64,000 bases of DNA from Acutalibacteraceae bacterium (lineage in GTDB: Bacteria > Bacillota > Clostridia > Oscillospirales > Acutalibacteraceae). Shown piece after piece: positions 1 through 64,000 of the stretch (positions are counted from its first letter, which is position 1; each line of letters starts with the position of its first letter). Position numbers and translations under genes: made by a program. The stretch is from positions 4,541 through 68,540 of the forward strand of contig JAZOQV010000055.1 in assembly GCA_045656265.1 (NCBI GenBank), written 5' to 3'. Under the pieces are notes generated by a model that did no database searches, was not told the DNA's origin, and saw only the letters and a list, made by a program, of their open reading frames with translations.

Positions 1-89
1 AAGATTATTTATCTGGCGATATAACGCTTGGAATGTTAATAAAATAAGGGTAGCTTTGCTACCCCAATACATATAGAGGAGAACATAGA

Positions 90-2561
90 ATGGCAACTAA
101 AAAGGCTAAAAAAACAACAAAGAAAAAACGCCCTGCAAGTGCAACTGCTACAAGCATAATGCAAGCAGAGTCTGCACCACAGCAATCTGGCAAAAAACAG
201 GTCAGCGCAATAATTATGTTTGCGGCGGCAGTGTTTTTTATGTTTGTTGCAATAATATCCTCTGAGGAGAAAAATTTGTGGAACTGGCTACATAACACAA
301 TGTTTGGTATTTTTGGTATCTGCGCATACATAATGCCATTGATTTTAGGCGCTATTGCAGTAGTAGGCGCTATGGACAAGTATTCCGATAAGTTCACAAC
401 AAGGCTTATAGAGGGCGGTTTACTTGTATGGTTTATTTGTGGCGCGGTGGATATTTTCTCGGGCATCGCTAAAATGGCAGAGTTTATTCCGCATTTTGTA
501 ACCGCATTTAAGTATACCGACGTGTATGGCGGTGTTTTAGGCGCATTGCTTGGACATCCGTTGTATCTTATGATGGGCGATGTCGGTGCCAAAATAACCA
601 TAATTATCTTAATTGTAGTTGTACTTATGTTCATTACAGGTACAACCTTAATAAGCGCATACAGAATGCTTGCAAAACCGATAAAATCGGCAGGTGCGGC
701 AATCGAAACCAGACTTGAAGAACACGAAAAACGCCGTGAAGAACAAAAGGCTAAATTTGAACTTGATGTTCCTGTGGCGGGAGAAAAGCGTGGACCTACT
801 GTTGAGGAGGTTACAGATAAACCTTTAAATGTTGCCGACCAACGTCGCAAGGTTATTGCTACGTATCGTGGAGAAGAGTATACTCCCGAACCACAAATTG
901 ACGTGGAGGTAGAACCACAAGAAGAACCGATAGAACCGTTAAAAAAACAGGTCAAATTACCTGTCGAGGAAACTGTTAGTGAAGAGATAAAACAGGAAGA
1001 AAAAACCGAAAATGATGCTCCTATGCTAGAAGGTATTTCTAACGAGGTTACTTTAGAGGATATTCCCGAAGACGAGGATGCTTATCGCTTCCCACCGCTA
1101 TCACTTTTGCAAGAGCCTACAAGTACAGGTAATGCCGCCACCGACCACGAGGCTGTTGGCGAGCAACTTGTTAATATACTTCGTAGCTTTGGCGTAGAAA
1201 CTAAAATTATAAATATCAGTGTAGGTCCTTCTGTAACAAGATACGAGTTACAACCTGCTGCAGGTGTTAAGATTAGCAAAATTACAGGTCTTTCTAATGA
1301 TATTGCTATGAATCTTGCCGCTGCAGGTGTGCGTATAGAAGCACCTATTCCAAATAAACCTGCAGTTGGTATAGAGGTGCCTAACAAGAGCGCAAGTATG
1401 GTTACGGTGCGCGAGATTATTGATTCTAAGGCGTTTACCTCGTCTAAGTCTAAACTTACAGTTGCGCTTGGTCGCGATATTGCGGGTACACCTATTGTTA
1501 CCGACATCGCAAAGATGCCTCATGGACTTATCGCGGGTGCAACAGGTTCAGGTAAATCGGTTTGCATTAACTCGTTTATTGTAAGTTTGTTATATAACGC
1601 TAACCCTGACGAAGTTAAACTTTTAATGATTGACCCAAAGGTTGTTGAACTTGGTGTTTATAATGGCATACCACATCTTTTGGTGCCGGTTGTTACCGAC
1701 CCGAGAAAAGCCTCGGGCGCTCTTGGTTGGGCGGTTACCGAAATGGAAAATCGTTATAAACTTTTTGCAGAAAATGATGTTAGAAACCTAGAGGGCTATA
1801 ATCGCCTTGCAGAAAAATCTGACACCTTAATTAAAATGCCACAAATTGTTATCATAATCGACGAGCTTGCCGACCTTATGATGTCTGCACCCCACGAGGT
1901 TGAAGATTCTATTTGCCGTATAGCCCAAAAAGCTCGTGCGGCAGGTATGCATTTGCTTATTGCTACCCAACGTCCGTCTGTTGACGTTATTACGGGTATA
2001 ATCAAGGCAAACATTCCATCGCGTGTGGCGTTTATGGTTTCCTCATCAACCGACAGTAGAACCATTCTTGATACAGGTGGCGCAGAAAAATTGCTTGGTA
2101 GAGGCGATATGCTATTTAACCCTGTTGGTGCTATTAAACCTCGCCGTATACAAGGTTGTTTTGTAAGCGACGAAGAGGTTGAAAGCGTTGTTGAGTTTAT
2201 CAAAGGCGTTAGAAAAGGCGAGTACGATGATGGTATTATGGAAGAAATTGAGCGTCAAGCCGCCGCGGCTGATAATAAGAAATCAAAAGGATCTGATGGT
2301 GGCGATGTTGACGGTGATGCCGACGCAATGCTCGGTGCCGCTATCGAGTGCGTTGTAGAAAACGGACAAGCATCAACCTCCCTTTTACAGCGTAGATTAA
2401 AACTTGGTTACGCCAGAGCCGCACGTATTATGGACCAAATGGCTGAACGTGGCATTATAGGCCCATACGAGGGCGCAAAGCCTCGCGCGGTACTAATCAC
2501 AAAAGCGCAACTACTAGAAATGCAAGCCAGAGGCGAAGAAACGGCAGATACGGAAGAATAG
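90..2561 (+). CDS. ftsK: DNA translocase FtsK/SpoIIIE
   Basis: 823 aa ORF with GGAG RBS. N-terminal hydrophobic segments, Walker A GATGSGKS, Walker [12 protein letters not shown]-terminal gamma winged-helix ([20 protein letters not shown]). Confidence 0.95.
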
Positions 2562-2563
2562 AT

Positions 2564-4420
2564 ATGTTTTTACCTATTTCAAAAAAAGATATGGATATAA
2601 GAGGTTGGGAGCAGTGCGATTTTATAATCGTAACGGGCGACGCGTACGTCGACCACCCAACCTTTGGTACCGCGATAATTTCTAGGGTACTTGAAAATGC
2701 GGGTTACAAAGTCGGTATTATTTCCCAACCAAATTGGAAAAGTGATACCGACTTTTTAAAACTTGGCACACCAAAGTATGCATTTATGGTTAATGCGGGT
2801 AATATTGATTCAATGGTGGCGCACTATACCGCCGCCAAGCGCAAGCGTAGTACCGATGCATATTCGCCCGGTAATAAAATGGGCCTAAGACCCGATAGGG
2901 CGGTAACGGTGTATTCTAATAAAATACGCGAACTGTTCCCAAATATGCCTATTATAATCGGTGGCGTAGAAGCATCATTGCGCCGTTTTGCCCATTATGA
3001 TTATTGGGCAGATACCGTTATGCCATCTGTTCTTATTGACAGTAAGGCGGATATACTTTCGTTCGGTATGGGCGAAAAGCAAACGTTAGAGATTGCAGAA
3101 AATTTAAGTAGTGGTAAAGGCGTAGCGGCTTTGCGTGATATACTTGGTATATGTTATGTTACGGATAACGCCGAGGGTGTTCGTGGTATAACCTTGCCTT
3201 CGTTTGACTCTTGCCAAAAATCTAAAGAAAAGTATGCAGAGGCATGCAGAATAGAGTATGACGAGCAGGATGCAGTTCGCGGAAAGCGTTTAATTCAGCA
3301 ACACGGCAAACGCTATTTAATACAAAACCCGCCAATGCCACCACTAACCACCGAGGAATTAGACAAAGTATATGAACTGCCTTTCGAAAGGTATTATCAC
3401 CCAAGTTATGAGAAACTCGGTGGCGTGCCTGCGATAGAAGAGGTAGAATTTTCTATAACCCACAATCGCGGTTGCTTTGGTGCTTGCAATTTCTGTTCTA
3501 TTGCATTTCACCAAGGTAGACAGATTGCGGTAAGAAGCAAAGAATCGGTGCTAAAAGAAGCGAAAATGCTAACTAAAAATCCGCATTTTAAGGGCTATAT
3601 TCACGACGTCGGCGGCCCTACTGCTAACTTTAGAAGCCCCTCTTGTAAGCATCAGTTAAAAAATGGACTTTGTAAGGGTAAAAAGTGTTTAGCCCCAACC
3701 CCTTGTAAAAATTTAGAGGTTGACCATAGCGAGTATATAGATATACTAAACGAGATGCGAAATATACCTAAAATTAAAAAGGTGTTTATTCGCTCGGGCG
3801 TTAGGTTTGATTATCTTCTTGAAGATAAAAGCCGCGAGTTTTTAAAAACTCTTGTAAGGCACCACGTTAGCGGTCAGTTAAAGGTTGCGCCAGAACATTG
3901 TTCTGCGGCGGTACTTGATAAAATGGGTAAACCGCATATTGAAACCTATAAACGCTTTGCAGACGAGTTCTATAAGGTTACTAAAGGTATGGGGAAAGAG
4001 CAGTATTTGGTACCATATTTAATGTCTAGCCACCCTGGTAGTACTTTGCGTGATGCGATAGAGTTAGCGCTATTTTTAAAGCGAGAAAAAATAAGACCCG
4101 AACAGGTGCAAGATTTTTACCCAACACCGGGCACCATCTCTACTGCTATGTATTATACAGGTTTAGACCCACATACTATGAAGGCTGTGTTTGTTCCAAA
4201 AACTATGGAAGAAAAACAATTACAACGCGCATTACTTCAATATTATAAACCCGAAAATCGCGAACTTATTATAAAGGCATTGCGAAAAGCGGGTAGATTA
4301 GACCTTATCGGTAGTGGCAAAAATTGCTTAGTAATGGGCAGAACTAATAATACTAAAAACCAAAAAGCCAAACCAAAAAGCCGAATGGGCGGTAAGTGGG
4401 ATGGCAAAAAGCGTAGATAG
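2564..4420 (+). CDS. ygiQ: YgiQ/UPF0313 family radical SAM protein
   Basis: 618 aa. CxxxCxxC motif (CFGACNFCSI) mid-protein and a basic C-terminal tail, the layout typical of YgiQ. Starts 3 nt after the ftsK stop. Confidence 0.85.
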   Translation: MFLPISKKDMDIRGWEQCDFIIVTGDAYVDHPTFGTAIISRVLENAGYKVGIISQPNWKSDTDFLKLGTPKYAFMVNAGNIDSMVAHYTAAKRKRSTDAYSPGNKMGLRPDRAVTVYSNKIRELFPNMPIIIGGVEASLRRFAHYDYWADTVMPSVLIDSKADILSFGMGEKQTLEIAENLSSGKGVAALRDILGICYVTDNAEGVRGITLPSFDSCQKSKEKYAEACRIEYDEQDAVRGKRLIQQHGKRYLIQNPPMPPLTTEELDKVYELPFERYYHPSYEKLGGVPAIEEVEFSITHNRGCFGACNFCSIAFHQGRQIAVRSKESVLKEAKMLTKNPHFKGYIHDVGGPTANFRSPSCKHQLKNGLCKGKKCLAPTPCKNLEVDHSEYIDILNEMRNIPKIKKVFIRSGVRFDYLLEDKSREFLKTLVRHHVSGQLKVAPEHCSAAVLDKMGKPHIETYKRFADEFYKVTKGMGKEQYLVPYLMSSHPGSTLRDAIELALFLKREKIRPEQVQDFYPTPGTISTAMYYTGLDPHTMKAVFVPKTMEEKQLQRALLQYYKPENRELIIKALRKAGRLDLIGSGKNCLVMGRTNNTKNQKAKPKSRMGGKWDGKKRR

Positions 4421-4429
4421 GTGATCGGT

Positions 4430-4639
4430 ATGATTATTGTTGATAGAATAGAAAATGGTTTTGCGGTTTGCGAGATTGATAATGAGTTTACCGAAATATC
4501 ACTTCTAGATATTAGCGGTAATGTCCGAGAGGGAGCAGTGCTTATTAAAACCAACGGTAATTATGTTGTAGATGAAGATAGTACCTCTCAACGCAAAAAA
4601 GATATATTCGAAAAACAACGTAGATTATTTAGCAAATAA
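4430..4639 (+). CDS. DUF3006-like small protein
   Basis: Starts MIIVDRIENGFAVCEI. AGGTGA RBS lies 7 nt upstream of ATG 4430 (the track ORF starts at GTG 4421). The N-terminal pattern is typical of DUF3006. Confidence 0.6.
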   Translation: MIIVDRIENGFAVCEIDNEFTEISLLDISGNVREGAVLIKTNGNYVVDEDSTSQRKKDIFEKQRRLFSK

Positions 4640-4640
4640 C

Positions 4641-4677
4641 AAAAACACCCTTGGGAGAAAGCCCAAGGGTGTTTTAC
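4641..4677. terminator. bidirectional intrinsic terminator
   Basis: ACACCCTTGGG / CCCAAGGGTGT 11-bp stem flanked by an A-run and a T-run, between convergent genes. Confidence 0.8.
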
Positions 4678-4678
4678 T

Positions 4679-6259
4679 TTAAATATCCAAATTATCTTTT
4701 TCTGTAACTTTTCTACAACTTATAAATTTAACGGCGGGTATTTTTTTTTCGCCTCTTGAAACAAAGCGGTTGCCGTGTATCTCAACGTTATCCGAAGAAG
4801 AAACGGTAATCATATTGTTTTTCATACGGCGGAAGGTGTTGTTTTCAATTTTTATGTTTTTGTGTAATCCTGTAATCTTTTCGTCGTTTCCGTCGTGCTT
4901 AGTAAACACACCAATTCCTGGTGAATTAACGTCAATATAAGCACATTTTTCAATAATATTATCGTGCATATAAAAGTTAGTAGCAGGGCCAACTTCATAC
5001 CAGTAACCAAAACAGCAAGCAACCTTAACCGCAGCGTTAGACAAACCGAAGAATTTAGAGTTTTTAATTTCTACATTGTCCGTTTGAATTACAAAGCCGC
5101 GCGAGCGAGTGTTTTTAATCTCGCAATCTGATATATCACAAGCAACAGTCAAGGTGTGGTTTTGCATAACGTCTTTGGGTTTTAACTCGCCTTGCAAATT
5201 TTCATAGGTTATATATCCGTTGGAGTAATCTGCAACTGTAAAAGTACCGGTATTTTGCATTGTTATCGGGTCAAAAACCTTAATAGTATCGCCCTTTGCG
5301 CACCAGTTTTCTTTAAGTTTACCGTCGGGGCTTTTTTTACAGTAGTTGCATTTGATTTTTCTCTCATCAAAATCTACATCTGTGCAGGTGCCCGCAATGG
5401 TGTGAATGTTAAGTGCATCGTCGCCCATACCGTCAAATACGCAATTTTTCATTATAAACTTGCCCATAGCGCCTGTTAAGTGGATGCCGTCGCAGTTGCA
5501 AGCCATAAGTGAATGACTGCCGTCTTTTTTTATCATTTTGACGCCATCTATTGTTAAGTTGTTGCATCTCGGGAACACCATAATACCCATGCCTGGGGTC
5601 GAAAACATAGTAATATTTTTTAGAACAGTATCGTTGCTGTCCTTTAAAACAATAACGCTTGGCCCGTACATAGTATGGCGAATACAAAGTCTGTTTCCAA
5701 CCTCTAATTCGCCAAAAGAACTAACCTCGAAATACACTTTAAAGGTGTTGTTGCCAAGGTAATCGTATTTAGCGCCCCAGTAGGTGCATGCACACAATAC
5801 TTCGTCTTGAACAACTGTAATTATATTTGGGTCGGGGTGCTTTTGGTAGTAACCAAAACGATAGGGAGTGCCTTCATCATCTATCGCGTTAAAAGATAAA
5901 AAGAGTTCGTTGCCCTTCATATTGTAAACGTCATCAACTTCTAAAACTAATGCCTTTTCATCTAAAAGTATTTCTTTAACAGTTGCGGTAACATTTGTAG
6001 GAACGTCGGTGTCAAAATAAATATTTTTAAGTTGTAAGCCTTCGCAATCTGTAATTAAAAAAGCGTCAACACTTTCGGAAAAATGGTCAGAGTTAATGTA
6101 TTTAGTTGTAATTTTTGCGCCGCCGCCGTCTATTACAACGTCCTTTTTGCCGCTTATTATTATTCTTTTATCTAAATAAAAATCTTCACCATTAAGATTA
6201 AGCGCTTCGCCGTCTTTTAAATTGTCTATTAAATTTTGTAACTTTGCAGAAGTGTTCAT
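4679..6259 (-). CDS. right-handed parallel beta-helix repeat protein (pectate-lyase fold, possible glycan-active enzyme)
   Basis: 526 aa with no obvious signal peptide. Periodic short repeats (NLTIDGVKM, GIHLTGAMG, NCVFDGMGDDALNIH, VEIKNSKF, IKIENNTF, VEIHGNRF) typical of PbH1 beta-helix coils. Confidence 0.6.
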   Translation of the reverse strand: MNTSAKLQNLIDNLKDGEALNLNGEDFYLDKRIIISGKKDVVIDGGGAKITTKYINSDHFSESVDAFLITDCEGLQLKNIYFDTDVPTNVTATVKEILLDEKALVLEVDDVYNMKGNELFLSFNAIDDEGTPYRFGYYQKHPDPNIITVVQDEVLCACTYWGAKYDYLGNNTFKVYFEVSSFGELEVGNRLCIRHTMYGPSVIVLKDSNDTVLKNITMFSTPGMGIMVFPRCNNLTIDGVKMIKKDGSHSLMACNCDGIHLTGAMGKFIMKNCVFDGMGDDALNIHTIAGTCTDVDFDERKIKCNYCKKSPDGKLKENWCAKGDTIKVFDPITMQNTGTFTVADYSNGYITYENLQGELKPKDVMQNHTLTVACDISDCEIKNTRSRGFVIQTDNVEIKNSKFFGLSNAAVKVACCFGYWYEVGPATNFYMHDNIIEKCAYIDVNSPGIGVFTKHDGNDEKITGLHKNIKIENNTFRRMKNNMITVSSSDNVEIHGNRFVSRGEKKIPAVKFISCRKVTEKDNLDI

Positions 6260-6430
6260 ACTAAAACTCCTTGATTCTATTTATCTAAATTTTATAACAC
6301 ACTTATAATTAAGTCAATGTTTAAATTACAAGAGAAAAAGCACCTTATCTTTACACCTTTAACATATTGCCAATTTTATTGGTTAATATAATAAATAGGC
6401 ATACAAAAAATATTATAAAAGGTGAAAGAA

Positions 6431-6973
6431 ATGAAAAATTTACATGGTACAAAAACAGAACACAATTTAAGAGAAGCGTTTGCCGGCGAGAGTATGGCAT
6501 ATACAAAGTATAAATACTACTCTCAAAAGGCGAAGAAAGATGGCTATAATCAAATAGCCAATATTTTTAAAGAAACTGCAAAAAATGAAAAGCAACACGC
6601 AAAGATATGGTTTAAATATTTGCATGATGGAGAAATGCCTGCCACACTTGAAAATTTAAACGACGGAGCAACCGGAGAAAACTTTGAATGGACCGAAATG
6701 TATAGCCGTATGGCAAAAGAGGCAAGGGAAGAGGGCTTCGATGAAATTGCTTTCAAGTTTGAAAAGGTAGCAGAAATTGAAAAGCAACACGAAGAGCGCT
6801 ATCGTAAACTTATTTCGAACGTAGAGGGTGGATTAGTCTTTTCTCGTGATGGAGATGTTATGTGGCAATGTGCTGCTTGCGGTCATATTCATTTTGGCAA
6901 AACCGCTCCCGAAGTTTGTCCTGTATGTAAGCACGAAAAGGCTTATTTTGCTTTGTACGCTGAGAACTATTAA
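6431..6973 (+). CDS. rbr: rubrerythrin
   Basis: Ferritin-like ExxH motifs (EKQHAK, EKQHEE) plus a C-terminal rubredoxin-like CAACGH...CPVCKH. AAGGTGA RBS before ATG 6431 (the track starts at GTG 6422). Confidence 0.9.
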
Positions 6974-7812
6974 ATAAGAGAGCCTGCATTTTTCCTGTAT
7001 TGTAGAGGTGTCATTCCCATTATTGATTTAAAGTAGTTTGAAAAATAAGCACTATTTTGAAAACCTATTTGTTCGGCTATTTGCGAAACCGAAAGTTCCG
7101 TGTTTTGCAATAGCCGTTTTGCTTCTTCAATGCGTTGCTTTAAAATATATTTGTGTGTACTAAGACCGGTTGTTTGTAAAAACAATCGGTTTAAATGATA
7201 CTCGTGATAATTTGCCATATCTGCAAGTTCCTTATTTGTAAACTGCATATCAAGGTTTTGGTTTATGTAATCAATTACTCTGTTAACTGCATCAAAAGAA
7301 GTAGTGCTTGCTTTTATTGACGATTGATGTATATCGCATATTAGGGTTTTTAGCATACTGCTGCTTTTTTCTCTGCTAAGTACTCTAAAAGATTGGAATT
7401 CTTTAATTATTGCTTTAATTTGTGGCTTAAATTGATTACCTTTTTGTATAAATAAATGGCTACATAAAAAAACACTATCATTTATGTTTAAGGTTGAATT
7501 TTTTTGCAAATCATCGGTATATTTAATTGGCAAAAAACCTTCGGTTTGGTGTTTGTTTTCTTGTGTTAAATCAAAGTTTATTGCAAGAATCTCGGCACCT
7601 TCTTGGGATGATATTTCATAAATACTACCGCCGCAACAGTAAAAAAGACAACCTTCTGCCAAATTATAATGCTGATTTTCAATTAAAATATCCGCATAAC
7701 CACCGCTAATATAAAATATTCTGCAGTCTTTTACATATACTTTTCCGCTCGACGTTCGGTAGTTTACAAGGTCTGCAAACCGTATAAAAGGATTTATATC
7801 TGCAATATTCAT
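6970..7812 (-). CDS. AraC family transcriptional regulator
   Basis: 280 aa. C-terminal double HTH ([35 protein letters not shown]) and an N-terminal cupin-like sensor region. Divergent from the 7918-11800 operon. Confidence 0.85.
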
Positions 7813-7827
7813 AGGCTACCCTCTAAA

Positions 7828-7858
7828 ATGTTTGTTTTTTTATAATTTATGTTTGCTT
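7828..7858 (+). promoter_or_regulatory. candidate AraC-type direct-repeat half-sites
   Basis: ATGTTTGTTT (7828-7837) and ATGTTTGCTT (7849-7858) are spaced 21 bp apart. The proximal copy abuts the -35 of the 7918 operon promoter. Confidence 0.3.
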
Positions 7859-7864
7859 TCTATC

Positions 7865-7893
7865 TTGATAATAACAGAATATAATGATAAAAT
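7865..7893 (+). promoter_or_regulatory. sigma-A type promoter of the 7918-11800 operon
   Basis: TTGATA, 17 nt spacer, TAAAAT. Confidence 0.5.
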
Positions 7894-7917
7894 CAACATA
7901 TAATTGGGGGTGTCATT

Positions 7918-8871
7918 ATGAAATATATGGTTGGTCTTAATTTTTCTAACGACCGTTTAACCGATTGTGTACTGGAAAATGCCGAAAAAATTTACGAAGT
8001 TTATTTTTCGTTTAGCAATTTTGCGAACGGCAGAAGCAATCAGTTACTTAATGAGGATATTACTCCTTGGGAAATGCAGAGCAAGCAATTAGAGGTTCTC
8101 AAAAAACTAAATGACAGTGGTATAGCCTTTAATATGCTATTTAACGCCAACTGTTATGGTAAAGACAGTCAATCGCGTGCATTCTTTAATAATGTGGGCA
8201 TGGCTATGGATTACATAAAAAGTAATTTTAATCTAAATTCAATTACCACCACCTCGCCACTTATCGCAAAATTTTCAAAAAATAATTTTAGCGATATAGA
8301 GGTGCGCGCTTCGGTAAATATGGAAATTGGCACCGTAGAGGGTATGGAATATGTCGCACCTTATTTTGATAGTTATTATGTAAGGCGCGAACTTAACCGA
8401 AATATAGATGCATTGCTCGAATTAAAAAATTGGGCAGATGCAAATGGTAAAGAATTGTACGGTCTAGGTAATAGCGGTTGCCTTAACTATTGTTCTGCGC
8501 ATGTTTTTCACGATAATCTGGTGTCGCATGAAGACGAAATTTCTAAAATGGATAACGCTTATAATTTTACAGGAATGTGTAAAGAATTTTTAAGTAACCC
8601 CGAAAACTATAAAAAACTTATTGATTATACTAACTTTATAAGACCCGAAGACGTAGATAAATATAATGGCATTTTTAAAGCAATAAAACTTGCAACAAGG
8701 GTGCACAGAAATCCCGTTACAGTTGTAGAAAGTTACGTAAGGGGCAAGTACTCGGGCAATATTTTGGATATTTTAGAGCCGCAACATAGCATATATCCTT
8801 ATGCTTTGCAAAATGGCGAGCCTTTAAAATTAGTAAATATGGAAGAAACATATTTTCTTGAAAGGGGATAA
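7918..8871 (+). CDS. hypothetical protein with weak peptidase-U32-like (TIM-barrel) resemblance
   Basis: 317 aa with GGGGTG RBS. By-eye parallels to U32 family blocks (EVYFSF..NGRS; AFNMLFNANC; EVRASVNMEIG..YVRRELNRN; GLGNSGCLNYCSAHVFH). The family call is tentative. Confidence 0.4.
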   Translation: MKYMVGLNFSNDRLTDCVLENAEKIYEVYFSFSNFANGRSNQLLNEDITPWEMQSKQLEVLKKLNDSGIAFNMLFNANCYGKDSQSRAFFNNVGMAMDYIKSNFNLNSITTTSPLIAKFSKNNFSDIEVRASVNMEIGTVEGMEYVAPYFDSYYVRRELNRNIDALLELKNWADANGKELYGLGNSGCLNYCSAHVFHDNLVSHEDEISKMDNAYNFTGMCKEFLSNPENYKKLIDYTNFIRPEDVDKYNGIFKAIKLATRVHRNPVTVVESYVRGKYSGNILDILEPQHSIYPYALQNGEPLKLVNMEETYFLERG

Positions 8872-8877
8872 ATATAA

Positions 8878-9957
8878 ATGCTTACATCTAAAATGATTAA
8901 AGAAGCGGCACTCGCTGCCGGCGCAGATATGTGTGGTATCGGCCCTATGTCGCGATTTGATGGTGCTCCAGATGATATGAATCCGCAGTTCCTTTTCCCA
9001 GAGGCGAAAAGTGTTATTGGATTTGTATTTAGGATTCCACGCGGCGTACAAAGAGGCATTGAGGAGGGAACACAATTCTTCCAATATCCTTCAATGGCTT
9101 ATGGCGGAATTAACGAAATTTTTGCGCCTGCAGTACTTTATAACGTAGGTAAACTTATAGAGGACGAGGGATATGAGGCTTTCGTTTACCGTAATACAGG
9201 TGCTCGTGGCTCGGTTTCTGATATGGATGGTAGAGAGGGTAGTACACTTTCTCCCGAAGAGCAGATAGAGGCCAACGACCAGGTTAAAAATGCAACTGCA
9301 CACCACCGTAGTGTTGAGTTTACAAGAGCGACAAGGGATATAAATGTGGCGCCTGACTTGCAGTTTCAGTTCCGTCTTGCAGCAGTTGCTTGCGGTCTAG
9401 GTGAAATTGGTTGGAGTAAAATGCTACTTACAAAAGATTTTGGACCTTTGCAAAGGGTCGCATTCCTATTTACTGATGCAGAACTTGAATATGACGATGT
9501 TTATAACGGAGAGCCACTTTGCCGTAAATGCGGCGCTTGCGTACGCGAGTGCCCGGGCGGTTGTATCCCACCAATCAACTCAGATAAAAAACTAACCGTT
9601 AATATCGGTGGCAAAATTTGCGAGTGGGGCGATATAGATATGTGGCGTTGCTACGCGTTTTACACCCATGCAGGTAGATACTATAACCCGTTTGTACCAA
9701 AGGAAGTATTTGATAAAAACGAAAACGGCAGCCTTGACCTACTTGAAGGGGTTACCGATATTGCCGATGAAACCGAGGTTGTAAAGGTTTATACCGCTTT
9801 GCAGAAGTATTTTCCAAGTTGGGTTGGCTATAATATGGCAAAATGCGGCGGTTGTATTAGAGGCTGTGTAGCAATGTTAGAGAAAAAAGGCGGCTGTATG
9901 GAAGATAGATTTAAAAATCCTTTACGTACAGGCAAAGCTTGGAAACTTGATAGATAG
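8878..9957 (+). CDS. QueG/reductive-dehalogenase-superfamily-like 4Fe-4S protein, paralog 1
   Basis: 359 aa. N-terminus MLTSKMIKEAALAAGADMCGIG resembles the QueG DUF1730 start. Also AAVACGLGEIGWSK, FGPLQRVAFLFTDAELEYD, CRKCGACVRECP, and a second Cys cluster CGGCIRGC. Confidence 0.6.
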   Translation: MLTSKMIKEAALAAGADMCGIGPMSRFDGAPDDMNPQFLFPEAKSVIGFVFRIPRGVQRGIEEGTQFFQYPSMAYGGINEIFAPAVLYNVGKLIEDEGYEAFVYRNTGARGSVSDMDGREGSTLSPEEQIEANDQVKNATAHHRSVEFTRATRDINVAPDLQFQFRLAAVACGLGEIGWSKMLLTKDFGPLQRVAFLFTDAELEYDDVYNGEPLCRKCGACVRECPGGCIPPINSDKKLTVNIGGKICEWGDIDMWRCYAFYTHAGRYYNPFVPKEVFDKNENGSLDLLEGVTDIADETEVVKVYTALQKYFPSWVGYNMAKCGGCIRGCVAMLEKKGGCMEDRFKNPLRTGKAWKLDR

Positions 9958-9969
9958 GGGGCGGCAGAT

Positions 9970-10863
9970 ATGTTAACAAGTGCATTTATTAAAGAAAAAG
10001 CACGCGAGTTGGGTGCTACTGTATGTGGTATCGGCAGAGTGTATGAAGAAGAAAACAAAGGCCGCGACCCTAAAATGATTTTACCTAACGCTAAAAGTAT
10101 TATAGGTTTCGGATTTGCAGTGCCAAAAGGACTTTATAAGGCAATGGATAATGGTAATCAATATTACTCATATACAAGCCTTGGCGTTAAGTATGAGGAC
10201 GAGGAACTAGCCGAGATATTCTTGCTAAAAATTGGTGGAATGATTGAAAACTTCGGCTATGATGCTTGTTTGCAAAAGTCGGTTCCTAACCTTAGAATTA
10301 AGGGCGATAAGGAAACCAATCCCGAGGTTGTTGATACATACGAACTTATTCACGCAGTACCGGTAGCAGAGGGTAAACCTACACCCGACGTTATTATCGA
10401 CTTTTCTAAAGCGGCTAAAGCCTGCGGTCTTGGCGAGGCAGGTCTTAACGGTAAAATTATAAACAAAAAGTATGGCCCGTTTATGCGTTATTGCTTTATA
10501 ATTACAGATGCCGAACTAGAGTATGACGAGCCGATTGCAGAGCCTATTTGCGATAAATGCGGTTTGTGTATTGCGGCTTGCCCCGGTAATGCCATTAGCG
10601 AAAATGGTCTAGATACTTGGCAGTGCAGTGTTTATTATAAAGGCGTACATAAATCTAATCCCTTTATTACTGAAGACTTTTTAAAAGGCCACCCCGAACG
10701 CGAGCAGATTTTAAATGGCGAAAAACGCTTCGATAGTGTTAGTGCAAGAGAAATCTATAAGCAAATAAACTTTTTACCAAACACACAGTGGGGTTATTCG
10801 CCCTGCCTTTGCGGTAAAAAATGCGATATTGCCTGCTATAAGCATTTGATAGGAGAGCTATAA
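9970..10863 (+). CDS. QueG/reductive-dehalogenase-superfamily-like 4Fe-4S protein, paralog 2
   Basis: 297 aa. AAKACGLGEAG, FGPFMRYCFIITDAELEYD, CDKCGLCIAACPGNAI, WQCSVYY, CLCGKKCDIAC. Alignable by eye to both neighbours. Confidence 0.6.
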   Translation: MLTSAFIKEKARELGATVCGIGRVYEEENKGRDPKMILPNAKSIIGFGFAVPKGLYKAMDNGNQYYSYTSLGVKYEDEELAEIFLLKIGGMIENFGYDACLQKSVPNLRIKGDKETNPEVVDTYELIHAVPVAEGKPTPDVIIDFSKAAKACGLGEAGLNGKIINKKYGPFMRYCFIITDAELEYDEPIAEPICDKCGLCIAACPGNAISENGLDTWQCSVYYKGVHKSNPFITEDFLKGHPEREQILNGEKRFDSVSAREIYKQINFLPNTQWGYSPCLCGKKCDIACYKHLIGEL

Positions 10864-10864
10864 T

Positions 10865-11800
10865 ATGAAAAATAAAATTATTGAACTAGCCAAAAAATGT
10901 AGTGCAGATATTGTTGGCTTTGCACCCGCTTCGCGTTTTGATAAAGACGATGCTATTTTTAAAATTATGCCCGAAACCAAAACTGTTATCGGCCTTGCAT
11001 TTCGTGTACTTCGCGGTGCTTATCGCGGTATAGAAGAGGGTAGTACCTATTATCAATATACAACTATGGGCGTTGAAAATATGGAAGAAACCATTATGCC
11101 TATGGCAAGCATCCGAGTTGCAAACTTAATTGAAGAAGAGGGCTTTATCGCTTTACCGCAACGCCGTCATCAACAAATTATGGCAGAGGGTAACAGTAAT
11201 AATCCGGAAGTTGCTTATGATTCAGTTTATAGAAACAAGCCACAAGAGGTGCAAATGGACTTTTTAGATGCAGCCGTTAAGTGCGGACTTGGCGAAAGAA
11301 GTTTTCATAATACGCTTTTAACCGATGATTTTGGACCAATGGTTAGATATTGTTTTATTTTGACCAATGCCGAAATAGAAAGCAGCGATATGGTTGAACC
11401 ACACCTTTGCGATGGTTGTGGCAAATGTGCCGCCGCTTGCCCGGGCAAAGCAATTAACGAACATGGCGAGGTTGACCCTTGGCAGTGCACTGTATATTAT
11501 AATGGTGCGAATGGTACTAAAAACCCATTTATGCCACCTGAAGCTTTTGAAGACTTTGAAAACCGCTTAGAGATTATAAGTGGCGAAGCAACGGTTGATC
11601 CCGAAACAGCCAGAAAAATACTTGATAACATTTATTTCTATCCGCCCGCACAACACGCTTATCAGTGTTCTATCTGCGGTAGGGCTTGCGACGTTGCCTG
11701 CTATATTCATTTAGAAGAGCAGGGCAAATTAAATAAGAAATTTAAAACACCATTTAGAAAAAGAGAAGAATGGCACTTTAAAATCGACGATTTTAAATAA
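10865..11800 (+). CDS. QueG/reductive-dehalogenase-superfamily-like 4Fe-4S protein, paralog 3
   Basis: 311 aa. AAVKCGLGERS, FGPMVRYCFILTNAEIE, CDGCGKCAAACPGKAI, WQCTVYY, CSICGRACDVAC. Confidence 0.6.
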   Translation: MKNKIIELAKKCSADIVGFAPASRFDKDDAIFKIMPETKTVIGLAFRVLRGAYRGIEEGSTYYQYTTMGVENMEETIMPMASIRVANLIEEEGFIALPQRRHQQIMAEGNSNNPEVAYDSVYRNKPQEVQMDFLDAAVKCGLGERSFHNTLLTDDFGPMVRYCFILTNAEIESSDMVEPHLCDGCGKCAAACPGKAINEHGEVDPWQCTVYYNGANGTKNPFMPPEAFEDFENRLEIISGEATVDPETARKILDNIYFYPPAQHAYQCSICGRACDVACYIHLEEQGKLNKKFKTPFRKREEWHFKIDDFK

Positions 11801-11812
11801 AAAATATAAAAA

Positions 11813-11841
11813 ACGGTAGCAATGGTAATTGCTGCCGTTTT
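11813..11841 (+). terminator. intrinsic terminator of the 7918-11800 operon
   Basis: ACGGTAGCAAT / ATTGCTGCCGT stem (one G-U), GGTA loop, T-run. Confidence 0.75.
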
Positions 11842-12008
11842 GCTTTTAATACCCCTTGTTTATAGTAACGCGACAGAGTTGTTTTATAATGAATAAATTA
11901 TAAAAATTAGTAAATAATTACAAATAGTAAATTAGTTATGTATATTAACTAAAATAAATATTTTATATGAAAAGTAATTTGTCAATAAATTGTTAAAACT
12001 GCCGAAAT

Positions 12009-12021
12009 GCACAAATTGTGC
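12009..12021. promoter_or_regulatory. 13-bp perfect palindrome, candidate operator
   Basis: GCACAA-A-TTGTGC lies 10 bp upstream of the -35 of the XRE-family gene promoter. Confidence 0.25.
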
Positions 12022-12030
12022 TAAATTTAA

Positions 12031-12059
12031 TTGACAATAACAACTATATTTTGTATAAT
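12031..12059 (+). promoter_or_regulatory. consensus sigma-A promoter
   Basis: TTGACA, 17 nt spacer, TATAAT. Confidence 0.6.
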
Positions 12060-12109
12060 TGTTATATACTATTATACAAAAATATGCAAGTTAAGAGGGT
12101 GAATTATTT

Positions 12110-12403
12110 ATGCCAGAGTTCAAAATCAGCTCAACACGTCAAGAACTTATAGACGAACTAGTCGCATCGCTACCTTTCTTTAGAAAATCAATGCATATAT
12201 CCCAGTCCGACTTAGCAGAAACCATTGGCAAAAGCCGTCAAACCATCTCGGATATCGAGCGTAGAACAGCTCCTATGGGTTGGGATACATACCTTGCCAT
12301 AATCAAGGTTTTCGAGTGTAACGGACTATTCGCCAGAGAGGTTAATTTCAACTATGCTGATAAACTCAATAAGGAATTAACTCTTGGTAGCAAAAAATTA
12401 TAA
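12110..12403 (+). CDS. XRE family HTH transcriptional regulator
   Basis: 97 aa. HTH ISQSDLAETIGKSRQTISDIERR. Confidence 0.75.
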   Translation: MPEFKISSTRQELIDELVASLPFFRKSMHISQSDLAETIGKSRQTISDIERRTAPMGWDTYLAIIKVFECNGLFAREVNFNYADKLNKELTLGSKKL

Positions 12404-12441
12404 TTTAGAAATTTGAATCTCCTTTTTTCTATACTGCAAAG

Positions 12442-12467
12442 ACTCCGCCTTTTTTGGCGGAGTTTTT
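12442..12467 (+). terminator. intrinsic terminator
   Basis: ACTCCGCC / GGCGGAGT stem followed by TTTT. Confidence 0.75.
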
Positions 12468-13194
12468 GTGTATATTGGGCTTCTATTTCGGCAAAATATT
12501 TTTGGTGATTGGTTTGTTTACTACTGTTTTAAGAACCTTGATTTTATATATTCTTGTAATGGTTGCAATGCGACTTATGGGCAAGCGACAAATAGGAGAT
12601 ATGCAACCTGCGGAATTGGTTGTAACTATTTTGATTTCGGAAATTGCTTCAATTCCAATACAGGATACCACACAACCTATAATCGTATCTATTGTGGCAA
12701 TTTTTGCGTTGGTTGCTTTTGAAATTGCATTGACCGTGCTTACAATGAAATCAAATACACTTAATAATATAACTAACGGTAAGTCGGCTCTTATTATCAA
12801 AGAGGGAAAAATACTGCAACCACAACTTAAAAAGATGCGACTAACAGTTGCCGACCTTTTAGAACTATTGCGTGGGCAAAATATTTTCGATTTAAGCGAG
12901 GTTTCGTATGCAGTTTTAGAAACAAATGGAACCCTTAACGTACTGCAAAAGCCACAGTATCGGCCTGCACGTGTAATGGATTGTGCTAAGGTAACAGAGC
13001 CCGATTCATACCCGTCGTTAGTTATCAGTGACGGCAAGGTTTTAAAACGCGGTATGCAAGACGTTGGTATTAGCGAAACACAAATAGATAGGATTTTAAG
13101 TTCTAAGCATATAAAACGCTCTGAAGTATTTATAATGACGGTTGATAGGTTTAACAATGCGGTAATTATAAAAAAGGAGAATGTAAATGAGTAG
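12454..13194 (+). CDS. DUF421 (YetF-like) membrane protein
   Basis: MRLMGKRQIGDMQPAELVVTILISEIAS plus a YetF-type C-terminal domain. The track start overlaps the upstream terminator, so the true start is probably an internal TTG/GTG near 12475-12505. Confidence 0.75.
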   Translation: MAEFLCILGFYFGKIFLVIGLFTTVLRTLILYILVMVAMRLMGKRQIGDMQPAELVVTILISEIASIPIQDTTQPIIVSIVAIFALVAFEIALTVLTMKSNTLNNITNGKSALIIKEGKILQPQLKKMRLTVADLLELLRGQNIFDLSEVSYAVLETNGTLNVLQKPQYRPARVMDCAKVTEPDSYPSLVISDGKVLKRGMQDVGISETQIDRILSSKHIKRSEVFIMTVDRFNNAVIIKKENVNE

Positions 13195-13549
13195 AATAAT
13201 AGCTTCCGCAATAATTTCTTTGATTATTGTTATTCTTTGCATAGCCGAAAGGGCAGGGGTTAATGCAATAATAGATGAATCAAAAAATTATATTAAACAA
13301 ATGGAAACCGAGTATAAAGAAGACGACTCTCAGGCTAAAGAGACCGCCAAGAAACTAAATGAATACTGGGAAAGCAAAGAAAAACTATTGTGCCTTTTTT
13401 ATGCTGATAGCGAACTTGATAATATTAGCGTAGACGTTGCCACGATGCCTTATCTTTCAAAAAAAGATGATGAGTTTTTGCACTACTGCAATACAATACT
13501 AAAAAGGTTAGACCTTCTAAACGACCATTCTAAAAGAGTGTTTGGATAA
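13187..13549 (+). CDS. DUF4363-like small membrane protein
   Basis: 120 aa with an N-terminal TM segment. It overlaps the DUF421 stop by 8 nt. DUF421/DUF4363 is a recurrent gene pair in Firmicutes. Confidence 0.55.
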   Translation: MSRIIASAIISLIIVILCIAERAGVNAIIDESKNYIKQMETEYKEDDSQAKETAKKLNEYWESKEKLLCLFYADSELDNISVDVATMPYLSKKDDEFLHYCNTILKRLDLLNDHSKRVFG

Positions 13550-13581
13550 AAAACCGCCTATGTTAGTGATAGGCGGTTTTT
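13548..13581. terminator. bidirectional intrinsic terminator
   Basis: CCGCCTAT / ATAGGCGG stem flanked by A- and T-runs, between convergent genes. Confidence 0.75.
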
Positions 13582-13583
13582 AA

Positions 13584-14213
13584 TTATTTAATCATATTGT
13601 CAATAATTTTAGAGATATAATCTACGTAAAGTTTTCCAATGAATTCCGAGCCTTTATCGTTAGGATGAACACCGTCGTTGCTAAAAGAGGTCGGCTCATC
13701 TCCAATAAATGCAGAGGCTAAAAGTCCGTCTGTTGGCAAATATACATCCGCATATTCGCGTGCAAGTTTGCGGATAATTTCAATCTTTGGCGCCAAATCT
13801 TCTCTAAAGAAAAGTTTATCAGGCACAGGGATTAAGAAAGGTTCCATCATCATAAGTTTTGCGTGTGTTTTTTCTTTAATGGTATCTAAAATAGTGCGAT
13901 AACGTTCTTCAAAAAGGTTGTTGTCTAGCCATTTTTTACCTTCAGCATAATGCCAAACGTCGTTAATGCCTATAAGAATTGATACAATGTCGGGGTTAAT
14001 GTCAACTAAATCTTCTTGTAATCGATTTATAAGATGCATTGTTTGGTTACCGCTAACGCCGCGGTTTACAAACTCGAATTCAACCTCTGGGTACTTTTCT
14101 TTAAGTAGCGCCACGGCATATTTTGGATAGCCAAGACCTATGTAATTCGTATCTTCTCTGGTTCTAAAGCAATCGGTAATACTATCGCCTTGAAATAAAA
14201 GTTTAATTTTCAT
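13584..14213 (-). CDS. SGNH/GDSL family hydrolase
   Basis: Starts MKIKLLFQGDSITD (block I GDS), with GINDVWH and DGVHPN blocks. GGAGG RBS before ATG 14213 (the track ORF extends to 14255). Confidence 0.8.
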   Translation of the reverse strand: MKIKLLFQGDSITDCFRTREDTNYIGLGYPKYAVALLKEKYPEVEFEFVNRGVSGNQTMHLINRLQEDLVDINPDIVSILIGINDVWHYAEGKKWLDNNLFEERYRTILDTIKEKTHAKLMMMEPFLIPVPDKLFFREDLAPKIEIIRKLAREYADVYLPTDGLLASAFIGDEPTSFSNDGVHPNDKGSEFIGKLYVDYISKIIDNMIK

Positions 14214-14429
14214 AATGATTACCTCCAACGAGCATTTCTTAAGTTTTTTATACACCTTTTATTATTAAAAGTCAAGGTTTAAAATGGTTGAAAAAGCAAG
14301 TTTATTTTAGCACTTAAGTACCCAAAGTTTGATTACCGCAAGGCACTTTCGTAACGTGCCTGGTAAATACGCTTTTAATGGATGATAAAAAATGAAAAAG
14401 CACCAAACCAAAGGTCGAGGCTTTTTCGT

Positions 14430-14446
14430 TGGCAGCGGAATAGTGG
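14430..14446 (-). pseudogene. remnant of tRNA-Gln 3' end
   Basis: The minus-sense sequence CCACTATTCCGCTGCCA matches the 3' acceptor strand, discriminator and CCA of the intact tRNA-Gln (CCCTATTCCGCTGCCA). Confidence 0.5.
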
Positions 14447-14470
14447 CTTTTGGTGCAAAGTAAAATAATA

Positions 14471-14586
14471 TTTACGGGATACTCTCCGTCGGCGTTGTTT
14501 TGACCGCTATTGGCAGTGCCCAAAACAATTCGCCTTACTCGAGACTTCGTAGTCCAAACTGCTTCGCATTTTGGCTACTTCGACGA
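14471..14586 (-). repeat. 116-nt structured element, copy A
   Basis: Gapless alignment to 14762-14877 (90/116 identical by hand count). Two stems are kept by compensatory changes. The strand is inferred from the tRNA and promoter orientation only. Confidence 0.6.
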
Positions 14587-14612
14587 TCGTTTTCGACTTT
14601 GGTCGAAAACGA
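14587..14612. other. perfect 11-bp hairpin
   Basis: TCGTTTTCGAC-TTTG-GTCGAAAACGA, abutting copy A. No U-tract follows. Confidence 0.5.
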
Positions 14613-14638
14613 TTCTCATCCAATCTACTCCATTACAA

Positions 14639-14676
14639 AAACAAATAGCCACCCCTAGATGGATGACTATTTGTTT
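14639..14676 (-). terminator. intrinsic terminator directly after tRNA-Gln
   Basis: Minus-sense AAACAAATAG...CTATTTGTTT 10-bp stem followed by TTGT. Confidence 0.6.
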
Positions 14677-14750
14677 TGGCAGCGGAATAGGGATTCGAAC
14701 CCCAACAAACAGAGTCAGAGTCTGTCGTGCTACCGTTACACAATTCCGCT
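14677..14750 (-). tRNA. tRNA-Gln (anticodon CUG)
   Basis: 74 nt cloverleaf by hand: acceptor AGCGGAA/TTCCGCT, anticodon stem ACAGA/TCTGT with loop CTCTGAC, T-arm TGGGG-TTCGAAT-CCCTA, encoded CCA. Confidence 0.85.
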
Positions 14751-14761
14751 ATATAAACTTT

Positions 14762-14877
14762 TTTACGGGATACTCTGTGCCTGCATTATTTCGACCGCCC
14801 TTGGCAGTACCCGAAATAATTTGCAGTGCTCGAGACTTCACAGTCCGCCTCGCTTCGCGTTTCGGCTGCTTCGACGA
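14762..14877 (-). repeat. 116-nt structured element, copy A'
   Basis: Fused at its minus-sense 5' end to the truncated tRNA-Gln (junction GGGGTTCG|TCGAAG). See copy A. Confidence 0.6.
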
Positions 14878-14929
14878 ACCCCAACAAACAGAGTCAGAGT
14901 CTGTCGTGCTACCGTTACACAATTCCGCT
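14875..14929 (-). pseudogene. 5' 55 nt of tRNA-Gln, truncated in the T-loop
   Basis: Identical to positions 1-55 of the intact gene. It continues into element A' instead of the T-loop and acceptor 3' strand. Confidence 0.7.
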
Positions 14930-14979
14930 AGGTTTTAAGTTGTTTTGTTACTCGCTTATTATCTACGGGCAACGATAAT

Positions 14980-15007
14980 ATTATACATCATTTACCGCTT
15001 TTGTCAA
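14980..15007 (-). promoter_or_regulatory. sigma-A promoter reading into the tRNA-Gln locus
   Basis: Minus-sense TTGACA, 16 nt spacer, TATAAT. Confidence 0.55.
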
Positions 15008-15065
15008 GCATTTTTTTACAAAAATTAAACGCACCCCAAATTTTTTCTGAGGTGCGTTTGTGTTT

Positions 15066-16058
15066 TTAAAGTAATTCTTTACGTAGCTGCTCTGCCGACT
15101 TGTTTGAGAGGTAGGCAGGGGGGATGTCAAATACAGTTTTAGCCCCTTTGAAACCCTCTTTATTCATTCTAAAAGCTGCCCTTGCATAGCAAGCGATTAC
15201 ACTTGCTGTAAACTCGGGGTTAGAGCCAAGTTTTAGTGAATACTCAATCATTTGTGGTGTTTGTCCGTTTTCGCCGGTTACACCGCTTCTCATTACAAAG
15301 CCACCGTGTGGGAGGCTGCTATGGTCGCGCTTCATTTCTTCTAAAGATATAAAGTTAACCGTGGTGTCATAATCAGCAAAATAGTTTGGCATTGTAATAA
15401 TTTCGCGTTCAATTCTTTCTTTGTCGGCACCATCTTCTGCAACAACATAGCAAAGTCTTGTGTGCTTGTCGCGAGTAGTAAGTGTTGGATTTTCGCCATT
15501 TCTAACCTTAACTAAAGCATCATCTTTAGGGCAGGTGTATTGTCTTGCGTCAATAACGCCGTCTATTCGACGAATCGCATCAGAATGACCTTGGCTAACG
15601 CCTTTGCCCCAGAAGGTGTAATCGTTACCGTTAGGTAGTATGCAGTTGCCAAGCAAACGTTGTAAACTGAACATACCCGGGTCCCAACCAACCGAGATTA
15701 GCGCGATTTTGTTGCCTTTTTTAGCTGCATTATCGCAATTTTCAAAATGCTCGGGGATTTTAGCGTGAGTATCAAAACTGTCTACGATATTAAAATGCTC
15801 TGCAAACTCGGGGCTTTGTGTTGGTAGGTCGGTTGCGCTACCTCCACAAAGTATCATAACATCAATTTTGTCTTTTAAAGAAATAGCCTCTGAAATGTTA
15901 TAAACAGGCACATCGGGAGTTAAAGTTTTTAAAGTTTTGGGGTCGCGTCGTGTAAAGAAAGCAGCAAGCTTCATATCGGGGTTAGCGCGAACAGCAAGCT
16001 CGACACCTTTGCCAAGATTACCATAACCCATAATACCAATTCTAATTTGCTCTCCCAT
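15066..16058 (-). CDS. ddh: meso-diaminopimelate D-dehydrogenase
   Basis: Starts MGEQIRIGIMGYGNLGKG (Rossmann fold), with GWDPGMFS and WGKGVSQGHSDA blocks. AAGGTGA RBS before ATG 16058. Confidence 0.8.
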   Translation of the reverse strand: MGEQIRIGIMGYGNLGKGVELAVRANPDMKLAAFFTRRDPKTLKTLTPDVPVYNISEAISLKDKIDVMILCGGSATDLPTQSPEFAEHFNIVDSFDTHAKIPEHFENCDNAAKKGNKIALISVGWDPGMFSLQRLLGNCILPNGNDYTFWGKGVSQGHSDAIRRIDGVIDARQYTCPKDDALVKVRNGENPTLTTRDKHTRLCYVVAEDGADKERIEREIITMPNYFADYDTTVNFISLEEMKRDHSSLPHGGFVMRSGVTGENGQTPQMIEYSLKLGSNPEFTASVIACYARAAFRMNKEGFKGAKTVFDIPPAYLSNKSAEQLRKELL

Positions 16059-16174
16059 AAAAACATCACCTTTCAAAAGTAACGAAATAAAATACCTTTA
16101 TATTTTAGCATACCCAAAATAATATGACAAGTATGTATTTTATATAATTCGTGTAAAATTCGTATGAAAATAGC

Positions 16175-16202
16175 AAAAAACCGCCTAAATAGGCGGTTTT
16201 TT
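16175..16202 (-). terminator. intrinsic terminator after ssrA
   Basis: CCGCCTA / TAGGCGG stem flanked by A- and T-runs. Confidence 0.75.
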
Positions 16203-16209
16203 AAGGTTG

Positions 16210-16557
16210 TGGTGGAGATGGCGGGAATTGTACCCGCGTCCAAAAGTATTTCCGAAAGGCTTCTCCGAGTGCAGACAGTCTATTAAGATTCCCCTCACTG
16301 CACGCCGACAGTCAGGCTTGCAGTTACGGTAGTTTCTAGTTCATGGCGTTGGTCGAAACATTCCTACGCGCACGTTCACCGCTAATCGACGCCCTTAAAA
16401 GACCGCGGTACTTCCGTTAAGGACGGCTGCTTAATTAAGCAGCAAGAGCAACTTTATTGTTGTCGTTTATTTTTTAAAAATTGCGGCTTTTTAAGCGGTA
16501 CCGCACCGCTACTCGCTTCCCTTGCTTCAACGCTCTTGTCGAAACCTTTGCATCCCC
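16210..16557 (-). ncRNA. ssrA: tmRNA (SsrA)
   Basis: Minus-sense 5' GGGGATGCAAAGGTTTCGAC and 3' GGACGCGGGTACAATTCCCGCCATCTCCACCA. The internal tag reading frame ends ...NDNNKVALAA-TAA. It lies next to smpB. Confidence 0.9.
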
Positions 16558-16661
16558 ATATATTAAGCCAATAATGGCTTAAGGGATTATTATTTTACCA
16601 CGAATGTGGTTAAAAATCAAATAAATTACGTAGCCAAATTTTGCTGGTTTTCAAATGGGTA

Positions 16662-17135
16662 TTATCTGTTTTGTTCTTTAATCGCACGCCTAATGTCCAT
16701 ATCAGCGGTCTTTTTAGCAATATCTGCACGTTTATCGTACAGTTTTTTACCTTTGCAAAGCCCAACTTGTACTTTTACCCTTGAGCCTTTATAATAAAGC
16801 GATAGGGGAATAAGGGTCAAACCTTGTTGCTTTAATAAACCAAAAAGTCTTAAAATTTCGCGCTTGTGCATAAGAAGTTTGCGAACTCTTAACGGGTCGC
16901 GGTTAAATATATTACCCTTTTCGTAAGGACTGATATGCATACCTTTTACGAATATTTCGCCGTCATCAATAGAACACCAAGCGTCTTTAAGATTAACTCC
17001 GCCCGAGCGTATTGCTTTAACCTCGGTACCACAGAGTTCGATACCGGCTTCAATAGATTCAATTATAAAGTAATCGTGAAAAGCTTTGCGGTTTGTTGCA
17101 ATTTGTTTAGTATCTGCCACCGGTATCACCTCCAA
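16662..17135 (-). CDS. smpB: SsrA-binding protein SmpB
   Basis: 157 aa. [10 protein letters not shown] near the N-terminus and a basic C-terminal tail. Confidence 0.95.
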
Positions 17136-17225
17136 TTTTTTACAAGATATATATTATCATATAAAGCGTGGCTTTTCAATAGTAATAGAATTAAAAAATA
17201 TTGCTAAAAAGTTACATAATTTGCG

Positions 17226-19196
17226 TTATTTTACTCCTTGTTCTAAAAAGTAGTTAACAACACCGCAAACTATTCCGTCAATATACTGACGCTTAAACTG
17301 GGGGTCTTTGATTAGTTTAAAATCTTTAGGACTTGTAAGATAACCGTTTTCTGTAAGCACAACCGGACAGAATGCGCAACGGCTTAAATTAAAGTAATGC
17401 CATTTAAGCCCGTTACCAACGGGTTTCATAAGGCCCGTTGCTTTAAGTGAGTTATTTATCTTGTTTGCTGCGTTATAAGTAAACGGATAGAAATAACCTG
17501 CAAAAAAGCCTGATGCTTTAGGGTCAGAAGACCCATTGAAATGTACAGAAATAACAAGGTCTGCGTTGGCGTTTCTTATACAGTTATAGCGGCTTTGCAA
17601 GGTTCTTGAAACATCCTTAATTCGCGTCATAGTAGCAGTAGCGCCGATGCTTTTTAAAGCAAGTGCTAATTCTATTCCATAGTTAAGTGTGTATTCTTTT
17701 TCGTAAGTTTTAGTGCCGAAGGCATTGTAGGTGCCCGATTCGTCTCCGCCATGCCCTGCATCAACAAGTACCTTTATACCATCTAGCGAGTAACCGTATT
17801 TATTGCTTCTTGTAGGCGTAATCTTGCTTGGGTTTAAAAACGAGAAGGTAACGCAACCATTATTTTGGTATCTTGCGTCCCATCCGTAAAAAGCGCCCGG
17901 TTTTTTTAAGTAAAGTCTTAAAGTGCAGCCGTACGAATCTTTAATTATGTGATAACTGGAAAATATTTTGTTATTGGCAAGGTTTAGTTTGCCGGAAATT
18001 TCGGTACTGTAAGCAAAAACTATATCTATATATGTAAAGGTTTGACCACCTATATTATAGTTTTTGGTTTTAGGATTGTCGTAACTTTGATTGCCGTAGT
18101 TAACATAAAAAGGTGCTCGCCAATCGGTTTTTAATTCAAATTTAAATCGGTTGCCTTCCTCATATTGTCTTATAAAAGATAACTTATTGCTTTCGGGTAG
18201 TTTGCCTTTGTAAATTTTAACATTTCCTTCGTCGGCATAAACACGCTTATTGCTTTTTAAAAGGTAGTATTTTTTGCCCGATTCCGAATCGAATATTGTT
18301 GTAGGGTGGCAATAATCTATCGTGCCTGTTGGTAGATAACTGTTAGTTGGGCGAGAGGTGTCATCAATAGTGCTAGAATCAAAGGTTTCGGCCATAGGTG
18401 ATATAACACGCGCAACATACTCTGATTTCATCTTAGCAAAACCTTTTTTATCGGTAGAAAAATCAAGCAAAGGGGTAGGGTTTTCATATTTAGCCGCCTC
18501 AACACTAACAATTTTAATCTTGCTAGTCGAAATGGTATATGAATCTTTGCCATATTGTGCGGTGAATTTTAATCTATCTCCGCCGCTTTTTTTATTATCT
18601 TTAGGTAAAACCATTATGCCTGAAAACCTTGTGTACGTTTTACCGTCATAAGTACCTATATTATCCGGTTCTAAAGTGATTTTTTTGCCTGCCACCGTAG
18701 CGGTAACGGTGCTTCCCAAAAAAGCGTAAGCAGTAATAGAAAATCGTGCCTCGCTTTCTAAAGTAAGTTTTTTTAGGTTTGGGGTGCAACTTTTTATCAT
18801 TGGCAGTGCATAGTTTACGATATATTCCTTTTTTGCTTCTCCGTTACTAATTGTAAACTTGTTTTTTCCAAGAGATAATGTTGCTTTATAACTAAAAAAA
18901 CCATCATCTGAAACAGTTATTTTTTCTCCGTTTATAAGCAAAGGATAATTTTTGTTGCAACTTCCGTTAAACGATAACTTGTCGATTGTAGCTTCGCTGT
19001 TTTCTTGGCTTGGCGAGGTAATGTTAAGTATGCCGTTATTGCTTGCGGTTTCTTCTGTGATTTCGTAGGGGGATAAATTATCGCTTGAAGAATTGTTTAT
19101 TCCACAACCTGTAATGATTATAAAAACAAGCGCAAAAACCAAACCTACGGCAATAAGTCGCAGGTAGTTATTTAATTTTGCGCTTAAAATCTTCAT
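17226..19196 (-). CDS. N-acetylmuramoyl-L-alanine amidase with a large N-terminal domain
   Basis: 656 aa with an N-terminal TM/signal anchor. C-terminal Amidase_3 motifs VLVDAGHGGDESG, DLVISVHFNGS, ENGYLTSPKD. Confidence 0.8.
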   Translation of the reverse strand: MKILSAKLNNYLRLIAVGLVFALVFIIITGCGINNSSSDNLSPYEITEETASNNGILNITSPSQENSEATIDKLSFNGSCNKNYPLLINGEKITVSDDGFFSYKATLSLGKNKFTISNGEAKKEYIVNYALPMIKSCTPNLKKLTLESEARFSITAYAFLGSTVTATVAGKKITLEPDNIGTYDGKTYTRFSGIMVLPKDNKKSGGDRLKFTAQYGKDSYTISTSKIKIVSVEAAKYENPTPLLDFSTDKKGFAKMKSEYVARVISPMAETFDSSTIDDTSRPTNSYLPTGTIDYCHPTTIFDSESGKKYYLLKSNKRVYADEGNVKIYKGKLPESNKLSFIRQYEEGNRFKFELKTDWRAPFYVNYGNQSYDNPKTKNYNIGGQTFTYIDIVFAYSTEISGKLNLANNKIFSSYHIIKDSYGCTLRLYLKKPGAFYGWDARYQNNGCVTFSFLNPSKITPTRSNKYGYSLDGIKVLVDAGHGGDESGTYNAFGTKTYEKEYTLNYGIELALALKSIGATATMTRIKDVSRTLQSRYNCIRNANADLVISVHFNGSSDPKASGFFAGYFYPFTYNAANKINNSLKATGLMKPVGNGLKWHYFNLSRCAFCPVVLTENGYLTSPKDFKLIKDPQFKRQYIDGIVCGVVNYFLEQGVK

Positions 19197-20429
19197 TTAC
19201 TTCAATTCCTTTATTAGTGCGTTAAACTCTGCTTCGTTATGCTCTTTGTTTGAAAAAAGATAACTGTATGAATATAAAAATACGCCATCTGTATTTTTGG
19301 ATTTTGCATCTTTAACTTGTCTTGAGAGAATATTTTTATTTTCTACCCATTCGTTGCTTGTCGCATCTAGTTCGCCTACTTTGTAAGCGGCAAGCCCTAT
19401 ATAAAGTTTTATATCTTTTTCGCGTGAAAGACCACACCATTTATCTAAAAGCGTGCTAAACTTAAAATTTTCTTGCGGGTACTCGTAACCAAAATAAATT
19501 TGTGGCGCAATATAATCTATATAGCCCGACGTAGAGCACCAATAAGGGATGTCGGCGTAAAGTTCTAAATAGTTTTTATCGGTCCTGTCGGTTGATATAT
19601 CTGCGGCAGGGGAAACGCCAAAAACCACATTTTCGTAACTATGTACCGTTTTATAAACTTCCCCTAATAATAGATTTACATTTGTTCTGCGCCAATCATC
19701 AAGGCATAAAGGGGTGGTAACGCTCTGTACGTACTCGGTATATGATTCTTTATCAAAATCCTTTTCGGTAGTTGGGTAAAAATAATCGTCAAACTGTATA
19801 CCATCTACCTCGTAGTTTGCTAAAATTTCATCTACACCATCAGAAATCAGTTTGCGAACTTCTTCACTTGCGGGGTTAAGGTAGGTGCCTTCCTCGGTAA
19901 ACAGAACGTTTTTATCGTTACTACCGTCATCGTCGGTTAAATATTTGCAAACGGGGGATTTTTGTGGTAATCTTTCGTAATCTTTAGATTTTGCCGAAAC
20001 TCTGTATGGGTTAATCCAAGCGTGAAACTCCAAACCAAGACTATGAGCGAAATTAATCATAATTTCTAATGGGTCAAAATCGGGAGCAACGCCTATTTGC
20101 CCCGTAAAAGCCGCACTAAATGGGAAATAGTCTGATGGGTATATTGCATCACAATTTGCTCTTACTTGGCAAATAACTGCATTAAAACCGGCATTTTTAA
20201 CCTTAGTGAACATGGTGGATATTGTGTTATTGAACTCATCTTGGGTTACGTTCACAAAATTAAGTTCTATGTATGAAATCCAAACCGCGTTCATAACCGA
20301 TTTGTTTTGAATTGTTTTTTGCGGTGTTTCGTCTAAAGAAGGAATACTCGAAGTATCTACGTGGGGCGTAAGTGAGCATCCCGATAATAAAATTATCAAG
20401 GTTAAAACTATTGATAATATACGCTTCAT
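19197..20429 (-). CDS. glycoside-hydrolase-like GHL10/YngK family lipoprotein
   Basis: Lipobox LLSGCS, with AVWISYIE and FHAWINPYR blocks. AGGTG RBS before ATG 20429. Its stop abuts the amidase start. Confidence 0.65.
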   Translation of the reverse strand: MKRILSIVLTLIILLSGCSLTPHVDTSSIPSLDETPQKTIQNKSVMNAVWISYIELNFVNVTQDEFNNTISTMFTKVKNAGFNAVICQVRANCDAIYPSDYFPFSAAFTGQIGVAPDFDPLEIMINFAHSLGLEFHAWINPYRVSAKSKDYERLPQKSPVCKYLTDDDGSNDKNVLFTEEGTYLNPASEEVRKLISDGVDEILANYEVDGIQFDDYFYPTTEKDFDKESYTEYVQSVTTPLCLDDWRRTNVNLLLGEVYKTVHSYENVVFGVSPAADISTDRTDKNYLELYADIPYWCSTSGYIDYIAPQIYFGYEYPQENFKFSTLLDKWCGLSREKDIKLYIGLAAYKVGELDATSNEWVENKNILSRQVKDAKSKNTDGVFLYSYSYLFSNKEHNEAEFNALIKELK

Positions 20430-20549
20430 ATCTACACCTGGTTTCATTTTATATTTTATAGCTTAAAAGGTCAATAACAACTTGCATATTTTCTATAATA
20501 TGGTAAGATAATATATGTAATTTTTAGCATAAAAAAGGGGGCAAAAATA

Positions 20550-20789
20550 ATGTCTGTTATAAATCCGTTAATAGAAGGACCGTATACTTTTTTTGCCGTT
20601 TGCCCTAAATGTAAAAGCGCGGGTGAAGTAAAAGTTTTTAAAACTGCTATAACTGTTGCTTCGAAATACATTCAACACAATCGCAAATACACAGCTATTT
20701 GCACGTGCTGTAAAACTAAATATAATGTATCAAAAGAAATGGGCGACGCATTGCTAAAAGGCACGGGCGCTCTGATATTAAAGGAGTAG
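20550..20789 (+). CDS. small zinc-ribbon protein, hypothetical
   Basis: 79 aa with GGGGG RBS. Two Cys pairs, CPKCKS and CTCCKT. Confidence 0.5.
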   Translation: MSVINPLIEGPYTFFAVCPKCKSAGEVKVFKTAITVASKYIQHNRKYTAICTCCKTKYNVSKEMGDALLKGTGALILKE

Positions 20790-20792
20790 TAT

Positions 20793-21065
20793 ATGCCACA
20801 TTTGTTTTTATCGGTGCTTTACGTTATGGTTGCGATATCCATAATAGGCTCTGTAATGGTTGTTGTAGATAAAAGTAATGCAATTAAAAACCGCCGCCGA
20901 ATAAGTGAGGCTACTTTAATGTATTTTGGCATTTTCGGTGGTGCGCTTTTAATGCTTTTGTTTATGAAACTCGTTCGACATAAAACCTTAAAACCAAAGT
21001 TTATGGTAAGTTTTCCAATTCTTTCGGTGCTACACATAATAATTTTATTTTTGTGTTACTTTTAA
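20793..21065 (+). CDS. DUF1294 membrane protein
   Basis: 90 aa. VDKSNAIKNRRRISEATL followed by TM segments, the typical DUF1294 pattern. Confidence 0.7.
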   Translation: MPHLFLSVLYVMVAISIIGSVMVVVDKSNAIKNRRRISEATLMYFGIFGGALLMLLFMKLVRHKTLKPKFMVSFPILSVLHIIILFLCYF

Positions 21066-21074
21066 TATTACATA

Positions 21075-21116
21075 AAAAAGCGGAGCTTTCCTTTAAGAAA
21101 AGCTCCGACAGTTTTT
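21075..21116. terminator. bidirectional intrinsic terminator
   Basis: CGGAGCTTT / AAAGCTCCG stem with flanking A- and T-runs. Confidence 0.7.
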
Positions 21117-21130
21117 GTATTCTGCTAAAA

Positions 21131-21319
21131 TTAGATAGCGCGGGTAACTTTACCTGAACGCAAGCAACGGGTGCAGGCATTTATACGACGGGGAGAACCG
21201 TCAACAATAGCCTTAACGCGCTGTACGTTAGGCTTCCAGGTTCTGTTAGAACGTCTGTGTGAGTGGGAAACCTTAATACCGAAGCTAATTTCTTTACTGC
21301 AGATATCACACTTTGCCAT
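21131..21319 (-). CDS. rpmB: 50S ribosomal protein L28
   Basis: MAKCDICSKEISFGIKVSHSHRRSNRTWKPNVQRV..., 62 aa from ATG 21319. The track ORF is extended upstream. Confidence 0.95.
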   Translation of the reverse strand: MAKCDICSKEISFGIKVSHSHRRSNRTWKPNVQRVKAIVDGSPRRINACTRCLRSGKVTRAI

Positions 21320-21483
21320 GATCTGCACCTCCTTGATATTGATTACATAGCGCATATTATAATAACAGATATAAAAGCAAAATGCAAGTGTTTTTTTAAA
21401 ATATTTTAAAATTTATTAAAATTGTTGTTAATTGGCAGTTTTTGTGTTAAAATGTGTGAAGACACGAAGGGGTGTTGTATTAA

Positions 21484-22356
21484 GTGATACATAAAATAAA
21501 TAATGGTAATATTTATATTTCGGTTGATGGTTTGGGCGCAGAACTTCGTTCAATATGTGATGTGCACGGAACCGAGTTTTTGTGGCAGGGCGATCCTAAA
21601 GTTTGGGAAGGGCAATCTCCAACAATTTTTCCAATAGTTGGTAGGCAAAAAGACGATATTTATATTTATGACGGTAAAGAGTATTTTATAGAAAACCACG
21701 GATTTGCCACTGCGTGTAATTTCAGGGTGCATGAGAAATATTCTGATAAACTTGTTTTAAGGTTAGAGCAGAATAAGTATACTCTAGAGCGTTATCCGTT
21801 TGAGTTCTGTTTTGATGTTTGTTATGAACTTTCAGACAACTCTTTATATGTAAGATTCAAGATAACTAATAATAGCAAAAAGCCGATGCCTTATGCCGTT
21901 GGTGGACATCCGGGTTTCAGAGTACCTATCGAAGAAGACGAGCAGTTTGAGGACTATTATTTAAGATTTGATCAAGTTGAAACTTGTCAAGCTCCACATT
22001 TGATTCGCGACGCTATGGCAGAAGCCGAGAATTATATACCTGTGCTGGAAAACTCGCAGTACGTTAAATTAACGCACGATATGTTTAATAAAGGTGTTCT
22101 TGTTTTAGAAACTCTTAAAAGCCGTGGTGTAGAACTTTTGTCGCAAAACAGCGGTAAGGGTATCAGAATGGATTTTGAAGGTTTCGATAATTTGGCATTA
22201 TGGCAGATGAATAATGGCAATTTTTTGTGCATTGAGCCTTGGACTTCGCCGGGCTCGTTTACCGACGAAAGCCGACTTTTAGAAAAACGTAAGGGTATAA
22301 TTATGTTACCACCGGGCGAAACCGCAGAACATGGATATAAAATTACATTGATTTAA
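21484..22356 (+). CDS. aldose 1-epimerase family protein
   Basis: 290 aa. LWQGDPKVW, PIVGR, NHGFA, GGHPGF blocks typical of the LacX/aldose epimerase fold. Confidence 0.75.
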   Translation: MIHKINNGNIYISVDGLGAELRSICDVHGTEFLWQGDPKVWEGQSPTIFPIVGRQKDDIYIYDGKEYFIENHGFATACNFRVHEKYSDKLVLRLEQNKYTLERYPFEFCFDVCYELSDNSLYVRFKITNNSKKPMPYAVGGHPGFRVPIEEDEQFEDYYLRFDQVETCQAPHLIRDAMAEAENYIPVLENSQYVKLTHDMFNKGVLVLETLKSRGVELLSQNSGKGIRMDFEGFDNLALWQMNNGNFLCIEPWTSPGSFTDESRLLEKRKGIIMLPPGETAEHGYKITLI

Positions 22357-22370
22357 AAAAGAGGAAAACT

Positions 22371-23027
22371 ATGAAAATTAAAGCAGTATTTTTTGATATG
22401 GATGGTACTTTGGTTAATTCTATGAATGACCTTGCTGCATCAACAAACTATGCTATGGCTAAATTTGGATATCCCGAAAAGCCAATTGAAAACTATGCTT
22501 ATTATGCAGGTAATGGCATTTATGTTATGATAGAGCGCGCATTAGAACCTAATAAAGTAGATGCAGAAACATTAAAGCAAATTCGCGACGTTTTCTTTGA
22601 TTATTATAAGGACCACTGCACAGTGCACACTGCTGTATATAAAGGTGTACCTGAACTTATAGCGGCTTTGAAAGAAAAAGGCATTAAGGTTGGTTGTATC
22701 ACTAATAAGGTAGAGCCTATTGCTAAAAATATTATTAACCACTTTTTTGGCGGTATGGATGTAGTTTACGGACAGGTTGATGGAGTTCCAAATAAACCAG
22801 ACCCACTACTTACCTTAAAGGCACTTGACGAATTGGGACTAGACCCAAAAGAGTGTTTGTTTGTGGGGGACACCTCGGTAGATATAGAAACAGCTTTAAA
22901 TAGCGGTGCGGTATCATTAGGCGTTCTATGGGGTTTTAGAACCGAGGACGAACTAAGAGGCGCAGGCGCTGATTATATAGTAAGCGACGCTAAAGAGATT
23001 TTGGAGATTATTGACACCCATGAATAA
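22371..23027 (+). CDS. HAD family hydrolase (phosphoglycolate phosphatase-like)
   Basis: FFDMDGTLVNS motif I, ITNK motif II, VGDTSVD motif IV. Confidence 0.8.
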   Translation: MKIKAVFFDMDGTLVNSMNDLAASTNYAMAKFGYPEKPIENYAYYAGNGIYVMIERALEPNKVDAETLKQIRDVFFDYYKDHCTVHTAVYKGVPELIAALKEKGIKVGCITNKVEPIAKNIINHFFGGMDVVYGQVDGVPNKPDPLLTLKALDELGLDPKECLFVGDTSVDIETALNSGAVSLGVLWGFRTEDELRGAGADYIVSDAKEILEIIDTHE

Positions 23028-24261
23028 ATATAAAAAGACCGTTTGGAATTGCTATATAGGTTATATAGTACAAGCGGTTGTAAATAATTTGCTACCTCTT
23101 TTTTTCGTTATATTTCGCGAAAAATTTGATTTAAGCAACCAAAAACTAGGCAGCCTTATACTTATAAATTTTCTTATACAAATCTCTGTTGACCTTTTAG
23201 TCTCGCGTTATGGAGATAGGTTAGGGTATAGGCGCGCAATGCTTTTAGCACACGGCTTTGCGGGAATAGGACTCATATTTATAACTGTTCTACCATTTCT
23301 TTTTTCAAGCGTTTATATAGCATTTATAATCGCCACATTCTTCTTTGCTGTGGGCGGCGGTATGATAGAGGTTATGGTCAGCCCGCTTTTAGACGGACTT
23401 GTAACAGAAGGCAAGGGCGCCGCTATGAGCTTTTTGCATTCGTTTTATTGTTGGGGTCAAATGCTTGTAGTTTTGTTTTCAACAATATTCATTTTTATCT
23501 TCGGCGAAGAATATTGGTATATTTTACCGGTGTTGTGGTCTTTGGTGCCACTTCTTAATATGGTGGCGTTTATCAAAGCGGAACTACCGCCAATGCTAAA
23601 AAAAGGCGAAAGAACACCGTTAAGAACATTGTTTCGAGAGCCGGCGTTTATAATATTCATATTTTTAATGTTTTCTGCAGGTTCGTCAGAACTTGCTATG
23701 TCGCAGTGGGCGTCCTTCTTTGCGGAAAAAGGCCTCGGTGTGCCAAAACTTTTGGGCGATATTTTAGGCCCATGCTTGTTTGCGGTTTTTATGGGTATAG
23801 CGCGTGTGCTGTACGGAATATTTGAAAGTAAATTGCCTATGAGAGCGTCGATGCTTTTTTGCGCCTTGCTCTGTGTAGCATGTTATTTGGCGGTAAGTCT
23901 TTCTATGAACCCGATAATCGCCTTTTCGGGATGTGCTATAAGCGGTTTTTCGGTTGGTCTTATGTGGCCGGGTACATACAGTATGGCAGGTAGCACGTTT
24001 AAGGCTGGCGGAACGGCTATGTTTGGTGTGCTTGCTCTTTTTGGCGACCTGGGTTGTTCGCTTGGTCCTTGGCTTACGGGCGTTGTTTCAGATGTGGCGG
24101 AAAAATCGCAGTATGTTATGAAATTAAGCACAAACTTCGGTATTTCTATTGAACAGGCCGCGATAAAGGGAGGTTTTTTAGTGGGTGTAATTTTCCCACT
24201 TATAACAGTTGTAGCAATACTAATTTCATATATAAATAAAAAATGTAAAGGAATGAACTAG
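23011..24261 (+). CDS. MFS transporter
   Basis: 416 aa with about 12 hydrophobic segments. Overlaps the HAD gene end by 17 nt. Confidence 0.7.
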
Positions 24262-24262
24262 T

Positions 24263-24742
24263 ATGAAACGTAGCGGATACTTAAATTGGGACGAATATTT
24301 TATGGGGGTTGCAATGCTTTCAGCGGGTCGCAGTAAAGATCCCGGCACACAGGTTGGCGCTTGTATTGTAAACGAAAATAATCGCATTATGTCGGTTGGT
24401 TATAACGGTATGCCGGCGGGCTGTTCTGACGATTCTTATCCTTGGGATAGAGAGGGCGACGCTTTAAAAACCAAGTATTTATATGTATGCCACGCCGAAC
24501 TTAACGCTATTCTTAATTTTAGAGGCGGTACACTAGAGGGTTGCAAAATTTACACAACTCTTTTCCCTTGCAACGAGTGTGCAAAGGCACTAATTCAAAG
24601 CGGCATTTCTGAAATTATTTATATGCAGGATAAATATTCCGATACCGATTCGGTTATAGCTTCTAAAATGATGATGAAATCGGCAGGCGTAACCTTCCGC
24701 AAATATGAAATGGCAAATAAAAATATTACACTTGAACTTTAA
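24263..24742 (+). CDS. comEB: dCMP deaminase (ComEB-type)
   Basis: HAELNA and PCNECAK zinc-binding motifs, 159 aa. Confidence 0.85.
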
Positions 24743-24794
24743 TTATAAAGGCGTGCTATATGCTAATTCGCGTAAGGCGCGCCTTTTCGATTTC

Positions 24795-24823
24795 TTGACA
24801 TATTCTCTTTAGAGGGATATAAT
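24795..24823 (+). promoter_or_regulatory. consensus sigma-A promoter of copA
   Basis: TTGACA, 17 nt spacer, TATAAT. The spacer holds an imperfect dyad, ATATTCTCT..AGAGGGATAT. Confidence 0.55.
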
Positions 24824-24873
24824 ATTTTAACGAATTGATTGATACTTTGCAAAACTTATGAAATAGGTGTTAT

Positions 24874-27300
24874 ATGAAAAAGTTTAACGTAACGGGCATG
24901 ACATGTGCTGCGTGCAGTGCCAGAGTAGAAAAGGCGGTAAAAAGGGTAGCGGGTGTAGAAAATGCATCTGTTAATCTGCTTTTAGGCACTTTAAGTGTAG
25001 AGGGTAAAGTAGAAGATAGCGTTATAATAAACGCGGTAGAAAAAGCAGGATACGGCGTTATTGCAAATAACGAACAAAGTAAGAAACAACCTAAAACGAC
25101 TAGCGGCTTTGTGGCAAGATTAGTTAGTTCCGTTGTGTTTTTGGTTCTTTTAATGTATGTATCAATGGGGCATATAATGTGGGGGTGGTACTTGCCGAAT
25201 ATAATCGCAAGTAACCCAATTATGCTAGGCCTAATACAGTTCATTCTATCCACAATTATATTGGTAATAAATAAGCAGTTTTTTATAAGCGGCTTTAAAG
25301 CAGTTATAAAGGGCGCCGCTAATATGGATACTCTTGTATCGTTGGGCTCGGGTACTGCGTACGGATACAGCGTATATATGCTTTTTGAAATTTCGCATTT
25401 TATTTTGCTTGGAAGAATAGACGAGGCATTTCATCATTTGCACGGGTTGTATTTTGAATCAGCGGCTATGATATTAACCTTAATTACTGTCGGTAAAATG
25501 TTAGAGGCATATTCAAAAGGAAAAACCACCTCGGCGCTAGAAGGACTAATAAAACTAACACCTAAAACTGCAACAGTCATTAAAGATGGTAAAGAGATAG
25601 TTATAGAGGCTTCAAAACTGGGTGTAGGCGATGAGTTTATTGTTAAACCGGGCGAAAGCATACCGGCCGACGCTATTGTGATTGAAGGCGAAAGCGCAGT
25701 AAATGAATCTTCACTTACGGGCGAAAGTATCCCCGCAGAAAAGCGTGTAGGCAGTCAAGTTTATGCTGCAACGATAAACACTTCGGGATATATAAAATGT
25801 CGCGCCACAAAGGTTGGTAACGATACAACTTTGGCAGAGATTATAAAAATAGTGGGCGATACCGCTGCATCAAAAGCACCAATCGCACGAATTGCAGATA
25901 AAGTGTCTGGTGTGTTTGTGCCGGCAGTTGTATTTATTGCAATATTAACATTTGTAATTTGGTTAATTAGCGGTGGCGGCATGGGCGTTGCTATCGAGCG
26001 TGCTATATGCGTTCTTGTTATAAGTTGCCCTTGTGCTTTAGGTCTTGCAACCCCTGTTGCTATAATGGTGGGTAGCGGTGTTGCGGCAAGGGGTGGCATA
26101 CTCTTTAAAACTGCAACTGCTTTAGAAATTGCAGGTAAGGTTAAACACGTTGTCTTGGATAAAACAGGCACTATTACCAGTGGCAAACCAAGTGTAACCG
26201 ATATTATAACTGCTAGCGGTGTTGATGAAAGCGAACTATTAGATACGGCTTATTCGCTTGAATATAAAAGCGAGCATCCTTTAAGTTTGGCGATTAAGGA
26301 TTATTGTTACAGCAAATCTGTTGTCCTTAACGAAGTAGATGGATTTAAGGCGGCTTCGGGCGGTGTAAGCGGTAATGTTAACGGCGTTATGTTACTTGGC
26401 GGTAATTTGGATTTTGTTAATAAACAAGTAGATATAAGTGAAGATTTGGTGTCTGTTGCAAACAATTTTTCAAAGAACGGTAAAACACCTTTGTATTTTG
26501 TGAAAGGGGATAAACCGTTAGGAATAATCGCAGTTGCCGATACTATTAAAGAGGATAGTAAAAAGGCGATAGAATCGTTAAGTAAAATGGGTATAACCGT
26601 TACAATGTTAACGGGGGATAATAAGGTAACTGCCCAAAGTATCGCAAAAAATGTTGGTATAAAAAATGTTATTGCCGATGTTTTGCCGGCCATGAAAAGT
26701 AGTGTGATTTTGGACATTGCCAAAAAGGGTAGTGTTTTAATGGTTGGCGATGGAATAAACGATGCACCTGCACTTACTGCGGCTGACGTTGGTATGGCGA
26801 TTGGTGCAGGTACAGACGTTGCAATAGACGCCGCCGACGTTGTGCTTATAAACAGCAAACTTTCCGACGTAGTTTCGGCAATAAGACTAAGTAAAGCGAC
26901 CTTAAAGAATATAAAACAAAATCTATTTTGGGCGTTTATATATAATGTAATCGGTATACCTATTGCTGCAGGTGTGGGGTTAACCCTTAATCCAATGATA
27001 GCCGCGGCGGCGATGAGTCTATCAAGTTTTTGCGTTGTAACAAATGCGTTAAGGCTAAACTTTTTTAAACTAAACAAAACTAAAAAGGAGAAAATTAAAA
27101 TGCAAAAAACAGTTAAAATTGAGGGTATGATGTGTCCACATTGCGAGGCAAGGGTAAAAGAACTTTTCGAGAATATGGCAGAGGTAACGGTAGCCGACGT
27201 AAGCCACAAGACAGGTACTGCAATTCTAACCCTTAATAGTGAACTTTCTGATGAAACTATTAAAACAGCAATCGAAAACGCTGGTTATAAGGTAGTATAA
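24874..27300 (+). CDS. copA: copper-translocating P1B-type ATPase with N- and C-terminal HMA domains
   Basis: [28 protein letters not shown], and an extra C-terminal HMA domain (GMMCPHCE). Confidence 0.9.
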
Positions 27301-27306
27301 TTAAAA

Positions 27307-27339
27307 GTGCCCTATCAAATTGATAGGGCACAATTTTTT
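27307..27339 (+). terminator. intrinsic terminator after copA
   Basis: GTGCCCTATCAA / TTGATAGGGCAC 12-bp stem followed by a T-run. Confidence 0.8.
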
Positions 27340-27394
27340 ATATACATCTTGATTTTTTAAAACTTATGTGTTAAAATATGCCAAGCAAATAAAT

Positions 27395-27471
27395 GAAGGC
27401 GTAGCTCAGTTGGTTAGAGTACCTGCTTGACATGCAGGGGGTCGGTGGTTCAAGTCCACTCGTCTTCACCA
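27395..27471 (+). tRNA. tRNA-Val (anticodon GAC)
   Basis: 77 nt. Acceptor GAAGGCG/CGTCTTC, anticodon stem CCTGC/GCAGG with loop TTGACAT, T-loop TTCAAGT, encoded CCA. Confidence 0.85.
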
Positions 27472-27485
27472 GTAATTTTGAATGC

Positions 27486-27514
27486 AAAAAAACCGCGTAA
27501 CTACGCGGTTTTTT
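27486..27514. terminator. bidirectional intrinsic terminator
   Basis: CCGCGTA / TACGCGG stem with A- and T-runs. Confidence 0.75.
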
Positions 27515-27599
27515 ATTATGCCATTTTGTAAAATCAGACGAATTTTAGAAAATTCGTGTAGAATTCGTGTAACAAACATTGCACGCTATAATGTAAATC

Positions 27600-28037
27600 T
27601 TATTTATCCTTTTTAAGCAAATCGCGGATTTCGATTAGGGTTTTAAGTTCTTCGGATTGCTCGGGTTCGGCAGGAACTTCTTCAACAACCTCTTCTTGCT
27701 TTTTAGCAAAGCGGTCTTTAAGGTTCATAATTACGCGCAACACAATAAATATAGCAAGTGCGATAATTAAGAAATCAATAACACTTTGTAAAAAGTTACC
27801 GTATGTAAGCGCAACTTCGGGCTCTGCAACAGGGTCTGTGCCTGCGGCTTTGATTACCCAACGCAAATCGGTAAATTTGATTTTGCCAAGTAATAGACCG
27901 AGAAGTGGTGTAACAACATCTGCAACAAAGGAAGAAACAATTTTACCGAAGGCAGAACCGATAACAACACCGACTGCCATATCAATTACGTTGCCTTTCA
28001 TTGCGAATTCTTTAAAATCTTTTAGAAATTTTTTCAT
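27600..28037 (-). CDS. mscL: large-conductance mechanosensitive channel MscL
   Basis: MKKFLKDFKEFAMKGNVIDMAVGVVIGSAFGKIVSS... with GGAGG RBS before ATG 28037. The track ORF is extended upstream. Confidence 0.9.
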   Translation of the reverse strand: MKKFLKDFKEFAMKGNVIDMAVGVVIGSAFGKIVSSFVADVVTPLLGLLLGKIKFTDLRWVIKAAGTDPVAEPEVALTYGNFLQSVIDFLIIALAIFIVLRVIMNLKDRFAKKQEEVVEEVPAEPEQSEELKTLIEIRDLLKKDK

Positions 28038-28149
28038 TTTACATCCTCCATTTTGACTTGTTTCAACAAGTATTTTCTTTAAATTCATTATATACCACCC
28101 ACAAAAAGTTGTCAATGCGAATATTTTTGAAAAAATTTATAAAAAAGTA

Positions 28150-28178
28150 TTGACAATTATAAAATTCTATGCCATAAT
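28150..28178 (+). promoter_or_regulatory. sigma-A promoter of the Fur-family/rubrerythrin operon
   Basis: TTGACA, 17 nt spacer, CATAAT. An AT-rich ATTATAAAATT spacer could be a Per-box-like site (weak). Confidence 0.45.
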
Positions 28179-28214
28179 AGTATCAAATCCTAATAGCGAT
28201 AAGGAGGCGATACA

Positions 28215-28610
28215 ATGCAACAGAGAAATACAAGGCAAAGGCAAATAGTTTTAGATGCGGTTCGCGAGAGAATGGACCACCCAACTGCAGACGAGATTTA
28301 TCTTGATGTTCGCAAGTTAGATAGCCATATAAGCCGCGGCACTGTGTATAGAAACTTAAATGTTCTTTCCGAAAATGGCGAAATACTGCATATTAAAGTA
28401 CCAACGGCCGATAGATTTGATTTAAGGCCGGATAAGCACTACCACATAATATGCACAAGCTGTGATAAGGTATTCGACGTACCATCTCCGTACACCGAAG
28501 AATTGGATAAAACTGCTGAAAGCAGTACCGGGTTCAAGGTTTCAAGGCATCGTACCGTTTTCGAGGGGATTTGTCCAAAATGTCAAATGATTTTTGAGGA
28601 GGAAAATTAA
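28215..28610 (+). CDS. Fur family transcriptional regulator (PerR-like)
   Basis: 131 aa. Winged helix TRQRQIVLDAV and two C-terminal CxxC pairs (CTSCDK, CPKCQ). Abuts a rubrerythrin gene. Confidence 0.8.
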   Translation: MQQRNTRQRQIVLDAVRERMDHPTADEIYLDVRKLDSHISRGTVYRNLNVLSENGEILHIKVPTADRFDLRPDKHYHIICTSCDKVFDVPSPYTEELDKTAESSTGFKVSRHRTVFEGICPKCQMIFEEEN

Positions 28611-29264
28611 ATGAGTAAATTTGTATGCACAGTTTGCGGATATGTTCACGAGGGAGCCGCCGCACCGCAAGAATGTCCAATATGTCATGTACCCGCATCA
28701 AAATTCAAGGAGGAAAAAGAAGTGGCAACTAACAAATACGCAGGAACAAAAACAGAGAAAAATTTATGGGAGGCTTTTGCTGGCGAATCTCAAGCAAGAA
28801 ACAAGTATACCTACTTTGCTTCTGTTGCTAAAAAAGCAGGTTTCGAGCAGATTGCAGAACTTTTCTTAAAAACCGCAGATAATGAAAAAGAGCATGCAAA
28901 ACTTTGGTTTAAAGAACTTGGCGAACTAGGCGATACCGCACAAAATCTATTACACGCTGCAGAAGGCGAAAACGCAGAATGGACCGATATGTATGAACGT
29001 ATGGCTCAGGATGCAGAGGAAGAAGGCTTCCATGACCTTGCAAAGCGTTTCCGCGGTGTAGCGGCTATTGAAAAAGAGCATGAGGAAAGATATCGTGCAC
29101 TTTTAAACAACGTAGAAACCAAACAGGTATTCGAAAAGAGCGGTGTAACAGTTTGGGAGTGCCGTAATTGCGGACACATTGTTGTAGGTACTAAAGCTCC
29201 TGACGAGTGCCCTGTATGCAACCACGCACAAAGTTACTTTGAAGTAAGAAAACAAAATTATTAA
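28611..29264 (+). CDS. rubrerythrin with an extra N-terminal rubredoxin-like domain
   Basis: N-terminal CTVCGY...CPICHV, ferritin-like EKEHAK/EKEHEE, C-terminal CRNCGH...CPVCNH. Confidence 0.9.
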
Positions 29265-29269
29265 AATAG

Positions 29270-29306
29270 AAAAACGGCTAACGATTTACTTCGTTAGCCG
29301 TTTTAT
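29270..29306 (+). terminator. intrinsic terminator (copy 1 of an identical 35-bp repeat)
   Basis: ACGGCTAACG / CGTTAGCCGT stem followed by a T-run. Identical to 31765-31799. Confidence 0.8.
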
Positions 29307-29466
29307 ACTGTAAGTAAAAACACCAAGTTTTTATTAAATTAGTGTCGCAAGAATTTTACAAACAGAAAAGTCAACTAATAAGCGACTTGCCGCTTATTTG
29401 CTCGCGTTGACATAAATAATGGGCTATGTTATAATTCACAAGGATAAATGTAACTAATAAGGAGCT

Positions 29467-31749
29467 ATGTTTATGAACTGTGTTGAACATAAAAAAGGTG
29501 CTGAAAAATGGTTTATAAATTCAAGATGGATTGGCGAAACAACCGGTTTTTCACAGGATGAAACGTTTGATAAATCTGCCTGTATGCGAAGGGTGTTCAC
29601 AGTAACTAAAGGCATCAAAAGTGCAAGAATTGCTGTTTGTGGACTTGGACTTTATCATTTTCTTATTAACGGAAAACGACCAAATAAAAATGTTTTAATG
29701 CCACTTTTTACAGATTATAACAAGCGTACACTATACGATGTTATCGATATTACCGAGTTTTTATGTGAAGGCGAAAACTGTATTAGTTTTATTCTTGGTA
29801 ACGGCTTTTATAATGTTGAAAGCAAGTGCGCTTGGGATTTTAACAAGGCTTCTTGGAGAGGTATTCAAAAGCTTATTTTTGATTTAAAGCTTGAATATGA
29901 AAACGGCGAAACACAAAATGTTGTATCTGATAAAAACGTTAAGTTTGCTAAAAGCCCAGTTACCTATAACTGCATTAGAAACGGCTGCACTTACGATGCG
30001 CGTCTTGTACAGAATGGATGGTGTTTTGCAGATTTTGATGACTCGGATTGGGACGTTGTAGAATTTACAAAACCATCTGGCGTACTGCACGAAAATACCG
30101 CACCCGCTATTGTAGAGTGCGAAACATTTTCTCCTGTTTCGGTAACCACTCTTGATAACGGCCGCAAGGTGTATGATATCGGTCAGAATATTGCTGGTTA
30201 CGTATGCATGAGTGGTACTGGAAAAAGAGATACAACCGTTGTTTTCAGATATGGCGAATTATTGGATAAAGACGGTAATGTATACGTCGGCAATGTTTCT
30301 AATCTTGTTGAGGGCGAATTTCAGGTTGACCGCTATGTTTTTGGCGATGAAAATGTAGAAAACTGGAGCCCATTATTTGTATACCATGGATTCCGTTATA
30401 TTGAGGTAGAAATTATTGGCGAGGCCGATATTGAACTTTGCGGCGTTGCTATTCATTCCGATTTTAATCAAACTTCAAAATTTTCTTCTTCTGACGATTA
30501 TTTAAACAGATTGTGGAATGCTGTTTTATGGTCTGATAAGAGTAACTTTGTTGGAATCCCTACCGATTGCCCACAACGTGAAAAGAATGGTTGGACATCT
30601 GAGGCATTTCTTGCCACAGAGCGAATTCTCTCAACTTTTGATGCAGTTGCGGCGTTCAAAAAATGGCTTGCCGATGTTCGAGATGCACAACTTCCAACAG
30701 GTGAACTTCCTTGCATAATTCCCGGACCGGGTTGGGGACTTAGATGGGCAAACGGCATTACATACGATTCCGCGCTTGCTTATATTTCTTTTCTTATTTA
30801 TAGGGAAACCGGAGACAGTTCTGCTATTTTAGAGAACTATGAAGCAATAAAAGCCTATATTAAATATCAAGAAAACTTTTTGCGCGATGACTTTACAATT
30901 GATAACTCGATTGAGGATTGGCTTAGCATTGATATAGAGCATCCGTGTCCGTCGGTTATTACCGCTACATCATATTTTTATAGCGCGAGTATAACTGTTT
31001 CTAAAATTGCAAATATAGTTGGTGATATAGAAACAGAAAGCTATTATAAAGATTTGGCCGAAAAGGTGAAAATTCATTTTAACAGGAATTTTGTTAATAG
31101 TGAAACAGGCAAAATCGGAGATAGCGAATATGGTGTTCAAACTGCACAATGTGTGCCGCTTTATCACGGAATTGTAGCAGAAGAAAGCAGAGCTATAGTT
31201 GCTAAATATCTAAAAGAATCACTTAAAAATACAGACGGACATATAGCAACCGGTACGTACGGCACAAAGGCAATACTTGAAATTTTAAGTTTTTATGGCT
31301 ATATAGAAGATGCATACAAAATGGTAACCATAGAAGGCTATCCAGGTTGGCATTATATGTTCGAAAACGGCGCTACAACCATTTGGGAAGAATGGGGCGG
31401 CGGAAACGTTGTTGAATGGAGTGGCTCGCATAACCATAATGCATTATGTTCAGTGGGGGATTGGCTTTATCGCTACGTAGCCGGTCTTAGACAGACTAAA
31501 GATAGTATTGCTTATGAAAAAATTGAATTCTGTCCTGCGTTACAGTTACCGATAGATTCTGTTTCTTATAAACACGAAACTGTGAAGGGTATAGCGGCAA
31601 TTTGTTGGTGTAAAAAGGGTAACGTTGCAGAAGTAGAAATTTGTGTACCGAGTGGTAGTGAGGCGGTGTTTGTTGTTCCAAAAGGCTATAAAACAACAAA
31701 CACAGTGTTCAAAGAAGGAAAACACACTATTGTTTTAGAAAAAGCATAA
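29467..31749 (+). CDS. alpha-L-rhamnosidase (GH78 family)
   Basis: 760 aa. Hallmark DCPQREKNGWTSE block and overall GH78 layout. ATG 29473 has better RBS spacing than ATG 29467. Confidence 0.8.
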   Translation: MFMNCVEHKKGAEKWFINSRWIGETTGFSQDETFDKSACMRRVFTVTKGIKSARIAVCGLGLYHFLINGKRPNKNVLMPLFTDYNKRTLYDVIDITEFLCEGENCISFILGNGFYNVESKCAWDFNKASWRGIQKLIFDLKLEYENGETQNVVSDKNVKFAKSPVTYNCIRNGCTYDARLVQNGWCFADFDDSDWDVVEFTKPSGVLHENTAPAIVECETFSPVSVTTLDNGRKVYDIGQNIAGYVCMSGTGKRDTTVVFRYGELLDKDGNVYVGNVSNLVEGEFQVDRYVFGDENVENWSPLFVYHGFRYIEVEIIGEADIELCGVAIHSDFNQTSKFSSSDDYLNRLWNAVLWSDKSNFVGIPTDCPQREKNGWTSEAFLATERILSTFDAVAAFKKWLADVRDAQLPTGELPCIIPGPGWGLRWANGITYDSALAYISFLIYRETGDSSAILENYEAIKAYIKYQENFLRDDFTIDNSIEDWLSIDIEHPCPSVITATSYFYSASITVSKIANIVGDIETESYYKDLAEKVKIHFNRNFVNSETGKIGDSEYGVQTAQCVPLYHGIVAEESRAIVAKYLKESLKNTDGHIATGTYGTKAILEILSFYGYIEDAYKMVTIEGYPGWHYMFENGATTIWEEWGGGNVVEWSGSHNHNALCSVGDWLYRYVAGLRQTKDSIAYEKIEFCPALQLPIDSVSYKHETVKGIAAICWCKKGNVAEVEICVPSGSEAVFVVPKGYKTTNTVFKEGKHTIVLEKA

Positions 31750-31764
31750 TTTCTATGTTCAATT

Positions 31765-31801
31765 AAAAACGGCTAACGATTTACTTCGTTAGCCGTTTTT
31801 A
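31765..31801 (+). terminator. intrinsic terminator (copy 2 of an identical 35-bp repeat)
   Basis: Same hairpin as 29270-29304. Confidence 0.8.
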
Positions 31802-31811
31802 TGTATTTGTT

Positions 31812-32780
31812 TTAAAATAATTTAGCGCCGTTAATTGCATTTTTTCGCTTGTGATTATAAAGTTTTACATTATCCAGCGCCCATTGACGAGAGGAGAATT
31901 TGCCTTTGTCCAAATCTTTTGTAGCGCTTAAAATTTCGTAAACGCGCGAGTCCATAAGGTCAAGTTCACTTAAAAGTTCGGCTTCTAAAAACATAGGTCT
32001 AACCGCGGCGCCAAATTCAGGGTTACCGTGGTGCGATAAAATCATATGTTCTATAAGCATAGCGGTTTCTTCGTTTATTCCTAGTTCTTTTGCAACACCA
32101 TCAATAATCATAGCGCCCATAGGGATATGACCTAAAAGGTTGCCTTTTACTGAATATTCTTCAACAAGTCCTGTTGAGTTAAGGCTAAATTCTGCAATTT
32201 TTGCAATATCGTGAAGCATTGCTCCCGATATGAGCAACTCTTTGTCAACAAAGGGGTAAACATCACAAACTTTTTCGCAGAGTCTTACTATGGAAAGTAC
32301 GTGGTATAAAAGCCCTCCGCGAATAGCGTGGTGCAATTTGAACGCAGCGGGAACATACAGCATTACCTCACGGTTACGTTCGTAAATAGTAGTAACTAAT
32401 GCTTTTAGGTCTTGGTCTTGGAACCCGTTAGCAATTCGAAGCAACTCATTATACATATCCTCGGGCTTGTATTCGGCGCTTGGTACAAAATCGTTAATAT
32501 CAATGTTGTCCTCGGCGCTTGTGTGTCTAATTCTATCAATCTTTAATTGGTCAACGTTATTGTAAGGCGCAATAGAACCACGAATTTTTACTACATCGCC
32601 CGACTTGTATAAGTCTTGCTCTTTATCGGTTAAATTCCAATATTTTGCGTTCATTTCGCCGCTACTGTCGGAAACCATAAGGTCTAGATATTTCATACCC
32701 TTAGCGGTAGTTTTAACATCGGCAGATTTTATAAGGCAATAACCTTCAACAAATTCGCCGCCAATAGAAGTAAAGTTCAC
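31812..32780 (-). CDS. yhaM: 3'-5' exoribonuclease YhaM (OB-fold + HD domain)
   Basis: N-terminal OB fold and HD-domain blocks HHAIRGGLLYH, LHDIAKI, SHHG. Confidence 0.8.
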   Translation of the reverse strand: MNFTSIGGEFVEGYCLIKSADVKTTAKGMKYLDLMVSDSSGEMNAKYWNLTDKEQDLYKSGDVVKIRGSIAPYNNVDQLKIDRIRHTSAEDNIDINDFVPSAEYKPEDMYNELLRIANGFQDQDLKALVTTIYERNREVMLYVPAAFKLHHAIRGGLLYHVLSIVRLCEKVCDVYPFVDKELLISGAMLHDIAKIAEFSLNSTGLVEEYSVKGNLLGHIPMGAMIIDGVAKELGINEETAMLIEHMILSHHGNPEFGAAVRPMFLEAELLSELDLMDSRVYEILSATKDLDKGKFSSRQWALDNVKLYNHKRKNAINGAKLF

Positions 32781-32905
32781 TAAAATTACCTCCCAATAGT
32801 GTTTTTTTAATTATACTATATAAAATCGTTACATTCAATAATAAAGTTGAAAAAATAATTTTTTCTGCTATACTGTACTTATAATCTTGTAAAGGGAATA
32901 AATGT

Positions 32906-33574
32906 ATGATTGACTTAGGTAACGATTGGACCCAAATTTTAAAGGATGAATTCGAAAAGCCATACTATATTTTGTTGCGCGAGTTCTTGCGTGCAGAATA
33001 TACAAAACACACCGTTTATCCTAAAATGGAGAACATATTTAATGCGTTAAGATATACATCTTTTGCAGATACTAAGGTTGTAATTATTGGACAAGACCCA
33101 TATCACGGCGAGGGTCAGGCGCATGGACTTTGTTTTTCTGTGCAAAAGGGGATAGACCCACCGCCTTCGCTTAAAAATATGTTCAAAGAGTTAGAAAGCG
33201 ATATAGGCTTTAAAATTCCTAATCATGGCGAACTTACTAATTGGGCAAAACAAGGCGTTTTAATGCTTAATAACGTACTGACAGTACGTGAGCATACTCC
33301 AAACAGCCATAAAGGTAAAGGTTGGGAAAAGTTTACAGATAGGGTAATATCAGAACTTAATAATAAGGAAACACCGGTTGTATTTCTTTTGTGGGGTGCA
33401 AACGCAAAAACCAAGGCACAACTTATTACTAACCCAATACATAAAAAGTTAGAGGCGCCACACCCAAGTCCGCTTTCTGCATACAGTGGTTTCTTTGGCT
33501 GTAAGCACTTTTCCAAAGCAAATGAAATACTTAAAAATTCAGGATTAGCACCAATAGAATGGCAATTAGACTAG
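32906..33574 (+). CDS. ung: uracil-DNA glycosylase
   Basis: GQDPYHG and HPSPLSA motifs, 222 aa. Confidence 0.95.
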
Positions 33575-33604
33575 AAAAAAAGACCGCTTTTGCGGTCTTT
33601 TTTA
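33575..33604. terminator. bidirectional intrinsic terminator
   Basis: AGACCGC / GCGGTCT stem with A- and T-runs. Confidence 0.75.
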
Positions 33605-34408
33605 TATTTCAAGTTTAGTTTTCCGGGCATATGAGAAGATGTATTGTTGCAAAATACCCTCAATTCCTTCACTACCTTTTGGTAGTCCGTTTGGAAAAAG
33701 TATAGGCATAGCGCGTTTTATCCATACGTCTTTTGGAAAAGCCTCTGCGAAACCTAATCCAAAAAGCAAAGTGCAATCTGCGACCTTTAATCCAACACCG
33801 TGGATTTTCATAAGTTCCGCTTCTGCATTTTCTAAAGAAAGTGTCATAATTTTATTAAAATCGACCTCTCCGCTTGCAACCTTTTTAGCCGCATCAAGTA
33901 TGTACTTTGCACGAAAACCTGCTCGCAACGGTGCCAAGTCGTCCAAATTCAATTTGGCAATAGTTTCAGCAGTGGGGAAGGCGTATCCTTTTTCTAGTTT
34001 TTCGCCATACTGTTCGCAAAGCCTTTCAACGATACCTTTAATGCGTTTTATGTTGTTGTTTTGAGAAATTATAAATGAGCAAAGTGTTTCCCACGGTTCT
34101 TGGTTAAGCACCCTAACACCGCTTGAAACAAGGCGCATTTTATTAAGCATTTCGTCTTTTTGCATAAATGCTTCGATTTTGCTGTAATCACGTCTTAAAT
34201 CAAAATATTCTTTCCAAATAAGTTGATACTCTTCTTCGGTTGTATTGTAAAAAGTAAGCCTTCCGTCCTGTAACGACAAGGTTAGTTCTTTACCAAAAGC
34301 AATACCATACCACTTGTTATCATCAATAGGTTTCCACCTGAAAGCCTGACCGCAATCCAAAGTTTCTGCGAGGTCTAAACAGGCAACGTTTTCAACAACA
34401 AAATCCAT
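33602..34408 (-). CDS. ogg: 8-oxoguanine DNA glycosylase / HhH-GPD family DNA glycosylase
   Basis: N-terminal LDCGQAFRW (OGG_N-like) and HhH IHGVGLKVADC, 268 aa. Confidence 0.75.
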   Translation of the reverse strand: MDFVVENVACLDLAETLDCGQAFRWKPIDDNKWYGIAFGKELTLSLQDGRLTFYNTTEEEYQLIWKEYFDLRRDYSKIEAFMQKDEMLNKMRLVSSGVRVLNQEPWETLCSFIISQNNNIKRIKGIVERLCEQYGEKLEKGYAFPTAETIAKLNLDDLAPLRAGFRAKYILDAAKKVASGEVDFNKIMTLSLENAEAELMKIHGVGLKVADCTLLFGLGFAEAFPKDVWIKRAMPILFPNGLPKGSEGIEGILQQYIFSYARKTKLEI

Positions 34409-34557
34409 ATTATCACCATAGTTATTGTAGCATAATTTTTTAATAATGTAAACCTGTTATCAAACGAGCTTACAAAAACATAAAATAATTGTATAAAAGT
34501 TTTGGGGCGTTCCAAAAATATTGATTGAACAACGATAACTCTGATAGGAGTGATAAT

Positions 34558-34851
34558 ATGCTTCGTGGTGTAAATAAGCAAATAATTGAAATAAACAGCA
34601 CTGATAATTGCTATTTCGAAAAAGCTATTTTATTTGTAAGACCCGAATTTTCAGAAGTGTCGGAAACGAAACTTCATGATAATGCCGCTGAGTTTTTAAA
34701 GGATATTGAAACCGAGAAACAGTTGGTCAAAACAACAAATAACAAGACGAAAAAACTGAAATTAGTAACAAATAAAAATCTGATATTTTCCTTTGCTTTA
34801 ACTGCGGTAATAGTTGCGATATCCGTTGGCGTTATTTTAAAATTTATATAA
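34558..34851 (+). CDS. hypothetical protein with a C-terminal TM anchor
   Basis: 97 aa from ATG 34558 (AGGAG RBS). No recognisable motif. Confidence 0.4.
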   Translation: MLRGVNKQIIEINSTDNCYFEKAILFVRPEFSEVSETKLHDNAAEFLKDIETEKQLVKTTNNKTKKLKLVTNKNLIFSFALTAVIVAISVGVILKFI

Positions 34852-34887
34852 AAAAGCGGTGTTTTAAGTTGTCTTAAAGCACCGCTT

Positions 34888-35349
34888 TTATTTATCTGTA
34901 ACAGTCAAGGTTGTTTTTAGTTTCACTTTATCCTTTAATAATATTTCAACAGGATATTCGCCGGGTTTAGTTGTAGCTCCAACAGTCCAACGCCATGCGA
35001 TATATCCATTTTCATCCGACGTCCTGGATTCTAACGCTTTTGACTGACTCGTTCCCGATTTATAGGTTACTCGTATAGAATAAAAAGTATTAGGTATACC
35101 TTTTACTGCAATTTCTGCTTTTAAGCCTCGCTTAACTTTATCGGTAAAATGTATTAGTGTTATATCATCAGTGCTATAATTAGGCACAGGAGTATATGTA
35201 AATTCACTCTCTATTTGCTTGATGGCAGAAATTTCGCTATTTGTCATATCGGTAAAATCAATGCCGTAATCTCTAAAAGGGTCTTTATTACGACAACCCG
35301 CAAAAAGAAGCATAGAAAATATTATAAAAACGGTTAAAAGTTTTCTCAA
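34888..35349 (-). CDS. hypothetical lipoprotein
   Basis: 153 aa with lipobox LLFAGC. No recognisable motif. Confidence 0.5.
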   Translation of the reverse strand: MRKLLTVFIIFSMLLFAGCRNKDPFRDYGIDFTDMTNSEISAIKQIESEFTYTPVPNYSTDDITLIHFTDKVKRGLKAEIAVKGIPNTFYSIRVTYKSGTSQSKALESRTSDENGYIAWRWTVGATTKPGEYPVEILLKDKVKLKTTLTVTDK

Positions 35350-35409
35350 ACAATCACCACCTTGGGTGTATTATATGCTTGTGTCAAGTTAGGGCACAAA
35401 AACTATATT

Positions 35410-35862
35410 TTATTTTTTTATCTTATTAATGATCGATTTATTAAATACTCTCGCGAAAGTAGTTGAAACAATAATACCCAATGCTAAAGCAGAAGACAAT
35501 TGCATAGTGTATATTGCTTTGGGCAAAAATGTATTTAAATTTCCCTGAAAAGCGAGAACCATTGTATAATAAAGCGAGCCACCCGGAATAAGAGGTATTA
35601 ACGATGTAGTAATAAAGGTAGTGGTAGGTGTTTTTAACACTCTTGCCATTATTTCTGCGTATATAGAAATAACACAAGCTATAATAAAATATACAATTGG
35701 CTCACTTGTAACACATTTACTTATCACAACGAATAGCAACCAAGAAAACAGTCCTCCTATTGCTACTGTGATTAATCTTTTACCACGAATATTAAAAAGT
35801 ACAGCAAAGCCTATCGAACCTACAAAACCGGCTAAAATTTGTATTATTTCGGTTTGTGTCAT
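35410..35862 (-). CDS. threonine/serine exporter family protein (ThrE_2/YjjB-like)
   Basis: 150 aa, polytopic. Overlaps the upstream ThrE-like gene by 4 nt, the typical two-gene arrangement. Confidence 0.65.
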   Translation of the reverse strand: MTQTEIIQILAGFVGSIGFAVLFNIRGKRLITVAIGGLFSWLLFVVISKCVTSEPIVYFIIACVISIYAEIMARVLKTPTTTFITTSLIPLIPGGSLYYTMVLAFQGNLNTFLPKAIYTMQLSSALALGIIVSTTFARVFNKSIINKIKK

Positions 35863-36611
35863 AAAACAAATCCTCCCAGAAAAGCAACTAAGAAATAACC
35901 TGCCGCAATTGCAAGTGCTGTAAGCACAGCCTCAATAGAGCGTAAAAGTCCCGCAATACTGTCACCGGTGAATAAATCACGTATTGCATTTGTTAAGCCA
36001 ATGCCGGGTATAAGTGTCATTATATTACCTATAACGACTTTATCTACATTTGTTATCCATCCGAGTTCAACCGTCAAAAAAGCACATAATGTTATTATGA
36101 CAGTAGCAAAAAATTTATTAAAAATTTTGTTAGAGATTATTTTTTCAGAAAAAAACAAACCAATTCTGAGTATTCCACCAATTAATAAAGAAACAAGGGC
36201 TTCTATAATATTTCCGCCGAAAAACAGCGTGAATGCACCTGCTATTACCGCATAACATATAAACTCAAACCAAATTGGAAATTTTTTACAATTATTTGCC
36301 GCACTTAATCTATTCTCGATTTCTTGTTCTGTTAGTTGTTTTTCGCAAATTTCTCTTGATAAATTATTTAAATAATGTAGTCTTTCAAAATCAAAATTTG
36401 TGGATGTTACTCTTCGCGTTTGGGTATATGTATTTCCATCCTTTGTATAAACGGTTACAACCATACTACTTGTAATGATAAAAACATCAACTCTGAATGC
36501 TCCCAATGCATAACACATACGATTTATACTTTCTTCAACTCTATGAACTTCAGCACCAGAAATAAGCATTTGCTCGCCAATGTCCATAATGTATCCAAAT
36601 AACTTTATCAT
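35859..36611 (-). CDS. threonine/serine exporter family protein (ThrE/YjjP-like, DUF1212)
   Basis: N-terminal soluble part GAEVHRVEESI followed by TM segments. GGGAG RBS before ATG 36611. Confidence 0.65.
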   Translation of the reverse strand: MIKLFGYIMDIGEQMLISGAEVHRVEESINRMCYALGAFRVDVFIITSSMVVTVYTKDGNTYTQTRRVTSTNFDFERLHYLNNLSREICEKQLTEQEIENRLSAANNCKKFPIWFEFICYAVIAGAFTLFFGGNIIEALVSLLIGGILRIGLFFSEKIISNKIFNKFFATVIITLCAFLTVELGWITNVDKVVIGNIMTLIPGIGLTNAIRDLFTGDSIAGLLRSIEAVLTALAIAAGYFLVAFLGGFVL

Positions 36612-37082
36612 AAAATGCTCCCTTGCACAAATCAAAATTCTTTATATAGTTAATATACCATTTACAATAAATTTTTTCAAGATATATATGCAAATAGGGT
36701 TATCCCGAAATTACGGGATAACTCTATTTTTGATGGTATGACAAAAATCTTACCCACACATTGAAAATCATACCGTAGAGAATGTAGTTAAAAACTTTGT
36801 TTTTAAGCAGTAAAACCGCCGAAAGTATGAGGGCTATTCCTGCCTTAACTTATTTTAACAAAACAAGTTAAGATTAGTATACTTTTTTCCCTATTGTACC
36901 TCAACCATAGTATAAAAGCAGTGGAGGGGCAATAATTATTCATTATTCACCAGCATAAGCGACTTCATTTTTCATTATTCATTTGAAAATCCGTTTTTTA
37001 TTTTTTATTTAATGAATGATGAATATTGAAGAATAAATAATACAAACAAAAATCCGCTCTCTTTCGAGAACGGATTTTCGCT

Positions 37083-37158
<76 letters not shown>

Positions 37159-37260
37159 ATTCCGAACAAATGATATTATATGATATACTTTTCTAAATGT
37201 CAACCCCTAAATTCAAAAAAGTTAATAATACATAAATAGCAATTTTTAAAGAGTGATGTG

Positions 37261-37289
37261 TTGAAAATTGTTGATTTATATGCTATAAT
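37261..37289 (+). promoter_or_regulatory. sigma-A promoter
   Basis: TTGAAA, 17 nt spacer, TATAAT. Confidence 0.5.
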
Positions 37290-37332
37290 ATTATGAATCA
37301 TTGTAATTATTATGAGAAAGGTGATATAACAA

Positions 37333-37878
37333 ATGTCATTAGCAAAGTCCAAAAACACCAAAAAAGTTATTTTTGCGGCGGTTGTAGCTGCTTTAATTTG
37401 TGTTCTAACTATGTTTCCAAAACTGCCAATTCCTATGGTAAATGGTGGATATATACATATGGGAGATACTTTAATTATAGTAGGCGCGTTTATACTTAAT
37501 CCTGTATATGCGGCTTTGGCGGCAGGTATTGGTTCAGCGCTTGCAGACTTGTTTAGCGGTTATGCAATCTATGCACCTGCAACATTCGTTATAAAAGCAC
37601 TAATTGCGTTTGTTGCGGCGTGGCTGTTTACTGCTATGAAACGCAAACAAAAAAATACTGTAATATTTAATTTTTTTGTAGCAATTGTTGCTGAACTTGT
37701 TATGGTGCTAGGCTATTTCTTGTTTGAAACTATTTTGTATGGCTTAGGTCCTGCCGCGGTTGCAGCACCTTTCAATTTAGCACAAGCGGCATTTGGTGCA
37801 ATATTTGGTGTAATTGTAATTAAAATTATTGCTTCAAACAAATCATTAAAGAAATTATTAACTGAAGAGTTAAATTAA
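37333..37878 (+). CDS. ECF-transporter S-component-like membrane protein
   Basis: 181 aa with about 5-6 TM segments, a size and topology typical of ECF substrate-capture subunits. The substrate is unknown. Confidence 0.5.
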   Translation: MSLAKSKNTKKVIFAAVVAALICVLTMFPKLPIPMVNGGYIHMGDTLIIVGAFILNPVYAALAAGIGSALADLFSGYAIYAPATFVIKALIAFVAAWLFTAMKRKQKNTVIFNFFVAIVAELVMVLGYFLFETILYGLGPAAVAAPFNLAQAAFGAIFGVIVIKIIASNKSLKKLLTEELN

Positions 37879-37890
37879 AGGAGAATTATT

Positions 37891-38373
37891 ATGAACTTAA
37901 AACTTTTAAAACTATTAAATAAGAATTCGCGCCAAACAAATGCAGAACTCGGCGTTATGACAGGTAGAACCGAAGAAGAAATTTCTAAAGAAATAAAGTC
38001 TATGGAAGATAGTGGTGTTATCCGTGGCTACAAAGCGGTTATTGACTGGGAGCGCCTTGATAATACTTATGTTTCTGCAATTATTGAACTTAAAGTTTCA
38101 CCAAAGGCAGGCATCGGTTTTGAGGATGTTGCTAAACGCGTTATGAAATACCCCGAGGTTGAAAGTGTATATCTTATGTCGGGCGGTTACGACCTTAACG
38201 TAGTTGTTAAGGGCAAAACTTTCCAAGAAGTTGCTTTATTCGTTGCAAAAGAACTTTCAACGTTAGAGAACGTTACTTCAACTGCTACTCATTTTGTGCT
38301 TCGTAGATATAAAGAACTCGACGTAGAGTTGCTTGATGATACAAGCGACGATAGGGGGAGCTTTTCGTTTTGA
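37891..38373 (+). CDS. Lrp/AsnC family transcriptional regulator
   Basis: N-terminal HTH (LLNKNSRQTNAELGVMTG) plus a RAM domain. Confidence 0.8.
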   Translation: MNLKLLKLLNKNSRQTNAELGVMTGRTEEEISKEIKSMEDSGVIRGYKAVIDWERLDNTYVSAIIELKVSPKAGIGFEDVAKRVMKYPEVESVYLMSGGYDLNVVVKGKTFQEVALFVAKELSTLENVTSTATHFVLRRYKELDVELLDDTSDDRGSFSF

Positions 38374-39542
38374 TTAGATATGATGAAATTTTAAATCCCT
38401 CGGTAAAAGAGATAAAACCGTCGGGGATAAGAAAGTTTTTCGATATTGCCGAAACTATGGAAAACGTTATTTCTTTAGGTGTTGGCGAGCCTGACTTTCC
38501 TACGCCTTGGCAGATTAGAAAAGCAGGTATAAAAGCATTAGAAGATAGCAAAACTCGTTATACTTCAAATAGCGGACTGCTTGCTTTACGAGAAACTATC
38601 TCTAATTATGTAGACAGAAAATACAACCTTAAATATAACGCTTTAAGTGAAATTTTAGTTACTGTTGGTGGTAGCGAGGCTATTGATATGGCTATTCGTG
38701 CCTTGGTTTGCAAGGGCGATGAGGTTATTATCCCTCAGCCTAGTTATGTTTGCTACGAGCCTATTACGGTTATTGCAGGCGGCGTTCCTGTAATAATTGA
38801 AACAAAAGCAGAGAACAACTTTAAATTAACTGCCAATGAATTACGCGCAAAAATTACCGATAAAACTAAGGTTTTAATTCTGCCGTATCCGTGTAACCCA
38901 ACGGGTGCGATTATGGAAAAAGAAGATTTAGAAGAAATTGCCAAGGTGCTTCGCGATACCAACGTTATGGTTATTTCCGACGAAATTTATTCTGAACTTA
39001 CATATACAGGCGAACACCACGTTTCAATTGCATCTTTGGATGGTATGCAAGAGCGTACAATAGTTATTAATGGATTTTCTAAGGCTTTTTCAATGACAGG
39101 TTGGCGCTTGGGTTATGCTTGCGGACCAAAAGAAATTCTTTCGCAGATAACTAAGATACATCAGTTCGCAATTATGTGTGCGCCTACTACTTCGCAGTAT
39201 GCCGCTATTGCCGCTATGACCGAGTGCGACGAGGTAGTTGAAGAAATGCTAGAAGAGTACGATGTTCGTCGCAGACTGATGGTAGATGGTTTTAATAAAC
39301 TAGGTTTACAATGCCACGAACCCAAAGGTGCTTTCTATGCATTTCCATCAATTAAAAGCACGAGAATGACTAGTGAGGAGTTCTGCGAAAAACTGCTTTA
39401 TTCAAAACAAGTGGCATTAGTTCCTGGTACTGCTTTTGGTGAATCGGGCGAGGGCTTTATAAGGGCTTCTTATTGTTATTCAACAGAACATATAAAGATT
39501 GCATTAAGCAAAATTGGCGAGTTTTTGGAAGAAATCAAATAG
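38370..39542 (+). CDS. class I/II PLP-dependent aminotransferase
   Basis: 390 aa. NPTG and SKAFSMTGWRLGY (PLP-lysine) motifs. Overlaps the Lrp gene by 4 nt. Confidence 0.85.
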   Translation: MIRYDEILNPSVKEIKPSGIRKFFDIAETMENVISLGVGEPDFPTPWQIRKAGIKALEDSKTRYTSNSGLLALRETISNYVDRKYNLKYNALSEILVTVGGSEAIDMAIRALVCKGDEVIIPQPSYVCYEPITVIAGGVPVIIETKAENNFKLTANELRAKITDKTKVLILPYPCNPTGAIMEKEDLEEIAKVLRDTNVMVISDEIYSELTYTGEHHVSIASLDGMQERTIVINGFSKAFSMTGWRLGYACGPKEILSQITKIHQFAIMCAPTTSQYAAIAAMTECDEVVEEMLEEYDVRRRLMVDGFNKLGLQCHEPKGAFYAFPSIKSTRMTSEEFCEKLLYSKQVALVPGTAFGESGEGFIRASYCYSTEHIKIALSKIGEFLEEIK

Positions 39543-39575
39543 TTTTTATAATATGTTTTGTAAGCGCATTTGTTG

Positions 39576-39604
39576 GCCGAGTGGTATAGTACCACTCGGC
39601 TTTT
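39576..39604 (+). terminator. intrinsic terminator
   Basis: GCCGAGTGGT / ACCACTCGGC stem followed by TTTT. Confidence 0.8.
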
Positions 39605-39668
39605 GCTTTTAATTGACAAGAATTATGTTTTGTGTTACATTATTTATATAATTTTAGGAGGGGATTTT

Positions 39669-40403
39669 ATGCAATTTAGCGTAAACAGTCCAATACTGTT
39701 TATAATTGTTGCGGTCATTATTGCATTGGTGCTTGCACAGTCTGTTTACTTTTTAGTACGTGCAGTTCGTCGTGCTAAAGAGTTGGGTATTGCAAGCAGT
39801 ACAGTTAAGAAAACTATTTCATCGGCGGCTATATTTACAATAGCGCCTGCGATTGCAATACTTGTAGGTGTTGTAGCACTTTCAAAAAGCCTGGGTGTTG
39901 CATTACCTTGGTTAAGACTTTCGGTTATCGGCTCTATTTCTTACGAAACAGTTGCCGCCGGCAATGCACTTGAGGCAGCAGGTGTTGGCGCAGGAACAAC
40001 CATAACTGACCCGTCTTTGTATGTAACTATTCTTTGGGTTATGACGCTAGGTATTGCCGCGGGCATCGTTTTCGTACCTTTTGTAACCAAAAAAATACAA
40101 AGTGGTTTAACCAAGATGGGTATGAAGGATAAAAAATGGGGCGAGATTTTCAATAACGCTATGTTCCTTGGTATGATTTCTGCTTTTTTGGGTTACGTGT
40201 TCTGCGATGTAACTAACGTTTTTTCGGGTGATATTTCAGGCTTAATTCCTGTATGTGTTATGTTTGTATCGGCTTTGATTATGGCAGTATGTGGTATTAT
40301 GGCTACAAAACTGAAAATCAGATGGTTAACAGATTATGCATTACCATTAAGTCTTGTTATAGGTATGGCTTCTGCAATACCATTTACCGCATGGTTAGGA
40401 TAG
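39669..40403 (+). CDS. DUF5058-like polytopic membrane protein
   Basis: Starts MQFSVNSPILFII with GGAGG RBS (the track ORF is extended upstream through the terminator). The family call is from memory of the DUF5058 pattern and its M20 neighbourhood. Confidence 0.5.
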   Translation: MQFSVNSPILFIIVAVIIALVLAQSVYFLVRAVRRAKELGIASSTVKKTISSAAIFTIAPAIAILVGVVALSKSLGVALPWLRLSVIGSISYETVAAGNALEAAGVGAGTTITDPSLYVTILWVMTLGIAAGIVFVPFVTKKIQSGLTKMGMKDKKWGEIFNNAMFLGMISAFLGYVFCDVTNVFSGDISGLIPVCVMFVSALIMAVCGIMATKLKIRWLTDYALPLSLVIGMASAIPFTAWLG

Positions 40404-40415
40404 GGGGTAGAACTA

Positions 40416-41072
40416 ATGAGTAATTATATGAATAGGGTGCATCGCGATGGTCGCATCTGGGGCATTATTATTGGTGTTATTTTATTAAGTCTACCTTTGG
40501 CAGTTTCAATTATTTTTGGCGCTACACCAAATTATTCCGTTTTAATTAAAGGTTTACTTGCTACTGCACCTATGTATTGGGCGGTAGGTATTATTGAAAT
40601 ATTTACTTATATTCCTATGCTTGGGGCAGGTGGTACGTATCTATCATTTATAACGGGTAATATTTCAAACCTAAAACTACCTTGCGCTATTGATGCTATG
40701 GAAAGAGCAAATGTAAAAGCATCCAGCGAAGAGGGCGAGGTTATCTCAACAATAGCGATTGCGGTTTCAAGCATAGTTACAACCTTGATTATAATTATTG
40801 GTGTAATATGCATTGTGCCTTTAACCCCTTTGTTAGAGTCGCCTGTGCTTGTACCTGCTTTTGATATGATTTTACCTGCACTGTTTGGCGGTCTGGCTGT
40901 TGTATTTATTTCTAAAAATCTAAAACTTTCAATAGCTCCTGTAATTCTTATGCTTGCGCTATTTATTTTCGTCCCTGCACTTAATGCCGGAACAGTTGGT
41001 ATTATGGTACCTGTTGGCGTTGTATTTACACTAATTGTAGCAAGAATTATGTATAAAAAGGGGATGCTATAA
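40416..41072 (+). CDS. hypothetical polytopic membrane protein
   Basis: 218 aa, several TM segments, tightly coupled to both neighbours. Confidence 0.5.
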   Translation: MSNYMNRVHRDGRIWGIIIGVILLSLPLAVSIIFGATPNYSVLIKGLLATAPMYWAVGIIEIFTYIPMLGAGGTYLSFITGNISNLKLPCAIDAMERANVKASSEEGEVISTIAIAVSSIVTTLIIIIGVICIVPLTPLLESPVLVPAFDMILPALFGGLAVVFISKNLKLSIAPVILMLALFIFVPALNAGTVGIMVPVGVVFTLIVARIMYKKGML

Positions 41073-42503
41073 ATGTGGTGGATAATACCAATAGTGTTTG
41101 CGCTTTTTATCCTTATAATTATTGTTCGCGCGCTTGTGTTTACACCAAAGGTAATTCAAAACGAGCAGTACGAAGAAATAATTTTTGACAAAGAAAAAGC
41201 AACTGCAAATTTGGTTGAGTTAATTAAGTGTAAAACCGTTTCTTATAAAAATAGTGAATTAGAGGATGAGAGGGAATTTCAAAAATTCATATCACTCTTA
41301 CCAAAACTTTATAAAAATGTTTATAAGGTGTGCGAAATAACTGAATTCGATGATAGAGGTTTGCTTTTCTTATGGAAAGGCGCAGAAAAAGGCGACCCGG
41401 CAGTGTTTATGTCGCACTATGATGTGGTGCCTGTAAACGAAGACAGTTGGGATAAACCTCCCTTTGATGCAGTAATAGAAGATGGTAAACTTTATGGTAG
41501 AGGTGCTTTAGATACAAAGGTTACTTTTAATGCTATCTTAAGCGCTGCCGACCATTTAATCACTATGGGATTTACACCTAAAAACGATGTGTATTTTGCC
41601 TTTTCAGGTGGCGAAGAAATAAACGGAAACGGCGCTAAACATATAGTAGAATATTTTTATGAAAATAATCTAACGCCTAGCATCGTGCTCGATGAGGGCG
41701 GCGCGGTTGTTGAAGATGTTTTCCCAGGAGTTAAGAGCGCTTGCGGCATTATCGGTATTGCTGAAAAGGGTATGATAGACCTTTGTTATAAGTCTGTTTC
41801 AAATGGTGGGCACGCTTCTGCACCTAAACCAAAAACACCGGTTGATAGTTTAGCCGCAGCTTGCTGTAAACTTATCAAAAAACCTTTTAAAGCCCACATA
41901 ACCGAACCTGTAAAGCAAATGTTTGATACACTAGGTAGGCATTCAACCTTTGTTTATCGAATGATATTTGCAAATATTTGGCTTTTTAAACCTATACTAA
42001 ATATCATTTGTAAAAAATCTGGTGGCGAACTTAACGCGCTACTTCGTACAACCGTTGCTTTTACACAAATGAGTGGTTCTTCTGCTTCTAACGTAATTCC
42101 ACCCGAGGCAACTATGGTTTCAAACATTCGTTTAAACCCTCAGGATAGTGTTAACTCCGCAAAAGAGTATATAAAGAAAACTATTAAAGACGATAGTATA
42201 GAATTGTCGATATTACATAGCACAGAACCAAGCCGAATTTCTCGTACAGACTGTGAGGGCTATGAAAAACTGACACATTCTATAAAAGCAACTTGGAAAG
42301 GTGCAATCGTTTCGCCGTATCTTATGATGCAGTGTTCAGATTCTCGCCATTGGGGTAAGGTTTCGGATAAGGTTTACCGTTTTTCTGCTATGGATTTAAC
42401 AAAAGAAGAGCGCTCGACAATTCACGGAAATAATGAACATATAAGACTTGAAACCTTGTATCGCTCGGTAGAATTTTACATTCGTTTGATGGAACAAATG
42501 TAG
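41073..42503 (+). CDS. M20/M25/M40 family metallopeptidase with an N-terminal TM anchor
   Basis: HYDVVP, GRGALDTK, SGGEE, DEGG blocks, 476 aa. Confidence 0.8.
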   Translation: MWWIIPIVFALFILIIIVRALVFTPKVIQNEQYEEIIFDKEKATANLVELIKCKTVSYKNSELEDEREFQKFISLLPKLYKNVYKVCEITEFDDRGLLFLWKGAEKGDPAVFMSHYDVVPVNEDSWDKPPFDAVIEDGKLYGRGALDTKVTFNAILSAADHLITMGFTPKNDVYFAFSGGEEINGNGAKHIVEYFYENNLTPSIVLDEGGAVVEDVFPGVKSACGIIGIAEKGMIDLCYKSVSNGGHASAPKPKTPVDSLAAACCKLIKKPFKAHITEPVKQMFDTLGRHSTFVYRMIFANIWLFKPILNIICKKSGGELNALLRTTVAFTQMSGSSASNVIPPEATMVSNIRLNPQDSVNSAKEYIKKTIKDDSIELSILHSTEPSRISRTDCEGYEKLTHSIKATWKGAIVSPYLMMQCSDSRHWGKVSDKVYRFSAMDLTKEERSTIHGNNEHIRLETLYRSVEFYIRLMEQM

Positions 42504-42512
42504 CAAATGATC

Positions 42513-42540
42513 TTGACACAATAAAAATTTATGTTAAAAT
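42513..42540 (+). promoter_or_regulatory. sigma-A promoter with extended -10
   Basis: TTGACA, 16 nt spacer, TGtTAAAAT. Confidence 0.55.
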
Positions 42541-42548
42541 AAAAATAA

Positions 42549-42630
42549 CCCTTGTAACTGACGGAAGAAATGGTCTACCATTGTGGAGCAAGGGTGGGTG
42601 TAAAAACCTTTTTGCCGACCGTCTGGGCGC
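42549..42630 (+). promoter_or_regulatory. ZTP (pfl motif) riboswitch
   Basis: P1 CCCTTG...CAAGGG, ACTGACGGAA core, ATGGT/ACCAT hairpin, and distal GCCGACCGTCTGGGCG pseudoknot strand. This closely matches remembered ZTP riboswitch sequences and sits upstream of glyA-fhs. Confidence 0.85.
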
Positions 42631-42666
42631 ATTTATCTAATTTGTAGATAAGTGCGCCTTTTTTGT
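42624..42666 (+). terminator. riboswitch expression-platform terminator
   Basis: GGCGCA(T)TTATCTA / TAGATAAGTGCGCC stem followed by TTTTTT. Its 5' arm overlaps the pseudoknot strand. Confidence 0.8.
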
Positions 42667-42735
42667 GTCTTAACTCTTTACAAAATAATGTTTTATAGTT
42701 ATAATATAACTATAAATAAAATTGGAGGATGTATA

Positions 42736-43974
42736 ATGAACTTTTTTGAAGAATTAAAAAATTACGATGTTGATGTTGCCGCCGCTTGTCAAAAAGAATT
42801 AGAGCGTCAACAGAACAATATTGAACTTATCGCATCTGAAAACATTGTATCAAAGGCGGTTTTACTTGCTGCCGGAGGTGTTTTAACTAATAAATATGCC
42901 GAAGGTTATCCTGGCAAACGTTATTACGGCGGTTGCCAATGTGTTGATATTGTAGAGGATATTGCAAGAGAGCGCGCTAAAAAACTTTTTGGTGCAGAGT
43001 ATGCAAACGTTCAGCCACATAGTGGCGCAAATGCAAACCTAGCAGTTTTCTTTGCGCTTTTAAACCCGGGCGATACAGTAATGGGTATGAACTTGCAGCA
43101 GGGCGGACATCTTTCTCACGGTTCACCTGTAAATATCTCGGGTAAATATTTCAATATCGTGCCATACGGTGTAAATGATATTACCGAAACTATCGACTAT
43201 GACGAGATGGAAAAAACCGCGCTTGAGTGCAAACCAAAACTAATTGTAGTTGGTGCTAGCGCATATTCTCGTACTATTGATTTTGCCCGTTGCCGTGAAA
43301 TCGCCGATAAAGTTGGCGCTTACTTAATGGTTGATATGGCGCATATTGCAGGTCTTATCGCGGCAGGCGTACATCCTTCACCAGTGCCTTATGCCGATGT
43401 TGTAACAACCACAACACATAAAACTTTACGTGGACCAAGAGGCGGTATGATTCTTTGTCGTGAAGAACTTGGCAAGCAGATTGATAAAGCCGTGTTCCCG
43501 GGTACACAGGGCGGTCCTTTAATGCACATTATTGCCGCTAAGGCAGTAGCGTTAGGCGAGGCTTTAACCGACGAGTTCAAGGCTTACCAAACCCAAATTG
43601 TTAAAAATGCCGCCGCGCTTTGTGGACATTTAATTGATAACGGTATTGAGATAGTATCGGGCGGTACTGATAACCACCTAATGTTATTAAAACTTATCAA
43701 TAACGGAATTACAGGTAAAGAACTTGAACACCGTTTGGACGAAGTTCACATTACTGCTAACAAAAACACCATTCCTAACGACCCTGCAAGTCCGTTTGTT
43801 ACTAGCGGTCTTAGAATTGGTACACCTGCAGTTACTTCCCGTGGCTTCAAAGAGCCTGAAATGAAACTCATCGCAGGTTGGATAACCGACGTTATCAACG
43901 ATTTTGAAGGTAATAAAGATAGAATCACTTCTGAGGTCGTAGACCTTTGCAAAAAATTCCCAATCTATAAATAA
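42736..43974 (+). CDS. glyA: serine hydroxymethyltransferase
   Basis: [11 protein letters not shown] start with GGAGG RBS, and the [17 protein letters not shown] motif. The track ORF is extended upstream over the terminator. Confidence 0.95.
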
Positions 43975-43984
43975 AGAGGAGATA

Positions 43985-45667
43985 ATGGATATGGCTTATT
44001 TATCCGATATTGAAATTGCTCAACAGTGCGAAATGAAACATATTCGCGAAATTGCAAAAGTTGCCAATGTTGATGAAAAATATATCGAACAATATGGTAA
44101 CTATAAAGCAAAAATTGACCTTTCTTTGCTTGATGAAACTTCAGCAAAAGACGGAAAATTGGTGCTTGTAACCGCTATTACACCAACCCCTGCAGGCGAG
44201 GGTAAAACCACTACTACAATCGGTCTTGCAGACGGTCTTAGAAGAATTGGCAAAAATGTTACAGTTGCTTTGCGCGAGCCATCTTTGGGACCTGTTTTCG
44301 GTGTTAAAGGCGGTGCTGCAGGCGGCGGTTATGCTCAAGTTGTTCCTATGGAGGATATTAACCTTCACTTTACGGGCGACTTCCATGCAATTGGCGCGGC
44401 TAATAATCTGCTTGCTGCAATGCTTGATAACCATATTCAACAAGGCAACTCTTTGAATATCGACGTTAGAAAAATCACTTGGAAGCGTTGCGTTGATATG
44501 AACGACCGTCAACTTCGTTTTGTTGTTGACGGTATGGGCGGTAAAGCAAATGGCGTGCCTAGAGAAGACGGTTTCGATATTACAGTTGCCAGTGAAATTA
44601 TGGCAGTACTTTGCCTTTCTAGTTCAATTACAGATTTAAAAGAGCGTTTATCGAGAATTATCGTGGGTTATACTTACGATGATAAACCTGTTACTTGTGG
44701 CGAATTAAAAGCCGCCGGTGCTATGGCAGCGCTTCTTAAAGATGCTTTAAAACCAAATCTTGTGCAGACTTTAGAAGGTACACCTGCATTCGTTCACGGT
44801 GGTCCATTTGCAAATATTGCACACGGCTGTAACTCTGTAACCGCTACAAAACTTGCTTTAAAAATGGGCGATTATGCTATTACAGAGGCAGGTTTTGGCG
44901 CAGATCTCGGCGCAGAAAAGTTCCTAGATATTAAATGTCGTATGGCAGGTCTTACACCTAGTGCCGTTGTTATGGTTGCAACTGTTCGTGCCCTTAAAAT
45001 GCATGGCGGCAAACTAAAAACCGAACTTGGTACAGAGGATTTGGAGGCGCTCGAAAAGGGTATTCCTAACCTTCTACGCCATGTTTCTAACATTAAAAAC
45101 GTTTATAAACTCCCTTGCGTTGTTGCGGTTAACCGTTTTCCAACCGATACCGATAACGAAATAGAGTTTATTATTGAAAAGTGCCGCGAACTTGGTGTTA
45201 ACACTGTACTTTCAACAGTTTGGGCAGATGGCGGTAAAGGCGGCGAGGAACTCGCACGCGAGGTTGTTCGTCTTTGCGAAGAAGAAAAAGGCGACTTCAC
45301 TTTCAGTTATGAACTCGATACCACTATTGAGGAGAAAATCGAGGCTATTGTTAAAAAGGTATATGGCGGTAACGGCATAACCTTAACTCCTAATGCTAAA
45401 AAACAAATTGAACAGTTAACAAAACTTGGATTTGATAAATGCCCAGTTTGTGTTGCAAAAACGCAGTATAGTTTCTCTGATGACCCAACAAAACTTGGTG
45501 CACCCCAAGACTTTACGGTTACTATTAAAAACGTTAAAATCTCAGCAGGCGCAGGCTTTATAGTTGTGCTTACAGGCGATATTTTAACAATGCCGGGTCT
45601 ACCAAAAGTACCAGCCGCAGAGCGTATTGATGTAGACGAAAGCGGTAAAATCACAGGTCTTTTCTAA
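43985..45667 (+). CDS. fhs: formate--tetrahydrofolate ligase
   Basis: LSDIEIAQ N-terminus and the [10 protein letters not shown] motif. ATG 43991 is an alternative start. Confidence 0.95.
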
Positions 45668-45710
45668 TTGTTTACATAATTAGATTTTTGTGGTAAACTA
45701 AATATAGAGG

Positions 45711-45743
45711 CTCCCGAGTGCATTTGCCTCGGGAGTATTTTTT
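45711..45743 (+). terminator. intrinsic terminator after fhs
   Basis: CTCCCGAG / CTCGGGAG stem followed by a T-run. Confidence 0.75.
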
Positions 45744-45759
45744 ATAAAGGGGAATTTTT

Positions 45760-46482
45760 ATGGCTAAACTATATCCAACTCCGCATATCAATGCTACTCC
45801 CGAAGATTTTGCAAAAACAGTACTAATGCCTGGCGACCCGTTAAGAGCAGAGTTTATTGCTAAAAATTTTTTAGAAAACGCAAAACTTGTTAATAGCGTT
45901 CGTGGCGTAAATGGCTATACAGGTCTTTATAAGGGCGCTAAGGTTAGTGTGATGGCAAGCGGTATGGGAATGCCATCTATTGGTATATATTCGCATGAAC
46001 TATATAACTTCTTTGGCGTAGAAAATATTATTCGTGTCGGTTCGGCGGGGGCGTTACAACCCAATATTCCTTTAAAAGAGATAATCATAGCACAAGGTGC
46101 TTCTACTAATTCAAACTATGCAAGTGCATTTAACCTTCCGGGTACATTCGCACCCATTTGTAGTTATGATTTGTTAAAAATTGCAACTAGCGAGGCAGAT
46201 AAAATGAATGCAAGTTTTAGGGTCGGCAACGTTTTATCGTCGGATACTTTTTATAGTGATAATAATGATGCGGAATTGTGGGCTAAAATGGGCGTACTTG
46301 CTGTCGAAATGGAAGCGGCTGCACTGTATATGAATGCTGCAAGATGCAACAAAAACGCGCTTGCAATATTAACTGTTTCAGATAACGTTGTTACGGGCGA
46401 AGCAACTTCTGCACACGAAAGACAGGTAAGTTTTACTACAATGATGGAACTTAGCTTAAATATTGCAAAAGCTATGGATTAG
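45760..46482 (+). CDS. deoD: purine nucleoside phosphorylase DeoD-type
   Basis: 240 aa. PTPHINA N-terminus, GMGMPS and VEMEAAALY blocks. Confidence 0.9.
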   Translation: MAKLYPTPHINATPEDFAKTVLMPGDPLRAEFIAKNFLENAKLVNSVRGVNGYTGLYKGAKVSVMASGMGMPSIGIYSHELYNFFGVENIIRVGSAGALQPNIPLKEIIIAQGASTNSNYASAFNLPGTFAPICSYDLLKIATSEADKMNASFRVGNVLSSDTFYSDNNDAELWAKMGVLAVEMEAAALYMNAARCNKNALAILTVSDNVVTGEATSAHERQVSFTTMMELSLNIAKAMD

Positions 46483-46491
46483 GTGCGAATT

Positions 46492-46866
46492 ATGACAGAT
46501 AAAGAACTATTAAAAATTGCAACAGAACAGTTAAACAATTCATATTCTCCATATTCTAACTTTAAAGTTGGCGCGGCACTTCTTACTAAATCGGGTAAAG
46601 TATATACAGGGTGCAATATAGAGAATGCGTCTTTTTCTCCAACAATTTGTGCAGAAAGAACCGCGTTTTTTAAAGCGATTAGCGAGGGAGAACGCGAGTT
46701 TTGTAGCATTGCAATAGTTGGTGGCAATAAAGAGTGTTTGCCTTGCGGTGTGTGTAGGCAGGTTATGGCAGAGTTTTGCAAGCCTGATTTTAAGGTTGTT
46801 ACAAATACCGGCAAATACAGGTTAGATGAACTTATGCCAAACTTATTTAAACTAGATAGGGAATAA
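46492..46866 (+). CDS. cdd: cytidine deaminase
   Basis: CAERTA and PCGVCRQ zinc motifs. ATG 46492 (the track starts at GTG 46483). Confidence 0.9.
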   Translation: MTDKELLKIATEQLNNSYSPYSNFKVGAALLTKSGKVYTGCNIENASFSPTICAERTAFFKAISEGEREFCSIAIVGGNKECLPCGVCRQVMAEFCKPDFKVVTNTGKYRLDELMPNLFKLDRE

Positions 46867-46870
46867 TATT

Positions 46871-48172
46871 ATGAGAATGTACGATATAATCGAGAAAAAG
46901 CGCAACGGGGGCGAACTTACATCCCAAGAAATCGAGTTCTTTGTTAAGGGTGCTACTAGTGGCGAAATACCCGATTATCAAATTTCCGCGCTTTTAATGG
47001 CAATATATTTTAAAGGTATGACCAATCGTGAAACGGTTGACCTTACAATATGTATGCGTGATTCGGGTGATACGCTTGATTTAAGCAGATTTGGAAATCT
47101 TTCGGTTGATAAGCACAGTACGGGCGGTGTTGGCGATAAAACTACACTTATAGTTGCCCCAATCGTTGCTTCTCTTGGCGCAAAGGTAGCCAAAATGTCG
47201 GGCAGAGGACTAGGCTTTACGGGTGGAACTGTTGATAAACTCGAATCGGCTAGCGGATATAATACTTCGCCTAGTATTGAGGAGTTTTTTGAGATTTCTT
47301 CAAAGTGCGGCGTTTCGGTCATTTCACAAACAGGAAATATGGCGCCTGCAGATAAAAAATTATACTCTCTCAGAGACGTTACCGCAACTATCGAAAGCAT
47401 ACCTTTAATTACCGCAAGCATTATGTCAAAAAAATTAGCCGCAGGGGCTAAAAACATTGTTCTTGATGTTAAGTGCGGTAGCGGCGCTTTTATGAAAAAT
47501 AAAGAAGAAGCAGCAATGCTTGCCAAAAACATGGTTGAAATCGGCAAAATGTGTGGGATAAACACAGTAGCTGTGTTAACCAATATGGATACACCGTTAG
47601 GCTTTGCTATCGGTAACACTTTAGAGATTATAGAAGCGGCAGAGATTTTAAAAGGTAAACGCCAAGGCGCGTTGTACGATATTTGTGTTAAATTAGCATC
47701 TTTGATGATAAGTTTGGCGTTAGAGATTAGCGAAGAAGAAGCAAAAACAAGGGTTGTTGATTCAATAAACAGTGGTGTTGCTTTTAATAAAATGAAAGAA
47801 TGGTTTGGTTTGCAAGGCGCTAATCCTGATTGTTTAGAAGATTATTCTTTATTTAAAAAACCTAAATTCACGCTTCAAATAAAAGCAAAAGAATCGGGAT
47901 ATATTCAAAGTATTGATGCATTAAGCATAGGTAAAACGGCTTTAATACTTGGTGCTGGCAGAGAAAAAGCAGGGGATAAAATAGACCATAGTGCAGGTGT
48001 ATATCTTAATAAAACACTTGGCGATCATGTAAACTTGGGCGAAACACTTTGCACTCTTTATACCGACAAAGAAAACAGTTTAAAAGAAACTGAAAAAATA
48101 ACTCTAGATGCTTTTAAAATCAGCGAGAATAAACCAACACCCAAAACCTTAATTTACGACACTGTAAAATAA
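46871..48172 (+). CDS. pdp: pyrimidine-nucleoside phosphorylase
   Basis: 433 aa. DKHSTGGVGDK and SGRGLGFTGGT motifs. Confidence 0.9.
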   Translation: MRMYDIIEKKRNGGELTSQEIEFFVKGATSGEIPDYQISALLMAIYFKGMTNRETVDLTICMRDSGDTLDLSRFGNLSVDKHSTGGVGDKTTLIVAPIVASLGAKVAKMSGRGLGFTGGTVDKLESASGYNTSPSIEEFFEISSKCGVSVISQTGNMAPADKKLYSLRDVTATIESIPLITASIMSKKLAAGAKNIVLDVKCGSGAFMKNKEEAAMLAKNMVEIGKMCGINTVAVLTNMDTPLGFAIGNTLEIIEAAEILKGKRQGALYDICVKLASLMISLALEISEEEAKTRVVDSINSGVAFNKMKEWFGLQGANPDCLEDYSLFKKPKFTLQIKAKESGYIQSIDALSIGKTALILGAGREKAGDKIDHSAGVYLNKTLGDHVNLGETLCTLYTDKENSLKETEKITLDAFKISENKPTPKTLIYDTVK

Positions 48173-48200
48173 AAAGAAGGATGCTTACTGCATCCTTCTT
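48171..48200. terminator. bidirectional intrinsic terminator
   Basis: AGAAGGATGC / GCATCCTTCT stem between convergent pdp and birA. Confidence 0.7.
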
Positions 48201-48954
48201 ATATTTTTATACTTATTTCGCCAAAGTTTATGCTTTTTTCTATTCCGTTTTGCATAACCGTTAAACTACAATCATCCTCAATTCTTAATGCTTTTGCAAT
48301 ATAACAGTCATTATTTTGAAGAATTTTAATTTCTTTACCAACCACGATTGATTTATTTCGATAGCCGTCTAAAAATTCTAGTTTGTTAATGTTTTTCAAG
48401 CCATCTTCTAAGTTGTTAATAACGCAAGCGGCTAGTGTGTTAATATCAATTTTCTTTTTGCATTCTTTATTCAATGCTGTGGCGATGTTCTTAATTTCTT
48501 TGGTTGCAAAATTTCTGGATATGTTTATGCCAATGCCAATAATTATTTTATCGGGCAAGGTGTTATTATTGGTAAAAAAGCCTTCAGTTAAAATACCACA
48601 AACTTTTTTATTATTTATATAAATGTCATTAACCCATTTTATACCGCATTCAATACCGCAAACTTCATCAATTGCTTTAGCGGCAGCCACAGCAGTACAA
48701 GCGGTAATTAACCCTGCATTAAAATCTGCACCCAAAGTGTCGGTAACATACGATAAATAAAGCCCGCCTTTTTTAGAAATGAAACTTCTGCCCAATCTAC
48801 CTCTTCCGCCTGTTTGTTTTTTTGCTATTACAACCTTCGGATATTCGTTACTGTTATCTCTTTTTGCATAACTGTTAGTAGAGTCAACTTGGTTTAAAAG
48901 TATTAAGTTTATGTCATTGTTAAGCCGTTTTAATATACTTTGTTTTCTTAACAT
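48199..48954 (-). CDS. birA: biotin--[acetyl-CoA-carboxylase] ligase (no N-terminal HTH)
   Basis: GRGRLGRSF motif. 251 aa, too short for a repressor domain. Confidence 0.85.
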   Translation of the reverse strand: MLRKQSILKRLNNDINLILLNQVDSTNSYAKRDNSNEYPKVVIAKKQTGGRGRLGRSFISKKGGLYLSYVTDTLGADFNAGLITACTAVAAAKAIDEVCGIECGIKWVNDIYINNKKVCGILTEGFFTNNNTLPDKIIIGIGINISRNFATKEIKNIATALNKECKKKIDINTLAACVINNLEDGLKNINKLEFLDGYRNKSIVVGKEIKILQNNDCYIAKALRIEDDCSLTVMQNGIEKSINFGEISIKI

Positions 48955-49107
48955 AGTTACTCCTTATGTAAACTATTAGTAGTATAACATACTTTTAATT
49001 AAAATTAAAGTGTTTTAAATTATACTATAAGTAGAGTATAAATACCTTGAAATAAGAAATTTTTTGGTTTATAATTTATATGTGAAATTTATTTGGGGGT
49101 GTTTGCT

Positions 49108-50376
49108 ATGAATAGCAGATACGATATTATAGTTGCCGGCGGTGGCATTTCAGGTGCCATTGCAGCAGTTGCCGCATCACGAGAAGGCGCAAAAGTACTG
49201 CTTATAGAACGTGACGGCAGTTTGGGCGGCGCTGCTACCAATGGTCTTGTGTATCCAATTGCCAGGTATTTAGCGAAAGATAATAATGGTAATATTATTA
49301 CTGTTAATAAAGGTCTGTTCCTTGAAGCTATAAATAGATTGCAAGAAATTGACCAATATAATTCTGATGATTATGTATCTTATCACGATGCAGCATTCAA
49401 TCAAGAAGCACTTAAATATGTTTTAGATAGGCTAACAATTGAAAGCGGAGTAGAAGTGCTTTTTCACACTTTTATATCTAACGTTAGCGCTGAAGGGGGT
49501 AAAGTTAAGTCTGTAACTGTTGTTAACAAGTCGGGTGTTGCCGAGATCTTTGCGGATTATTTTATAGACTGCACCGGGGATGCTGACGTAGCGGCAAAAG
49601 CAGGTTGCAGTTACCGCATAGGCGATGGTAATGGTAATTGTCAACCTATGACAATGTGTTTTAGAATAGGTAATGTTAACAAAGCTCTATTTGACAAACA
49701 TAAAAATGAAATATATAAATTATTTAATGAAATGCAAGAAAATGGAACGCTTAATTGTCCCGGCCTTTTTATAACCTTTAATCATTTAGGCGATGGCATC
49801 TTGCATTTCAACTCAACAAGGGTTATAAATCATTCTGGCATTGATGCAGTTGAGTTAAGCAGAGCAGAGCAAGAGGGTAGGGCACAGGTCATAGAAACCT
49901 ATAAATTTTTAAAGAAATATGCAAAAGGTTTTGAAAATTGCGTATTGCTTTCTGCTGCTTCAAGTATAGGCGTCCGTGAATCAAGGCTTATTGATGGCGA
50001 TTATGTACTCACTTCCGACGATGTGCTAAAATGCCGACATTTTGAAGATTCAATTGCTTGTGGTTCGTATTTAATAGATATACACAATCCTAAAGGTAAA
50101 GGTGTTGAGCTAAAGGAATTAGAGGGTGTGTACTACCATATACCATATCGTTGTATTACGCCAAAAGGCTTCGATAATATATTCGTTGCAGGTCGTTGTA
50201 TATCTGCTACCCATGAAGCTCAGGGCGCATGCAGAACAATTCCTATTTGCGCATCGGTTGGAGAGGCGGCAGGTGTTGCGGCATCTCTTTGTGTAAAGTC
50301 AGGTGTTACTTCTCGTGAATTAAACATTGAAACTTTACAACATAAAATTGAAGAATTCGGTGGAAAATATAATTAA
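49108..50376 (+). CDS. FAD-dependent oxidoreductase
   Basis: YDIIVAGGGISGAIAA dinucleotide-binding motif and a C-terminal GRCIS block. ATG 49108 with GGGGG RBS. Confidence 0.7.
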   Translation: MNSRYDIIVAGGGISGAIAAVAASREGAKVLLIERDGSLGGAATNGLVYPIARYLAKDNNGNIITVNKGLFLEAINRLQEIDQYNSDDYVSYHDAAFNQEALKYVLDRLTIESGVEVLFHTFISNVSAEGGKVKSVTVVNKSGVAEIFADYFIDCTGDADVAAKAGCSYRIGDGNGNCQPMTMCFRIGNVNKALFDKHKNEIYKLFNEMQENGTLNCPGLFITFNHLGDGILHFNSTRVINHSGIDAVELSRAEQEGRAQVIETYKFLKKYAKGFENCVLLSAASSIGVRESRLIDGDYVLTSDDVLKCRHFEDSIACGSYLIDIHNPKGKGVELKELEGVYYHIPYRCITPKGFDNIFVAGRCISATHEAQGACRTIPICASVGEAAGVAASLCVKSGVTSRELNIETLQHKIEEFGGKYN

Positions 50377-50437
50377 TACAAAGTTATTATATCTTATAAT
50401 AATTTGTAAAATTTTAAGAATTTTTATTGTTAAATAC

Positions 50438-50466
50438 TTGACAATGTTTTTTTGTTGCGGTATTAT
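50438..50466 (+). promoter_or_regulatory. sigma-A promoter of hppA
   Basis: TTGACA, 17 nt spacer, TATTAT. Confidence 0.5.
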
Positions 50467-50501
50467 TATAAAAATACAAAAAAGAAGAAAGGAAGATTTT
50501 T

Positions 50502-52601
50502 TTGGAAAAATTTATTGAAACTTTTGTTCCGTTTCTTGCTTTAGTCGGTGCTATAATTGCTTTGGTTTTTGCAATTTTTACCGCAAAGAAAATTATGAAA
50601 TTTTCTGAAGGCACTGAACGCATGCAAAAAATTTCGGCTTCTATTAGAAAAGGTGCTAATGCTTACTTAAAACGTCAGTATAAAATTGTGGGTATATTCT
50701 TTATCTGTATGTTTGTTGTAATTTCCGTTATGGCAGCTTTTGGATTACTGACTTGGTTTGTACCTTTTGCTTTTGTAACAGGTGGATTTTTCTCGGGGTT
50801 GTCAGGCTTCATCGGTATGAAAATTGCAACTGCTGCAAACGCAAGAACAGCAAATGCTTGCATAGATGGTCTTAATAAAGGTCTTCGTGTTGCTTTTTCT
50901 GCTGGTTCTGTAATGGGCTTTACTGTAGTAGGTTTAGGCTTACTTGATATTTCAGTTTGGTTTATTCTATTGAAATTTGTATTTAATTTATCGCCTGTTG
51001 ATATAACAGGTGCTATGTTAACCTTTGGTATGGGCGCTTCTTCAATGGCTTTGTTTGCCCGTGTTGGCGGCGGTATCTTTACAAAAGCCGCAGACGTTGT
51101 CGCAGACCTTGTGGGTAAGGTTGATGCAGGCATTCCAGAAGATGACCCTCGTACCCCTCCAGTTATTGCCGATAATGTAGGCGATAATGTAGGCGACGTT
51201 GCAGGTATGGGTGCCGACCTTTACGAGTCTTATGTTGGCTCAATTATTTCTGCCGCTGCTTTGGGTGTTTCTGCATTTGCAGGCGATATTAAAGCAATGG
51301 CGTTGCCTCTAATCCTTGCGGCATTAGGTATAATTGCTTCCATTATCGGAACATTCCTTGTTCGCACAGGCGAAAGCACCGAGCAAAAGCAACTTTTAAA
51401 GGCGTTAAGTAAAGGTACTAATTTTAGTGCAATTTTAATTGCAGTATTAGCTATTCCTTTAACATACTTCGTTTTAGGTGATATTCGTTATTATTTTGCA
51501 ATACTTGCAGGTCTTATTGCAGGCGTGCTTATTGGTAGCGCAACAGAATATTTCACATCAGACACTTATAAGCCTACCAAAAAACTTGCAGATACAAGCG
51601 TTACAGGTTCTGCTACCATTATCATCGGTGGTGTAAGCCTTGGTATGCTTTCAACTGTATTACCGATAATTATTATTGGCATTTGTATTTTAATTGCATA
51701 CTTTGTATGTGGTGGCGGTGCATCTGCAGCAAATGGTTTGTATGGTATCGCATTAGCTGCAGTTGGTATGCTTTCAACACTTGGTATAACCCTTGCAACA
51801 GATGCTTATGGCCCTGTTGCAGATAATGCAGGTGGTATTGCTCAAATGGCAGAACTTGACCCTAAAGTGCGCGAGCGTACTGATGCTCTTGATTCTTTAG
51901 GTAATACAACCGCTGCAACTGGTAAAGGTTTTGCTATCGGCTCTGCCGCGCTTACAGCACTTGCGTTGGTTGCATCATATATTGATAAAATTAAGTCTGT
52001 TGCTGCAAAAGCCGGCGAAACTATTGTTGAAACATTTAATATTATGGACCCACTAGTTTTAGTTGGTTTATTTATTGGTGCTTGCTTGCCTTTCGTATTT
52101 GCAGCACTTACAATGGATTCAGTTGGTAAGGCCGCACAATCGGTTGTTGTTGAGGTTCGTCGTCAGTTTAAAGAGATTAAAGGTCTTATGGCTGGCGAAG
52201 CAGACCCTGATTACGCTTCTTGTGTTGACCTTTGCACACGTTCTAGCCTTCGTGAAATGATTCTTCCAACAGTTGTTGCAATCGTTGTTCCGGTTGTTGT
52301 AGGTCTGTTGCTTGGTTACAAGGGTGTTGTTGGTCTTTTGGCTGGTGCTACTGCTACAGGCTTCTTAATGGCGATATTTATGTCAAACTCTGGCGGTGCT
52401 TGGGATAACGCTAAAAAATACATCGAAAGCGGTGTTCATGGCGGTAAGGGTAGCGACTCGCATAAAGCGGCAGTTGTTGGCGATACCGTTGGCGACCCTT
52501 TTAAAGATACATCAGGTCCTGCAATTAACATTCTTATCAAACTATTATCAATGGTATCGATCGTGTTTGCAGCACTTGTATATTCAGTCCATTTGTTTTA
52601 A
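50502..52601 (+). CDS. hppA: membrane-bound proton/sodium-translocating pyrophosphatase
   Basis: 699 aa, polytopic. DNVGDNVGD, GNTTAATGKGFAIGSAA and VGDTVGDPFKDTSGP motifs. TTG start. Confidence 0.95.
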   Translation: MEKFIETFVPFLALVGAIIALVFAIFTAKKIMKFSEGTERMQKISASIRKGANAYLKRQYKIVGIFFICMFVVISVMAAFGLLTWFVPFAFVTGGFFSGLSGFIGMKIATAANARTANACIDGLNKGLRVAFSAGSVMGFTVVGLGLLDISVWFILLKFVFNLSPVDITGAMLTFGMGASSMALFARVGGGIFTKAADVVADLVGKVDAGIPEDDPRTPPVIADNVGDNVGDVAGMGADLYESYVGSIISAAALGVSAFAGDIKAMALPLILAALGIIASIIGTFLVRTGESTEQKQLLKALSKGTNFSAILIAVLAIPLTYFVLGDIRYYFAILAGLIAGVLIGSATEYFTSDTYKPTKKLADTSVTGSATIIIGGVSLGMLSTVLPIIIIGICILIAYFVCGGGASAANGLYGIALAAVGMLSTLGITLATDAYGPVADNAGGIAQMAELDPKVRERTDALDSLGNTTAATGKGFAIGSAALTALALVASYIDKIKSVAAKAGETIVETFNIMDPLVLVGLFIGACLPFVFAALTMDSVGKAAQSVVVEVRRQFKEIKGLMAGEADPDYASCVDLCTRSSLREMILPTVVAIVVPVVVGLLLGYKGVVGLLAGATATGFLMAIFMSNSGGAWDNAKKYIESGVHGGKGSDSHKAAVVGDTVGDPFKDTSGPAINILIKLLSMVSIVFAALVYSVHLF

Positions 52602-52604
52602 TTA

Positions 52605-52639
52605 AAAAACCAAAGCCACGGTAATCCGTGGCTTTTTTC
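52605..52639. terminator. bidirectional intrinsic terminator
   Basis: AGCCACGG / CCGTGGCT stem with A- and T-runs. Confidence 0.75.
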
Positions 52640-52640
52640 T

Positions 52641-53189
52641 TTATATCTTTCCTTGTCGCAGTAGTTCATTAACCTTTAAAATTGCGGCTTGCGTTTTAGC
52701 ATCTTTAATTTCACCATTTAGTATTCTTTCTACAAGTTCGCTAATCGGCGTTTTTTGTATTTCAAGAAATTCGTCCTCATCAAATTTTGTGTTTCCATAA
52801 TGTAGGCCCTTAGCGGCATACATATATATTATTTCGCCACAGTATCCGGGACTTGGGTAAAGTTCGCCCAAATATATAAATTCGTCTGCGGTGCAACCTG
52901 TTTCTTCTTTTAGTTCGCGTATACCTGTTTCTAAAGGTTCTTCGTTCAATTTATCGCGCTTACCGGCAGGGATTTCGGTAATTACTTCCATATAGGGATA
53001 TCTAAACTGATTTACGGTTAGAATTTCTCCGTTTTCAGTAATAGGAACTACACAAACTCCGCCGCTATGCTCAATAACCTCACGTGTGCGAATAGCACCA
53101 TTGGGCAGTAGCGCATCATCAACCCTTAAGTTTATAATTCTGCCTTTGTGGATGTATTCTTGCTTTAAAGTTTTTTCTTCTAAATTCAT
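52641..53189 (-). CDS. NUDIX hydrolase (ADP-ribose pyrophosphatase-like)
   Basis: Nudix box GKRDKLNEEPLETGIRELKEETG, 182 aa. Confidence 0.8.
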   Translation of the reverse strand: MNLEEKTLKQEYIHKGRIINLRVDDALLPNGAIRTREVIEHSGGVCVVPITENGEILTVNQFRYPYMEVITEIPAGKRDKLNEEPLETGIRELKEETGCTADEFIYLGELYPSPGYCGEIIYMYAAKGLHYGNTKFDEDEFLEIQKTPISELVERILNGEIKDAKTQAAILKVNELLRQGKI

Positions 53190-53233
53190 TAGTTTTAAAC
53201 CTCTTTCATAAATATTTATATGGGGGTGCTTTT

Positions 53234-54136
53234 GTGTGTAGTTTAGTAGAGCAAAAAGGATACAATTCGGATGAGTTGCAAATTTTAATTGATAAATTAA
53301 CCAATAAATATCCTTTTTTAAATAAATTGTGTTTTGGTGGGAGTATTAGTGGTAGAAGTTTAACTGCATTAACTATCGGTAATACAAAAGATTTAACGTT
53401 GTTTGTTGCAGCCGTGCATGGAAATGAATATATAACTGCAACGTTGCTTTTAAGCTTCGTTGAGGATTTGTGTAATGCAGTTAGCAAAAATTTATTATTT
53501 TGCGGCATTGATTTTTGTAGGGCTTTTAAAGAAAACGGTGTTGCTTTCGTTCCTATGCTTAATCCCGACGGATGCGATATAGTGCTAAATAACGTATCAA
53601 AATTTTGTAAAACGCAAATAAATAAAGTAAGAAAAATTTCAGGTGGAGATTTTTCAAAATGGAAATCAAATCTTAACGGAGTAGATATTAACCACAATTT
53701 TCCTGCTGATTGGGAAAGGTTGCGAAAAATAGAAATTAGCAGAGGTATAGAAACCTATTCTTGCGGTAGATTTGGCGGCTTTTCGCCTTCGTCTGAACCT
53801 GAAACTGTTGCTATTATGACTCTATGTAAATTTTTGCGACCACGCAGCGCCATTGCATTACATACTCAGGGCGAGGTAATATATTATGGTTATGATAGGT
53901 ATAACGAGGCAGAAATTCAAATGGCAGAGATATTCTCTATGTTATCAGGTTATGCTATTTCAACCCCTGATTACTTATCTTCTTGTGGTGGTTTCAAAGA
54001 TTGGTTTGCTAAAGAGTTTAAAAGACCCGCGTTTACAATAGAGTGCGGTTTGGGAGAAAACCCTTTACCTATTGAAAATGCAGCAAAAATTTATAAAAGA
54101 ATAAAAGAAACATTAGCAGTTGCTAGCGTAATGTAA
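53234..54136 (+). CDS. M14 family zinc carboxypeptidase (gamma-D-glutamyl-meso-DAP peptidase-like)
   Basis: HGNEYIT zinc motif, NPDG, HTQGE blocks. GTG start. Confidence 0.7.
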   Translation: MCSLVEQKGYNSDELQILIDKLTNKYPFLNKLCFGGSISGRSLTALTIGNTKDLTLFVAAVHGNEYITATLLLSFVEDLCNAVSKNLLFCGIDFCRAFKENGVAFVPMLNPDGCDIVLNNVSKFCKTQINKVRKISGGDFSKWKSNLNGVDINHNFPADWERLRKIEISRGIETYSCGRFGGFSPSSEPETVAIMTLCKFLRPRSAIALHTQGEVIYYGYDRYNEAEIQMAEIFSMLSGYAISTPDYLSSCGGFKDWFAKEFKRPAFTIECGLGENPLPIENAAKIYKRIKETLAVASVM

Positions 54137-54174
54137 CTATTTATATAATAATTCTTTGTGCTTATATTGTCAAT

Positions 54175-54226
54175 AAAAAAGCGCGCTTAATACCTTTTAA
54201 TAGGTATCATGCGCGCTTCTTTTTTT
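54175..54226. terminator. bidirectional intrinsic terminator
   Basis: AAGCGCGC...GCGCGCTT outer stem with an inner AATACC/GGTAT(C) stem, plus A- and T-runs. Confidence 0.7.
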
Positions 54227-54437
54227 AGTCTTTTCTTGTAATTACATCTCTATCTCTTCTGAATAGGAAAGAAATGCACCAAATACCTGCCAAGGCAATT
54301 ACTGTGTAGATTATCCTAGCTAGTAGTGCATCAGAGCCGCCAAAAATCCAAGCAACTAAATCAAACTTAAATAGTCCAACAAGTCCCCAGTTAAGCGAGC
54401 CGATTATGGATAGAATCAAGCATAATTTATCAAACAT
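54225..54437 (-). CDS. DUF378 membrane protein
   Basis: MFDKLCLILSIIGSLNWGLVGLFKFDLV, the typical DUF378 signature. The track ORF is extended upstream. Confidence 0.75.
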   Translation of the reverse strand: MFDKLCLILSIIGSLNWGLVGLFKFDLVAWIFGGSDALLARIIYTVIALAGIWCISFLFRRDRDVITRKD

Positions 54438-54546
54438 TGTAACACTCCTTTTTTTATGGTGTAGTTGTAGTTTTTCCTCAAAAACATAATTATATTCTGT
54501 ATATAACAAAATTTATAGTTAAAAATATTTTTAAAATTTAAATTAA

Positions 54547-55089
54547 GTGAGTGATTGTGTGAACAATGTTGTGTTGTTTGGCATAACAGGTGGATATGTT
54601 GCAGACGAAATTAAAAGAATTTTAAGTTATTATGGTATTGTCGCAGTATGTGGAACAAGTGTCGATGTTACAAGCGGAAAACCAAATTTTTTAGTATTGG
54701 AGTTTTCAACAAGAATAAATTTAAAAGGCGGCAAAGGCGTAGTTGTTTTAATAGGGCAGATAAGCGAAAACAGTATTTTAGAAATCCCCGATAATTATAT
54801 AGGTATAGTATATTCAAGCGATGGTGCCGCGTTAAATCTGCTACAAAAAAATAATATAACCACAATCACATGCGGTATGTCTAGCCGAGATACATTGATT
54901 CTTTCAAGTATTGGCGAGCGCACTGCTTCGGTTTGTGTTCAACGAAAAATAATTACCTTGAGCGGAAGGATAATAGAGCCAAGCGAATATCCGTTGCATT
55001 TGAAAAATAAAATAACCGATTACGCTCTTCTTGCAGCATTTGGTATACTTCTTTTGTGCGATATAGAGCCGCTTGATATTGAATATTAA
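54547..55089 (+). CDS. hypothetical protein
   Basis: 180 aa with a GTG start. No motif recognised. Confidence 0.4.
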   Translation: MSDCVNNVVLFGITGGYVADEIKRILSYYGIVAVCGTSVDVTSGKPNFLVLEFSTRINLKGGKGVVVLIGQISENSILEIPDNYIGIVYSSDGAALNLLQKNNITTITCGMSSRDTLILSSIGERTASVCVQRKIITLSGRIIEPSEYPLHLKNKITDYALLAAFGILLLCDIEPLDIEY

Positions 55090-55197
55090 AAAATGGAAAA
55101 AGAGTTGGATTACATTTCCGCTTATATAATTAAAATATCAACACACAATACTATTGCAAACGCAAGACAACATGATAGTTAAAGGAGTGAATAAGAA

Positions 55198-55290
55198 ATG
55201 GCTAAAAACGTAGTTCCAGCAGCTCGCGAAGCTCTTAACCGTTTTAAGATGGAGGCTGCAAACGAGGTTGGTGTACCCAACCCATCTTAA
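55198..55290 (+). pseudogene. 5' fragment of an alpha/beta-type small acid-soluble spore protein (SASP) gene, interrupted
   Basis: AAAGGAG RBS. MAKNVVPAAREALNRFKMEAANEVGVP matches the conserved N-terminal half of alpha/beta SASPs. The frame then ends as NPS-stop, without the conserved C-terminal (S/T)RxNGxVGGE(I/M)xKR half. Confidence 0.75.
55266..55282. promoter_or_regulatory. candidate recombination junction (attL-like dyad)
   Basis: Perfect inverted repeat GGTTGG-TGTAC-CCAACC at the point where SASP similarity is lost, 33 bp from the recombinase stop. Confidence 0.4.
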
Positions 55291-55314
55291 AACGGTTTAA
55301 GTTACATATTGTTT

Positions 55315-56952
55315 TTATGGTTTGTCCATTTCGCCAATAAACTTATAGAAAATTCGTACTGATTGCTGGAAGGGCGAATTCCTGTGGGTTGCTTTTACCT
55401 TGCCATCAGGTAATATTTTCGGTCCTACTTCAATTCTGTCAATAAAGGTAAGTACAGTGTCGCGGTCAAGAACTTCGATATGACTATATTTCTTAGTTAA
55501 ATCAAAGAACATTTTATAGTTATCAACTTTGCTTTCTTTTGCAGCATCGTCGTTAAACTGTAAAAGTTCTTTTTTTATTTGTGAAGCTTCTTTTTGCAAG
55601 GTATCTACCATTGAATATAACCTATCATCTTCAAGGCGTCCTTCGGCGTTGTCTACATAAAGTTTATGAATTATAGTGTCAATTGTATTTAGTCTGCTTT
55701 GAAGTTTCTCTCGTTGTAGTTTTTTTGCGGCTGCTACATTGTTAGATTTTTCATCTTGCATTATGTGTTCTACAATAGAAGAGATTTCTTTATCATTGAG
55801 TGAAATCAATGAGTTTAAATCGTTGCGAACAAGTTCTAAGAGGTCAGCATAGCGTATTCTTGTACCAATGCAGGGCTCATTTATATCCTTGCGTTTATTT
55901 ATGCAAGAAAGATACCAGTATTTTTCGCGCTCTCCTTTGTAAACCGTTCCGCACGAACAAAGTGCATGACCGCAAAGAGCACAGTATGCAATACCTGAAA
56001 AGATGCTTTTGCGTACATGGTCATATTGTTGAAAATCCCTTGTACCTTTGCCCATGTTGTGTTGTGCTTTTTTAAAGATTTCTTCACTAACTAAAGGTTC
56101 ATGGGTGTTTTTTGTAATTGACCAATCTTCTTTTGCCATTGATAATTTTTTTGTAGACTTAATACTTGCTTTTCTGCTTTTACCAAGAACTGTATGCCCA
56201 AGGTAGACCTCGTTTTTGAGAATTCTTTTAACAGTTGTATAATTCCAAAGGTCAGAGACTCTTGCCGCCCCTTTTTCGCTGAATTTATCACGATACAACG
56301 CACGGTATTTTAGGGGCGGAAGCACACCGTCTGTGTTAAGGTCTTGCGCTATTTTTCGCGAGGAATCTCCGTTAGCGGCAGCATTGAAAATTCGTTTCAC
56401 AATAGGTGTTGTATTATCATCTGGAACGAGTTGATTTTTATTGTTTTCAGCTTTCTTGTATCCATAAGGTGGACAGGCACAATATAGTCCATCCTGACGT
56501 TTGGCTTTGAGTACCTCTTTTACTTTGCGTGAAACTTCACGAAGATAGGTTTCATTCATAGCAAGGTTGAAGGCGAACATCATGTTTTCTGATTCGCTAT
56601 CAAAGTTATCACCAATAGCGATGTATCTAATCCCGTTTTCCGGAAAATACTTTTCAGCGTAAAAACCCGATTCAATCATATCGCGTCCTAATCGAGATAA
56701 ATCTTTAGTGATTACAACTTTGACGGCATTTTTCTTTAGCTCACTTATCATTTCTTGAAATCCCGGTCTATTGAAATTACCGCCAGAATAACCGTCATCT
56801 ACAAATTCTCTAACGAGGTTTAAGCCGTTGTCTTCACAGAATTTAGTGATAATCATACGCTGGTTGGTGATACTTGATGATTCACCTGCTTGAGATTCTT
56901 CGCGAGAAAGTCTTAAATATGCAAAGGCCAATTTATTTTGTTCGATTCTCAT
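55315..56952 (-). CDS. large serine recombinase
   Basis: 545 aa. Resolvase catalytic domain (AYLRLSREES, DDGYSGGNFNRPGF, VITKDLSRLGRD), recombinase domain, Cys-rich zinc ribbon (CALCGH...CINKRKDINEPC), coiled-coil C-terminus. Confidence 0.9.
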   Translation of the reverse strand: MRIEQNKLAFAYLRLSREESQAGESSSITNQRMIITKFCEDNGLNLVREFVDDGYSGGNFNRPGFQEMISELKKNAVKVVITKDLSRLGRDMIESGFYAEKYFPENGIRYIAIGDNFDSESENMMFAFNLAMNETYLREVSRKVKEVLKAKRQDGLYCACPPYGYKKAENNKNQLVPDDNTTPIVKRIFNAAANGDSSRKIAQDLNTDGVLPPLKYRALYRDKFSEKGAARVSDLWNYTTVKRILKNEVYLGHTVLGKSRKASIKSTKKLSMAKEDWSITKNTHEPLVSEEIFKKAQHNMGKGTRDFQQYDHVRKSIFSGIAYCALCGHALCSCGTVYKGEREKYWYLSCINKRKDINEPCIGTRIRYADLLELVRNDLNSLISLNDKEISSIVEHIMQDEKSNNVAAAKKLQREKLQSRLNTIDTIIHKLYVDNAEGRLEDDRLYSMVDTLQKEASQIKKELLQFNDDAAKESKVDNYKMFFDLTKKYSHIEVLDRDTVLTFIDRIEVGPKILPDGKVKATHRNSPFQQSVRIFYKFIGEMDKP

Positions 56953-57140
56953 AATACCTCCTTCGACTGAATCGAACCACTATTTAAATTATACATCATA
57001 TCACTGTCACTTACAAGTGATAGTGGAATGTGTTTTGTGTTTCTCACTCGTTGCTCAATAAGCATCGAAGTTGTTTTATTTTCGTTGAAAACTCTACTGA
57101 TAACATATCTTGTATCATTAATATCTATATGGTTTCTCAT
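56949..57140 (-). CDS. small protein, possibly TnpW-like accessory protein
   Basis: 63 aa with GGAGG RBS. Its stop overlaps the recombinase start (ATGA). The TRYVISRVFNENKTTSMLIEQRV pattern resembles small proteins found next to clostridial serine recombinases (from memory, weak). Confidence 0.3.
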   Translation of the reverse strand: MRNHIDINDTRYVISRVFNENKTTSMLIEQRVRNTKHIPLSLVSDSDMMYNLNSGSIQSKEVL

Positions 57141-57398
57141 TCGATTTCCTCCTTTCAGTATTTTTTACCATTTGTTCAAATATTAAACATTTAAAAATTA
57201 AAAATAGAATTAACTAATTCGATACCAAAATTACATCTGCAATATTTTTTATGAATTCGGTACAAACTATTAACTCATAACTAGTTAGTATTAGAAGTAT
57301 ATTTATTAAAAATTTTTTGTAAAGCGCAATTATGAAGTTTTAAGCTATAAAAAGGCTTGAAACCCACATAAATACTGAGAAAAAATTTTAAAAATATT

Positions 57399-58109
57399 TT
57401 ATTTTTCTTTGTTATTGGATGAAAATAAGTTCTCGTAGTTATTGCAGCTTAATATAGAATAACGTGCATTTTTAGTTACGCTCAGAATGTTGTTTTTCTC
57501 TGCTTTGGCTATAATGTCGTAAATAACACTTTTAGATTTATTATATTTTTCTGATAATTTTCCATAGCTGGTTAGATAACCTGTATCGTTAAAATAACAT
57601 ATAGCTGAATTGTTTAAACTGTTTGGTAGGGAAGGGTCTTTATATACAAGTTTCAAAAAAAGGCTTGTAATTATATCGCAGCTATAATATTTAGCATTAA
57701 GAGATTCTAATGTTTTAATATCGCATTTTGGCACAAAAACGAAACCGAAGGATGTTTTGATGCCCTTTATTATGTTTGGGTGTCTGAAATTTTTGTTTGC
57801 TTCGGTAACTTCAAACCCTGTAATATATATCGTTGAATTTTCGATTGAAATTAATTTTAATTTGGTTAAAAGTTTTAAAGTTTCTTCAAAATCTTTTGAA
57901 TTTAATTTAAGAATATTTTGTAAATCTGTAAAGCTATCAATATGTACATATGGTTTATTTGCGCTTTTGGAAAAGGTTGATAAGGATAGTATCATTATGT
58001 ACGAAAATAAACACTTCCCAAAACCATTATTAAAGTTACAAGAAATAGTGCGAAGAATTCGTCTGGGGATTTTAATGTAATCAAATAAAATTTTTTGTTG
58101 GATATTCAC
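57399..58109 (-). CDS. hypothetical protein, possible RepA_N-like replication initiator / winged-helix protein
   Basis: 236 aa with GGAGG RBS. The N-terminal pattern (FDYIKIPRRIL...FSYIMILSLS...YVHIDSFTDLQNILKLNSKDFEETLKLLTKLKLISIE) loosely follows RepA_N architecture. Iteron-like repeats lie upstream. Confidence 0.3.
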   Translation of the reverse strand: MNIQQKILFDYIKIPRRILRTISCNFNNGFGKCLFSYIMILSLSTFSKSANKPYVHIDSFTDLQNILKLNSKDFEETLKLLTKLKLISIENSTIYITGFEVTEANKNFRHPNIIKGIKTSFGFVFVPKCDIKTLESLNAKYYSCDIITSLFLKLVYKDPSLPNSLNNSAICYFNDTGYLTSYGKLSEKYNKSKSVIYDIIAKAEKNNILSVTKNARYSILSCNNYENLFSSNNKEK

Positions 58110-58308
58110 TTGGTATTTAACCTCCTTTCTTATTATTAAGTATTAACAAGTCAATAAGCATATTTCTTTGCAGCCGAGATAAAAAATAAAAGATAAAGCA
58201 ACCGCGCTTTTCAAAAAGCCTTTATTTATGCTGAAAACTGCGTTCTGAAAGAATAATTATTAGAACTATTACAGGGCCAAACAGGTATACGATATGTTCG
58301 TTCTTTTT

Positions 58309-58430
58309 TCATCGTTCTGTCCTACCTGTTAGGTAGTATATTCAGTTTTTTAAATTTGTAAAATATCGTTCTAATCATCGTTCTGTCGACTGCATTTAGT
58401 AGTATATTTACTTTTTTTATTTTGTAAAAT
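58309..58430. repeat. two about 56-bp imperfect direct repeats (iteron-like)
   Basis: TCATCGTTCTGTC..TTAG(G)TAGTATAT..TTTGTAAAAT at 58309-58364 and 58375-58430. A third degenerate TTAGTAGGAT core sits near 58463. Confidence 0.6.
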
Positions 58431-58566
58431 TTATTGTTGAAATATTATTTTTGCGCAGTCTTTTAGTAGGATGTTTAACTTTTAAACTATATTATTAAGT
58501 ATAAGAATTCGACGTTACTTGTAAAAAATTGTTAATGCTTAAAGTGCTTTGAGCTTTGGGGTAAAG

Positions 58567-58605
58567 TAAAAAAGACTATGGCATTTTGTTGCCATAGTCT
58601 TTTTG
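58567..58605. terminator. bidirectional intrinsic terminator
   Basis: AGACTATGGCA / TGCCATAGTCT 11-bp stem flanked by A- and T-runs, downstream of the XRE gene. Confidence 0.8.
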
Positions 58606-58735
58606 TATAACGGAAACCATTTGAAAAGTCGCGTGGTTCAAAATAGGTTAATCGATGAAAATATCCTCCGCTTGTGATAGATTTGTAAAAAACTTACAGT
58701 CAAAACACAAACGTAGGATATTAGTATGGGGAAGT

Positions 58736-59014
58736 TTATTTATGTCCTATTACTTCGTCTGGAAACACAGATGCCTTTATTAAATCTTCAGGTGCAATTT
58801 CCAAAGCATCTGCAATATTATAAAACACATCTAATGAAAATCCGTATGCCATGTTGGGTGCCTCAATATTGCTTAACAATGACCGGCTTATGTTTGCCTT
58901 TTCTGCTAAGCGTTCTTGTGATAAACCGCGGATTCTTCGGAGTGTAGAAATAACGACGCCGAGTTGAATAAAACGGTCTCTATTTTTATAATCTACTTCC
59001 TTTCCCATAATCAT
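58736..59014 (-). CDS. XRE family HTH transcriptional regulator (element repressor-like)
   Basis: 92 aa. HTH LSQERLAEKANISRSLLSNIE. Divergent from the cargo promoter. Confidence 0.75.
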   Translation of the reverse strand: MIMGKEVDYKNRDRFIQLGVVISTLRRIRGLSQERLAEKANISRSLLSNIEAPNMAYGFSLDVFYNIADALEIAPEDLIKASVFPDEVIGHK

Positions 59015-59256
59015 AACCTCACATTTTGTACTAAATTAAATCCATATTAATTATACTTTTTATCATTCTTCATTTCAGCGTTTGGCGATATGCTATTGTA
59101 TATATTGGTCAGCAATCATATAATTACATCTACAAAGTCCGCCGTATGCCTGTCGATTTTTTTGTTTTAAAATATATTTTCTTACATCCTATATGCTTTT
59201 TAGTTATTTTCTATAAAATTAGCGAATAAAATAATATTTTTTTTACGTTAAGACAG

Positions 59257-59285
59257 TTGACACGACAAAATTAATTATGTATAAT
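59257..59285 (+). promoter_or_regulatory. consensus sigma-A promoter
   Basis: TTGACA, 17 nt spacer, TATAAT. Confidence 0.6.
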
Positions 59286-59401
59286 ATATGAACAATATTA
59301 GTTCACCCTGCGTCTGGAAACTCAATTGCGGTTGAGAAAACGTCAACAATCGCAAAGTTTTTATAAAAACATTTAAATTTAATTTGTGCCTGAGCCTTAG
59401 A

Positions 59402-59450
59402 GCCTGTGCCATTTAATCGCTTTTTGCGATTATGGCGCAGGCTTTTTTTT
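59402..59450 (+). terminator. strong intrinsic terminator inside a 5' leader
   Basis: GCCTGTGCCAT...ATGGCGCAGGC outer stem with an inner AATCGC/GCGATT stem, followed by T8. Confidence 0.8.
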
Positions 59451-59490
59451 AACCTCTGTACAAATAGCATAGAATTTGAGGTGATATCAT

Positions 59491-59685
59491 TTGCAAAACA
59501 CAGTGCAACTCGAAACAGTTGATGCGGAGATTGAAAAAACGCGACGACGATTTCTCTGTCCTTTATGCAATAAGCATACAGTGCTTTGGCTGCTTCCCAG
59601 TACTGAAATCAAGGATTTACCGATTAAATGTAAAAGGTGTGGAAGAGAAAGCGTTGTAAACGTCACACCCGATACTAAACCCTAA
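59491..59685 (+). CDS. cysteine-rich KTR-like zinc-ribbon protein
   Basis: 64 aa with GAGGTGA RBS and a TTG start. The CPLCNKHT...LPIKCKRCGRESVVNV pattern resembles the cysteine-rich KTR domain family of Firmicutes mobile elements. Confidence 0.5.
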   Translation: MQNTVQLETVDAEIEKTRRRFLCPLCNKHTVLWLLPSTEIKDLPIKCKRCGRESVVNVTPDTKP

Positions 59686-59767
59686 CAATTTTGCACTAAA
59701 AAAGGAAGCTAATGTAATTTCGCAGATAACCCCTACCCCTCGCAATAGACAATGTACTTATCCCTGC

Positions 59768-59798
59768 GCAAACACTATGCTCTGTGTTTGCTTAATTT
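59768..59798 (+). terminator. possible weak terminator/hairpin
   Basis: GCAAACAC / GTGTTTGC stem followed by TTAATTTT. Confidence 0.35.
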
Positions 59799-59845
59799 TG
59801 CCCCCTGCTGTAGTAAACACTTACAAAACAAGGAGAATATAAAAA

Positions 59846-60442
59846 ATGAAACAGGATGAATTACGCCAAGCTCTGATTGATGGCGCTATCCATGTCATTG
59901 CTCAGAACGGATTTGACAAGGCAACAACAAAAGCGATAAGCACCGCAACAGGTATTAACGAGGTATATATATACCGGCTCTTTGGTAGCAAAGAAAAGGT
60001 ATTTGATGCCGCTTTCGAGTATCTTGATAGACAACTTGTAAGTAAAGCCATGCTTCATATCGACGTTATGTATATATCCGAGATGGATTACGAAACAAGA
60101 TGCAGAATATATTTTTTAGCGATATGGCGTTTTCTTATAGGTAACAGAGATGAAATTCTTATGTACGTCCGTTATTATTATTCGCAATATTTTAAAAAAC
60201 ATTCTGCCGCCGCGCATAAAATTAGATATCGACCGTTAGTAGATAAGTTCGGCGATGCGTTCCGTGATGAAGCGAATATATGGCTGATTCTCATTTATAT
60301 ATTAAATGTAATGCTTGACTTTGCAATAAAGGTACATAACGACGAGATGCCCAATGAGGATGATTATACCGAGCATGTGTTTCGTGTAATCTTTCAATCT
60401 ATTAAGCAATATTTTAGAGTAAATGAGGAGAGAGGTTCATAA
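59846..60442 (+). CDS. TetR/AcrR family transcriptional regulator
   Basis: N-terminal HTH GFDKATTKAISTATGINEVYIYRLFGSKE, 198 aa. Confidence 0.8.
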   Translation: MKQDELRQALIDGAIHVIAQNGFDKATTKAISTATGINEVYIYRLFGSKEKVFDAAFEYLDRQLVSKAMLHIDVMYISEMDYETRCRIYFLAIWRFLIGNRDEILMYVRYYYSQYFKKHSAAAHKIRYRPLVDKFGDAFRDEANIWLILIYILNVMLDFAIKVHNDEMPNEDDYTEHVFRVIFQSIKQYFRVNEERGS

Positions 60443-60443
60443 T

Positions 60444-61169
60444 ATGAAAAAAGCTCTGAGTATAATCAAAACAACATTTGTGTGGTTGATGGTGTTACTT
60501 GCGGTAACGATGATGATTTTTACCGTTATTTCTTGCACAACCTTTAACCGTAATGACCGTAGCTTATTCGGATTTAAAATGTATATCGTCAATTCTGACT
60601 CGATGGCAGCAACCGATTTTGAAGCAGGCGATTTAATTCTTGCAAAAGAGGTAGACCCCTCTACTCTCAAAGAAGGCGATATTATTACCTTTATGTCGCA
60701 GGATACCGATAGCTTCGGCGAAACTATTACCCATAAAATCCGCAAAGTAACAACAGATGCCGAAGGTAATCCGGGATTCATTACATATGGTACAACCACT
60801 AATACTGATGACGAAGCAATTGTTACCTATCCTTATGTTTTAGGTAAGTACGAAAGCCATGTTCAAAGCTTAGGTACTTTCTTCAACTTTTTAAAAACTA
60901 CACCCGGCTATTTCGTGTGCATATTCACACCTTTTATGTTGATTATCCTTTATGAAGGTTTGAGATTTTTTAACCTGTTCCGCAGATATAAGAGGGAACA
61001 GATTGAAGAGCTGCAGGCAGAAAAAGAAAAAATCGAGGTTGAGAAAGCAGAAAATGCTAAAATGCTCGAAGAGCTCAAAGCTCTGAAAGCGCAACTCGAA
61101 TGCAATCAGACTGCGTCTGCAGTGGCTAAAAATACGTCAGAAAAATCGGACGCAAACATTGACCCATAG
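60444..61169 (+). CDS. sipW: SipW-type (ER/archaeal-type) signal peptidase I with a C-terminal TM + coiled-coil extension
   Basis: N-terminal TM, catalytic Ser in VNSDSM, GDIITF, His in ITHKI, YGTTTNTDDE block. GGAGAGAGG RBS before ATG 60444. Confidence 0.7.
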   Translation: MKKALSIIKTTFVWLMVLLAVTMMIFTVISCTTFNRNDRSLFGFKMYIVNSDSMAATDFEAGDLILAKEVDPSTLKEGDIITFMSQDTDSFGETITHKIRKVTTDAEGNPGFITYGTTTNTDDEAIVTYPYVLGKYESHVQSLGTFFNFLKTTPGYFVCIFTPFMLIILYEGLRFFNLFRRYKREQIEELQAEKEKIEVEKAENAKMLEELKALKAQLECNQTASAVAKNTSEKSDANIDP

Positions 61170-61204
61170 TTATTTCCCAGCAAAAGAAAGTAGTTGATTC
61201 TAAA

Positions 61205-61372
61205 ATGTTAAATTTTATTTTAGGTGTGTTAGTAGGCGGTTTAGTTGGCTTTGTCGTGTGTGCCATTTGTGCTGCCACCGAAAACAATGAGAGCGCAGAA
61301 GCCCAGTGGCTAAATGAATCAGAAAAAGATAATAACTCTGCACAGTTAGATAAAGAAAATCTCACAAAATAA
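61205..61372 (+). CDS. small membrane peptide (DUF3789-like?), not in the ORF track
   Basis: 55 codons. MLNFILGVLVGGLVGFVVCAICAA then an acidic tail. A truncated paralogous copy lies at 61550-61615. Weak RBS. Confidence 0.35.
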   Translation: MLNFILGVLVGGLVGFVVCAICAATENNESAEAQWLNESEKDNNSAQLDKENLTK

Positions 61373-61549
61373 TAAATAGTATTTTACCTTATTTCGTGCT
61401 ACCCCATTCCAATCGCTATTAAGAATGGGACAGCAATCAAAGGGCGTAAATAATGACAAATGTATAAGGATTTGCACCTTTTGATTGCTGTAAATTATTT
61501 ATATATAACTACGGCAAAAGCACATTCCCATAAAAGCAAAACCATTCCA

Positions 61550-61615
61550 TTGTTACATTTTGTTTTAAGCATTATTGTAGGTGGCATAGTTGATTTTGTC
61601 TGTGCAATATTATAG
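61550..61615 (+). pseudogene. truncated paralog of the 61205 small peptide
   Basis: TTG-LHFVLSIIVGGIVDFVCAIL-stop. Nucleotide-level similarity includes the upstream CCCATA...AAAAG segment. Confidence 0.3.
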
Positions 61616-61674
61616 TGCAGCAGGACCTGATAAGTAAGCAGAACCCCGTTGTAGTAAAGAATCAGGAGAGAAAA

Positions 61675-61902
61675 ATGCCCGTAAACAAAACAGATATCAT
61701 GGTTTGGTGCCTCTTTGGAGTCATTGCAACTATTTTCCTTATTTTAGCACTAATTAGATTAGTTGATTTCTCCAAAGAATTTTCAGCAACGCTTTACTAT
61801 TTGAATATGGAAATTAAACGCGCTAACGGTATGGACCGTAGTCACTGGATTCGTCAAAGACGAAGATTATGGTTGTCTCTAATACCGTTTATAAAGTACT
61901 AA
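61675..61902 (+). CDS. small membrane protein, hypothetical
   Basis: 75 aa from ATG 61675 (AGGAGAG RBS). One TM segment and a basic C-terminus. Confidence 0.45.
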   Translation: MPVNKTDIMVWCLFGVIATIFLILALIRLVDFSKEFSATLYYLNMEIKRANGMDRSHWIRQRRRLWLSLIPFIKY

Positions 61903-62034
61903 TTTACTTACAATCAGAGATTTTCTCTGTGAAGTAAGCGAGGTAATAAAAAACGTGTCTTGTCTTCGAACTTTTAATACCTCGTGCCGCCCATCAACCT
62001 CTCTGATGGGCGGCAAGCCACTGCCTACAACTCG

Positions 62035-62048
62035 CCAACAATTGTTGG
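62035..62048. promoter_or_regulatory. 14-bp perfect palindrome, candidate TetR operator
   Basis: CCAACAATTGTTGG lies about 55 bp upstream of the TasA-like gene start. Confidence 0.35.
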
Positions 62049-62103
62049 AACGTGGTTAATATATATTAAGATGTTGGCAAGAAAAAAGGAGGTCATTAGG
62101 AAA

Positions 62104-64000
62104 ATGACAAATCAAAAATCCACAAAGCGCGCTCTTTTAGGCAGTGCACTCGCTTTATTCGTTTGCGTTTCAATGCTTATTGGTAGCACTTTAGCTTGGT
62201 TCACAGACTCCGTTACCTCTAATGGTAATAAAATTCAGTCTGGCACATTAAAAGTTGACCTTGAAATGTTGGGTGAAAACGGCATTTGGAAGTCAATTAA
62301 GGAGGACAAAAGCGCACTTTTTAATTATGACAAATGGGAACCCGGTTACACCGAATTTAAAATTTTAAAAATTGAAAATGAAGGTAGTTTGGCACTCAAG
62401 TGGATGGCAAAATTTGTTTCGGACAAAGAGATTTCTATTATTGCTGATGTAATTGACGTTTATGTTTACCCAAGTGAAACAGAGTTTACATATCCTACTG
62501 ACCGTAATCTTGATGGTTACACCAAGGTTGGTACTGTTCGTGATTTCGTAAATACCATTGAAAGCACCACCAACGGAAATCTTAAAGCTGGCGAGGTTGC
62601 TTATCTTGGCATCGCTCTTAAAATGCAAGAGAGTGCAGGAAATGACTATCAAAACAAAATTCTCGGTGCGTTTGATATCCAGATAGTTGCTACTCAACTT
62701 AACTCTGAATTAGATAGTTTTGACAAAAATTATGATATTGACGCTTCTCTCAATTTTGCTCCCATTTCCAATGCAAATGAATTAAAGGTTGCTTTAGCAA
62801 ATAAGGAAGAAAATATTGTTCTCACCGATAATATCGTGGTAGATGATTCTTTTGATGTTGATTACGATGCACACGTTGACGGTGCGGGTTATACAATTCG
62901 TCGTACCGATGGTACTGCTCTTATGTCTGTCGATGTAGATACTCCGGATATTTATACAGGCGCGTTTTTTACTGTAAAAACAGGTGCTACGCTTACCCTT
63001 GAAAACATCATCGTTGATGGTGGCGCAATGTGGACCGGTGAAATTAACCAAGTTCTCCAACGCGGTACCACTAATTCAGGTGTAACCGCAACAGGAGCTC
63101 TTGTTGTAGCTGAAAGTAATGCACATATCGTTCTTGGAGAAGGCGCAGTTCTTCAGAACAACGACGGTGCAAATGCAGTTAACCTTGGTACACGTGTAGG
63201 TAGCACCCTAACCATTAACGGCGGTGAAATCATCAATAACTCTTCTGCAGCAGGTGCTATCTGGGGCGGCGGTGAAATCACCCTTAATTCTGGTAAAATT
63301 AGCAATAACTATGGTGGAATTGGTGGCGCTATTCGCGTTGTAACCAACATTGGTACCGTTCTAACAATGAACGGTGGCGAAATCAACCACAACTATTCAG
63401 CAGGAGTTGGCGGTGCTATTTGGGCAGGTTCCTCACGCAGCAACAATGTCTATGTGCTTAACGGCGGAGAAATGGCTTATAACTACTCCCAGCAAGCAGG
63501 TGGCGCTATTTATGCTGGTTATTATGAAACCGTTAAGATTGGCGGAACCTTTAAGATGCATGACAACGCTGCGCCCTCTTACGGAGCTATCCGTTTTCAC
63601 GACCATGCAAGCTTTGTAATGACAGGCGGCGAGATTTACGATAACGGAATAAACTCTTTATTCTTAAATAATAACTCCGCATCCATTACCGGCGGCAAGA
63701 TTACCGACAGCTTTGGATACAATGGTGGCTTGGGTCTTACTTGGGGTGAAGCCGAGGTTGATGGCGTTATCGCCTACAACCTCAGCACGAACCACAATAC
63801 CGCATATCTCGCAAAGAATTTTGGCACATTAAAGTTTACTGTAAATGAAGCCGATGCCGACTTTGCTAACTTCAACTTCAAACCTGCATCCGATTACATA
63901 TACACAGAGGGTGATGAAGCAAAATTGGTGTGTATGAACGAGGGGTACGAAACCTATTGGGATACAACTACCAAAACCTTCCGCTTAAAAGCAAATAAGG
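62104..64000 (+). CDS. TasA/camelysin-like N-terminal domain fused to a beta-helix repeat region (partial; runs off the window)
   Basis: Not in the ORF track because it is open-ended. I translated frame 1 from ATG 62104 (AAGGAGG RBS) with no stop up to 64000. SipW-type signal KRALLGSALALFVCVSMLIGSTLAWFTD, a TasA-like core, then repeated GGEI.N....GGAI coils. Confidence 0.75.
   Translation, partial: MTNQKSTKRALLGSALALFVCVSMLIGSTLAWFTDSVTSNGNKIQSGTLKVDLEMLGENGIWKSIKEDKSALFNYDKWEPGYTEFKILKIENEGSLALKWMAKFVSDKEISIIADVIDVYVYPSETEFTYPTDRNLDGYTKVGTVRDFVNTIESTTNGNLKAGEVAYLGIALKMQESAGNDYQNKILGAFDIQIVATQLNSELDSFDKNYDIDASLNFAPISNANELKVALANKEENIVLTDNIVVDDSFDVDYDAHVDGAGYTIRRTDGTALMSVDVDTPDIYTGAFFTVKTGATLTLENIIVDGGAMWTGEINQVLQRGTTNSGVTATGALVVAESNAHIVLGEGAVLQNNDGANAVNLGTRVGSTLTINGGEIINNSSAAGAIWGGGEITLNSGKISNNYGGIGGAIRVVTNIGTVLTMNGGEINHNYSAGVGGAIWAGSSRSNNVYVLNGGEMAYNYSQQAGGAIYAGYYETVKIGGTFKMHDNAAPSYGAIRFHDHASFVMTGGEIYDNGINSLFLNNNSASITGGKITDSFGYNGGLGLTWGEAEVDGVIAYNLSTNHNTAYLAKNFGTLKFTVNEADADFANFNFKPASDYIYTEGDEAKLVCMNEGYETYWDTTTKTFRLKANK

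Follow-up and report, generated by a model that had tools for sequence, protein, structure and literature searches.

Two 116-nt segments beside a tRNA-Gln gene in the window (the whole 64,000-nt stretch of Acutalibacteraceae DNA analyzed here), A (14471-14586) and A' (14762-14877), are two old, diverged copies of an undescribed element of about 150 nt that resides in tRNA 3' flanks in Acutalibacteraceae and related Oscillospirales. The copies align without gaps at 78% identity, which reproduces the 90 of 116 identical positions counted by hand in the first-pass annotation. The compensatory changes that it described are also present: RNAalifold applied to both copies gave 32 pairs, eight of them changed on both sides with pairing kept, and these eight pairs account for 16 of the 26 positions at which the copies differ. 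The 116-nt unit proved too short, as the native element takes in a hairpin previously regarded as separate (P1) together with a closing helix, P0. Scanning 185,579 species genomes for the pattern returned 23 matches, 17 of which were real homologs; all 17 come from Acutalibacteraceae, Oscillospiraceae, or Clostridia MAGs and contain no ORF. Within the window itself, GAAGTCTCGAG occurs only in A and A' (0.24 occurrences expected by chance).

All features of the window locus lie on the minus strand. A sigma-70-type promoter, TTGACA-16-TATAAT (14980-15007), matches the consensus at 12 of 12 positions, as annotated earlier, and drives the locus; it is the sole promoter-like site on this strand within 14300-15120, and two relatives, L005 and L007, have the same promoter ahead of their intact tRNA-Gln. 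It is followed by a dead copy of tRNA-Gln(CUG) (14875-14930), which consists of the 5' part up to the T-loop GGGGTTCG and is there joined to the core of A'. This copy is 100% identical to 14696-14751, as had been claimed, but over 56 nt instead of 55, including one base upstream of the tRNA, and it gives only a weak partial tRNA match at model positions 10 to 42. The A' core at 14762-14877 (J12, P2, J23, P3, and tail; cmsearch match 14754-14887, 72.3 bits, E 2.7e-22) is without the 5' strands of P0 and P1. An 11-nt spacer, AAAGTTTATAT (14751-14761), part of which (AGTTTATAT) is also found ahead of a second type of module, B, in L005, leads from A' to the intact tRNA-Gln(CUG) (14677-14750), which was recovered by ARAGORN as the one tRNA-Gln at the locus and by Rfam as a tRNA of 60.7 bits. 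A' sits between the sole promoter and the intact tRNA, and no terminator intervenes.

Downstream of the intact gene lies its intrinsic terminator T1 (14636-14676; terminator-like site 14662-14649, then a T run) in a region that also holds a longer inverted repeat, I1; the T1 orthologue in L005 stands after the B module. The complete element A follows at 14463-14626, where the cmsearch match (54.3 bits, E 3.8e-16) spans the full model from 1 to 153. Its P0 strands are GGAT (14618-14621) and ATCC(C) (14476-14480), and its P1 (14586-14613) precedes the core at 14471-14586. The perfect hairpin noted at this place exists, but it has 12 bp and not 11 (arms 14586-14597 and 14602-14613, 4-nt loop); it occupies the position at which all relatives have the variable P1 hairpin GAAC..GTTC, and the long form of P1 is also present in the L005/L031 ortholog of A. 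The remnant of the tRNA 3' end, CTATTCCGCTGCCA plus A (14429-14443), is likewise real, with an exact match to 14676-14690 of 15 nt instead of the 17 nt reported. In L038 the array closes with a B module bearing this same tRNA-Gln 3' end, and L005/L031 still retain an attached 3' piece of B; we read the remnant as the probable 3' terminus of a B-type module that has decayed. The last feature, terminator T2 (14387-14428; hairpin plus T run, read from the sequence), is probably the ancestral tRNA-Gln terminator, and T2-homologous sequence stands directly 3' of the intact tRNA-Gln in L005. The genes neighboring the locus are housekeeping genes, the nearest being DAPDH and a GDSL lipase.

On the tRNA-sense strand, the full element of about 150 nt folds into a four-way junction, P0 to P3. 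P0 is a closing helix, GGGAU/AUCCC, often lengthened by reverse-complement and forward copies of the adjacent tRNA's 3' strand; P1 is a variable hairpin, GAAC..GUUC, the 3' strand of which resembles the T-arm start GGGUUCG; and P2 and a long P3 complete the fold. Near-invariance extends to the strands that join the helices, G-UCGAAG and U-GAAGU, and to the AGAGU tail (as unpaired strands: GUCGAAG, UGAAGUCUCGAG, and AGAGU). In the seed alignment, 93.2% of cells were paired, and 15 pairs carried double changes, versus 6.1 in shuffles. Across 19 distinct sequences, 91.4% of cells were paired, and double changes occurred in 29 of 50 pairs (101 cells), versus 16.2 in shuffles, none of 500 of which reached as high, and 7 to 15 in slid controls. 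Helix by helix, such pairs made up 10 of 13 in P2, 7 of 9 in P3a, and 5 of 6 in P3b, and one extra pair, between the C or U after CUCGAG and its partner, covaries in 20 of 20 sequences. The structure is under selection, and the evidence from these 19 sequences is far stronger than two copies could reveal; compensatory covariation of this extent marks A and A' as a structured noncoding element.

Several other pairings were considered. The first-pass annotation proposed that the loop GGG pairs with the tail CCC; this was dropped because the GGG is not conserved, being replaced in relatives by CGC, CGU, or GUU. An RNAalifold helix GUUCG/CGAGC was rejected: P1 covaries in both length and sequence, and the C/U after CUCGAG pairs elsewhere in all 20 sequences. 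A pseudoknot joining GAUA in the P2 loop to UAUC in the tail failed on loop variants that are uncompensated in the tail, and a k-turn at the base of P3 clashes with P0.

The same alignment bears on whether the locus is merely neutral debris, that is, degenerating scars of att sites and locally duplicated stretches that islands using tRNA-Gln left behind, without any function of their own. Direct repeats of the tRNA 3' part do bound the inserts (15 nt in the window, 18 to 19 nt in relatives) and tRNA fragments are present, among them a classical 44-nt fragment starting in the anticodon loop in L039, and an integrase island lies near the locus in L005. The bounded segments, of 300 to 500 bp, contain no integrase and no ORF. 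Yet neutral decay would not yield 29 covarying pairs with 91% pairing over 19 sequences, and the junction strands are invariant over six tRNA loci and many species. This reading is strongly disfavored by the sequence comparison, and we give it very little credence.

Membership in the family and its placement behind tRNA genes are clear from the loci. Fifteen of the 17 have a visible same-strand tRNA gene upstream, and the tie to tRNA-Gln that the window suggested is not specific, as the family follows six tRNA species (Glu, Arg-ACG, Ser-GGA, Gln-CUG, Pro-CGG, and Ser-GCU). At 13 loci, window copy A included, the element starts 36 to 52 nt past the tRNA, after the terminator and not within a tRNA; every canonical locus has a strong intrinsic terminator between tRNA and element and no evident promoter, so that expression as RNA would depend on read-through. 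Comparison of the tRNA-Gln loci of relatives, suggested earlier as a check, showed module arrays at tRNA-Gln in L005 and L007; by DAPDH homologs, these two closest relatives are the only ones with synteny, and relatives at 78% identity or less have other neighbors. The orientation of the element is always that of the tRNA and bears no consistent relation to GC skew or to the strand bias of genes (for the window, a skew of -0.076 on the element-sense strand, with most long ORFs on the opposite one), which favors a connection with tRNA polarity or transcription and not with the replication strand.

Our preferred reading, held tentatively and with a little less than even confidence, is that the folded strand acts as an RNA made from the tRNA transcription unit; we infer its transcription, processing, and action in trans. 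Such an RNA would normally be produced by read-through of the tRNA terminator, and in the window A' would be carried in the tRNA-Gln primary transcript as part of the leader; this position within the tRNA-Gln transcription unit is indirect evidence for an RNA. The excess of G.U over A.C pairs in P1 to P3b (11 versus 2) speaks for the tRNA-sense strand. The tRNA-like P0 might supply defined ends or stability, and the conserved junction might be the site for a trans-acting partner. Spread and rearrangement would occur at the DNA level: the T-arm-like frame may recombine with real tRNA T-arms and with other frames, shifting cores among tRNA loci and leaving tRNA fragments behind. In the window, a deletion between the T-arm GGGGTTCG of the first tRNA-Gln copy and the identical P1 3' strand gave the A' fusion, and the 3' remnant with T2 is either the original 3' end in a displaced position or the terminus of a B module that has decayed. 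The terminator position, the scarcity of G.U pairs, the 3-nt loops, and the DNA-level repeats and solo frames were counted against the RNA reading.

The proposal that the element is physically tied to the tRNA T-arm was borne out, in that P0 and P1 together mimic the T-arm and the acceptor 3' strand of the adjacent tRNA: the tail ATCCCGTCACCTCGACCA of L032 and L043 equals the tRNA-Pro 3' end, and the tRNA-Arg 3' end appears as its reverse complement in the 5' flank GCGCTTTAAGGGAT of L028. At the fusion junction, GGGGTTCG matches the P1 3' strand of L028, L030, and L033 exactly, and over the next 24 nt or so (GGGGTTCGTCGAAGCAGCCGAAA) A' does not differ from the L028-type element. Copies at Arg, Gln, and Glu loci from different genomes are 82 to 89% alike, the Arg copies of L025 and L028 only 75%, and Gln-locus copies bear the Arg-type tail CCCGTTAA; on these comparisons, the element has evidently moved between tRNA loci. 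Mimicry of the T-arm, movement among loci, and how the fusion arose can thus be read from the alignments: the dead tRNA runs into A' as the result of a secondary event, a deletion or recombination at the 8 nt that both share (GGGGTTCG). Recombination with the T-arm-like frame left the tRNA fragments as by-products.

The fusion could also suggest that A' serves as an intron in the T-loop, or as half of a split tRNA-Gln whose pieces would be spliced or assembled to give a functional tRNA, since the tRNA 5' part runs into A' precisely at the T-loop and a tRNA 3' end is found after A. An intron-like insertion, one of the options raised at first, is contradicted because no 3' exon follows A', only the spacer and then a whole tRNA. 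Moreover, A and A' are direct repeats and not complementary, the remnant is without AATCC and most of the T-stem 3' strand, and in relatives the element stands alone behind the terminators of six tRNAs. We regard this reading as barely credible.

A much stronger competitor, possible though somewhat less likely than the RNA reading, is that the element is folded single-stranded or cruciform DNA, a small nonautonomous cassette whose hairpins are read by a recombinase or HUH enzyme encoded elsewhere. The frame would then mimic the duplex from T-arm to 3' end of the tRNA gene as a target or att site, and the structure would be conserved because only foldable copies keep moving. The invariable position of canonical copies behind a terminator, with no evident promoter, fits this well, as does a frame built of reverse-complement and forward tRNA 3' copies, which at Ser loci grows to palindromes of 26 to 42 nt that take in the terminator. 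The cores of L034 and L042 lie between direct repeats (57 and 70 nt), and L042 also has solo frames without a core. Comparison of L038 with L007 places A inside the 5' frame of B, which is a second, unrelated structured core in the same tRNA-mimic frame (a small ORF considered for the B module, with a Shine-Dalgarno sequence and ATG in L005, is missing from L007). Copy similarity does not track locus orthology, and arrays close with a perfect tRNA 3' end (copies of 18 to 19 nt in L005, L007, L037, and L038, and also found in L032 and L043) and then the apparent original terminator, a signature of tRNA integration. Finally, G.T pairs are rare: in P1 to P3b, G.U makes up only about 2% of pairs (11 versus 573 Watson-Crick), which is low for RNA families. 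GNA triloops are common: P1 and P3b are mostly closed by 3-nt loops, including C(GNA)G and GCGAAGC, which are classic stable DNA mini-hairpins.

The DNA reading is opposed by the surroundings and history of the copies. No integrase or transposase was seen among the long ORFs within 3.5 kb at 16 loci, where the ORF listing was read and no Pfam scan was made, and no recombinase or transposase was seen in the annotated part of the window. Unlike in IS200/IS605-type single-strand elements, orientation tracks the tRNA and not the replication strand, and P2 and P3 are unlike each other and so do not form matching transposon ends. Few copies per genome and deep divergence with compensatory changes look like long-term maintenance and not recent bursts, and neither A- nor B-type modules turned up on the viral contigs searched. 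A bolder proposal, which we consider rather unlikely, is that the unrelated A-type and B-type cores in a common T-arm/acceptor-mimic frame represent a new class of tRNA-locus cassettes, inserting or recombining at T-loops or pseudo-T-arms by an undescribed mechanism, perhaps guided or catalyzed by the folded element; if true, these would be the first bacterial elements to target the tRNA T-loop.

It is also conceivable, if quite improbable, that the element is a self-cleaving ribozyme or an RNA-processing signal for trimming the transcripts of tRNA genes, whether read-through or leader. A compact multihelix junction with near-invariant unpaired strands is the pattern of small ribozymes, the element is physically linked to tRNA transcription units, and A' lies within the tRNA-Gln precursor leader. 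Against this, a terminator separates the tRNA from canonical copies, no Rfam 15 ribozyme model matches even at E up to 10, and neither the hammerhead core nor the hairpin-ribozyme loops were matched by inspection. The likeness to these cores seen by eye was partial and had no model support.

That the element could not be assigned to a known RNA family was confirmed in the Rfam scan suggested earlier: among the 4227 models of Rfam 15, including all known small ribozymes, HEARO/omega-type RNAs, ROOL, GOLLD, and raiA, the element reached no gathering threshold, and threshold matches in the window were limited to tRNA, tmRNA, and ZTP. Permissive scans of 14300-15100, L005, L007, and the canonical copy of L028 gave no credible match on the element. 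The only non-tRNA model to touch A', RF03015 (Transposase-2 RNA), did so at 19.6 bits (E 0.21); we take this match as chance because it is far below the gathering score of 42.7 and has no counterpart on A or L028. Phage and plasmid collections searched by BLAST with the locus returned tRNA-Gln matches only, and the tRNA loci on a 6-kb "Bacteriophage sp." record and a Subdoligranulum plasmid proved to be plain ones that carry no modules. In IMG/VR and JGI metagenomes, all matches to strict two-block patterns were due to chance and lay within coding regions; the B-type pattern likewise found nothing but chance matches in IMG/VR, and an exact look-up of the two flanking proteins found neither on record. 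The literature searched, including survey papers from the Breaker laboratory, does not describe such an element.

These results add an uncatalogued and well-supported structured element to an abundant but poorly studied family of gut bacteria, with covariation as strong as that in curated RNA families and a highly conserved junction. It borrows the T-arm and 3' end of the adjacent tRNA as its frame, and it does so behind six tRNA species. Should it act as RNA, it would be a new orphan class of noncoding RNA with a built-in tRNA mimic; should it act as DNA, it would point to a recombination system working on T-arm hairpins. Either way, it accounts for puzzling tRNA fragments and tandem 3'-end copies in such genomes and flags a source of tRNA-gene inactivation and duplication.

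Comparison with known systems sets the element apart from each. Three were set aside directly. A tRNA intron or split tRNA needs both exons for a cloverleaf, and A' is without the 3' exon; IS200/IS605 elements or PATEs do not fit unrelated P2 and P3 helices, an orientation not linked to skew, and homologs free of ORFs; and integron attC sites have no counterpart to a four-way junction in place of a single imperfect hairpin, with no GTTRRRY at either boundary (GTTCGTC is found there). Direct repeats of tRNA 3' ends are typical of tRNA att-site islands, for which Williams in 2002 reportedly distinguished sublocation classes with crossover in the T-loop or at the 3' end. The window locus resembles these islands in its 3'-end repeats, its order of intact tRNA, foreign DNA, and displaced 3' end with the original terminator, and its T-stem-like half-sites; it differs in that the "island" consists only of structured modules of 300 to 500 bp without integrase, that the pseudo-T-arm is split by more than 100 nt, and that the insert is under structural selection. 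With integron attC and CTX-phage attP(+), the element shares a conserved structure with variable stem sequence, a single active strand, a hairpin stem that reproduces the duplex target, and conserved bulged bases, but it has no R/L boxes and no IntI or Xer context, and its orientation is not tied to the replication strand. REP/BIME, Correia, and Bacillus cereus bcr1 repeats are likewise short, noncoding, intergenic, and hairpin-rich, with compensatory changes between copies; in contrast to these, the element is of very low copy number, is placed exclusively behind tRNA genes, has no terminal inverted repeats or short target duplications, and has a highly conserved unpaired junction sequence. 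Finally, tRNA-like processing elements include plant mitochondrial t-elements, mascRNA-type mimics, and viral tRNA-like structures. The element resembles these in carrying a helix that copies tRNA acceptor/T-stem strands, sometimes to CCA, on a non-tRNA RNA and might similarly recruit tRNA-processing enzymes; it departs from them in standing behind a terminator and in confining the mimic to the closing helix of a four-way junction, with about 105 nt at the position of the T-loop.

The tRNA-Gln(CUG) locus on the minus strand is laid out as the first-pass annotation had described, with all parts found in the order it gave. It opens with a TTGACA-16-TATAAT promoter (15007-14980; 12/12 consensus matches), the sole promoter-like site on this strand of the locus, followed by an exact 56-nt copy of the tRNA 5' part (14930-14875, equal to 14751-14696) that stops at the T-loop GGGGTTCG, the repeat A' (14877-14762), an 11-nt spacer, the intact tRNA-Gln (14750-14677) and, directly after it, its terminator T1. 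Then come a perfect 12-bp hairpin (14613-14586), the repeat A (14586-14471), 27 nt, an exact 15-nt copy of the tRNA 3' end (14443-14429) and finally a second terminator, T2. The gapless alignment of A with A' shows 78% identity, RNAalifold gave 32 base pairs of which 8 are changed on both sides, and the motif GAAGTCTCGAG is confined to A and A' within 64 kb. Layout, gapless alignment and compensatory changes were all recovered, and the earlier description is therefore correct in its features; small coordinate and length details (the 12-bp hairpin, the 15-nt 3' copy, the 56-nt 5' copy) are revised here.

The 116-nt unit held up as a conserved repeat but not as the extent of the element, which is ~150 nt long and includes the helices P0 and P1; the element family is real, structured and strongly supported. 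In order, it comprises the reverse complement of the tRNA 3' strand (of variable extent), GGGAT-GA, P1 (GAAC..GTTC, variable in length, often with a C-GNA-G triloop), G-TCGAAG, P2 (13 bp; bulged A conserved, loop GCGATA), T-GAAGT, P3 (a CUC/GAG base, internal loops, P3a of 9 bp and P3b of 6 bp), AGAGT-ATCCC-G and a forward copy of the tRNA 3' strand that may be just a few nt long or reach as far as CCA. In a seed of 10 sequences with manual structure, 93.2% of cells were paired and double changes fell in 15 pairs, versus 6.1 in shuffles. A covariance model made from this seed gave 20 hits in the 28 sources searched, in the window solely A and A'. Structural selection, as proposed earlier, is borne out by the alignment of the 19 distinct hit sequences: 91.4% of cells pair, and 29 of 50 pairs (101 cells) carry double changes, a level reached by 0/500 shuffles, with slid controls at 7-15 pairs. 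An extra pair joins the base after CUCGAG to the base 4 nt before AGAG, with C-G/U-A covariation in 20/20 sequences. Cells from P1 to P3b hold 11 G.U versus 2 A.C, and therefore the folding strand is the tRNA-sense strand.

The pattern GAAGTCTCGAG-N45-65-AGTATCCCG, scanned in one genome per species (185,579 species), yielded 23 loci, of which 17 are true homologs, all within Acutalibacteraceae, Oscillospiraceae or "Clostridia" MAGs and several recorded from ruminant gut samples; the same sequence blocks gave no true homolog in IMG/VR or JGI metagenomes. A same-strand upstream tRNA gene is visible at 15/17 loci: Glu (L024, L044), Arg-ACG (L025, L028, L030), Ser-GGA (L026, L034, L042), Gln-CUG (L027, L031, L035, L038), Pro-CGG (L032, L043) and Ser-GCU (L037, partial). 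The two others fit the tRNA-linked pattern: L033 resembles the Arg loci and its sequence ends just before the tRNA position, and in L039 tRNA-Gln is reduced to a 3' fragment. At 13 loci, window copy A counted, the element starts 36-52 nt from the tRNA, immediately past an intrinsic terminator. In one MAG, two tRNAs are each followed by a copy (L025 and L027). An identical 27-nt hairpin repeat, AAACGGGAGGGGAAACCCCTCCCCTAC, stands behind both of its A elements, with a third copy elsewhere in L027 (L025 5047-5073; L027 2832-2858 and 1089-1115, minus strand), and could represent a REP-like repeat of this genome.

Read against the family, copy A is complete, matching the full model over 14463-14626 (54 bits) with GGAT/ATCC as P0, and the perfect hairpin, formerly taken for a separate feature, is its P1. 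Copy A' (72 bits) has the core without the 5' strands of P0 and P1. From GGGGTTCG on, its next ~24 nt (GGGGTTCGTCGAAGCAGCCGAAA) are identical to L028-like elements, in which GGGGTTCG is the P1 3' strand; the same 8 nt form the T-stem and loop start of tRNA-Gln. The simplest history would be a second tRNA-Gln/terminator/element unit that lost its tRNA 3' end and terminator, along with the 5' strands of P0 and P1, through deletion between the identical octamers; this leaves A' within the predicted primary transcript of the surviving tRNA-Gln. The 3' remnant and T2 probably correspond to the array end in relatives, where a second module type, B, is closed by the tRNA 3' end followed by the ancestral terminator; the order in L038 is tRNA-T-A-B-T, and L031 retains a 3' piece of B. 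We conclude that the window holds one intact copy (A) and one recombination-derived fusion (A').

The flanking genes are ordinary: diaminopimelate dehydrogenase (DAPDH; 15066-16058), tmRNA (16210-16557), SmpB, an amidase and a GHL10 protein upstream, and a GDSL lipase (13584-14213), DUF4363, DUF421 and an HTH protein downstream. The additional genes identified within 0-34 kb likewise serve housekeeping roles (FtsK, a radical-SAM protein, rubrerythrin, a P-type ATPase, MscL and Fur, among others), and the scanned parts of the window yielded no recombinase, transposase or reverse transcriptase. Other features are a ZMP/ZTP riboswitch (42544-42635, plus strand; 57.6 bits) upstream of an ORF (42688-43974) and four successive ORFs of 297-359 aa (7918-11800, plus strand) with no Pfam match at E up to 1e-5.

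Judged by DAPDH homologs, the organism belongs with uncultured Clostridia of Ruminococcaceae/Acutalibacteraceae type, and the DAPDH/tRNA-Gln/GDSL order is preserved in two close relatives. L005 (DAPDH 91% identity) has promoter, intact tRNA-Gln, T2-like terminator, AGTTTATAT, B, T1-like terminator, a long hairpin with the A ortholog, and a 3' piece of B with a tRNA 3' end; L007 (83%) has tRNA-Gln, terminator, B and terminator. Between the window and L005, T1 and T2 have exchanged positions and a whole tRNA stands in the window at the place of B, so that tRNA 3'-end copies have evidently recombined at this locus. In L005, the tmRNA and SmpB found upstream of DAPDH in the window give way to a phage-type integrase, an HTH protein and an M78 peptidase (600-3505), probably an island at the tmRNA gene. 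In a 78% relative (L013), an ORF of 182 aa that faintly matches a Y1 transposase (PF01797) directly follows DAPDH (3996-4544), and tRNA-Gln is absent there.

Module B shares the T-arm frame, the flanking mimic of the tRNA T-arm and acceptor: it starts ATAGGGATTCGAACAAGG, contains the conserved motif CGTGGGCAA and finishes with AATCCC, the entire tRNA 3' end including CCA, and a terminator of its own. Since B starts ATAGGGATTCGAAC and ends AATCCCTATTCCGCTGCCA, its predicted closing helix is composed of T-stem and 3'-end sequence of the tRNA itself. Ten compensatory pairs are already present among three copies (L005 5245-5392; L007 5262-5402; L038 1787-1928, minus strand); a truncated copy lies near 2725 in L039 and Ser-locus variants in L037 (2737-2890 and 3040-3212). 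B had no Rfam match. In L039, B after the A element is shortened by an insertion with an HTH gene, and the 3' 44 nt of tRNA-Gln, from the anticodon loop onward, stand alone (~4990-5045, oriented minus), which looks like a classical island att fragment. Behind the tRNA-Thr(GGT) terminator of the window lies a word-repeat-rich element (36925-37075, minus strand; attcatcattcat ... aatgaataatgaa ... gtcgctt), 77% identical to what follows the module terminator in L043 (7440-7590). Similarly arranged stretches with different words come after tRNA loci in L007 and L028; in L028 and L038 an ORF follows, a putative four-helix-bundle protein as judged by eye alone.

Several features speak for movement and recombination of the copies. 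Core identity does not track locus orthology: Arg (L028, L030, L033), Gln (L027, L035, L038, L039) and Glu (L044) copies are mutually 82-89% alike, whereas the similarity of L025's Arg copy to L028 is only 75%. The tail of Gln-locus copies is CCCGTTAA, derived from the tRNA-Arg 3' strand (CCCTTAAAG), and the invariant G after ATCCC is native to tRNA-Glu and tRNA-Pro only. The core of L034 and L042 is bracketed by direct repeats (57 and 70 nt) consisting of terminator half, reverse-complement tRNA end and P0/P1 5' part, and L042 has additional coreless "solo" frames (GGTGAGAACCCGTGGGGT|AGAGTATCCCG). The A element of L038 sits within a B 5' frame that is uninterrupted in L007, and at Ser loci the tRNA 3' end, terminator and reverse-complement copy form palindromes with arms of 26-42 nt.

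Such direct repeats, palindromes and nested indels point to DNA and would suit a purely DNA-level recombination cassette, a reading we rate as less likely than the hybrid one given below. It would also agree with the strong terminator that always precedes the element, the absence of a promoter, the rarity of G.U pairs (~2%) and the common triloops, including C(GNA)G and GCGAAGC, which are classic extra-stable DNA mini-hairpins. Single-strand transposons, however, follow the replication strand, whereas the element is always oriented with its tRNA, inconsistently with GC skew and gene-strand bias; in the window its strand has a skew of -0.076, with the majority of long ORFs on the opposite strand. 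This orientation supports RNA, as do the multi-helix junction fold with invariant joining strands, the tRNA 3' end and own terminator that close several modules, and the apparently unavoidable transcription of A'. We lean, tentatively and at somewhat below even confidence, toward a hybrid reading in which the structure would act as RNA and the T-arm-like frame would drive its spread at the DNA level.

No family in Rfam 15 matches the element, and we found no description of it in the literature, including systematic ncRNA surveys; the family is apparently undescribed. The suggestion of an intron-like element in the tRNA-Gln T-loop did not hold, the defining features of tRNA introns and split tRNAs being absent. 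Those of an IS200/IS605 element, an integron attC site and an integrase-bearing island are likewise lacking, except for the repeated tRNA 3' end in direct orientation, a feature that islands produce as well. Among known systems, the element comes closest to tRNA-like processing elements, island att sites of the T-loop type, folded single-strand recombination sites and structured MITE-like repeats, and the tie of the family to tRNA genes is unusual and mechanistically suggestive.

Follow-up and report, generated by a model that had tools for sequence, protein, structure and literature searches.

Features of the locus

The window, by which we mean the whole 64,000-nucleotide stretch analysed, comes from a ruminant-gut Clostridia bacterium and carries a mobile island with its own serine recombinase inside an alpha/beta-type SASP gene, ssp (Table 1). 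The ssp reading frame, preceded by AGGAG 10 nt 5' of its ATG, matched the Pfam SASP family (PF00269, E=2.8e-9) with coverage limited to profile positions 2-27 of 59. A reading of the letters alone (hereafter the sequence-only reading) had described a truncated SASP N-terminal frame with a ribosome-binding site and an NPS-stop end, and that description was borne out. Residues 1-26 were identical to those of an intact 61-aa protein (P0044) and were followed by PNPS-stop; by both the Pfam match and the identity to P0044, the conserved N-terminal helix region is present, including E-x-A-x-E-x-G-V. This most conserved stretch of the SASPs, which holds the cut at E23, is the protease-cleavage motif. 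The C-terminal half (...GS[IV]GG[EQ]M[VT]K[KR]...), already reported missing from the last 8.7 kb of the window, was absent from the truncated ORF and from the entire 64 kb in a six-frame motif scan and by tblastn, and a search of both strands of the window turned up no inverted 3' half. Both the intact allele and the attR sites of conspecific genomes have it. The exact 30-aa stump product is on record on 25 contigs.

Table 1. Coordinates of the features discussed, in window positions
Feature	Position	Strand	Remarks
Host gene, 176 aa as called in related contigs	54547-55089	+	Directly 5' of ssp; marks host DNA
Truncated ssp ORF, 30 aa	55198-55290	+	Reads MAKNVVPAAREALNRFKMEAANEVGVPNPS-stop
attL	55237-55297	.	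B half-site + GA core + P' half-site
Inferred crossover dinucleotide GA	55264-55265	.	First two bases of codon E23 (GAG)
6-nt dyad GGTTGG-TGTAC-CCAACC	55266-55282	.	Wholly within the proximal, element-derived P' arm
Large serine recombinase, 545 aa, TndX/TnpX-like	55315-56952	-	3' end faces attL; stop 33 nt from the dyad
63-aa ORF	56949-57140	-	Stop overlaps recombinase start codon (ATGA)
Element backbone	57399-59014	-	236-aa protein, AT-rich spacer with repeated promoter-like units, XRE-type regulator
236-aa protein	57399-58109	-	Weak Pfam HTH_36 match alone
XRE-type HTH regulator	58736-59014	-	Pfam HTH_19/HTH_3
Cys-rich KTR	59491-59685	+	Cargo operon; Pfam/NCBIfam
TetR	59846-60442	+	Cargo operon; Pfam/NCBIfam
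SipW-type signal peptidase	60444-61169	+	Cargo operon; Pfam/NCBIfam
Two small membrane proteins	61205-61372, 61675-61902	+	Cargo operon
633-aa protein, SipW-dependent signal peptide	62104 to just beyond the window end (64000)	+	Cargo operon

Two uninterrupted metagenome contigs (L007 and L013) were 98.2-98.6% identical in DNA to the left flank of the window up to the junction. Both carry the intact 61-aa ssp gene in the order DUF378, 176-aa gene, ssp, asd, and they supplied the uninterrupted relatives that the sequence-only reading had wanted for the definition of attB. The order DUF378, 176-aa gene, ssp is common to the window and the two contigs, and the identity stops at the junction. Judged by this comparison of DNA, the left flank of the island is chromosomal. 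All DNA to the right of the junction is foreign.

The recombinase contains the Pfam domains Resolvase, Recombinase and Zn_ribbon_recom, all above threshold, together with DUF4368 (PF14287, E=3.1e-13, residues 472-542), and is full length by comparison with homologues of 548 aa and 556 aa, within the range of about 450-700 aa usual for such enzymes; its identification as a 545-aa large serine recombinase (LSR) ending 33 nt from the dyad was correct. It is ~31% identical to annotated tndX over 97% of its length. The identical protein occurs on 5 contigs, and a scan of viral contigs with it as the query gave no matches. The 63-aa ORF is kept beside the recombinase gene in the related elements L016, L020 and L142, with the common pattern Y-x3-R-x-F...L-x3-R. 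The ORF had no Pfam or NCBIfam match, its homologues in L016 and L142 had none in Pfam, and we regard its product as a candidate accessory or regulatory partner of the recombinase. Upstream of the recombinase operon, we found a match to the vegetative-type (sigma-70-like) promoter consensus and a short conserved block; a search for a sporulation-type promoter 5' of the operon turned up the sigma-70-like match alone.

Together with attL, the window contains at least 8.7 kb of the integrated mobile genomic island. The backbone block that follows the recombinase is the same in L188, L189, L192 and L195-L197. Beyond it, the cargo operon for SipW-type secretion (59491-64000) runs off the window; its 633-aa product is found at full length as P0121 on a 77,936-bp contig. 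Homologous cargo operons (73-76% DNA identity) occur in other mobile contexts (L175-L178), in L178 beside Rep and FtsK-like genes. Cargo varies among the related elements and is typical island content. Pfam and NCBIfam searches of the visible 8.7 kb detected no relaxase, oriT, type IV secretion or other transfer genes, and no phage structural or lysis genes.

The insertion junction and its recombination sites

The B half-site of attL begins with the distal motif AACCGTTTTAAGATGG (55237-55252), separated from the GA core by 11 nt. On the other side, 16 nt separate GA from the distal motif CCATCTTAAAACGGTT (55282-55297) of the P' half-site. The two motifs form a perfect 16-nt inverted repeat (I12), one of two that long in the window, and as RNA this repeat is predicted to form a hairpin of -30 kcal/mol (z=-2.9). 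In the model of attB and attP sites of large serine recombinases, the motif contacted by the zinc-ribbon domain (ZD) sits 5 bp further out in P-type arms (PMC3783163). attL agrees with this half-site model, having inverted half-sites, a 2-bp core and a P-type arm that is 5 nt longer. In the relatives, the distal motif lies 12 nt from AAGATG in attB and 17 nt from it in the P arms.

Comparison of the sites places the crossover most plausibly at the GA of codon E23, two bases to the left of the 6-nt dyad. This dinucleotide is the sole overlap between attL in the window and the attR sites of the conspecific contigs L184 and L187; at position 55266, the window has G, and the intact alleles and both attR sites have A. 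GA is also the symmetry centre both of the P-GA-P' junction carried by L141 (a relative's metagenome contig) and of the attL/attR pair in the complete 3.4-kb relative L142. Divergence from the intact allele becomes visible only at 55276, because the element arm mimics the gene for 10 nt. The native part of the truncated ssp is made up of codons 1-22 and the GA of codon 23; the P' arm of the element supplies bases 55266-55290 (the third base of codon 23 plus VGVPNPS-stop). The PNPS-stop end, with PRPS-stop as its counterpart in L016 and L020 (relatives at 75% identity), is encoded by the conserved element arm. The sequence-only reading had taken the 6-nt dyad as the mark of the break, which holds only as an approximation. 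The dyad is indeed present, but the crossover lies outside it and the dyad is not conserved in the related elements L016, L020, L096 and L142. With 44 perfect 6+5+6 dyads in the window and no conservation in relatives, we rejected it as a crossover or binding site.

In L184 and L187, the intact 3' half of ssp lies beside asd and is fused to foreign DNA at the same GA. With the intact syntenic allele of L007 and L013 on one side and these attR sites on the other, the earlier proposal that an alpha/beta SASP gene was split by a recombinase element extending rightward is supported. The two attR sites belong to conspecific genomes, and the right-end DNA there cannot be linked to the element of the window; their P arms match TTTAAGATGG only partially. 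No public contig that carries the element reaches attR. TetR and the 633-aa protein, looked up by exact sequence, had no record; the 30-aa stump and the XRE regulator led to many contigs with the same element, all ending inside it; and an asd-based genome scan with look-ups recovered attR from conspecific genomes only, again unlinkable to the window's element. We expect its right end to consist of a P arm, ideally one in which a TTTAAGATGG-like motif stands ~16-17 nt away from the core, then GA, AGTTGGTGTAAACC..., the intact 3' half and asd. The occurrence of the same junction in several hosts, together with the P-GA-P' junction of L141, suggests, indirectly and from sequence, that the recombinase may catalyse recombination between attP and attB.

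Target specificity and horizontal spread of the element family

Among the 80 closest relatives of the recombinase, 75 adjoin an ssp half-gene at a fixed distance and 2 lie in look-alike sites. Homing to ssp is a family-wide target specificity. The complete 3.4-kb relative L142 carries both ssp halves, and two sub-lineages insert in opposite orientations via the same GA core. A second, unrelated recombinase family uses another target site near the 3' end of ssp, and in 15 of 63 cases two unrelated elements occupied the gene together. ssp is targeted recurrently across many gut Oscillospirales, at two separate sites and by two unrelated recombinase families.

In L001 and L002, the recombination module matched at 99.7% identity, against only 78-85% for the flanks, and the same element was found in a third synteny, Spo0A-DUF3892 (L189). 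Recombinase and host flank do not co-diverge: identical flanks accompany recombinases that are only 65% identical, and recombinases 99.8% identical sit beside ssp halves that are 88% identical. Given the identical module in unlike flanks and the lack of co-divergence in relatives, stable vertical inheritance is not supported; the island is mobile and has spread horizontally. No decay was detected in the 3' halves of the relatives (63/63) or in the 5' half in the window. Undecayed split halves fit a recent insertion and, equally, selection on a gene that is rebuilt from time to time.

Origin and consequences of the split gene

We consider it probable, at roughly 70%, that an integrative element of an ordinary kind, distinguished by a new and highly specific target, sits inside ssp and that the split is plain insertional inactivation. 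The sequence-only reading had offered simple inactivation of this ssp copy as one of two outcomes, and the evidence favours it: the same element in chromosomes 78-85% identical and in a third synteny, the lack of co-divergence, and a recombinase of the TndX/TnpX type. The DUF4368-type recombinase would join attP to a site of ~60 bp within the ssp coding sequence, cutting at GA in codon E23, where alpha/beta SASPs are most strongly conserved. Insertion leaves the 30-aa stump and would carry the 3' half away to the island's distal end, and this ssp copy would therefore be non-functional while the island is in place. We assume that ssp, which is very conserved and silent in growing cells, is dispensable or redundant; a gene with these properties would be a safe landing site across species. 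Serine-recombinase mobilizable elements disrupt dispensable genes, and the Tn4451 recombinase needs no directionality factor for either integration or excision (PMC5704250). Excision of the island would be precise and would restore ssp. By analogy with TnpX and TndX, it should need no directionality factor, and we would thus expect it to be occasional, not bound to a cell type and probably free of developmental control.

TndX and TnpX are DUF4368-type recombinases of clostridial conjugative and mobilizable transposons. TndX (Tn5397) and TnpX (Tn4451/Tn4453) have the same set of Resolvase, Recombinase, zinc ribbon and DUF4368 domains as the recombinase in the window, and share with it the GA crossover, a gene position at the element end and insertion within coding sequence. 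Targets of TndX contain a central GA, and in C. difficile a Fic-domain gene is its strongly preferred target (PMC4430133). The window recombinase is, however, only a distant sequence relative (~31% to tndX), and the island carries a SipW secretion operon in place of a resistance gene, with no transfer genes in the visible part. Durrant et al. report DUF4368 as the marker of a mostly multi-targeting clade that is rare (0.73%) among site-specific enzymes, whereas the ssp-homing family is strongly site-specific (75/80 in ssp, 2/80 in look-alike sites). Like the site-specific serine-recombinase integrative mobilizable elements of Firmicutes (e.g. those in rumA of streptococci), the island has one recombinase, a conserved and presumably dispensable gene as its target, very short end repeats and variable cargo (PMC5704250); it differs in its target gene and in that no mobilization functions were identified in the visible 8.7 kb. 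On the favoured reading, what is new here is the highly specific ssp target of an otherwise ordinary integrative element.

A stochastic, reversible switch is a less likely explanation. Here, excision and re-integration without further factors would proceed at an appreciable rate, and a mixture of ssp-on and ssp-off cells would be selected as bet-hedging in spore resistance. Enzymes of the TnpX/TndX type drive both directions alone (PMC5704250), and a relative has the P-GA-P' junction of L141. However, L141 shows no terminal overlap and may be either a tandem insertion or a circle. According to metagenome reads and contigs at the junction, the same rumen runs contain both filled and empty sites, and the empty-site contig L007 and the element-interior contig L207 come from one sample; strain mixtures explain this equally well, and such co-occurrence cannot separate them from excision. 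Nothing points to a high excision rate or to beneficial heterogeneity. In Listeria, reversible excision of an A118-like prophage from comK ('active lysogeny') can switch comK on and is induced in a defined host situation. That element is likewise an LSR element inside a gene, but it is a prophage.

We think it improbable that the island is a developmentally programmed intervening element, excised in the forespore or at germination to rebuild ssp, perhaps with the help of the 63-aa protein, and possibly re-integrated later. Its parallels would be skin/sigK, SPbeta/spsM and gin/gerE, with the difference that the germline compartment is involved. Skin (sigK), SPbeta (spsM), phi3T (kamA), vfbin, vrin and gin (gerE) are, like the island, LSR elements that split a small sporulation-specific gene, and precise excision would likewise rebuild the gene in the window, restoring the frame exactly. 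One of them, gin, is a non-phage intervening element of 28.6 kb (PMC5595907). Consistent with a developmental role are the undecayed halves (63/63 3' halves in relatives and the 5' half in the window), the small conserved ORF translationally coupled to the recombinase, and the family-wide fidelity to a single sporulation gene. Known intervening elements of this kind occupy mother-cell genes, in which excision is not inherited (PMC4191935, PMC6957869). By contrast, the target in the window is a SASP gene by sequence, and alpha/beta SASP genes are expressed in the forespore. Excision in the forespore would strip the element from the spore genome, and this loss is the reason why mother-cell genes host nearly all of the intervening elements reported so far (PMC6957869). 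Elements of the skin, SPbeta and gin type rely on a sporulation-controlled directionality factor and pass on vertically, whereas the ssp element spreads horizontally, with near-identical modules in divergent genomes, no element-host co-divergence and no sporulation control evident. Double occupancy by unrelated elements is common (15/63), related recombinases work without a directionality factor (PMC5704250), the only promoter match upstream is of the vegetative type, and transcription from the ssp promoter, in the window's orientation, enters the recombinase gene antisense. Programmed forespore excision of the island is thus unsupported. The fuller scenario, with excision coupled to spore formation or germination, the SASP made when needed and the circle retained or re-integrated, seems to us similarly doubtful; if true, gene intervention would for the first time be seen to operate in the germline (forespore) compartment.

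Of wider interest is that a forespore-type gene as a recurrent target lets the 'mother-cell only' rule for the interruption of sporulation genes (PMC6957869) be tested in nature. In a weaker version of the developmental idea, two unrelated recombinase families would have converged on ssp because carriage there modulates the protection of DNA in gut spores. If the host has few ssp copies, carriage of the island may alter spore UV and heat resistance. A site-specific DUF4368 clade with readable attB and attP architecture also offers material for understanding and engineering target choice.

Finally, the short ORF could be read as a native gene in its own right or as an old pseudogene with no link to the recombinase, or the recombinase could be assigned to an element lying leftward. 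Nothing favours these readings beyond the annotation of the 30-aa ORF by gene callers, and they are refuted by the intact 61-aa allele at the same locus in near-identical DNA, the identity break exactly at the att core, the PNPS-stop (PRPS-stop in L016 and L020) encoded by the conserved element arm, and a left flank of syntenic host DNA ~98% identical to L007 and L013. The 30-aa 'SASP' genes and the recombinases with SASP-like C-termini annotated in Clostridia MAGs are junction artefacts of ssp-homing elements.

The split ssp gene and its crossover point

The ssp stump matched PF00269 (E=2.8e-9) as the N-terminal half of an alpha/beta-type SASP, covering profile positions 2-27 of 59, and no SASP C-terminal half was found in any frame across the 64-kb window. 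The ORF, the Pfam match, the dyad and the recombinase domains were likewise recovered, so the sequence-only reading had described the stump, its SASP match, the dyad, the recombinase position and the missing 3' half accurately. Used as the seed of a protein search, the fragment led to an intact 61-aa SASP (P0044) that is the same as the stump up to residue 26 and then continues NLKQGYNGDLTSKQAGSIGGQMVKKMIESYENSMK. Among the public contigs (L-numbers) encoding it, L007 and L013 have the gene order of the window (DUF378, a 176-aa gene, ssp, asd, aspartokinase, hom), and they match the window's DNA at 98.2-98.6% identity as far as the junction, beyond which the sequences are unrelated. These alignments show the gene to be genuinely split, with the element on the right side of the junction; both the proposed interruption by a serine-recombinase element and its rightward extent were borne out.

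The other junction was seen in L184 and L187, called conspecific from an Asd 98-100% identical to that of L007, where foreign DNA is followed by an intact ssp 3' half adjoining asd. The anticipated 3' half was thus located in conspecifics, but these right ends are not linkable to the window's particular element: the window stops within a 633-aa gene (source contig, 77,936 bp), and all public contigs with this element stop short of the far end.

The empty gene site, attB (L007), reads ...GGAGGCTGCAAAC-GA-AGTTGGTGTAAACCTCAAG; the left junction, attL (window), ...GGAGGCTGCAAAC-GA-GGTTGGTGTACCCAACCCATCTTAAAACGG; and the right junction, attR, ...GAGTACATCAACA-GA-AGTTGGTGTAAACC in L187 and ...CAGGTACATCAAGG-GA-AGTTGG in L184. 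GA (55264-55265, bases 1-2 of codon E23) is the sole sequence common to attL and attR; the base 3' of it is G in the window and A in intact and attR sequences. GA is also the symmetry centre in L142, a complete relative of 3,415 bp with both junctions, and in the P-GA-P' joint on contig L141. The break had been assigned to the dyad GGTTGG-TGTAC-CCAACC (55266-55282). This dyad is present, and divergence visibly starts inside it, at 55276, because the element's P' arm mimics the gene's next ten bases (GTTGGTGTA); however, the core is GA, the window holds 44 equally good dyads, and the dyad is conserved in none of the related elements compared. The informative symmetry is instead a 16-nt perfect inverted repeat, AACCGTTTTAAGATGG / CCATCTTAAAACGGTT (55237-55252 / 55282-55297), one of two that long in the window. 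The gene-side copy of its motif is separated from GA by 11 nt and the element-side copy by 16 nt, and the 5-nt extra spacing recurs in the P arms of relatives. In large serine integrases the zinc ribbon domain (ZD) motif is shifted between attB and attP (PMC3783163), and the 11 versus 16 nt spacing matches this shift.

Features of the window and of contigs carrying second-family recombinases
Feature	Position	Strand	Remarks
ssp stump ORF	55198-55290	+	encodes MAKNVVPAAREALNRFKMEAANEVGVPNPS-stop; AGGAG ribosome-binding site upstream
545-aa recombinase ORF	55315-56952	-	Resolvase, Recombinase, Zn_ribbon_recom, DUF4368 domains
tmRNA	16210-16557	-	outside element, ordinary chromosomal
ZMP/ZTP riboswitch	42544-42635	+	as tmRNA
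tRNA	14680-14750	-	as tmRNA
tRNA	27395-27468	+	as tmRNA
tRNA	37086-37158	-	as tmRNA
Second-family recombinase	L015:12391-14091	-	ORF ends in ssp's own last ~11 codons
Second-family recombinase	L106:19496-21241	+	same ending
Second-family recombinase	L179:11154-12407	-	same ending

A family of elements homing on ssp

The identical recombinase occurs on 5 public contigs and the identical 30-aa stump on 25, mostly from ruminant gut. In L001 and L002 the recombination module (recombinase plus 63-aa ORF) is 99.6-99.7% identical to that of the window and the adjoining chromosome 78-85%; L189 holds the same element in another synteny (Spo0A-DUF3892), and two other Acutalibacteraceae MAGs (L016, L020) carry 75%-identical recombinases at the same ssp codon. 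A metagenome scan with the recombinase gave 80 relatives (61-76% identity), 74 of them with an ssp 3' half 89-210 nt past the recombinase stop. In one (L096) the recombinase faces the ssp 5' half; the others carry attP (1), occupy look-alike non-ssp sites (2), end at the core (1) or are ambiguous (1). Recombinase identity did not track flank identity: loci with identical flanks have recombinases at 65% identity, and a 99.8% match between recombinases goes with adjoining ssp halves at 88%. Cargo also differs (cohesin/dockerin, WYL or S-layer proteins). These comparisons show that the element is mobile and belongs to a large ssp-homing family. Its strict site-specificity appears to be new within the DUF4368 clade, which Durrant et al. 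found mostly multi-targeting.

The recombinase faces the ssp 5' half in the window, L016, L020 and L096 and lies upstream of the 3' half at the 74 loci (L098-L174, site about 90-210 nt past the recombinase stop). Two sub-lineages (61-64% identical) thus share one attB and GA core, with attP in opposite orientations with respect to the recombinase gene; two orientation classes at one attB appear not to have been described before.

Several smaller observations concern these relatives. On L141 (6240-6340) the attP-type joint directly follows the recombinase and precedes sequence resembling the element left end; the contig has no terminal overlap, and the joint stems from an excised circle or else from a tandem insertion. 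In the co-directional lineage (L142:5766-5800, L136, L148, L150, L123, L155), a further P'-like half-site (GTCGGCGTACC...CATCTTA, or CCATCTTAAA alone) sits between the true P arm and the stop of the recombinase gene, which in L123 and L155 it follows directly. It could be left over from attP inversion or serve as an accessory binding site. About 150 nt after the recombinase stop in L123 and L125, GA is joined to non-ssp DNA (GAGGTGGGCACGTACGG, GAGGAGGGTGTCGATC) that is B'-like in its first ~10-15 bases only, probably secondary (pseudo-attB) sites. L185, from the same assembly as L189 (GCA_045594795.1), has asd directly followed by a 1,794-aa LRR protein gene and no detectable ssp 3' half, reflecting either a differing gene order or loss of the attR side. 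Contigs of these elements mostly end no more than a few hundred bases upstream of the 63-aa ORF, consistent with a common module being linked to differing interiors; a 387-aa transposase-like ORF, IS3-like by eye, lies just upstream of the module at the end of L016 (14163-15326).

Element content and the developmental alternative

The 63-aa ORF is translationally coupled to the recombinase, is kept in relatives and matched no known family in Pfam or NCBIfam. The backbone comprises a 236-aa protein, an XRE regulator and an AT-rich spacer bearing repeated sigma-70-like promoter units. The unit TTTACA-16 nt-TATACT occurs four times on the - strand, once upstream of the 63-aa/recombinase operon (57296-57323) and three times in the spacer between the 236-aa and XRE genes (58335-58362, 58401-58428, 58498-58525), where a 32-nt direct repeat (58333-58364 / 58399-58430) overlaps two of them. 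The cargo encodes a Cys-rich KTR protein, TetR, a SipW signal peptidase, two small membrane proteins and the 633-aa protein, which has a SipW-dependent signal peptide. Homologues of this operon elsewhere adjoin tyrosine recombinases, or Rep and FtsK-like transfer genes, and we regard the KTR-TetR-SipW operon with its predicted SipW-dependent secreted proteins as a travelling module in its own right. The operon (59388-64000) is 73-76% identical to its counterparts on L175-L178, with sortase, Rep and FtsK-like genes as neighbours in L178. The visible part of the element held no phage, relaxase or secretion genes, and the viral collection no recombinase relatives. The nearest annotated relative of the recombinase is tndX (~31% identity), and Tn5397 TndX, like the window element, has GA at the centre of its target sites (PMC4430133). 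The mechanism is of an already known kind, that of TndX/TnpX-like serine-recombinase islands. The Tn4451 recombinase integrates and excises without a directionality factor (PMC5704250), and TndX alone suffices for both Tn5397 reactions, according to the title of Wang and Mullany (2000, via PMC4430133).

All of this fits an ordinary integrative element whose landing pad is a very conserved, vegetatively silent gene; the ssp copy would be inactivated for as long as the element is resident. Programmed excision rebuilding ssp during development is very improbable in our view, even though every ssp half is intact, the element would come out exactly and there is a partner ORF (63 aa). Forespore excision would remove the element from the spore genome, the element spreads horizontally, double occupancy of ssp is common, the enzyme is by analogy of a factor-independent type, and only a vegetative-type promoter match was found. 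In the present orientation, moreover, transcripts started at ssp would enter the recombinase gene in antisense, past a stable attL hairpin (-30 kcal/mol, predicted fold). Filled and empty sites were found in the same runs and samples, and sample ERZ28613420 contains both the empty-site contig L007 and an element-interior contig (L207, identical XRE protein); strain mixture and excision explain such co-occurrence equally well.

Reported sporulation intervening elements lie nearly all in mother-cell genes (PMC4191935, PMC5595907, PMC6957869), whereas the present target is a forespore-type gene, which appears to be new. A full-text search found no description of ssp as an integration target within the collection searched.

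A second recombinase family at the ssp 3' end

A prophage-like element on L015 (so called from ThyX-like and DNA-ligase-like genes, from ORF translations only) encodes another serine recombinase of 566 aa, which shares 23% identity with the one in the window and is joined in frame to the end of ssp (...KKMIESYENSMK). An equivalent fusion involves its 56%-identical homologue on L106, in an element carrying an S-layer protein, and L179 has the same kind of fusion. These large serine recombinases (566-581 aa) lack DUF4368 and form a family unrelated to that of the window, and the convergence of a second family on the same ssp gene appears to be a new observation. In the family survey, this second site was also cut in 15 of 63 ssp 3' halves.
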